Virus record (IMG/VR): IMGVR_UViG_3300050029_000044
Span: 1-29,923 of that record
Length of the DNA stretch: 29,923 nucleotides
From: a virus
Strand: one strand, 5' to 3'
Shown here: in pieces, positions 1 to 29,923 of the stretch
Position numbering within the stretch: position 1 is the stretch's first letter
Layout of the letters: each line of letters opens with the position of its first letter
Made by a program: the position numbers and the translations under genes
The notes under the pieces: generated by a model
Databases searched by the model: none
What the model was told of the DNA's origin: nothing
What the model saw: the letters and a program-made list of their open reading frames with translations, nothing else

Positions 1-127
1 TCACTTTTATACAGCGTGATATTGATAAAGGTTTTGGCATTTCGGCAATAGGAACTGACTCAACGCACTACCTCTGGTGGCACGAGGATAGTTTTGATTC
101 AGTAGTATTTGTCGGGCAGAAGTTAAA
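1..127. repeat. Terminal direct repeat, copy A (identical to 29797..29923). Overlap of a circular or terminally redundant contig.
   Basis: Read directly: tcacttttatacagcgtgatattg...gggcagaagttaaa occurs at both ends, 127/127 identical. Confidence 0.95.
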
Positions 128-347
128 GTTTGGTGCGTTAATAGGCGTAGCAGGGAATACAGGAATGAGTACAGGAGCACACGTTCACTTTGCTCAGTAC
201 CTTTATGGGGATAATTATAACAACGGCTACCACGGGGCTTCTGAGCCTATAATAGACAATAGATTCTGCCTAGATATAAAAAGCCAGATTGACGTGATTC
301 AGAAGTTAATTGAAGCGATTACTGCTTTAGTTAATTTAATAAAATGA
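3..347 (+). CDS. M23 peptidase, 3' part (same gene as 29586..29923).
   Basis: Contains VAGNTGMSTGAHVHF, the classic M23 HxH zinc-ligand motif. Frame is continuous across the circular junction. Confidence 0.85.
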   Translation, partial: TFIQRDIDKGFGISAIGTDSTHYLWWHEDSFDSVVFVGQKLKFGALIGVAGNTGMSTGAHVHFAQYLYGDNYNNGYHGASEPIIDNRFCLDIKSQIDVIQKLIEAITALVNLIK

Positions 348-436
348 ACATCTTACTTATTATGGATTTGGCTTTGGTCACGACCTTTTTCATAGTAATT
401 ACAATAGGAATATTATTAGATAAAGAAAATATATGA
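344..436 (+). CDS. 30-aa single-pass membrane miniprotein (holin/antiholin-like candidate).
   Basis: ATGA overlap with the peptidase stop. Translation MNILLIMDLALVTTFFIVITIGILLDKENI is hydrophobic. Below the ORF-track size cutoff. Confidence 0.45.
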   Translation: MNILLIMDLALVTTFFIVITIGILLDKENI

Positions 437-597
437 TTTCAATTTTAGCGTTGTTAATTGTAACAGCAGTAGCTTATCTTATCTGGTATCTGACAGGACT
501 TTTGCCAATACCTTCTGGAGTAAAGCAAGTAATTCAAATAATAGAAATAATCGTAGCTATCCTGTGGCTACTTCAATTAATTACAGGAATATTATGA
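433..597 (+). CDS. 54-aa two-TM membrane miniprotein (holin-like candidate).
   Basis: ATGA overlap at both ends. MISILALLIVTAVAYLIWYLTGLLP...IVAILWLLQLITGIL shows two hydrophobic stretches. Confidence 0.5.
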   Translation: MISILALLIVTAVAYLIWYLTGLLPIPSGVKQVIQIIEIIVAILWLLQLITGIL

Positions 598-782
598 CAC
601 TACCAAAATTAGATTTTCTTTCAAGCCGAAAGTTTTACGCAATCTGTGGCATCTTAATTCTGTCAGTTTTAACCAACTACAAAATAGTCCAGACAGAAGT
701 ATCAATGCCCTTAATAGTGTTCCTCTTTTCCTTTATAGGCATCAACCTTGTGGGAAAAGTGACGGATGCAATCGGGGGATAA
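594..782 (+). CDS. 62-aa two-TM membrane protein (holin-like candidate).
   Basis: ORF track gives 564..782 with a GTG start. The ATG at 594 overlaps the upstream stop as ATGA and is the more likely start. Hydrophobic segments AICGILILSVL and PLIVFLFSFIGINLVG. Confidence 0.55.
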   Translation: MTLPKLDFLSSRKFYAICGILILSVLTNYKIVQTEVSMPLIVFLFSFIGINLVGKVTDAIGG

Positions 783-786
783 CTAT

Positions 787-815
787 TTGACATTGAGTTT
801 TGTTTATAAGATAAT
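787..815 (+). promoter_or_regulatory. Sigma70-type promoter TTGACA-N17-GATAAT, 6 nt upstream of the ATG at 822.
   Basis: TTGACA 787-792, exact 17-nt spacer, GATAAT 810-815. Confidence 0.6.
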
Positions 816-850
816 TAGTATATGAATTTAAAAGAAAACGGCTAAGTGTA

Positions 851-1258
851 TTGCTACTGGTGCTGTTTGGCATAGCGACTTTCATAGGATTACTTACGCC
901 CCTAAAAATTTATAGTGATTTTGCTCCGGCAATGCAACCCTTAACGGCTATCAACGTCCTTTCGGATTCTTCCTCAATCAGTATGATAAAATTGGCTATT
1001 AGTGAAACTGCTATTAAATATGGAATTGAAAAAAGTGAACTTATGCAAGTCATTGAATGTGAATCGGGTTTTAAAGTTAAAGTAAAAGGAGATAGCGGAA
1101 AGGCATACGGACTTCTACAATTTCATAAACCAACATTTAAGGGATTTTGTAAAGGTGATTATTATTCTCCAAAAGACCAACTTGAATGTGCCGGACAGAT
1201 GTTCCAAACTCCTAAATTGAAACTTCATTGGACTTGTTTCAAGAAAATAAAGTTATGA
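851..1258 (+). CDS. Lytic transglycosylase (SLT/lysozyme-like fold) with an N-terminal signal-anchor. Start uncertain: TTG at 851, or ATG at 822 plus a -1 shift.
   Basis: Motif VIECESGFK...GDSGKAYGLLQF matches the catalytic Glu-Ser region of SLT domains. N-terminal hydrophobic LLVLFGIATFIGLL. Confidence 0.75.
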   Translation: MLLVLFGIATFIGLLTPLKIYSDFAPAMQPLTAINVLSDSSSISMIKLAISETAIKYGIEKSELMQVIECESGFKVKVKGDSGKAYGLLQFHKPTFKGFCKGDYYSPKDQLECAGQMFQTPKLKLHWTCFKKIKL

Positions 1259-1455
1259 AACGCATAAAAGGAATTACAAAAAAATATCACAAGTTGGCGA
1301 TGAAAGTAGTTGCTGATTATTATGGCGGAAAAACTAACCTGAAAGTTTTAAGGGTATTAGAAAAAGAAAGAGTTGAATTAACTGATGAGGAGAAATCTGA
1401 TTTGTGGGCGATTAAGGAAAATATGAAAGATATAGTGTATACAAGTGGCTTTTAA
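1255..1455 (+). CDS. Hypothetical 66-aa protein.
   Basis: ATG at 1255 forms an ATGA overlap with the SLT stop. The ORF track starts at TTG 1228 in the same frame. Confidence 0.5.
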   Translation: MKRIKGITKKYHKLAMKVVADYYGGKTNLKVLRVLEKERVELTDEEKSDLWAIKENMKDIVYTSGF

Positions 1456-1516
1456 AATCGCACCAGACGCAAAATTCTGTGTGGCTTATAGGGAGATTAA
1501 AAGTTAAAACAAAAAA

Positions 1517-1556
1517 GCCGACTGTTGTAGCAATCGGCGTAAAAACTGAGTTTTTT
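1517..1556 (+). terminator. Weak candidate intrinsic terminator after the lysis cassette.
   Basis: gccga...tcggc stem (1517-1521 / 1534-1538). The T6 run at 1551-1556 is not adjacent to the stem. Confidence 0.3.
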
Positions 1557-1621
1557 ATAAGCATTTACTTACTTAATATATTATAGGAACACTTTTGTTT
1601 AAAAGTCAATAGTTCCTTAAA

Positions 1622-1700
1622 TCCTGCCACTCTTTACAAGCCCACTTCTTACTTAGACCTTCGGGTCGGTAGAAACAACAACAATTTGTTGAGGGCAGGA
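1622..1700 (+). ncRNA. Compact multi-branch RNA element closed by a 7-bp stem. Class unknown.
   Basis: tcctgcc (1622-1628) pairs with ggcagga (1694-1700). Inside are gacc-UUCG-ggtc (1656-1667, a cUUCGg tetraloop) and caaca-att-tgttg (1679-1691). Confidence 0.35.
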
Positions 1701-1723
1701 CTTAGGGAATAATTGAAAGGGTC

Positions 1724-1752
1724 TTGACACGGATTTAAAAGTATGAAATAAT
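1724..1752 (+). promoter_or_regulatory. Sigma70-type promoter TTGACA-N17-AATAAT, 7 nt upstream of the ATG at 1760 (early/replication operon).
   Basis: TTGACA 1724-1729, 17-nt spacer, AATAAT 1747-1752. Confidence 0.6.
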
Positions 1753-1759
1753 AAGGTAT

Positions 1760-1885
1760 ATGCAACAAATAATCACACTTAATAATTTTCATTATTGCCA
1801 ACAAGGATTTGCTGTGGTTTGTGTCCCAGACACAAGATTGGTTGTGATTAACCAGTTGCACACGGCAGATCCTTTTTGGTTGTAA
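1760..1885 (+). CDS. 41-aa miniprotein, possibly translated from a leaderless mRNA.
   Basis: ATG lies at the predicted transcription start. Translation MQQIITLNNFHYCQQGFAVVCVPDTRLVVINQLHTADPFWL. Contains the perfect hairpin ttgtgtc-cca-gacacaa (1819-1835). Confidence 0.35.
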   Translation: MQQIITLNNFHYCQQGFAVVCVPDTRLVVINQLHTADPFWL

Positions 1886-1890
1886 AAAAT

Positions 1891-2685
1891 ATGGCACAAA
1901 AAAATCTTGGTATTCAAGACGGAAGTAATGATAGAAGATATTTTACCATTATTCCAAACTTTACATTAAATCATTCTACTTTATGGGACAGGGAAGTTTA
2001 TGTACAGATGAAACGAATAGCCGGGGAAGATGGAACTTGTTGGACTTCGCAAAAAACTCTTTCCAAACAATGCGGAATGAGTATAAACCGATTAAAGAAA
2101 AGTTTATCATATCTTGTAGAGCATAAATGGATAAAATTTATAGGCACGAAAAAGGTAGGAACTACGGGAGGAAATCAAGAAGTTAATGAATATCGTATAT
2201 GCGATTTATGGAAAATAAACACAGATTATTATCAGGACAAAGGGGTATCACTAGAAGACATACCTTTATCAAAAGGGGTATCACCAAATGAGCAGAAGGG
2301 GTATCACGAAAACACAAAAGGGGTATCACCAGGTGACGACAAAGAAGAACCCATTAAGAATATCACTATTAAAGAAGATACAAAAGTTGAAACTTTTGGG
2401 AAAGAAGTAAATGATATTATAGAATTATTTAAGGATATAAATCCTTCTTATAGAGAATTATATAAAAGGAAAAATCAGCGAGATGCGGTGCATAGATTAT
2501 TATTGGCTATTGGAGAGGAAAAAGTCCGGTCAGCGATAAGTTATTTGCCTCAAACTAATTCTATGCCTTTTAGCCCGACAATTACTACGCCGATTCAATT
2601 AGAAGAAAAAATAGGAACTTTGAGGGCATTTGTCCAAAAAGAAATAATTAGGAAAAATAATAGTAAAGTAATTATAATAAAATGA
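1891..2685 (+). CDS. Replication initiator-like protein: N-terminal winged helix-turn-helix, repeat-containing linker, C-terminal helical domain.
   Basis: YFTIIPNFTLNH...TSQKTLSKQCGMSINRLKKSLSYLVEHKWIK resembles wHTH phage/plasmid initiators. Four iterons lie in its linker. ORF track starts at TTG 1876; ATG 1891 is preferred. Confidence 0.55.
   Translation: MAQKNLGIQDGSNDRRYFTIIPNFTLNHSTLWDREVYVQMKRIAGEDGTCWTSQKTLSKQCGMSINRLKKSLSYLVEHKWIKFIGTKKVGTTGGNQEVNEYRICDLWKINTDYYQDKGVSLEDIPLSKGVSPNEQKGYHENTKGVSPGDDKEEPIKNITIKEDTKVETFGKEVNDIIELFKDINPSYRELYKRKNQRDAVHRLLLAIGEEKVRSAISYLPQTNSMPFSPTITTPIQLEEKIGTLRAFVQKEIIRKNNSKVIIIK
2240..2329 (+). repeat. Four direct 12-bp iterons AAGGGGTATCAC inside the initiator gene. 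Candidate replication origin.
   Basis: Exact copies at 2240, 2273, 2296 and 2318 (spacings 33, 23, 22 bp), followed by an AT-rich stretch to about 2460. Confidence 0.55.
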
Positions 2686-2963
2686 ATACAGAATTATCAA
2701 AAAACTTAAAATGTATTTTAATGAGAAATGGAATTGAACTATGGCTTGAAGAAGAATTTATAGAAAGTGTTAAAAATGTTTTATTAAAAGGCGGTGAAAG
2801 TAAACTATTAAAGATAGGAGAACAATTTATAAATACCGCAGATGTGTCAGGGATATTTGATGCTAAAACAATGGAGGATAATTGGTATAAAAAGAACGGA
2901 TATTGGAAATGCAAACAAGGTAATTATTGGCACAAAAGAAACGAAGAATGTGGTCATAAATAG
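2682..2963 (+). CDS. Hypothetical protein (93 aa).
   Basis: ORF track. ATGA overlap with the initiator stop. Confidence 0.6.
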   Translation: MNTELSKNLKCILMRNGIELWLEEEFIESVKNVLLKGGESKLLKIGEQFINTADVSGIFDAKTMEDNWYKKNGYWKCKQGNYWHKRNEECGHK

Positions 2964-2982
2964 AACAATGCATAACTCCCTA

Positions 2983-3011
2983 TTGACCTGTCGGCTTACA
3001 TTTGTTAATAT
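2983..3011 (+). promoter_or_regulatory. Sigma70-type promoter TTGACC-N17-TAATAT, 5 nt upstream of the ATG at 3017.
   Basis: TTGACC 2983-2988, 17-nt spacer, TAATAT 3006-3011. Confidence 0.55.
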
Positions 3012-3016
3012 AAGGT

Positions 3017-3166
3017 ATGGAAAAAGAAATAAGAAAAATGCTTTGCGGAAAATGCCTTAAAGTAGTTAGGGATATAGAGGCAAGAAAACAAAAACAACGA
3101 AGGCACTTGAAAGTAAAAATGGTCGGTCAAGTGTCAGGTAAAATAAAAATAAGTAAAATAAAATGA
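3017..3166 (+). CDS. 49-aa basic miniprotein with a CxxC motif.
   Basis: MEKEIRKMLCGKCLKVV... Below the track cutoff. ATGA overlap with the next ORF. Confidence 0.4.
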   Translation: MEKEIRKMLCGKCLKVVRDIEARKQKQRRHLKVKMVGQVSGKIKISKIK

Positions 3167-3288
3167 ACATACACGAAATAAAAATTAAACAGTTAAAAAC
3201 AGAGTATTTTCTTAACGGGGCTTGTTTAGTCGCCTTAATATGGGTGATAATAGCACTGGTAATGGAATTACAAAAATATGTTTACTAA
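3163..3288 (+). CDS. 41-aa membrane miniprotein.
   Basis: Hydrophobic core GACLVALIWVIIALVM. Overlaps both neighbouring ORFs. Confidence 0.4.
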   Translation: MNIHEIKIKQLKTEYFLNGACLVALIWVIIALVMELQKYVY

Positions 3289-3469
3289 CTGGATAGATAA
3301 AACCCTTCAAAAAATAGACAGAGAAAATGTAGCACATCTATTAAGTGAAGGAGGAACAACAGAAGAAATTAGTAGAGAATTAAATATGAGCCGGAACTTT
3401 GTAGAAGATGTAGCCGAAGAAGTAAGTTTTATACAGGAAAGAAATAGTGAGTGTCAACACAACGATTAA
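3278..3469 (+). CDS. Small helix-turn-helix DNA-binding protein (63 aa).
   Basis: LLSEGGTTEEISRELNMSRNFVEDV looks like an HTH (sigma region-4/LuxR-like) segment. Confidence 0.45.
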   Translation: MFTNWIDKTLQKIDRENVAHLLSEGGTTEEISRELNMSRNFVEDVAEEVSFIQERNSECQHND

Positions 3470-3480
3470 AAACCTTATGT

Positions 3481-3554
3481 GCCTCGTACTGCTTCTTTCG
3501 TAAATATCTATTACTCATAAGGCGGTAGAGAAAGACGAAGAAGTGGTACAAGGC
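3481..3554 (+). promoter_or_regulatory. Long imperfect RNA hairpin (about 20 bp including G-U pairs, 33-nt loop), 10 nt upstream of the ATG at 3565.
   Basis: 3481-3501 pairs with 3535-3554. Three pairs are G-U only on the + strand RNA; they would be A-C on the complement. Confidence 0.5.
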
Positions 3555-3564
3555 AACAAAAACT

Positions 3565-3972
3565 ATGTATCAAGAAGATCCAAACAAAAATAAAAGAATT
3601 TCGTGGTTATCTATTTTCAGCACACTTGCTGAATTAGAGCCAAAAGTAAAAGTTGAATTATTATCAGCAACAGCGTTTGAAATGGTAGATAACCTTTATA
3701 AGAGATACCCGACCGAAGAACAACATATCTATAACCATAGCGAACCAACTCAAATCAAACCAAAAAGCAATAAACCTACTAAATGCCCGAAGTGTCAACA
3801 ATTTTCTCTTTATCACAACACAGGAATATCCAAGAAGAACAACCAACCATTTGAGAACTACAAATGCAAATGCGGATATATCCAGTGGGTTGACTTAAAA
3901 GAAAAAGAATCTACTTTTATAGACAGCGTTCAAGACGAGGTACAACATATACCAGAAGAATATGGCGGTTAG
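3565..3972 (+). CDS. Hypothetical protein with a C-terminal zinc-ribbon (135 aa).
   Basis: CPKCQ...17 aa...CKCG four-Cys arrangement. Confidence 0.6.
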   Translation: MYQEDPNKNKRISWLSIFSTLAELEPKVKVELLSATAFEMVDNLYKRYPTEEQHIYNHSEPTQIKPKSNKPTKCPKCQQFSLYHNTGISKKNNQPFENYKCKCGYIQWVDLKEKESTFIDSVQDEVQHIPEEYGG

Positions 3973-4303
3973 AACTCCAAAACAGAATAAGGCATTATGG
4001 GTGTATTTTGAAAATATTGCAGAAACTCTAAACGAAGCCGGACTTGACCAAAGAGTAGTTTTGAAACCAAGTATACAGATAAGTTGGACTAAACAGGCAA
4101 TTCACGACTACCTTTGGTGTCCGGTGCAGGAAGCGTACATCAAAGAACATAGCACAACCAAGTTAAGCACCAAAGACATAGATAAGATTTACGACTTCCT
4201 TAATAGGCATCTCAGCGAGAAATTCGGAGTATTAGTAGATTTTCCTTCATTAGAAAAATCATTTTTAGAACAAACTTATGGGAGAAATAGAAATCATAAT
4301 TAG
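3962..4303 (+). CDS. NinB/Orf-like recombination mediator (113 aa).
   Basis: RTPKQNKALWVYFENIA resembles the lambda NinB RSLDQNRKLWACLGDVS segment. STTKLSTKDIDKIYDFL parallels NinB STSRMRVGEFAELLELI. Compared from memory. Confidence 0.5.
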   Translation: MAVRTPKQNKALWVYFENIAETLNEAGLDQRVVLKPSIQISWTKQAIHDYLWCPVQEAYIKEHSTTKLSTKDIDKIYDFLNRHLSEKFGVLVDFPSLEKSFLEQTYGRNRNHN

Positions 4304-4604
4304 AAAACCAATATACAACAACTTTGTATATATTAGGGCCGAGAAAGTAGAACTGGCCCGGGCAAGGAAGTGGAACTTAAAGATTACTACCCCGGCAGGA
4401 TCTGGTACATACACCGCAGACGAGTGGATCAAAGGAAGTAAGACAATGGATAAGGTGTTTCTCCGCCCAGACGAACCAATGCGCCTTATCGGAAACAACC
4501 TAATTGTCGGGCATACCCCGGAACTTAAAGGCAAAGCAAAGAAAATAGCAGATGCCTGGAGCAAATATAATTCATTAACACCCGAACAACGGGCAAAAGT
4601 ATGA
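4278..4604 (+). CDS. Hypothetical protein (108 aa).
   Basis: ORF track. Overlaps the upstream gene by 26 nt. Confidence 0.55.
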   Translation: MGEIEIIIRKPIYNNFVYIRAEKVELARARKWNLKITTPAGSGTYTADEWIKGSKTMDKVFLRPDEPMRLIGNNLIVGHTPELKGKAKKIADAWSKYNSLTPEQRAKV

Positions 4605-4804
4605 AAAAATTATACGCAATTTTAATAGAAGATAAGTTTTTAAAAGATAGTCCATATTTTTATATGTCTGCCGGAGATGAACGTCAACAAGGAAGATGTT
4701 TTATATACCAAGATAAAAATTATGCAAGGATAGCAAAAAATTCAATTAAATTAGGGATAAAAGATAGTTGCAAGGTTATTATTAAAGAATTAAAACTAAT
4801 TTAA
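4601..4804 (+). CDS. Hypothetical protein (67 aa).
   Basis: ORF track. ATGA overlap. Confidence 0.55.
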   Translation: MKKLYAILIEDKFLKDSPYFYMSAGDERQQGRCFIYQDKNYARIAKNSIKLGIKDSCKVIIKELKLI

Positions 4805-4830
4805 CCCCTCCCCTCACAGGGATAAAAAAA

Positions 4831-5016
4831 ATGAACTTCAAAACAGTAGAAGAAGCCGAAAATTATTATATGAGCCACTTGGCACAAACCAATAATGCTC
4901 ACGAAGAGGAAGATGCAAAAATGGACAGATGGCTTGAAGACCAAGAAATTGATGAAGTCAATGACGCTGGTGGTGCGAATTACGCAGAACATTTAGAAGA
5001 TATTAAAAGAGATTAA
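4831..5016 (+). CDS. Hypothetical acidic protein (61 aa).
   Basis: ORF track. Confidence 0.5.
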   Translation: MNFKTVEEAENYYMSHLAQTNNAHEEEDAKMDRWLEDQEIDEVNDAGGANYAEHLEDIKRD

Positions 5017-5049
5017 CCCCCTTGCCCCAGAGCAAGGTAAAAACAAAGA

Positions 5050-5099
5050 CCTCCCCCCAACCCCACCTTGGGATTTGTTGGAGAAATTAGAGAAATAAT
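5050..5099 (+). repeat. 50-bp intergenic direct repeat, copy 1.
   Basis: cctccccccaac + 4 variable nt + an identical 34-mer ccttgggatttgttggagaaattagagaaataat (5066-5099). Contains a cccaa/ttggg stem. Confidence 0.9.
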
Positions 5100-5110
5100 T
5101 AAATATAATA

Positions 5111-5139
5111 CGTGTATAAAAATAAAATAATTATACACG
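5111..5139 (+). promoter_or_regulatory. Perfect 9-bp inverted repeat (operator or hairpin), 7 nt upstream of the ATG at 5147.
   Basis: cgtgtataa (5111-5119) and ttatacacg (5131-5139), 11-nt A-rich loop. Confidence 0.5.
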
Positions 5140-5146
5140 AAAATAA

Positions 5147-5533
5147 ATGACAGCAAAAAACGAAATCGTAATTAACGGCATAAAGTATCTCCCAGAAAGT
5201 GAATTAAAAGCAACTGAAACAGTAAAATCAGTTAAAGGATTAACATATTGCATTGTCAGGACATATTCAGCAGGTGTTTGGGCTGGCTGGGTGGATTTGA
5301 AAAACTATGGAGAAAAAATGTTTGTGACCGATGCTCGCAGATTATGGAGGTGGTGGAGTGAATTTACTTTATCGGCGTTAGCTACTACTGGATTTAAAGA
5401 CGGTAAAGAAAGTGAAAACAAATATGCTATGCCTGTTGAGAAAGTATATTTAACTGGTGTGATTGAGATAATCCCTTGCACTGAAATCGCCAAACAGCAA
5501 ATAGTAAAACAGCCAAATTATAAGGAAAATTAA
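5147..5533 (+). CDS. Conserved-looking phage protein of unknown function (128 aa).
   Basis: IVRTYSAGVWAGW...ARRLWRWWSEFTLSALATTG resembles a widespread uncharacterised phage family. This is from memory and unverified. Confidence 0.6.
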   Translation: MTAKNEIVINGIKYLPESELKATETVKSVKGLTYCIVRTYSAGVWAGWVDLKNYGEKMFVTDARRLWRWWSEFTLSALATTGFKDGKESENKYAMPVEKVYLTGVIEIIPCTEIAKQQIVKQPNYKEN

Positions 5534-5534
5534 A

Positions 5535-5828
5535 ATGAAATCAATTCTTTTAAAAAATAAATTCAGTATTGATAACTTAGACGGCAACGGCAACGGCAAC
5601 GGCGACGGCAACGGCAACGGCAACGGCAACGGCTACGGCAACGGCTACGGCAACGGCTACGGCAACGGCGACGGCAACGGCAACGGCTACGGCAACGGCT
5701 ACGGCAACGGCAACGGCAACGGCTACGGCTACGGCAACGGCAACGGCTACGGCAACGGCGACGGCAACGGCAACGGCTACGGCAACGGCTACGGCAACGG
5801 CAACGGCAACGGCGACGGCTACGGCTAA
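5535..5828 (+). CDS. 97-aa protein: a 15-aa N-terminal segment followed by 41 Gly-X dipeptides (X = Asn 25, Tyr 11, Asp 5).
   Basis: AAGGAAA lies 7 nt upstream. The start abuts the upstream stop. The ORF ends exactly where the repeat array ends. Confidence 0.6.
   Translation: MKSILLKNKFSIDNLDGNGNGNGDGNGNGNGNGYGNGYGNGYGNGDGNGNGYGNGYGNGNGNGYGYGNGNGYGNGDGNGNGYGNGYGNGNGNGDGYG
5580..5825 (+). repeat. Tandem array of 41 hexanucleotides NAC-GGC (N = A, T or G, never C), with a 90-bp higher-order repeat.
   Basis: Read directly. A 57-nt block starting at 5667 recurs at 5757. This is a GC-rich island in an AT-rich genome. Confidence 0.95.
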
Positions 5829-5830
5829 CC

Positions 5831-5880
5831 CCTCCCCCCAACTCTTCCTTGGGATTTGTTGGAGAAATTAGAGAAATAAT
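5831..5880 (+). repeat. 50-bp intergenic direct repeat, copy 2.
   Basis: Identical to 5050-5099 except for 3 substitutions in the hairpin loop (cccac versus tcttc). Confidence 0.9.
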
Positions 5881-5906
5881 ATGAAAGAAATAAAAGTATA
5901 CGCATT

Positions 5907-6074
5907 ATGATTACAGAAACACAAAAAAAGAAAATAACATTAGAGTTCAAAAACTATCTTGATAATTATTATTTATGTAATAAGTTTAAGCCCGAAGTAA
6001 TGAGAAGACCAAGTACGCACGAAGTCATAGAGTGGTGGTTCACTACATTTAATAATTTAGATTTAGAAGATTAA
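5907..6074 (+). CDS. Hypothetical 55-aa protein.
   Basis: ATG at 5907 overlaps, as ATGA, the stop of a 9-codon mini-ORF (5881-5910). Below the track cutoff. Confidence 0.4.
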   Translation: MITETQKKKITLEFKNYLDNYYLCNKFKPEVMRRPSTHEVIEWWFTTFNNLDLED

Positions 6075-6161
6075 AAAAAGTGGTGCTTGGGTGGTCGGCG
6101 TTTCTTTAACAACTATACCAAGTTAAATGACCTGAAGCCGAAATAGATGGTCAGCCACTAA

Positions 6162-6716
6162 ATGTCTCACCGTGGAAATAAATATATGACCAAACAACCA
6201 AAAGTATTTGTAAGTATGGATAAAAATAACATTGAAGCATACACGCCTAAATATGCTGTAGATATTATCTTACCCTATCTACCAAAAGACAAAATAATTT
6301 GGGCTCCGTTTTCTAAAAACGAACATAATTTTGCCGAATATTTACGAAGTTGCGGTTTTACCGTTGTAAATACACACATTGAGAATGGTCAAGATTTTCT
6401 TACTTATGTACCAGATTTCCACTTTGATATTATATTAGATAACCCTCCTTTTAAGAACAAAACAAAGTTTGTTAAAAAGGCAATCTCTTATAATAAACCT
6501 TTCGCCTTATTCTTGCCATTTAATTCTTTTGGTGATAATGGTATTCCAAACCTTTTTATTGAAAATAATATAGAACCACAAATATTGATACCAGATAAAA
6601 GAACAGAGTTTGAAAATCAAAATAATAAAGGAATTAGTTTTAAGACAGTATATATTTGTCGGGATATATTACCAAAACAGATAATTTTTGCTAGACTTTA
6701 TAAGAATAATAATTAG
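6162..6716 (+). CDS. Putative SAM-dependent N6-adenine DNA methyltransferase (NPPF motif). Alternative start at ATG 6183.
   Basis: FDIILDNPPF matches motif IV (D/N-P-P-Y/F) of amino-methyltransferases. KIIWAPFSKNEHNF is a possible degenerate motif I. Confidence 0.5.
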   Translation: MSHRGNKYMTKQPKVFVSMDKNNIEAYTPKYAVDIILPYLPKDKIIWAPFSKNEHNFAEYLRSCGFTVVNTHIENGQDFLTYVPDFHFDIILDNPPFKNKTKFVKKAISYNKPFALFLPFNSFGDNGIPNLFIENNIEPQILIPDKRTEFENQNNKGISFKTVYICRDILPKQIIFARLYKNNN

Positions 6717-6749
6717 CTCCATAAAGAATTATTAACTAATTTAAAAACT

Positions 6750-6893
6750 ATGCCCCAACCACAAGCATTTATTAAAAAAACAATCACTCTCATAATACAA
6801 ACATCTGTTGGCGACTCCTGGAAATCCGACACTTGTGAGTTTAAGGAGTTAAAGGGTGAAGAAGGGTATGTGGTGGAATTAAAAGATAAATAA
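6750..6893 (+). CDS. Hypothetical 47-aa protein.
   Basis: Own translation. Fills a gap otherwise covered only by an implausible minus-strand ORF. Confidence 0.35.
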   Translation: MPQPQAFIKKTITLIIQTSVGDSWKSDTCEFKELKGEEGYVVELKDK

Positions 6894-6895
6894 AT

Positions 6896-7066
6896 ATGGA
6901 AAAAGAAATAACAATACATTTTGGCGGTGGAAGTTTGTATCTTAAATGCCATAAATGCAATCAAAGATTTGCAGATGTTGAAGTTCCGTTTCCTGGAACA
7001 CCTGAACAGCAAAAAGAACCAAGAAAGTTTTTAGAGATAGCCAAAGAAAATCATAGATGTAATTAG
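6896..7066 (+). CDS. Hypothetical 56-aa protein with a CxxC motif.
   Basis: MEKEITIHFGGGSLYLKCHKCNQRF... Own translation. Confidence 0.4.
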   Translation: MEKEITIHFGGGSLYLKCHKCNQRFADVEVPFPGTPEQQKEPRKFLEIAKENHRCN

Positions 7067-7266
7067 CCCCATCAAAACTTGGTGGGCAGAATTATGGGGT
7101 CGTCTAATCTTGAGGACGCATCTCAAAAAGGTTAATTCCCTTTGCACATAAGAGCGGAAGTGTGCAAGAAGGAGTCCGCCTAAAAAATGCAGGTATCAAA
7201 TCCTGCCCCCAGAACCCCGTCCATCAAGCGAATAGGGGGAAGATATTATTAAATAATTAAAAGAAT

Positions 7267-7704
7267 ATGAAAGATAAAATAGTTAAAACTTGTCTAAACA
7301 TAGATTGCCCAGAAAGGTTCTCTCTTTGTTGCCACGCAGGTTCAAGGTCGGCATCAGAGCCTGAAATACTTTTAGGAGTTCCAGCATATTTTTGTGCAAA
7401 GTGTGGTAAAGAGTTTGAGGGTGGTAAATGTACAGCAGGAGAACCTATCCATCACTTGGACAATAAGGTTAAGCCCGAAGGAGTTGGGGAGTGGGTAGAA
7501 AGAATTGTTATTGAGTATGCTAATTTATCAGGCAGAGAAAGTGCTAATAGGGCAGAATTTAGAAAAAGAGTTGAGGTAATTGTCTCCAACCTCATACTCC
7601 AAGAAAAGGCAAAGTGGAAGAGAGAGATATTACACTTGGCAATTATGGAAGGTGAAGATACAGTTGATTATAAAGTAAAAGTATTAAAACTTTTAGAAAG
7701 CTGA
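7267..7704 (+). CDS. Cys-rich hypothetical protein (145 aa).
   Basis: CLNIDCPERFSLCCH...CAKCGKEFEGGKC suggests metal binding. Confidence 0.6.
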   Translation: MKDKIVKTCLNIDCPERFSLCCHAGSRSASEPEILLGVPAYFCAKCGKEFEGGKCTAGEPIHHLDNKVKPEGVGEWVERIVIEYANLSGRESANRAEFRKRVEVIVSNLILQEKAKWKREILHLAIMEGEDTVDYKVKVLKLLES

Positions 7705-7761
7705 CCCTCATAGATAAGTTATAATTAAAATATAAAAATAAAGAATTAAAGAAATATTATT

Positions 7762-7896
7762 ATGACCAAACAACAATTCATAAACTTAACAGACGAAGAC
7801 CCAGTTGATGTGTTGGGGCAAGATTGGGAAAATTACATTGAAGATTACTTTGAAGAAGACGAAAAGGAGAAACTGGGAATGGAGTATGGATTTTAG
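7762..7896 (+). CDS. Hypothetical acidic 44-aa protein.
   Basis: Own translation: MTKQQFINLTDEDPVDVLGQDWENYIEDYFEEDEKEKLGMEYGF. Confidence 0.4.
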   Translation: MTKQQFINLTDEDPVDVLGQDWENYIEDYFEEDEKEKLGMEYGF

Positions 7897-7946
7897 CCCC
7901 TTAATAGATATTAGATTTAATAAAAATATGTTAGAACTAAATAAAA

Positions 7947-7993
7947 TATATTGTGGTGATTAGTATTGTATATTGCGGTGATTGTGATATAAT
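7947..7993 (+). promoter_or_regulatory. Extended -10 promoter (TGaTATAAT, 7985-7993) preceded by two 15-bp direct repeats. It lies 6 nt upstream of the ATG at 8000.
   Basis: tatattgtggtgatt (7947-7961) and tatattgcggtgatt (7969-7983) match 14/15 and start 22 bp apart. TATAAT at 7988-7993. Confidence 0.5.
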
Positions 7994-7999
7994 AGAGTT

Positions 8000-8500
8000 A
8001 TGAAGAGAGATTTTACAGAACGAAATAAGAAAATATCACAAGCCCACAAACGAGGTTCGTATTTTAATTGTATCATTTGCAACAAGGAGTTTTGGAGAAA
8101 GCCATTTGAAATTAAAAAAGGCAACAATAAGTTCTGTTCAAAGAAGTGTTATTTTATATGGCAGAAAGGTAGAAAAAGGTCAGCCGAGTTTTGTAAGAAA
8201 TGTAAAGATAAAAGACCAGAACAAAACGGAAATTGGAAAGGCGGGATAACTCCTATAAATGCAAAGATAAGGAATACCCCAGAATATATCAAGTGGCGAA
8301 GTGAAGTGTTTGAACGAGATAAATATACCTGTCAGGAGTGCGGAGCTTGTGGTTGCTATTTAGAGGCACATCACATTAAGCCATTTGCTCTATATCCCGA
8401 ATTAAGATTTATAGTCAGCAACGGGATAACATTGTGTAGAAAGTGTCATAGTAAAAAGCCGAAAGGCAAAGAAATCCTATGTATGAAATCAAAGACATAA
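8000..8500 (+). CDS. HNH endonuclease (166 aa).
   Basis: WRSEVFERDKYTCQECGA...LEAHHIKPF...NGITLCRKCH gives the CxxC, HH, N and CxxCH signature. Confidence 0.85.
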   Translation: MKRDFTERNKKISQAHKRGSYFNCIICNKEFWRKPFEIKKGNNKFCSKKCYFIWQKGRKRSAEFCKKCKDKRPEQNGNWKGGITPINAKIRNTPEYIKWRSEVFERDKYTCQECGACGCYLEAHHIKPFALYPELRFIVSNGITLCRKCHSKKPKGKEILCMKSKT

Positions 8501-9420
8501 TTAACAAGATACACTGCTGTGATTGTTTGGAGTTTATGAAACAAATCCCTGATAAGAGTATAGACCTTGTGCTGACAGACCCGCCGTATGGGAATATGAA
8601 TACTGATGGTGGTAGAAAACTGGGAATTAGTGGTTGGGATATAGTTATTGAACCGAAAGTAATAATGGAAATTGCTAGGAAAGTTTTACGAAAAAATGGG
8701 AAAATGGTTTTATTCAGCCAAGAACCATACACTACACAATTAATAAATAGTGCAACGAAAGATATTGTTTTTTGCTATCGTGCTATTTGGGAAAAAGATA
8801 ATTTTGCTATTGCACTAGGGTCTTATAAAAATATGGTTAGTTATTTTGAAGATATACTTATTTTTAGCAAGAATTTTGAAAGCGAGAGAAACGATGACAA
8901 CCCTTGTAAAGAATATGCTATTAAGGTTTTTGAGCATATAAATAGTCCAATGTCTGTTCTAAAAGAAAAATATGGAAATCTTTTAACTCATTTTTATAGT
9001 AGTGGTAAGCAATTTAGATTATGCCCAGAAGAAACATATAATAATTTAATTAGGGACTTTAACATAGATAAGATGCCAAACTTTATTCCTTATGTAGAAT
9101 TATCAAAAATGAATAAAGACTATAAAAAAGATTTTTTAAGAACTTTTAACTTATGGGAAGGAGGTAAATGTAAGAGCAATATATTAAAGTATAAGAAAGA
9201 TTATAATGGTTTTCATCCCACTCAAAAACCGATAAGACTTATAGATGACTTAATCCAAACATTTAGTAATAAAAAAGACTTGGTACTAGATTTAACTTCT
9301 GGTTCAGGAACAACTTGTGTGTCAGCAAAACGGCTAGAAAGAAACTTTATAGGAATTGAAATCTCCCAGAAATATTGCGACATAGCAAACCAAAGACTTC
9401 GGCAGAATATATTACTTTAG
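8479..9420 (+). CDS. Beta-class DNA methyltransferase (N6-adenine or N4-cytosine), 313 aa.
   Basis: Motif IV LVLTDPPYG near the N-terminus. FHPTQKP and motif I LDLTSGSGTT near the C-terminus. Confidence 0.85.
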   Translation: MYEIKDIINKIHCCDCLEFMKQIPDKSIDLVLTDPPYGNMNTDGGRKLGISGWDIVIEPKVIMEIARKVLRKNGKMVLFSQEPYTTQLINSATKDIVFCYRAIWEKDNFAIALGSYKNMVSYFEDILIFSKNFESERNDDNPCKEYAIKVFEHINSPMSVLKEKYGNLLTHFYSSGKQFRLCPEETYNNLIRDFNIDKMPNFIPYVELSKMNKDYKKDFLRTFNLWEGGKCKSNILKYKKDYNGFHPTQKPIRLIDDLIQTFSNKKDLVLDLTSGSGTTCVSAKRLERNFIGIEISQKYCDIANQRLRQNILL

Positions 9421-9446
9421 ATTAAATACTTTTAATAAATAAGAAT

Positions 9447-9608
9447 ATGATTACTTGCAAAAAATGCCACAGATTTGTTTCAAATGTCATTACCGATTAT
9501 TGTTCTGGCACGGCAGAAGTAAAGAGCGTTAAAGGTGATTGTAAAAAATGCGGGAAACAAGTTGAAGTAGATTATGACGATTTTGAGGAATTGGGAATTG
9601 AGGAATAA
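9447..9608 (+). CDS. 53-aa zinc-ribbon miniprotein.
   Basis: CKKC...27 aa...CKKCG. Own translation. Confidence 0.45.
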   Translation: MITCKKCHRFVSNVITDYCSGTAEVKSVKGDCKKCGKQVEVDYDDFEELGIEE

Positions 9609-9635
9609 CTTTAATACTTTTAATAAGAAACAAAG

Positions 9636-9989
9636 ATGAAGTTATGGACAAGCAAAGTAGCAGACAAGAAGTTTTCTGAAAAGGTTAGGAGTGTTGGTGT
9701 CTGTCAAAGACCGAATTGCCCTTACTGCCACAACCAAAAAGGATATGTACTCCAATGCAGCCACTTTTGGGGAAGAAACCACAGCTCTACGAGATACAAC
9801 TTTGATAACTGCGACTGCTTCTGCGCAGGAACACACTTCATTTGGGAAGGAGAAAAGGCGGGAGAATATAGAAATTATATGTTAGCAAGAGTCGGTAAAG
9901 AGAGGTATAATAACTTAGAGGCATTACATAATAAGTTAGTTACAAGGCGAGAAGCAATATTAAATTTAATGAAAATCTTATGCCAATAG
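9636..9989 (+). CDS. NinG/Rap-like Cys/His-rich protein (possible structure-specific endonuclease), 117 aa.
   Basis: CSHFWGRNHSSTRYNFDNCDCFCAGTH...YRNYMLARVGKERYNNLE parallels the C-terminal half of lambda NinG (GHY...RFNERN...C..CN...Y...L..RIG). Compared from memory. Confidence 0.4.
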   Translation: MKLWTSKVADKKFSEKVRSVGVCQRPNCPYCHNQKGYVLQCSHFWGRNHSSTRYNFDNCDCFCAGTHFIWEGEKAGEYRNYMLARVGKERYNNLEALHNKLVTRREAILNLMKILCQ

Positions 9990-10273
9990 ACCCTAATTGT
10001 TTTCAAGTAATACACTACTCAACTAAAACTCCCTTCTCTTTCTTTCAGAACGACATTACAGAAGTTTACGACGTATGTAGCAAGGTATCTGTGAGCATTA
10101 AATCTGTCCCGGACTTAAATCACTGGTTCGGATCAATGGTACTTATAGGACTTTGTATAGTATTGGCTTATTATCTTTATAAGATTGAGAAAAGAGGAAA
10201 AATGCCTTGTAGAAAACATTATTTTATTAAAGGTAAAGGGAAATGCCCTGACTGTGGGTGGACAAATGAATAA
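9980..10273 (+). CDS. Membrane protein with a C-terminal CxxC pair motif (97 aa).
   Basis: TM segment WFGSMVLIGLCIVLAYYLY. C-terminus CRKHYFIKGKGKCPDCG. Confidence 0.5.
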   Translation: MPIDPNCFQVIHYSTKTPFSFFQNDITEVYDVCSKVSVSIKSVPDLNHWFGSMVLIGLCIVLAYYLYKIEKRGKMPCRKHYFIKGKGKCPDCGWTNE

Positions 10274-10724
10274 AAGAAATTGGTATTATAAATGGGCGGA
10301 CTGGGAAACTATGCAAGGCATTGGTAGTACTTGGATTTCGAAGATAACTCAATATTTTCCAATAGGAACTTGGTTGCAAGAGTCATCAATCTACTACATA
10401 GGTTTAGTGGGCTTAAAGGCATCTCACTTGATAATATGGGGATTGCCAGTTTACTTGGTAGGAAACATACCTATTTGGATGGTATTCTTCTGGTTTATGG
10501 GAAAGTTTTATTTTGTAATGTTTGAGAAGTGGCTGGTGGCAAAATATGTTATAAGAATTAAATTGTATGAAGCCCAACAACAATACGGAGCGAAAAAAGA
10601 ACATTTAAGCCCCGTGCAAGTAGAAGTTTTTTCTCAATATAAAGAATATACCAAAGTTTTAAATGCTATCGCTAAAAAAGTAGACATAGAAGAAAGAGTT
10701 GAAAATAAGATAACTTCTTTATGA
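10266..10724 (+). CDS. Multi-pass membrane protein (about 152 aa).
   Basis: ORF track gives 10185..10724. The ATG at 10266 overlaps the end of the upstream ORF and is the preferred start. Several hydrophobic segments. Confidence 0.55.
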   Translation: MNKRNWYYKWADWETMQGIGSTWISKITQYFPIGTWLQESSIYYIGLVGLKASHLIIWGLPVYLVGNIPIWMVFFWFMGKFYFVMFEKWLVAKYVIRIKLYEAQQQYGAKKEHLSPVQVEVFSQYKEYTKVLNAIAKKVDIEERVENKITSL

Positions 10725-10915
10725 TAACCTTATATAAAAATCTATTCTATTCAGAAGACCACCAGCAAGTTGATAGTTATGGTTGTCCTTTCTATTTAAT
10801 TTATACAGAGATTTTAAATGACAACAAAGACGATGTGCAGTTTTTCTTGGACAAAGATTGGAACATTGAATATAAACCTAAAACATTTTGGCAATGGCTA
10901 AAAATAAAGGGATAA
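10721..10915 (+). CDS. Hypothetical protein (64 aa).
   Basis: ORF track. ATGA overlap. Confidence 0.5.
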   Translation: MITLYKNLFYSEDHQQVDSYGCPFYLIYTEILNDNKDDVQFFLDKDWNIEYKPKTFWQWLKIKG

Positions 10916-11046
10916 TTTTAAGGTCAAATTGTTGTCAGGCACACACTAAAGGCAGACAATCAAAAGTGAAATGCTTGAAGTGCGGAAGGCCTTGCGTATT
11001 AGAGAAAGTTTTACACACCTATAAAGAGTTGACAAATATAAAATAA
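10894..11046 (+). CDS. 50-aa zinc-ribbon miniprotein.
   Basis: CCQAH...10 aa...CLKCGRPC. Own translation. Overlaps the upstream gene by 22 nt. Confidence 0.35.
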   Translation: MAKNKGIILRSNCCQAHTKGRQSKVKCLKCGRPCVLEKVLHTYKELTNIK

Positions 11047-11057
11047 CAATTTAAAAT
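11029..11057 (+). promoter_or_regulatory. Sigma70-type promoter TTGACA-N17-TAAAAT, 6 nt upstream of the ATG at 11064 (head of the packaging/structural block).
   Basis: TTGACA 11029-11034, 17-nt spacer, TAAAAT 11052-11057. Confidence 0.55.
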
Positions 11058-11063
11058 TACAAT

Positions 11064-11255
11064 ATGGTAGACAAACAATTCTATACAGACAAATTAAATA
11101 AATTGCAACAGAAAGCAAATGCTAATTTGCAGAAATTTATAAACTGTGCTTTTGAAATGGTGAGTGAGAGCAACGACCTTAATGAAAGAATTAAGGAAGT
11201 ACAAGATTTATTAGCCGCAGAACCCGAAGAAGTTAAACCACTCCCAAAGAAATAG
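11064..11255 (+). CDS. Hypothetical coiled-coil protein (63 aa).
   Basis: ORF track. The ATG lies at the predicted transcription start. Confidence 0.55.
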   Translation: MVDKQFYTDKLNKLQQKANANLQKFINCAFEMVSESNDLNERIKEVQDLLAAEPEEVKPLPKK

Positions 11256-11268
11256 GGAGTTTTATTTT

Positions 11269-11721
11269 ATGGAAGAAACTGATAATCAGCAAGATAACAA
11301 GTTTGATTGGTTAAAGGAATATCAATGGCAGAAAGGACAATCTGGTAATCCCGCAGGTCGCCCGAAAGGTAAGACACTAAAAGAATGGGGGAGAGAGTTT
11401 TTATTAGGAATGTCAGAAGAAGCAAGATTAAAATTTGTAAAAGAGGTTGGTGAAAAAAGATTTTGGGAAATGATTGAAGGTTTACCACAACAAGATATAA
11501 CAAGCGGTGGGGAAAAAATAAATCCATTGCCCATAATAAATGTATTCCCAAACAACAGCAACGCACAAGATAATAAACCTGAACAAGAGAATACGGATAG
11601 TACAGGGAGGAACGAGTGCGTCAAAAACGGTGAGCATAATACTATACTTGATAGCACGAAGCCAATCGGACAAGACATCGACTCTAACGAGCATAGTGTC
11701 GGAGAGCTTCCCACACCTTAG
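11269..11721 (+). CDS. terS: Terminase small subunit candidate. The C-terminal ~60 codons overlap terL in another frame.
   Basis: QKGQSGNPAGRPKG motif typical of one small-terminase family. GGGAG SD 8 nt upstream. Immediately precedes terL. Confidence 0.55.
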   Translation: MEETDNQQDNKFDWLKEYQWQKGQSGNPAGRPKGKTLKEWGREFLLGMSEEARLKFVKEVGEKRFWEMIEGLPQQDITSGGEKINPLPIINVFPNNSNAQDNKPEQENTDSTGRNECVKNGEHNTILDSTKPIGQDIDSNEHSVGELPTP

Positions 11722-12724
11722 GAGAGGAGCAGAAAGGGACTTCCTCAACATCTTAAAAGAACATCAGTATTTTGTAGATAAGCAGTGGGACAAGACAAAT
11801 CATATTTATACATTTGAAACCGGAAGCAAAATAGAATTCTTCTCGGTTGACCAATCAGAAAAGGTTAGGGGAGCAAGGAGAGATAGGTTATTCATAAATG
11901 AGTGCAACAACGTAAAGTTCACAGCATTTGAGGAGTTAGAAGTAAGAACCAAAGAGTTTATATTCCTTGATTACAACCCAACAAATGAGTTTTGGTTATT
12001 CACCGAGGTAGAACCTAAGAGAACCGACTGGGAGAAGATTATTTTAACTTATAAGGACAATGAAGCACTTAACACGGAAATCATCCAAAGTATTGAGCAA
12101 AGACGAAATCGTAGAGATTGGTGGCAAGTTTACGGGCTTGGTCAGCTCGGCGAAATTGAAGGGAAAATCTATAAAGATTGGCAAATCATTATGGACTTAC
12201 CACACGAAGCGAGGTTGGATTGCTTCGGACTTGATTACGGTTACACTAACGACCCCACTGCCATCGTCGCTATCTATTACTATAACGGAGGGTATATCTT
12301 AGACGAAGTAGCATATCAGAAAGGACTTTCAAACAAACAGATAGCAGATATTCTTAAAAGCCAAGCCCAGGCAACGATAGTCCCAGATAGTGCCGAACCA
12401 AAGAGTAATGACGAGTTGATTACCTATGGACTGACAGTTATTCCGGCCGAGAAAGGTAAAGATAGCGTAAGAAATGGGATACAAGTAGTTAAAGGACAAA
12501 GGATTAGTGTTACTCAAAGGAGTTTGAATATTATCAGAGAGTATCGTAATTACTTATGGGAAGTAGATAAAGATGGGAAAGTCCTTCAAACGCCAGAACA
12601 CGAGTTTAGTCACAGTATGGATAGTATAAGATACGGACTTTCTTATTTGCTTAAAAGACCTAAGACATTTTCAAATCAATTTAAACAAAACTTCTCCACG
12701 AGGGAAGATAATTCAAACAGATAA
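11540..12724 (+). CDS. terL: Terminase large subunit (PBSX/Terminase_3-like), 394 aa.
   Basis: Deviant Walker A IVQGGTSASKT at aa 20-30. Walker B-like DRLFINE. C-terminal nuclease-like region (FGLDYGYTNDPTAIV). Confidence 0.85.
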   Translation: MYSQTTATHKIINLNKRIRIVQGGTSASKTVSIILYLIARSQSDKTSTLTSIVSESFPHLRRGAERDFLNILKEHQYFVDKQWDKTNHIYTFETGSKIEFFSVDQSEKVRGARRDRLFINECNNVKFTAFEELEVRTKEFIFLDYNPTNEFWLFTEVEPKRTDWEKIILTYKDNEALNTEIIQSIEQRRNRRDWWQVYGLGQLGEIEGKIYKDWQIIMDLPHEARLDCFGLDYGYTNDPTAIVAIYYYNGGYILDEVAYQKGLSNKQIADILKSQAQATIVPDSAEPKSNDELITYGLTVIPAEKGKDSVRNGIQVVKGQRISVTQRSLNIIREYRNYLWEVDKDGKVLQTPEHEFSHSMDSIRYGLSYLLKRPKTFSNQFKQNFSTREDNSNR

Positions 12725-12747
12725 TAATAATCAATCGGTGGAATAAA

Positions 12748-13029
12748 ATGTCACATAGAACTTCGTATTTAAACTTAACAAGTACAGGATATGTCGCAGG
12801 AGAATGTTGGCTATCTTCAATGTATGTAAACTCTACATCATCTGGTGCTTTTAAATTCTATCCTAATGGTGCAGGAACGACTACAAACACTGGTTTAGTT
12901 ATGGGTGGAACTATCACTCCGGTTATAGGGTTTCATAACTTAGATAATATGCATTGTACATCAGGAGTAACAATATCGCCACAGGCAGGAACATTTGATA
13001 TTACATTCAAAATATTAGAGAAAGACTAA
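12748..13029 (+). CDS. Hypothetical Ser/Thr/Gly-rich protein (93 aa).
   Basis: ORF track. CGGTGGA SD 6 nt upstream. Confidence 0.6.
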   Translation: MSHRTSYLNLTSTGYVAGECWLSSMYVNSTSSGAFKFYPNGAGTTTNTGLVMGGTITPVIGFHNLDNMHCTSGVTISPQAGTFDITFKILEKD

Positions 13030-13046
13030 ACTCGGTGGAGTTTTAA

Positions 13047-14930
13047 ATGGCAGAAGATACAATCTATAGTTTGGTCCATAAGGCAGAAACGAACCATATT
13101 TTAGGAAACGTCAAGGTTTCTAAGTATGTGTTTCAGAACTTCTATGAAGACGTTTCAACTATTGAAGCATATTTGAACTCACGACACGTTTCAAGTGATA
13201 AGGATTCATTAGGAAGGGATAAACCATTCTTTAACATTGTCTTAGCGGCAAGGAATATTTGGTTTAGATGTACTGATTTAGACCGTAAGAACATCGTGGC
13301 TAAGGCTCGTAAGAGTAAAGATGCTATTGCCTCTTTTCTTTTTACTATCCACTTAAAACAATGGATGCGTGATGAAAACTTTGGACAATACTTAAACGAT
13401 TGGGGTATGCAATTAGCTTCTTATAACTCCGCAGTTACCAAGTTTGTTGAAAATTCAGAAGGATTACACATCAAAGTTATCTCTTGGGATAAACTCATAC
13501 CGGATATTATAAACTTTAATGCTAACCCCAAGATTGAAATACTTGAACTAACCCAAGAGGAGTTAAGGAAGAATCCTAATTTTGATCAGGAAATGGTTGA
13601 GAACCTTATCCAAGCCCAAGTTAATCGTAAGACTATTGACCGACAACCTAAAGATGTAAATAAGGCTAATTATGTACGTTTATATGAAGTCCACGGAGAA
13701 CTTCCACTTTCTTACCTTACAGGCAAAGACAAAGACAAGAACGAATATGTCCAGCAGATGCATATCATCTCCTTCGTAGGAGGAAAACAGGATGGGACTT
13801 TTGACAATTTTACCCTTTACTCGGGGAGAGAGAAACAAGACCCATACTACCTAACCCAGTTAGTCCCAGCAGTTGATGGCTCAATATCTCTTATGGGTGC
13901 AGTTAAAAGCCTATTTGATGCCCAATGGATGACCAACCACACTATTAAGAACATCAAAGACCAATTAGACTTAGCTTCCAAACTTATCTTCCAGACCAAC
14001 GATCCAGCTTACGCTAACCAGAATGTCTTAGAGAACATTGAGCAAGGTCAGATAATGGTTTATCAGAATGCACCTGGGATTAACCGACTTGAACAGGTAG
14101 CCAACAACAGCCACGACATCTCAGCTTTAGAGAGCTTTATGGGGCAATGGAAAGAACTTACCCAAACTATCACCAATACTCCTAATGTGATGTCAGGAAT
14201 GGCTACAAGTAACGTAGGAGCTTATAGGAAAGAGTTATTGATGATTCAACAGTCTCAAGCTAACTTTGATATAATGGTTCAAAATAAAGGGTTAGCCATT
14301 GAGCAAATGATGATTAAATACATCACCCCTTATATATTAAAGAAACTAAATAATAGTAAAGAAATAGTAGCCGAGTTAGGAGATTACGGGATAGATAAGA
14401 TTGATCGAAGGTATATTTCTAATGAATCTGCTTCAAGATTTAATGAGAAAGCAGTTCAAGCAGTTATAGATGGTACTCAATTACCTGAACTTGCACAGGA
14501 GCAACAAGATGTAGCCGGTGAACTTCAAGATATGGGTGGAGTAAGATATATTAAACCATCTGATATTAACGACGTAATGTGGTCTGACATATTTGAGGAC
14601 TTTGAAGTTGATATTGAATACCAAATTACTGATGAGAATGGTGACCAACAAACTATACTTTCTTCACTTAATAGCTTATTGCAAACATTAATGACTCCAG
14701 GTGGGATACAAGCAATCCAAACCCCACAAGGCAAGTTAATATTTAATGAGATATTAGACCAGTTAGGTATTATAAGTTCAGTAGAGTTTGATGCTTTACC
14801 ACAACCCCAAGCGATGCAAGGAGGCGGAATACCACCGCCAATACAAGGTCAGCCGGGACAACCAGCAGGAATGCCAACGGGTATTCCTCCCCAAGCTCAA
14901 GCTATGATGCAACAAGCAATAAAAAAATAA
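13047..14930 (+). CDS. Portal protein (627 aa).
   Basis: First large ORF after terL, with typical size and position. Gly/Pro/Gln-rich C-terminal tail. CGGTGGA SD. Confidence 0.7.
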   Translation: MAEDTIYSLVHKAETNHILGNVKVSKYVFQNFYEDVSTIEAYLNSRHVSSDKDSLGRDKPFFNIVLAARNIWFRCTDLDRKNIVAKARKSKDAIASFLFTIHLKQWMRDENFGQYLNDWGMQLASYNSAVTKFVENSEGLHIKVISWDKLIPDIINFNANPKIEILELTQEELRKNPNFDQEMVENLIQAQVNRKTIDRQPKDVNKANYVRLYEVHGELPLSYLTGKDKDKNEYVQQMHIISFVGGKQDGTFDNFTLYSGREKQDPYYLTQLVPAVDGSISLMGAVKSLFDAQWMTNHTIKNIKDQLDLASKLIFQTNDPAYANQNVLENIEQGQIMVYQNAPGINRLEQVANNSHDISALESFMGQWKELTQTITNTPNVMSGMATSNVGAYRKELLMIQQSQANFDIMVQNKGLAIEQMMIKYITPYILKKLNNSKEIVAELGDYGIDKIDRRYISNESASRFNEKAVQAVIDGTQLPELAQEQQDVAGELQDMGGVRYIKPSDINDVMWSDIFEDFEVDIEYQITDENGDQQTILSSLNSLLQTLMTPGGIQAIQTPQGKLIFNEILDQLGIISSVEFDALPQPQAMQGGGIPPPIQGQPGQPAGMPTGIPPQAQAMMQQAIKK

Positions 14931-14943
14931 TCGGTGGAAAATT

Positions 14944-15075
14944 ATGCCTTTTAAAAGTTCCGCACAAGAGAAATATATGATGATGAAACATCCCGAAATA
15001 GCAAAACGGTGGGCGAAAAAATACGGGATGCCTAAAGGTCTGCCCAAACACGTAAAAAAAACTAAAAAAAAATAA
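14944..15075 (+). CDS. 43-aa basic miniprotein (MPFKSxAQxxYM-type conserved phage peptide).
   Basis: MPFKSSAQEKYMMMKHPEIAKRWAKKYG resembles a small family common next to phage head genes (from memory). CGGTGGA SD. Confidence 0.5.
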   Translation: MPFKSSAQEKYMMMKHPEIAKRWAKKYGMPKGLPKHVKKTKKK

Positions 15076-15076
15076 A

Positions 15077-15175
15077 ATGGAAGAAGAAATTATAACACCG
15101 GAAGAACCGGTACAAACAGAGCCAACGGTGGAAGCTCCTGTAGAAGCACCAACGGAAACTCCTGTTGCAGAATAA
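15077..15175 (+). CDS. 32-aa acidic Pro/Glu/Thr-rich miniprotein.
   Basis: Own translation. TAATG overlap with the next gene. Confidence 0.35.
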   Translation: MEEEIITPEEPVQTEPTVEAPVEAPTETPVAE

Positions 15176-15735
15176 TGCAAAAAATGCGATATAGCGACAA
15201 AGAATTGTTGCTTATTAAAGGAGTATTCAGTGAGAACGAGGATTTGTTTAAAAGTATGCGTAAGATATTCTATCAGATGCCTTTAACAGCGATAGATTTA
15301 GGTAGATTTCAAGTGAGTTTAAAGAGCAAAGAGTTGTTGGCGATATTGAGGAAGATGTTCTTGCCTATATTAGACTCAGAACTACCCTTACAGCAGAACA
15401 TAGACTTAATGATGACGATTAAACTGAATGAAATGCCAGTAAGCGAAGGAGCAGTTCATCTTAAATCAATAAAGATTTGGATAGATTATATGAATCAACA
15501 GTTAAAAGTAATTGAGTCGGGCAAGTATGCAGTGAAATCGCCCAAAATAAACTTTAACAAACTTACAGACTTAAAGGATAAAACTGATTGGGATATGTAT
15601 ACAGATGTCTTAGCAAGGAATACTATAATCAATCATACGGAACAATGTCTAAGGCAATTACTTATCTTAGCCGGTAAAAAAGACGAAACACCCGAACAAA
15701 CAGTTGAGAGATTATCAAAGGATAGCAATAAATAA
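15175..15735 (+). CDS. Hypothetical head-module protein (186 aa).
   Basis: ORF track and position. Confidence 0.6.
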   Translation: MQKMRYSDKELLLIKGVFSENEDLFKSMRKIFYQMPLTAIDLGRFQVSLKSKELLAILRKMFLPILDSELPLQQNIDLMMTIKLNEMPVSEGAVHLKSIKIWIDYMNQQLKVIESGKYAVKSPKINFNKLTDLKDKTDWDMYTDVLARNTIINHTEQCLRQLLILAGKKDETPEQTVERLSKDSNK

Positions 15736-15768
15736 AATTAAATTAGAGTAGCCTCTCCCCAAAAGGCA

Positions 15769-16371
15769 TTGAGTCGCCAGACTCCACAAAATATGGAAGA
15801 AGAAATTGAGAACTTGGACTCTCCAAACCAAGAGGAAAGCACTCCTGAAAATGCACCGGAAATAGGGTTACCAGCCGACCCTATTGAGGTTGAACCCAAA
15901 GACAGAGAGGCAGACCCCGAAGCTCTTAAGCAAGAACTTCAAGCACTTTATGAGCAGAATAGAAAGCTCAAAGGTTTCAAAAGAGACAAAGACGGTAAAT
16001 GGGTTAAAAAAGACACCCTACAAGTAGCACCTAAAGAACAAAAGGTTTCTGAAGATGTTACGAGAACCGAACTTTATTCTTTAATGAAAGCCAATGTGCC
16101 GGAAGAAGATACCAACGAGGTTGTTATCTTTGCAAAATCTCACGGAATGAACGTAACCGAAGCCCTAAAGGACAATAGGTTAAAAGCCATTCTGAAGGTT
16201 AATGATGAGTACCGCAAATCGGCAGAAGTTGCTAACACTAAAAATGCACGATATGGTACTAATAAAGTATCTGACGAACAAGTTTTAGCAGATATGGCAG
16301 AGGGTAAATTACCCGATGTTGCCACATTAGCTGATTTAAGAGAAAAGAAACGACTGGAAAAGACTAAATAG
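15769..16371 (+). CDS. Scaffolding-like protein (acidic, coiled-coil). Start is TTG 15769 or ATG 15793.
   Basis: Glu/Lys-rich helical sequence immediately upstream of the capsid gene. Confidence 0.5.
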   Translation: MSRQTPQNMEEEIENLDSPNQEESTPENAPEIGLPADPIEVEPKDREADPEALKQELQALYEQNRKLKGFKRDKDGKWVKKDTLQVAPKEQKVSEDVTRTELYSLMKANVPEEDTNEVVIFAKSHGMNVTEALKDNRLKAILKVNDEYRKSAEVANTKNARYGTNKVSDEQVLADMAEGKLPDVATLADLREKKRLEKTK

Positions 16372-16380
16372 CGGTGGGGA

Positions 16381-16406
16381 ACTGTTTAGTATATTAACTA
16401 AACGGT
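16381..16406 (+). promoter_or_regulatory. 9-bp hairpin overlapping the capsid-gene Shine-Dalgarno.
   Basis: actgtttag (16381-16389) pairs with ctaaacggt (16398-16406), including one G-U pair. SD GGTGG is at 16404-16408. Confidence 0.4.
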
Positions 16407-16415
16407 GGAACAACG

Positions 16416-17291
16416 ATGACAACGACAGGTATTAACTCTTTAAGTTCAACAACTTATAGGGTCAAATTTAAACAGGCAAATCTTGATAGAATTTTAAGAA
16501 GGTTTTTAATCGCAGAGAAAATCTGCGAAGTAGATAGGACAGATTCATACTTAATCAGAAACCCATATGGATCTCAGCCAGTGGCTCAAATGTCTGTTAA
16601 TGGAATTAACGGAACATACACGGTTGATGATTACTCGACTACTGATGACTCATTAACAGTGACTGATGAAGTAAAAGTTGCCGAGCAAGTTTATGACTTT
16701 GAGCAGACATTATCAAACTTTGATATGTACGCCAACAGAGCCGATGAACAAGCCTATGCTTTTGCTGCTAAGATTGACTCATTTGTACTAAATTACTTGG
16801 GTTATTCAGCAACAGGAGCATACACAACTCCAGTAGGAGGTTTCACAACTGCATCAAACGTTATTACAATCTTGTCTAACCTACAATCAAAAGTTATGGG
16901 TTATGCAGATGCATATAAAGGTACATTCTTGGTTCTTGAGAACACAGACGTTACAGGAGTAATGGCATCTCAAGCTAACAATGGTTTCTCATTCGCAGAT
17001 TCAGCATTAAACAATGGTCTTTTGACAAGAATGATGGGAACAGAAATCTATGTTACAAGGACTTCAACATTTACTAACTCAGCTATTGGTACATTAGCAG
17101 CCCCAGCAATGAGTGGTTGCAGACTATTCGGAGTTAATAATGTTGCTACTTATGCAGCTCCAAGAGGAGTGCAAGTAGAGGAAAAAGCTGTATCAGGCAA
17201 GACCGGCAGAGAGTGTGTAACGTGGGGTTATGTAGGGTTCAAACTATGGACAACAAAAGCCGCTTTAATAGTAAAAATAACATTAGCTTAA
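16416..17291 (+). CDS. Major capsid protein (probably HK97-fold), 291 aa.
   Basis: Size and position after the scaffold-like gene. Strong SD. Followed by a very stable hairpin. Confidence 0.7.
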   Translation: MTTTGINSLSSTTYRVKFKQANLDRILRRFLIAEKICEVDRTDSYLIRNPYGSQPVAQMSVNGINGTYTVDDYSTTDDSLTVTDEVKVAEQVYDFEQTLSNFDMYANRADEQAYAFAAKIDSFVLNYLGYSATGAYTTPVGGFTTASNVITILSNLQSKVMGYADAYKGTFLVLENTDVTGVMASQANNGFSFADSALNNGLLTRMMGTEIYVTRTSTFTNSAIGTLAAPAMSGCRLFGVNNVATYAAPRGVQVEEKAVSGKTGRECVTWGYVGFKLWTTKAALIVKITLA

Positions 17292-17303
17292 TATAACTTC
17301 TCC

Positions 17304-17384
17304 CTTGCGAGGAGAATAAGATAACTTATTAAGCTAATGTCCCACCGATGTCGGCAAAATAAGTTATCTTATTCTCCTCGCAAG
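17304..17384 (+). promoter_or_regulatory. 27-bp perfect inverted repeat with a 27-nt loop, directly after the capsid gene. RNA processing/stability element or terminator.
   Basis: cttgcgaggagaataagataacttatt (17304-17330) is the exact reverse complement of 17358-17384. Confidence 0.8.
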
Positions 17385-17412
17385 ATGAAGGAAATTAACT
17401 AAATAAAATACT

Positions 17413-17655
17413 ATGGCAGAATCTAATAGTTTAAATCCCACACACGACCGAGTAGGACTAGCAGGTAATGTATGGATATTTTCATTTCCTATAAACGGTA
17501 GTGATTCAACCATTAAAGCAGCGGCTGGTACAGCAGGTACAGATTATGCCGCCGGTTCAATCGCTGTTTGTACTGGAGGTTCAGCAATTCAAGGAAGTAC
17601 ACCTGGTGTATTCGTATTAGTAACTACTACGTGGACTCAGTTGACTATAAACTAG
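17413..17655 (+). CDS. Small Gly/Ala/Thr-rich virion protein candidate (80 aa), possibly head decoration.
   Basis: ORF track, position after the capsid gene, composition. Confidence 0.5.
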   Translation: MAESNSLNPTHDRVGLAGNVWIFSFPINGSDSTIKAAAGTAGTDYAAGSIAVCTGGSAIQGSTPGVFVLVTTTWTQLTIN

Positions 17656-17701
17656 AGCTTGTGACTCTTTTCTGCTCATAAGAAATTGTGGGCAGGATAA
17701 G

Positions 17702-17791
17702 ATGACAAAAGCCGAAACAATTATACAATTATTAAAACTGGTGGGAGGTTTAGTAATCGCCACCGAATTATATCTTATATGGAAGAAATAG
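17702..17791 (+). CDS. 29-aa membrane-like miniprotein.
   Basis: Own translation: MTKAETIIQLLKLVGGLVIATELYLIWKK. Confidence 0.3.
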   Translation: MTKAETIIQLLKLVGGLVIATELYLIWKK

Positions 17792-17916
17792 AAAAAACAG
17801 AAGAAGAAATTACAGAGGAGTTTTTAAAAGAATACACTGAGTTACGCAAGAAGTATGGCAGGGATTTCAGTGTAGAGGTACGACTTACTCCTGAGAAAGT
17901 AAATATACCAAAATGA
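17779..17916 (+). CDS. 45-aa acidic miniprotein.
   Basis: Own translation. ATGA overlap with the next gene. Confidence 0.35.
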   Translation: MEEIEKTEEEITEEFLKEYTELRKKYGRDFSVEVRLTPEKVNIPK

Positions 17917-18755
17917 TTACCTTTGTAGATTTATTCCCAAAGATAAGGCAACGATTGGCAGAGGAAACGCAGGCAAAGATGTTGAGGGACACTAAAAAGT
18001 ATTGGGATAACCCCTGGAAGCCACGAGAACAGCCTACGGCAGATTCAGTACTGATTGAACACGTAATAGCAAAAGGTGATGTAAAAACCTATTGCTTAGG
18101 GGCTAAAGAGCCAATAAGAGGATATGCAGACGCCCAGACAGTTATCTTAACAGCCACTTATAAGAAGTTATTTACCTTTATAGCTGAGGATTTTAAACGA
18201 AGGAGTTGGTTAGGCAAGATTATCACTTTACTTTATTGGAAACGGAGTGCAAAGATATGGTCACAATGGTTTGGGTACATATTTTCAATTCAACCTTGTC
18301 TCTTAAAAGAAGAATACTGGTCGCAACCTATTAAAGAGTTAAGGCGAGTACTGAAAGGAAAGATTGATGACAACTTAGTAGATATGATTTCTTTGACCTT
18401 AGAGTTTGACGCCGCTTATAGATACAGATTACAGGACATTTTAGGGGAACTTAATAAAAAGGAAGATATAGGAAAAGAGATAGACCGGTTATTCAATATT
18501 TACCTTAAAAGAGAGGAGATGGGAATTACGGGAAAGATGAAGATATTTAAAATGATACTTAAAATCGCCTTATGGTTACCCAAGGTCAGAAAGATGGTAG
18601 AAAAGATTGTCAAGGACTTAAAGATTAGCGAGGTTAAACTGAGCAAAGAAGATATTTACTGGACTAACCAGATTTGTACATATAACTATCGTGGAATGAC
18701 AACCCAACAACGAAGAAGCGAGAATGTAATTAAGTACGGTGGGAATATAATATAA
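17913..18755 (+). CDS. Hypothetical structural-module protein (280 aa).
   Basis: ORF track. Confidence 0.6.
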   Translation: MITFVDLFPKIRQRLAEETQAKMLRDTKKYWDNPWKPREQPTADSVLIEHVIAKGDVKTYCLGAKEPIRGYADAQTVILTATYKKLFTFIAEDFKRRSWLGKIITLLYWKRSAKIWSQWFGYIFSIQPCLLKEEYWSQPIKELRRVLKGKIDDNLVDMISLTLEFDAAYRYRLQDILGELNKKEDIGKEIDRLFNIYLKREEMGITGKMKIFKMILKIALWLPKVRKMVEKIVKDLKISEVKLSKEDIYWTNQICTYNYRGMTTQQRRSENVIKYGGNII

Positions 18756-19504
18756 TGCCAACAGTACAACCCATTCAATTTGACGACACAACCAATAAAC
18801 AAGGAATATGTCAAGATATAGATTTCCTTTGTTGCTCTAACCCGACTTCATTTCCTAAATCCGATAAGGTAAGATTAGTTAATTTAGGATTGGACTCAGT
18901 TTGCGACCTTATACAAACAGTTGATACTAATTGGAAGTTTGAAGATTTAGGACAAACAGATTTACCAATAGGATATATGGATTGGGTTGCCGGACAACAA
19001 GATTATTCTTTAGATAATGCTTTTCTTTCTATATCAGGAGTATGGGAAAATATAACACCCACAACAGGAACAGATACTTGGAAGGAACTTGTACCACTTG
19101 ATAAAGATGTATTTAATAGTAATCAATTCTCCTCGCCACTTTTAAACGCAACAAGAGGTTATTTTATAAATGGAAACTCAATATACTTTAAACCCTCGCC
19201 ACTTGCTTCAACCACTGGCAATAATTCTACGCTTATAGGATATGGATTTAAGGTTTTATTTCAACGAAGCATCAAGTATGTAGCCACAGATGCTACTACA
19301 ATTACATTAGGATATTCACCACTATTTTACAGATTAGCGGCTCTTTATGCTGCACGAGATTATGCGATGGTTAATAGTTTAGACCAATTAAATGCAATAC
19401 TTCAACAAATAGTAATTCAAGAGAATAGATTAAAACAAAATTATGGTCGCAGAAATAAAACTCAACATAACCGCTTTTCTGTAAGACAGGAAAGCAACAA
19501 ATAA
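18755..19504 (+). CDS. Virion protein, possible head-tail adaptor (249 aa).
   Basis: Position only. SD-like GGTGG 12 nt upstream. Confidence 0.5.
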   Translation: MPTVQPIQFDDTTNKQGICQDIDFLCCSNPTSFPKSDKVRLVNLGLDSVCDLIQTVDTNWKFEDLGQTDLPIGYMDWVAGQQDYSLDNAFLSISGVWENITPTTGTDTWKELVPLDKDVFNSNQFSSPLLNATRGYFINGNSIYFKPSPLASTTGNNSTLIGYGFKVLFQRSIKYVATDATTITLGYSPLFYRLAALYAARDYAMVNSLDQLNAILQQIVIQENRLKQNYGRRNKTQHNRFSVRQESNK

Positions 19505-19930
19505 ATGTCAGTCGCTTTTACAAAAACTAATAAATTTGTTTTAAATATAGGAAATAAAGTATTCAACTTGTCAACAGACCAGTTAAAAGTAGCGTTGACA
19601 AATACCGCTCCGACGGCTTCAACTATTAACCAGTATTCAGATATTACCTCCCCTTTGGCAACTACTAACTTGTCAGGAGGGTCACCTTTTAATCTAACTA
19701 CCACCTCTTACACCCAAACTTCAGGAACAGCAAAACTTATTATTGCAGATTTAGTTTTAACGGCCACAGGTTCAGTCGGTCCTTTCAGATATATTATTTT
19801 GTATTCAGACACGGCGACTAATAAGGAAGTAATAGGATATTATGATTATGGTTCTTCAGTGACTATGGCCAGCAGTGATACTTTTACGATTGATTTTGAT
19901 GCAAGCGCAGGGGTATTAACAATAGCTTAA
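19505..19930 (+). CDS. Virion structural protein (141 aa).
   Basis: Thr/Ser-rich, beta-rich sequence. Position. Confidence 0.55.
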   Translation: MSVAFTKTNKFVLNIGNKVFNLSTDQLKVALTNTAPTASTINQYSDITSPLATTNLSGGSPFNLTTTSYTQTSGTAKLIIADLVLTATGSVGPFRYIILYSDTATNKEVIGYYDYGSSVTMASSDTFTIDFDASAGVLTIA

Positions 19931-19931
19931 A

Positions 19932-20858
19932 ATGAGCACAATCGATTTATCACCCCAAGCGGGACACGCAGGCGGGAATGCGACGGTTGATGGAACGGTA
20001 AGAATAACCGGAGTTGATGACACATGGGCGACAATCAGAGCTTTAACATCAGGAAGTGGCGTAGATACTGATTCGGGTAATTGGTATTTAGCAAGGTGTC
20101 AAGGTTCAGGAAACGCAGGCAAGTATGCGATACTGACAAGAACATTTCACCATTATGATTTATCGGCTTTGGCAGGAGCTACAATCACTGCGGCAGTATT
20201 CAAGTTTTATCCAGTATCTAGGACGGACGGATTGGCTATAGGTGCGCTAGATAGTTCAAAGATAGTTCTTTGTGAGGGAACAGTAAGCTCAAATAACGAC
20301 CTGGCGATTGGGGATTTTGATAATTGGGGGACAGTAGATTTTGGAAGGTCAGCGCAACAGAATAGTTTAACAGATAATGCATATAATGATATTACCTTAA
20401 CGGCCGCCGGTATAACTTATCTAAATACCAAAATAGGTAGTATTGCTAAACTTTGTGCTAGGTTTGCCTTTGATTTTGATAATGATGTATCTACTTTGCC
20501 AGGAGGAGGAACAGTGGGAAACCAAGAGATTCAAGCTCATTTTGCAGACCAGGCAGATGCTACGATTCCTTACCTACGCATCACCTACACCCCAGCAGGA
20601 CCGACAAATTATACAATGGCCGTGTTAGCAGGAGCATTCACTTTAACGGGTATAAATGTAGGGTTATCGGTAGGTAAAACTATGTCAGTGGCAGTTGGAA
20701 GTTTTATCCTTACAGGGATTGCTATAGTGATGAGTAAAACAGGTTGGACGTTTGGTGCAAAGCACAACTCCGCAACAGTTAAAGGAACCAAACACTCAAC
20801 CAGTGTCACCAAAGGTACAAAACATTCAAGCACTTGGGTAACTAAAAATAAACACTAA
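19932..20858 (+). CDS. Tail/virion protein with C-terminal internal repeats (308 aa).
   Basis: Repeats AVLAGAFTLTGINVGLSVGKT / VAVGSFILTGIAIVMSKTG and VKGTKHSTSVTKGTKHSS. Confidence 0.55.
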   Translation: MSTIDLSPQAGHAGGNATVDGTVRITGVDDTWATIRALTSGSGVDTDSGNWYLARCQGSGNAGKYAILTRTFHHYDLSALAGATITAAVFKFYPVSRTDGLAIGALDSSKIVLCEGTVSSNNDLAIGDFDNWGTVDFGRSAQQNSLTDNAYNDITLTAAGITYLNTKIGSIAKLCARFAFDFDNDVSTLPGGGTVGNQEIQAHFADQADATIPYLRITYTPAGPTNYTMAVLAGAFTLTGINVGLSVGKTMSVAVGSFILTGIAIVMSKTGWTFGAKHNSATVKGTKHSTSVTKGTKHSSTWVTKNKH

Positions 20859-21100
20859 TGGAAAATCAAGGTAAACTTTCATATCCGCTTGACCAAAATG
20901 ACCAAAAGATTTTAGAACAGACAAGGTTTCAAGAACTTCACGGACTTAAAATAGTTGGAGGATTACCGTATTATTCAGCAGTAAGAGAAATTACTATAAA
21001 CAAACCCACACAGGCGGAAACTTGGATAGAGAATATTAGTGGTTCAATGTATATTGCTTCATATATAAACGGAGTTAAATATCAGTGGAAACAATTATGA
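20858..21100 (+). CDS. Hypothetical tail-module protein (80 aa).
   Basis: ORF track. TAATG overlap. Confidence 0.55.
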   Translation: MENQGKLSYPLDQNDQKILEQTRFQELHGLKIVGGLPYYSAVREITINKPTQAETWIENISGSMYIASYINGVKYQWKQL

Positions 21101-22863
21101 AAATAGAAATTCCAACAGAAAAAGGACAGCTTGTCCAACCTAATAAAGGAGAATTTGATGGAAACATCTGGGCTTCTTATAATATGGATTTTATTTCTAA
21201 TCCTGGTGCGATTAGAGTTTCACCTCAAACCACAGTAGTTTATTCTGACCTCAATTCAACGCCTATGATTTACCCGACACAATTTGTAGAAGGTGCTTTT
21301 CTTGATACTACTGTTAGAATATGGACTATTGCTGATAAGGGAGTGTTTTATACAAATGGTTCTGACCCAAGTAATCCATCTGGGGGATTTACAAAAGACG
21401 CAACCGCAGGAAGTCCGACAGACCTTAATTATTTAACGACCGATGCAGTAGAATGGAATGGTTCTTTGATAGTTTCAAAAGACCAAGTGATTAGTAAATT
21501 AACCGCAGGAACTTGGACTGCTTCATATAAGTCAGGATTTTTAACAGGAACTCCGCACCCATTGGGAAGGGCTTTTAATAACCTTCTTTTAGTGGGTGAT
21601 TATTCTGCTACGTTAGGTGCTATCGTAGCTTCAATAGACATAACTGATAGTATGTCAGCCACACGACTTATATTCGGAAAAGAATTCCAAGTAGTGTGGA
21701 TTCGTTCTTCTTCCAATATGGTTTATATCGGTTGCAGAAATACTCACGGGGGCAGAGCCGTAGTGTTCGTTTGGGATGGTTCATCAGAAAACTTTAATTA
21801 TGCTTATAAGATAAACGGAAGTGAATGCTACGCAGGAGTTATTAAAGATGAAGTACCCTATACAATAAATGAAAGAGGGGAACTACTTGTCTTATCAGGT
21901 TCGGCTTTTACTCAACTGGCTACGCTTCCGGTATTTAATACTGATTTTAATTTAACTGCTGGAAACATTGGTAGAAATGGAATGGCAATCCAAGATAATA
22001 AAATACATATTTTAATAAATGCCTCTAAGGGTTCAACTCAAACTACGGGATATAATTATTTAGAAAATCAATTATCGGGAATATGGGTTTACGACCCTAA
22101 AGTTGGATTAGTTCACAGATATTCTATTACAAAGCACGTTGCTTCTGATATAAATGATTATGGTTCTCCAGTGATTGCTCCTAACGGATATGGCGGTTCA
22201 TTGTTTACGTTAGGAAAAAATGTAGGTAATATTCTTATAGGAAGTGTTCTATACACAGGAAGTGGTGTAAGCAGTAATAATGAGTTAAGACATTGTATTC
22301 TTACAATCCTAAACAATGATACAGATACTACTGCAAAGTCAGGGTACTTTATTACTCCAAAACTTATAGGAACTGGTGCTCAAGAAAACTGGCAGAAAGC
22401 GTGGCTCGTGATTAAATCTTTCTTATCGGCTTCAAGTAAAATCGTCTTAAAGTACAGAACATTAGACAATACTTTTGCTACTTGGAACTCACCTCAGGAA
22501 GGAACTTGGTATAACACGAATTCTTTCACTACCTCAGTATCAGTTAGCGAATTAGCAGTAGGAAATGAAATTGAGATTATCTCCGGCGAAGGTTCAGGAC
22601 TTAATGCTCATATAACGAATATCAACGGAACTATGATTGTGTTAGATGAAACTATCTTAGGTGCATCAGGAACTTTAGCGGCTAGAGCTGGAAACTGGAC
22701 TAAATGTGGAACTGATATTAACTATCAAGGTCAGGAATTCTTTAAGATACCTTTGGCACAGAACTCTACTTGGATTCAATTCAAAGTGGTAGGGTTCTTT
22801 CAGGGTAAAGAAGAAATCAAAAAATTAATAACATTAAGCGAAAATCAACTACCAATTAAATAG
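21097..22863 (+). CDS. Large tail protein (about 588 aa).
   Basis: ORF track starts at GTG 21085. The ATG at 21097 overlaps the upstream stop as ATGA. Beta-rich sequence. Confidence 0.6.
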   Translation: MKIEIPTEKGQLVQPNKGEFDGNIWASYNMDFISNPGAIRVSPQTTVVYSDLNSTPMIYPTQFVEGAFLDTTVRIWTIADKGVFYTNGSDPSNPSGGFTKDATAGSPTDLNYLTTDAVEWNGSLIVSKDQVISKLTAGTWTASYKSGFLTGTPHPLGRAFNNLLLVGDYSATLGAIVASIDITDSMSATRLIFGKEFQVVWIRSSSNMVYIGCRNTHGGRAVVFVWDGSSENFNYAYKINGSECYAGVIKDEVPYTINERGELLVLSGSAFTQLATLPVFNTDFNLTAGNIGRNGMAIQDNKIHILINASKGSTQTTGYNYLENQLSGIWVYDPKVGLVHRYSITKHVASDINDYGSPVIAPNGYGGSLFTLGKNVGNILIGSVLYTGSGVSSNNELRHCILTILNNDTDTTAKSGYFITPKLIGTGAQENWQKAWLVIKSFLSASSKIVLKYRTLDNTFATWNSPQEGTWYNTNSFTTSVSVSELAVGNEIEIISGEGSGLNAHITNINGTMIVLDETILGASGTLAARAGNWTKCGTDINYQGQEFFKIPLAQNSTWIQFKVVGFFQGKEEIKKLITLSENQLPIK

Positions 22864-22874
22864 GTGGAAAACAT

Positions 22875-24608
22875 ATGGCATATACAGGAAATAGCATAGT
22901 AGATTATCTAAATAGTCAAGGTCAGGCAAGTGATTATAACACCCGTGCTGGTTTAGCTGCGAAACAAGGCATACAAGGTTATGTGGGATCTGCGGCACAG
23001 AATACCCAACTTTTAGGTATGCTTAATAAACCAAGTGGTGCTATAAGTGCCGATAGTTTGGCTAATCCTGTACAACCGGTTCAACTTCCACCGACACCTA
23101 CTCCAACACCAGTACCACCCGTAACCCCTTTACCACAAACTCAAGACCAAAATCCTGCTTTAACAGATTTTCTTAAAAGTTCTTCTGAAAATGCACCTGT
23201 AAATCAAACAGATATTTATAATCAAGATTATGCTAATGCCGGAATAGACCAAAAACAACAACAGGTTAATGATATTACTGCTCAATTAAATGATATAACC
23301 GCCCAACAGACCGCACAAGAATTACAGATGAAGAATGAGGGTATTTCAAGTGGTGCTATTTCAGGAAGGAATTTAGATTTAGAACGACAGAATGCTATTA
23401 GGGCTTTACCTTTAAAGGCTCAACTTGATGCCGCACAAGGAAATTTAACTGCGGCTCAATCTAAGTTAGACACCTTATTTAAAATCCAAACTACTGATGC
23501 CCAGAATCAACACGATTACAAACAAGCACAAATACAAGCGGTTTATGATAGTGCTACGAAGGCTCAACAAGCACAGCTAGATGCCAAATCAGCACAGTTA
23601 AAGCAAGACCAACAAACTCAAACTGATAATATGAAAGCTGCACAGGCAGTTGTCAAAGATATGTTATCTTACGATCCATCTACTGCTGGAAAAATCGCTA
23701 GTATTGATTGGACACAACCCGATGCTCAGCAACAATATGCTGATTTATTAAATCAAGCAAAGCCAAAATTAACTGCTTCACAAATAAATGCAGGGATAAC
23801 TTCTGCACCATCTACTACAACAACTTATGATGCCGCTGGTCAGACCACAAAAACTACTGGTTCAATTCACAATGATGTACAAGCTGTTTTAGAGGGTAGA
23901 AATACACTTTATAATATTCGTCAGACAATGGGAAGGACTAATGCTGCTGCCGCCTATATGCAACAAATGAGGGATCAAATTACAGCAGTTGACCCGAACT
24001 TTGACTTTGTGGCTTCAGACGCTGGAGGAAAATCAGTATCAACTGCCTATGTTCAAAGAGCTACAATCTCTATAAATGCAATACTTCCTAATATTGATAA
24101 AGTTGTAGCGCTATCAGACCAAGTTAAAAGACTTGGAATAGCCGGAGTTGACAAATTATTACAACAGGGAAATATCCAAATAGGCAACCAAAAGGTTACT
24201 AACTTTGTAGAGGCACAAAAACTTATTGCTGATGAGTTAGGAGTAGCTTTAGGAGGGGGAACGATGTCTGATATGAAATTGCAATTAGGATTTGATGTAA
24301 CCGACCCGAGTGTAAAACCAGAGGTATTCGCTTCTAATATGGCATTGATTAAAACATTCTTGAATAATAGAATAGATGCTCTTAATAGCCTTAGATATAA
24401 AAGCTCAACAGTAAGTCAAAATTCTTCCGTCCCGAGCAATGAAGATGTAAATTATAGTTTGTCTCAAATTGGTGTTAAAACTGGGAGTGATGGATTTGTA
24501 AGTCCTCAAGATTGGACTAAAATTAAAAATGCTTGGAAAGGTGATGCTGCTTCATTAGAAAGCACTTTCGGACATTTAAAGAATCCTAATAATTCTAATT
24601 ATAAATAA
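22875..24608 (+). CDS. Gln-rich coiled-coil virion protein with an N-terminal wall-binding-like module and a Pro/Thr linker (577 aa). Possible ejection or tape-measure-like protein.
   Basis: N-terminus SIVDYLNSQGQASDYNTRAGLAAKQGIQGYVGSAAQNTQLLGML resembles a short module seen at the ends of Gram-positive phage tail/lysin proteins (from memory). PPTPTPTPVPPVTPLP linker. Confidence 0.5.
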   Translation: MAYTGNSIVDYLNSQGQASDYNTRAGLAAKQGIQGYVGSAAQNTQLLGMLNKPSGAISADSLANPVQPVQLPPTPTPTPVPPVTPLPQTQDQNPALTDFLKSSSENAPVNQTDIYNQDYANAGIDQKQQQVNDITAQLNDITAQQTAQELQMKNEGISSGAISGRNLDLERQNAIRALPLKAQLDAAQGNLTAAQSKLDTLFKIQTTDAQNQHDYKQAQIQAVYDSATKAQQAQLDAKSAQLKQDQQTQTDNMKAAQAVVKDMLSYDPSTAGKIASIDWTQPDAQQQYADLLNQAKPKLTASQINAGITSAPSTTTTYDAAGQTTKTTGSIHNDVQAVLEGRNTLYNIRQTMGRTNAAAAYMQQMRDQITAVDPNFDFVASDAGGKSVSTAYVQRATISINAILPNIDKVVALSDQVKRLGIAGVDKLLQQGNIQIGNQKVTNFVEAQKLIADELGVALGGGTMSDMKLQLGFDVTDPSVKPEVFASNMALIKTFLNNRIDALNSLRYKSSTVSQNSSVPSNEDVNYSLSQIGVKTGSDGFVSPQDWTKIKNAWKGDAASLESTFGHLKNPNNSNYK

Positions 24609-24609
24609 T

Positions 24610-25965
24610 ATGCCTACAAATTTATTTCAAAATCCACCGGCACAACAACAGGCTACTCCTAAAAACTTATTTGAAGGAGCAGACCAATTAAATTTGGCTC
24701 AACCAACTCCAGAAAGTCAGGGTGCAGTTAAACAACCTAATGGAACATATAAAGCTCCTAGTTTTTTAGAAGGTTTAAAACAGGCGGCGATAGGGGCAGG
24801 TAATTATTTTGGCAGTGAAGCTGTCGGTTTAGGAAAAGTTGTTTCAAATGCCTTAAAACCGTCTTCAAATACTTTTTTACCTCAAAATAGAGATGCAAAT
24901 AAGAACGTTGCAAAAGACGCTCCTTACAACCAAGCTATCCAATTTGGAACAGATTTGCAAAATCAAATGAGTCCACAAAATCAAGCTCAACAAGGTGGAG
25001 CAACTGCGGCTAATGTTGCTGAAATTGCTCTACCTTTAGCGAAACCCATCTCAGGAATAATAGAAAATGCTCCAAAAATATTAGAAAGTGGAAAAAACTT
25101 AATTGGCAACATAGTTAAAGGTTCTCCAAAAACAGAAGAACAAGTAATACAAGATTTAATATCACCTAAACCAACTGTTAGTCAGGCAAAATTAGCAGAA
25201 AGTCAAGGAAGACTTATTAAAGGACAAGAACCAACATTATTTAAAGCTGGGACTGAAGATGTTGTTTTGCCATCTCAAAAGAATATTAGAGCTGCCCAAA
25301 CTATACAAAACAATATTCCAGGAGCAGCAAAAATGAATGAAGCTCAATTATATACTTCTCTTAACAATAAAACTGGAGAAATAGCTATGAATTTAAAACC
25401 TGAAATGTTAAAAGTATCAGTAAATCCTGAAGTATCCAGTAAAATAGGTAGTGCTTGGCAAGATTTAAAACAAATACAAATTTCAGATGTTCCGGCTACC
25501 GAAGAAGCAAATGTTGCTAAATTACAAGGAAAATTTGACCAAATACTTCAAAAGTTAGGTAAAACAGAAAACCCAACAATGCAAAATTATTGGGATGCCA
25601 GACAATCTTATGACCAATCTATAAAAGATGCTGTTAAAAAAGCAAATAATTTATCTCCTGAATCTTTACAGATGCAAAAAGAAATATGGTTGCAGAATAG
25701 AGAAATACTTAATGGTGCAATAAATGATTCTTCCACTGGATTAGGTCAAACGTCTAAACAATCATTTTCCGATATGACTGATATGTATAATGCTAAAGAG
25801 GGCATTTTATCTAAAGCTAAAATAAATACTAAAGTTCAGCCAAGTAAAATAGTTCAATGGGTGAAAAAACATCCCATAATATCAACTATTGTAGGAGCAA
25901 CAGTATTGAATAAAGCCGGTGGAGGAGTTCCAGCCAAAATAGCTAAGAGTGCTTTAGGACTTTAA
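24610..25965 (+). CDS. Virion-internal/tail protein (451 aa).
   Basis: ORF track. Gln/Lys/Asn-rich. C-terminal hydrophobic segment PIISTIVGATVL. Confidence 0.55.
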   Translation: MPTNLFQNPPAQQQATPKNLFEGADQLNLAQPTPESQGAVKQPNGTYKAPSFLEGLKQAAIGAGNYFGSEAVGLGKVVSNALKPSSNTFLPQNRDANKNVAKDAPYNQAIQFGTDLQNQMSPQNQAQQGGATAANVAEIALPLAKPISGIIENAPKILESGKNLIGNIVKGSPKTEEQVIQDLISPKPTVSQAKLAESQGRLIKGQEPTLFKAGTEDVVLPSQKNIRAAQTIQNNIPGAAKMNEAQLYTSLNNKTGEIAMNLKPEMLKVSVNPEVSSKIGSAWQDLKQIQISDVPATEEANVAKLQGKFDQILQKLGKTENPTMQNYWDARQSYDQSIKDAVKKANNLSPESLQMQKEIWLQNREILNGAINDSSTGLGQTSKQSFSDMTDMYNAKEGILSKAKINTKVQPSKIVQWVKKHPIISTIVGATVLNKAGGGVPAKIAKSALGL

Positions 25966-26038
25966 GAAAGCTTTATAGCAATATAGATTATTATTAGTAA
26001 AATAATAAAGTCTGTCATATACCATTATAATACCACAA

Positions 26039-28522
26039 ATGGATAAAAAACAAAAGCTAATCCAGGATATTAAGTCAGGAAAAATCAAATCGGATAAAGA
26101 CCTTTTAACCTTTGTCATTGCTGAAAAACAAAAGTCAGAACTTATAAAAGAGATTATACCTCAAATAAAACTACCAGATACTCTTAAGGGCGATAAGGGC
26201 GACCCAGGAATACCAGGAGAACCAGGTAAAGATGGAGTTGATGGTAAGCCAGGCAGAAATGGGCGTGATGGGCGTAATCCAGACGTTGCTACAGTCGTTC
26301 AGGAGGCTGTGGCTGCATTAGAAGACAAAATACCTACATTACCCCAAATAGTAGAGAAACTGCCAGAAAACGGGCAAGCTGTGCGAGATAGTTTAGAGAT
26401 GCTTACTGGTGAGGAACGACTTGATAAGAGTGCCATTAGGGGACTTGATGAAATCGTTAAAGGAGGAGTTGAAAAGTATGGCAGACCTCTTTTTGGTGGC
26501 GGAAGCACTGCCAGAATGCTATACCAACTTCAAGATGTTCATATAACTAATCCTATAACCAATGGTGATAATTTAGTTTATAACGCTACAACCGGATTAT
26601 GGGAAAATTCACAAGATTTAACTTACCTCACCAAATCCCAAGCCGACACTTACTATCTCACCCTTGACCAAACCACTCCCCAAACCACAGTAGGTACTTT
26701 TACGTTTCCTAACGGAGTATTTGGTCTCAATGTTAACAGTTCCTCTATGCTTGCTGTGGGCAATTCTCCGCTTACATATCAATCTGGATATGAGGGCATA
26801 GACATCGGTATTACAGGAGCAAATGCAATTCTTAAAGTAGGACAAGACAATACGCACCAACTTCAATTCGTTTGGTTATACAACGCAGACCCAGCACTTG
26901 CAAGTTGCCATTTGAATACCTATGGATATGCAAATCCTCTCACGATACGTGCGAGTGCTTTGACCTTTCAAGGGTCTAGCGTTTCAGTAATTGGTACAAC
27001 TAACATTGATTCTCTGACCGCCTCAAAACTCGTATTCACAGACGCTTCAAAAAACCTCACCTCAACCGGCATAGGAGCATCAGGACAATTTATAAAGGGC
27101 GATGGTTCGTTGGATAGCACCGCATATCTTTCTTCCCTAGGTGCAACCACAGGTGCAACCTCTCAATCTCAAGTCTTTACTTTAGGTGCAACACTTTCAA
27201 ATATGACTGCTGGCTCTGTTCTATTCGCAGGAACAGCGGGTGTAATTTCACAGGACAATTCAAATTTCAGTTATGATGCAACAAATCATAGATTGAGCGT
27301 TGGAGGAGCAACTGCTTCAGCCTCGTTGAATGTGAGACCACAGACGATAGGTGGAGTACAGTATTTCAATATGTACCTTGCTCCAATGGGAGAGTTTAAC
27401 TCCAATCAGTTGAGTATTGCTACTTCTTTAGGTGCAGGAGCTATTTGGGTAGGTCCAGCATTTTACGGTGGAGCAAATGCCGCTCCTTATGGTTTTTGGA
27501 TGTACGATGGAGTTGATTTTAATAAAATGAACTTATGGAAAGAAGGTCCTAGTTACCAAGGTGTATATTACGACGAGGGTTCAGCTGGAATTGGAATAAA
27601 TTACTTCGGTGGGATTGATAGCACAATACAAACTCCCTTTGCAGTAAAAAATAAACTTTTATTTGGAAATGGTTCAATCAACGCAGGAACAGTCAGTATC
27701 ACAAGTGGCTCTACAGCAGTTACAGGTTCGGGAACACAATTCACAAAACAATTTTCAACCACGACTACAAGAGGAAATAAAATATATCCAACTGGTGGTC
27801 ACTTTTTAGGATATACAATCTCATCAATCACCGATGATACGCATATTGTACTTTCAGCGGCACCAGTCGTTTCTCTGACAAACGTAACCTTTGGTGGTTC
27901 AAAAGTGCTACTTGGTTCGGGACAGGCATACACGACATATACTCAAGCGGGAGATGTGAACTTACTATATTTCCTTGGTAGAAATGTTAGTAAAACTGTT
28001 GCTTCAGTACCGAGTGCTGATGAAATTATCTATACCGCAACATTTGGAGCGACATCGACTGATTTTTATAATAAAAATGCGTCAGCAACTGTTTCTTTCT
28101 ATCAGACAGGATATGGAGGAATAGCAAGTGATATTTTAACTTTAGTTCCCTACCACACCGTAGCAGGTGGAGCATTAAGTCGTGTCCTAATAAACTCCGA
28201 TTTGACTCTTGACGATGGTGTGAACACTCTACAAGTAAATGGTTCTATTGGATTAAATCTGGCTCAAACAACGACTAACGGTCTTACGGGAACAGCGGTT
28301 TCAAATCAACCATTCCAAGGTTCAGCTTACAAGAAGTTTGTCGTTTATCTAACCAACTTTACGAGCGCAGGAACTGTCCTAACCTTTCCGACAGCTTTCA
28401 TAAACGCCCCTTATGTTTACGGAGATGCGGCGGCGATAGCGATTGCTGTGACGAACACAACCACAGTAACCCTAACGAGTGTCGGAGCTGTGGCTGGAAA
28501 CATTTTTATCGAGGGATATTAA
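26039..28522 (+). CDS. Tail fibre with a collagen-like triple-helix segment (827 aa).
   Basis: GDKGDPGIPGEPGKDGVDGKPGRNGRDGRN gives ten Gly-X-Y triplets, followed by a long Ser/Thr/Gly-rich beta region. Confidence 0.75.
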   Translation: MDKKQKLIQDIKSGKIKSDKDLLTFVIAEKQKSELIKEIIPQIKLPDTLKGDKGDPGIPGEPGKDGVDGKPGRNGRDGRNPDVATVVQEAVAALEDKIPTLPQIVEKLPENGQAVRDSLEMLTGEERLDKSAIRGLDEIVKGGVEKYGRPLFGGGSTARMLYQLQDVHITNPITNGDNLVYNATTGLWENSQDLTYLTKSQADTYYLTLDQTTPQTTVGTFTFPNGVFGLNVNSSSMLAVGNSPLTYQSGYEGIDIGITGANAILKVGQDNTHQLQFVWLYNADPALASCHLNTYGYANPLTIRASALTFQGSSVSVIGTTNIDSLTASKLVFTDASKNLTSTGIGASGQFIKGDGSLDSTAYLSSLGATTGATSQSQVFTLGATLSNMTAGSVLFAGTAGVISQDNSNFSYDATNHRLSVGGATASASLNVRPQTIGGVQYFNMYLAPMGEFNSNQLSIATSLGAGAIWVGPAFYGGANAAPYGFWMYDGVDFNKMNLWKEGPSYQGVYYDEGSAGIGINYFGGIDSTIQTPFAVKNKLLFGNGSINAGTVSITSGSTAVTGSGTQFTKQFSTTTTRGNKIYPTGGHFLGYTISSITDDTHIVLSAAPVVSLTNVTFGGSKVLLGSGQAYTTYTQAGDVNLLYFLGRNVSKTVASVPSADEIIYTATFGATSTDFYNKNASATVSFYQTGYGGIASDILTLVPYHTVAGGALSRVLINSDLTLDDGVNTLQVNGSIGLNLAQTTTNGLTGTAVSNQPFQGSAYKKFVVYLTNFTSAGTVLTFPTAFINAPYVYGDAAAIAIAVTNTTTVTLTSVGAVAGNIFIEGY

Positions 28523-28539
28523 AAATTAACCATAAAAAT

Positions 28540-28830
28540 ATGGAAAACCTAAAAATAACATCAATTAAGACAGGAGAAATTACGCAACAATTTGTTGAGA
28601 TAACTCCTCCTCCAATACAACCTGCAACCACAAAAATACCAGTAGAAGCGTATGTAAAACGGCTCATAGACCAGCGAGATGGTTTGCAGGCTCAAATTGA
28701 TAGTAATGTTTTACAGAATGGTATCGATGAAATTAACGCCAAGCTGGCGGAGATTGAGGGAAAGGATGTCGATGTGGTGGCGGTTCAAGAAAAATTAGTA
28801 GTAAAACAAACCAACGAAGTTATAAAATAA
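28540..28830 (+). CDS. Hypothetical protein (96 aa), possible fibre assembly factor.
   Basis: Position downstream of the fibre gene. Coiled-coil C-terminal half. Confidence 0.45.
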   Translation: MENLKITSIKTGEITQQFVEITPPPIQPATTKIPVEAYVKRLIDQRDGLQAQIDSNVLQNGIDEINAKLAEIEGKDVDVVAVQEKLVVKQTNEVIK

Positions 28831-28831
28831 A

Positions 28832-29206
28832 ATGGCAGAAATAGACTTTACACAAATATTACTTCAAAATGGAATTTCTTCACTTTTTGTGATAGTGATT
28901 ATTGCTTACCTTTATTTCCAAAGCAAGAAGAAAGCAGAAACGCTTATCATTAAGGACGACAATAGGAAAGACGACACCGACGAGGTGGCGAAAGATTTAA
29001 GCAAAACCACCCACCAACAGGACTTGAATTTAGTGGGACTTACTAAAGATATAGAGTTTGTTAAACTACAAGTTTCAAATCACTTACCGACAGCGATAAA
29101 AGAATTGAGCGATAAATTAGAATTGCACGACCAAGACGAAAGAAAAGTATGGAAGATTTTAATAGCTTTGGCAGTTAAAAACGGAATAGACATATCAAAT
29201 TTTTAG
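28832..29206 (+). CDS. Single-pass membrane protein (124 aa), holin or lysis-regulator candidate.
   Basis: N-terminal TM ISSLFVIVIIAYLYF followed by a charged, helical tail. Last gene before the endolysin leader. Confidence 0.45.
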   Translation: MAEIDFTQILLQNGISSLFVIVIIAYLYFQSKKKAETLIIKDDNRKDDTDEVAKDLSKTTHQQDLNLVGLTKDIEFVKLQVSNHLPTAIKELSDKLELHDQDERKVWKILIALAVKNGIDISNF

Positions 29207-29299
29207 TTGGTGGATTAAATTCTGGGGATAATAAAATATGCAATATCGTCTAATATGCATAATACTAAGACACTTCCCCGGAACTTAGTTCATTAACAC

Positions 29300-29585
29300 T
29301 TTTATAGGAGCCCTATATGGACAAAACTGGCGGAATTGACCACGATTTGAAGTTAGTAACTTGTCCGAAAGTGACCTGTAAAATGCGGGGAGAAAGAACC
29401 TCCTGTTATTTATCAGGACACTCAAACTGCCGATTCTTCGGCATTCCTATCAGGTCTATTGACGAAAGACCTATAAGGATTCAGGTAGGAAGGGGTGATT
29501 CCGAATCCCGTTAGCCCAAAAAGCTAACATCCAGTTTCGTCATAGTTAAGAGTTTGGCGGGAACTCTAAAAACCGCCACCATTTT
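29300..29585 (+). ncRNA. Structured 5' leader of the M23 endolysin gene. Candidate cis-regulatory RNA, possibly a ydaO/c-di-AMP-type riboswitch.
   Basis: At least six hairpins: 29401-29418, 29428-29443 (tgccga-ttct-tcggca), 29446-29478, 29477-29508, 29510-29528, and alternative hairpins at 29549-29578. Blocks GCGGGGAG, AGGUAGGAA, GGGGUGAUUC and CCGAAUCCCGUUAGC are present. Confidence 0.5.
29549..29584 (+). terminator. Expression platform: two mutually exclusive hairpins, the second followed by a U-rich tract just before the ATG.
   Basis: agagtt/aactct (29549-29554 / 29562-29567) competes with tggcgg/ccgcca (29555-29560 / 29573-29578). ccatttt then follows, with the ATG at 29586. Confidence 0.45.
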
Positions 29586-29923
29586 ATGAAAAAAATATAT
29601 AGACCCGTAAAAACTAATCTTATTTCGCAGGGCTTTGGATTAGCCAACACCAAGCCGTCTTTGATACCTTTGTATAATTCTTTAGGATTAAAAGCCCACG
29701 ATGGCGTAGATTTTGCTGTTAAGTGTAAAGACAATAATATAAAGACAGGCGGACAATGCGAGAATGTTTATCAAAACGTGGTAGACGAACTCACGGTCAC
29801 TTTTATACAGCGTGATATTGATAAAGGTTTTGGCATTTCGGCAATAGGAACTGACTCAACGCACTACCTCTGGTGGCACGAGGATAGTTTTGATTCAGTA
29901 GTATTTGTCGGGCAGAAGTTAAA
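29586..29923 (+). CDS. M23 (LytM/lysostaphin-type) peptidoglycan endopeptidase, 5' part. Continues at 128..347 once the duplicated 127 bp is removed, giving about 185 aa in total. Candidate endolysin.
   Basis: ATG at 29586 opens a frame that runs off the window end and is in phase with the 165..347 ORF. HxxxD motif is present (LKAHDGVDF). Confidence 0.85.
   Translation, partial: MKKIYRPVKTNLISQGFGLANTKPSLIPLYNSLGLKAHDGVDFAVKCKDNNIKTGGQCENVYQNVVDELTVTFIQRDIDKGFGISAIGTDSTHYLWWHEDSFDSVVFVGQKL
29797..29923. repeat. Terminal direct repeat, copy B (identical to 1..127).
   Basis: Same 127 nt as the window start. Unit genome length is therefore 29,796 bp. Confidence 0.95.

Follow-up and report, generated by a model that had tools for sequence, protein, structure and literature searches.

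Why should a viral genome of low GC content contain a short open reading frame (ORF) written almost entirely as a perfect GC-rich hexanucleotide array, and does the array matter as protein, as nucleic acid or not at all? We addressed this question in a stretch of 29,923 nucleotides of viral DNA (IMG/VR record IMGVR_UViG_3300050029_000044, positions 1 to 29,923), referred to here as the window. The ORF is a translated phage gene, consisting of a 15-codon leader followed by 41 dipeptide units, and it belongs to a large family that almost always lies directly behind one small partner gene, DUF6948, in viruses of bacteria and archaea. No paper describing this module was found. The features of the locus are listed in table 1.

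Table 1. Features of the repeat locus and its surroundings in the window.
Position	Strand	Feature	Details
5050..5099	+	Left copy of a 50-nt direct repeat	Contains the weak stem-loop CCCAA..TTGGG followed by ATTTGTTGGA
5147..5533	+	Partner gene, DUF6948 (PF22253)	128 aa; predicted small beta-barrel; Pfam E = 4.5e-21
5522..5537	+	Gene junction	AAGGAAA purine-rich stretch (5522-5528), partner stop TAA (5531-5533), one base, then ATG (5535-5537)
5535..5828	+	Array ORF	Leader, array and stop codon
5535..5579	+	15-codon leader	MKSILLKNKFSIDNL
5580..5825	+	Array of 41 x NAC-GGC	(D/N/Y-Gly)41; 25 AAC, 11 TAC, 5 GAC
5647..5813	+	Internal block duplication	77-nt exact repeat, 5647-5723 = 5737-5813, offset 90 nt
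5826..5828	+	Stop codon TAA	Directly after the last Gly codon
5831..5880	+	Right copy of the 50-nt direct repeat	2 nt after the array ORF stop; terminator-like

The repeat and its reading frame

The sequence features of the original prediction are confirmed, with one small correction: the order of the dipeptide is X-Gly, beginning with Asp and ending with Gly, and not Gly-X. The array shows no other deviation from the NACGGC unit, is 68.7% GC and contains only 11 T, while the window as a whole is 36.7% GC. Its codons are atypical for this genome; in 30 other ORFs of the window GGC accounts for 9% of Gly codons, with AAC at 36%, TAC at 26% and GAC at 35%, and if codons were drawn independently an all-GGC/NAC array would have log10 P = -63.5. 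The higher-order repeat is also real, but is longer than the 57-nt block originally noted, since 12 identical units recur at an offset of 15 units (shuffle P = 0.003-0.011), and it is a footprint of multi-unit duplication.

The single variable base of the unit is a wobble position in two other frames, encoding (Thr-Ala)41 on the + strand and (Ala-Val)41 on the - strand, which had not been noted previously. It is very unlikely that either is the real product: neither frame has a start codon, the + frame has a stop directly upstream, and in arrays built from other codon classes these frames encode different dipeptides, for example Met/Leu-Ala for NAT-GGC, such that nothing is conserved there. 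By contrast, translation in the X-Gly frame is intended, as originally proposed. The leader, the frame and the stop directly after the last unit are kept in close relatives, the leader being MKSIIIKNLFSI in L121, MKSIIIKKLFSI in L176, MKSIILKKVFSI in L182 and MESILLSNKFSIENK in P0068, with the stop directly after the last Gly codon in L121, L176 and L182; unit number changes only by whole units (41, 31, 40, 34, 25). Across the family, 53 of 113 array ORFs end on the last Gly.

An assembly artefact or chimera is equally improbable. Repeats are hard to assemble, many related contigs end inside arrays and P0068 is visibly chimeric after its array, but the window reads through the array into unique sequence on both sides, and the same architecture occurs in hundreds of independent contigs and in finished genomes of cultured phages.

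A partner gene upstream of the array

The decisive context, which the original prediction missed, is the gene immediately upstream. Starting from arrays, the DUF6948 gene is the immediate upstream neighbour in 61 loci, and no other neighbour recurs. Starting from DUF6948 alone, an (X-Gly)n array lies downstream in 71/72 viral and 62/65 cellular loci (133 of 137, or 97% of those sampled), including cultured Pectobacterium, Ralstonia and Iodobacter phages, with hosts extending to CPR bacteria and archaeal MAGs. The partner family comprises about 2,280 clusters at 50% identity. The repeat gene is often unannotated, as in PhiPLPE, or misnamed, such that gene callers and low-complexity filters hide it. 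Arrays usually start 2-50 nt after the partner's stop codon, and the stop and start often overlap, which suggests coupled translation. At homologous junctions in other phages the ATG lies 13 nt before the partner stop, inside its conserved (I/V)-W codons and after a GGGGTG/GAGGTG stretch. A programmed frameshift joining DUF6948 to the array was considered, because most arrays lie in the -1 frame just after the stop, but is disfavoured by this conserved ATG with its upstream purine-rich stretch, and by the window, which uses the +1 frame with its own ATG. A natural in-frame fusion does exist (P0280), and phrog_18306, of unknown function, matches both a Gly-rich stretch and the DUF6948 domain. 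However, (X-Gly)n tracts also occur without DUF6948, fused to other domains for which Pfam and PHROGs searches gave only DUF7666 and PHROGs of unknown function; the tract may therefore be a generic module rather than a dedicated partner.

The partner protein was modelled with AlphaFold2 (AF2) as a small beta-barrel with a pLDDT of 88.4. Its best PDB fold matches are all Sm/LSm proteins, but the similarity is weak (Foldseek E = 4e-3 to 5e-2, TM 0.35-0.62), sequence and profile searches against PDB sequences found nothing, and small beta-barrels are easily confused with each other. The AF2 model of the array protein has a pLDDT of 41 and no secondary structure, although low pLDDT from a single sequence is weak evidence of disorder. 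Searches of both proteins against Pfam, PHROGs, NCBIfam and PADLOC gave only DUF6948 and sub-threshold low-complexity matches (TrAA12, serine-rich protein, phrog_18306), while a BLAST search of the 6-kb region against GenBank phages found only methyltransferase similarity, the array presumably having been masked.

The evidence does not support a ribosomally made, post-translationally modified peptide (RiPP), with the array as core peptide, as originally suggested, and DUF6948 as a recognition or processing protein. Such a reading would be consistent with a small ORF directly behind a conserved small protein, with a leader that is conserved among close relatives while the 'core' varies, and with the many ORFs that end exactly on Gly. 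Yet the typical leader of the family is only about 5 aa (M-E/G-x-V/I-x), the 15 aa of the window being longer than the family mode, and the leader does not fit the LSxxELxxIxGG pattern of double-glycine bacteriocins. No radical-SAM, YcaO, lanthipeptide, protease or transporter gene is detectable in the window, DUF6948 has no enzyme match, and in-frame fusions with globular domains exist. We therefore regard this reading as improbable.

Homogenisation and variation of the repeat tract

The same protein pattern is written elsewhere with different codons. Each array uses almost one codon set, but the set differs between arrays (GGC+NAC, GGC+NAT, GGT, GGA, GGG), with six codon classes in use, and AT-rich genomes write the pattern with GGA/GGT and NAT codons. 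Of 105 arrays of at least 15 units, 70 have at least 95% one Gly codon and one X third base and 52 are perfect, with a median of 4 hexamer types per 29 units. The partner gene differs between the window and L121 at 40 of 108 same-residue codons, yet the array has no synonymous change. Four contigs, L181-L184, share the leader of the window and have an 86%-identical partner protein, but use GGG in every unit; they are identical over 1,229 of 1,229 flanking nt while their arrays have 19, 34 and at least 21 units in different order. The evidence for such hypervariability comes from short-read metagenome assemblies, which can mis-assemble repeats. Together these observations fit growth, shrinkage and homogenisation of the tract by duplication or slippage of hexanucleotide units and multi-unit blocks, which erases synonymous variation and keeps only a few amino-acid-changing unit types, with selection acting on the protein pattern: strict alternation with glycine, and X restricted to Tyr, Asp, Ser or Asn. 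Codons one mutation away from the common ones (His, Thr, Ala, Cys, Phe, Val, Ile) are each under 1% of X.

These data bear on several of the proposed roles. A DNA- or RNA-level element, such as a G-quadruplex, a protein-binding hexamer array or a recombination hot spot with an incidental ORF, could account for the perfect periodicity and the lack of synonymous variation, and the GGG-type relatives, (GGGNAC)n, would fit a G3N3 quadruplex pattern. In addition, GGC is used in 54 of 70 homogeneous arrays (77%), even in genomes of 33-51% GC, which protein-level selection does not explain. Nevertheless, the only feature shared by the six codon classes is the encoded X-Gly pattern, X is filtered against its single-mutation neighbours, start codon, frame and stop are conserved, the array in the window has only G2 runs, most codon classes would not qualify as a canonical G-quadruplex motif, and there is no Rfam match (a tRNA scan of the window was likewise empty); this reading is very unlikely.

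The suggestion that the array is slippage-prone is supported by the variation between near-identical genomes. A classical contingency locus that switches expression on and off is, however, very unlikely, since the unit is 6 nt and slippage never breaks the frame; all complete relatives remain in frame with the stop at or near the array end, only the length and order of residues vary, and no natural variants with frame-breaking lengths were seen. The array resembles the variable regions of diversity-generating retroelements in that variation is focused on the first base of AAC-type codons and the third position never varies. Here, however, the second A never varies, neither a reverse transcriptase nor a template repeat was found in the window, and X across the family is restricted to Y/D/S/N rather than the 15 residues that AAC mutagenesis would give; this hypothesis was rejected.

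Possible roles of the gene pair

A disordered Gly/Tyr-rich low-complexity protein, as originally proposed, is the most reasonable physical description of the product. Across the family X is 35% Ser, 28% Tyr, 22% Asp and 7% Asn, about 31% of X is aromatic and not clustered, and the median net charge is -8, with 96% of members net negative. The rarity of Asn means that an Asn-Gly deamidation timer is not supported. The protein of the window is atypical, being 61% Asn with a net charge of only -3, and a charge-based mechanism would be weaker here. In the absence of experiments bearing on function, our best guess, held with moderate confidence, is that the product is an intrinsically disordered 'sticker-and-spacer' polypeptide, with Tyr as stickers, Gly as spacers and usually Asp for charge, which is made in step with the partner through coupled translation and works with its small, Sm-like predicted beta-barrel. 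It may act as a tail encoded in trans that gives multivalent weak binding or self-association, or that regulates a nucleic-acid or protein-binding surface in the infected cell; only composition and length, and not the exact sequence, would matter.

A more speculative and doubtful extension is that the Sm-like barrel uses this separately encoded, rapidly evolving polypeptide to build an RNA-protein assembly or condensate in the infected cell, or to trap a host factor in one. The pair would then be an obligate two-component module and a viral, split-gene counterpart of eukaryotic Sm/LSm proteins with low-complexity tails.

Alternatively, the acidic, Tyr-rich polypeptide, alone or presented by DUF6948, might be an anti-defence or host-takeover decoy that mimics nucleic acid or a host substrate and blocks a host protein, its fast turnover reflecting an arms race. 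The cassette does sit in variable accessory positions: in the early/replication region of the window, next to a tail fibre gene in Ymer, after small terminase in NK-7 and at the genome end in PhiPLPE. The acidity of the family and the hypervariability of the array would also be in keeping with such a role. However, there is no match to PADLOC or any annotated anti-defence family, the protein of the window is barely acidic, and the occurrence of the module in phages of very different hosts, including archaeal MAGs, argues for a general rather than a defence-specific target. This reading appears unlikely, but is compatible with our preferred explanation rather than exclusive of it.

The homologue in Ralstonia phage NK-7 is annotated 'fibroin heavy chain-like protein'. 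Like silk fibroin heavy chain (GAGAGS/GAGAGY), the tract alternates Gly with Ser and Tyr, and both are coding minisatellites that evolve by unequal recombination. The tract has no Ala, however, is rich in Asp/Asn and strongly acidic, and is about 100 times shorter; the name reflects compositional similarity, not homology.

Finally, the two-gene cassette in the window is bracketed by the direct repeat listed in table 1. The two copies are identical at 47/50 positions, and their 18-nt core occurs exactly twice in the window, against 0.03 occurrences expected by chance.

The dipeptide array and its genomic setting

The window carries an ORF that consists of a short leader followed by a perfect array of dipeptides (outlined in the table). 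The array has no deviation from its hexanucleotide unit other than the single variable base, and the order of residues is X-Gly, beginning with Asp and ending with Gly, rather than Gly-X as given in the original prediction. The array is much richer in GC than the window, which is 36.7% GC. In 30 other ORFs of the window, GGC accounts for 9% of Gly codons, and AAC, TAC and GAC for 36%, 26% and 35%, respectively; under independent codon choice the all-GGC/NAC state has log10 P = -63.5. The array also contains an internal repeat that exceeds shuffles of the unit order (P = 0.003-0.011), and a TAA stop codon follows the last GGC directly. A point missed in the original prediction is that the only variable base is a wobble position in two other frames, which read as perfect (Thr-Ala)41 on the + strand and (Ala-Val)41 on the - strand. 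Neither frame has a start codon and neither is conserved in arrays of other codon classes, and a product of an alternative frame is disfavoured.

Coordinates of features in the window and of array ORFs in other sequences
Sequence	Feature	Coordinates	Strand	Details
Window	ORF	5535-5828	+	MKSILLKNKFSIDNL followed by 41 dipeptides
Window	Array	5580-5825		41 copies of NACGGC (25 AAC, 11 TAC, 5 GAC); 68.7% GC, 11 T
Window	Internal repeat	5647-5723, recurring at 5737-5813		77-nt exact copy, offset of 90 nt
Window	DUF6948 gene	5147-5533		128-aa protein
Window	Stop of the upstream gene	5531-5533
Window	AAGGAAA	5522-5528
Window	ATG of the ORF	5535
Window	50-nt direct repeat	5050-5099 and 5831-5880		47/50 identical
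Window	23-nt tandem repeat	2270-2331		2.7 copies, CAAAAGGGGTATCACCAAAACAG
Window	ORF containing the 23-nt tandem repeat	1876-2685
Contig L176	Two array genes in tandem	551-829 and 855-1085		92 and 76 aa
Iodobacter phage PhiPLPE (NC_011142)	Complete array ORF	about 1172-1413 of the locus		MSRLVNNKNGDGSGYGDG...SGSG; between gp84 and gp83
Contig L122	Called array ORF	4001-4369

The window is a tailed-phage genome, encoding a replication initiator or DnaD-like loader, NinG/Rap, two DNA methyltransferases and an HNH endonuclease, followed by large terminase, major head and tail genes. The methyltransferase region has weak DNA similarity to Cellulophaga and Polaribacter phages. No reverse transcriptase, peptide-modifying enzyme, tRNA or Rfam family was detected in the window. 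The array gene lies in the early/accessory block, directly after the DUF6948 gene, and the two genes together are bracketed exactly by a 50-nt direct repeat. This repeat contains a weak stem-loop (CCCAA..TTGGG) followed by ATTTGTTGGAGAAATTAGAGAAATAAT, and could be a repeated terminator or regulatory element, or a footprint of cassette insertion. A 23-nt tandem repeat lies elsewhere in the window, inside another ORF. One or more of the scanned window ORFs match replication-initiator/DnaD-like families, and if this ORF is the one, the repeats could be origin iterons inside the initiator gene, as in lambdoid phages.

Codon usage and turnover of the arrays

The array is a protein-level feature, not a DNA motif. 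A scan for (GGC-DAC)5 hit at least 120 viral contigs and, in nearly all of these, the X-Gly frame is an ORF with a short N-terminus. Arrays found through protein similarity in AT-rich contigs use GGA/GGT and NAT codons, with synonymous variation. A codon-neutral scan, (GGN-DAY)7, showed that each array is internally almost homogeneous, but that different arrays use different synonymous sets: GGC+NAC, GGC+NAT, GGA+NAT, GGG+NAC, GGT+NAC and others. In a sample found only through the partner gene, 70 of 105 arrays of at least 15 units have at least 95% one Gly codon and one X third base, and 52 of these are perfect; the median is four hexamer types per 29 units. The classes are GGC+T (29), GGC+C (25), GGT+C (8), GGA+T (4), GGG+C (3) and GGA+C (1), while GGT+T and GGG+T were not seen. 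GGC is the Gly codon in 54 of 70 homogeneous arrays, even in genomes of 33-51% GC, a bias that protein-level selection does not explain.

The only feature shared by these arrays is the encoded pattern. The other frames encode different things in different classes, and a DNA or RNA element is contradicted by the codon classes. In addition, X is strongly filtered. In a pooled sample Y, D, S (mostly TCC) and N make up 95%, whereas His, Thr, Ala, Cys, Phe, Val and Ile, which are each one mutation away from common codons, are each under 1%.

Comparison of close relatives reveals concerted evolution of the tract. Contig L121 encodes a partner protein that is 89% identical to that of the window, and 40 of 108 same-residue codons in the partner gene differ synonymously. 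Both arrays are nevertheless 100% NAC-GGC, with 41 and 31 units and a different order of N/Y/D; both end with TAA immediately after the last GGC and the leader is conserved. Contigs encoding an identical partner protein (P0085, 90% identical to that of the window) carry a 92-aa array ORF, a 76-aa array ORF or both in tandem, all with the same leader. In L176, and also in L177, the two tandem array genes lie behind one DUF6948 gene and have the same leader MKSIIIKKLFSID, while the related contig L178 has only the 76-aa copy; this suggests gene-level duplication or loss through the repeated leaders. Contigs with partner protein P0087 (86% identical) have the same leader, but every Gly codon in the array is GGG, which represents a wholesale synonymous switch. 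The resulting (GGGNAC)n would fit a canonical G3N3 quadruplex pattern on the coding strand.

Four of these GGG-type contigs (L181-L184), which come from different samples, are identical at 1,229 of 1,229 flanking positions, yet their arrays differ in length (19, 34 and at least 21 units) and in order. Short-read assemblies can mis-assemble repeats and the rate of variation is accordingly uncertain; an assembly artefact was considered as an explanation for the array itself and is disfavoured. The pattern is the signature of repeated duplication or loss of units and blocks that homogenises the tract, with selection retaining a few amino-acid-changing unit types. Arrays in other frames or with frame-breaking lengths, which the original prediction had proposed would point to a DNA-level element, were not found, and on/off phase variation is excluded because the unit is in frame. 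In L122, a contig of 25.7% GC, the called array ORF runs through an in-frame TGA, and this may be a TGA-recoded genome (genetic code 4 or a recoded phage).

Association of the array with DUF6948

A neighbourhood census over 165 array loci found one protein cluster, which includes the DUF6948 gene of the window and is the immediate upstream same-strand neighbour in 61 loci; no other neighbour recurs. In the reciprocal analysis, starting from DUF6948, 71 of 72 viral loci and 62 of 65 loci in bacterial and archaeal genomes or MAGs have an (X-Gly)n array of at least 6 units downstream, mostly 2-50 nt after the stop. The few exceptions mostly carry a degenerate G/Y/S/D-rich ORF. Hosts include Oscillospiraceae, Moraxella, Pectobacterium, Desulfovibrio, Saccharibacteria, Kuenenia, Simkania and Woesearchaeota, and the partner family has about 2,280 clusters at 50% identity.

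In most loci the array ORF starts at an ATG 13 nt before the stop of the partner gene. This ATG is formed by the conserved (I/V)-W codons (xxA TGG) and is preceded by GGGGTG/GAGGTG, a typical arrangement for translational coupling that leaves a leader of about 5 aa. The window lineage is a variant, in which the ATG lies one base after the stop and the leader is 12-15 aa. Given that the typical leader is about 5 aa and that no modifying enzyme is present, a RiPP precursor is unlikely. A natural in-frame fusion exists (protein P0280), and phrog_18306, of unknown function, matches both a Gly-rich stretch and the DUF6948 domain. A further DUF6948 protein, P0229, is fused to a (Met/Leu-Gly)n tail (GMGMGMGLGLGMGLG...), a different residue set at X that could also be a frame error in that contig.

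Cultured phages also carry the cassette. Both genes are annotated as 'hypothetical' in Pectobacterium phage Ymer, the array gene of Ralstonia phage NK-7 is named 'fibroin heavy chain-like protein', and in Iodobacter phage PhiPLPE the array ORF is present in the RefSeq record but is not annotated. No paper was found that describes DUF6948, these repeat proteins or the pairing, and all family libraries list both genes as unknown. Low-complexity Gly-rich proteins and slippage-driven coding repeats are already known, but the near-obligate pairing with a specific, predicted barrel protein across phages of bacteria and archaea, and the wholesale codon switching, appear to be undescribed.

Predicted properties of the two proteins

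The AF2 model of the array protein has a pLDDT of 41 and no secondary structure. Across 113 partner-linked ORFs the median is 24 units (range 8-71), and 53 ORFs end exactly on the last Gly. X is S 35%, Y 28%, D 22%, N 7% and F 4%; aromatics are about 31% of X and are not clustered. Net charge has a median of -8 and 96% of ORFs are negative. The protein of the window is atypical in being Asn-rich with a net charge of -3. Since Asn is rare in the family, a deamidation timer, one of the roles suggested in the original prediction, does not fit. By contrast, DUF6948 gives a confident model (pLDDT 88.4) of a small beta-barrel with two helices. All of its top PDB matches are Sm/LSm proteins, but these are weak (E = 4e-3 to 5e-2). 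The viral library returns only DUF6948 proteins and weak Sm-like hits, and sequence searches against the PDB are empty.

Taken together, this is a translated gene and the second half of a conserved two-gene cassette, arranged in a manner typical of translational coupling, in which selection acts on alternation with Gly and on a Y/D/S/N composition, and in which the tract turns over by unit and block duplication. We infer that the product is a disordered, multivalent, usually acidic polypeptide that acts with the predicted barrel protein as a tail encoded in trans, a proposal that as a whole is about as likely as not and is less certain in its details. It may be analogous to small nucleic-acid-binding barrels or RRMs with Gly/Tyr-rich or RG tails, as appear to occur among Sm/LSm, FUS/hnRNP and glycine-rich RNA-binding proteins. 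An anti-defence decoy or mimic is compatible with the evidence but remains an untested possibility.

(X-Gly)n tracts are also found fused to other unknown globular domains. Examples are DUF7666 + tract (+ a C-terminal domain with '..YFYDWHHRLTGSC..'), a '..GAC.DGV..' N-terminal domain + tract, and tract + a '..IAYW.S...G.P.NGG..' domain. The tract therefore behaves as a portable module among phage proteins of unknown function. A subfamily of stand-alone array proteins has conserved ends, with an N-terminal M..(F/Y)xP(V/I)G and a C-terminal T(V/I)S...RRR basic tail. Finally, one structural-region ORF among the large ORFs after 13 kb in the window has a weak match to the collagen triple-helix repeat (PF01391, E = 3e-4); it is probably a tail fibre with Gly-X-Y repeats, and is a second, unrelated glycine-periodic coding repeat in the same genome.
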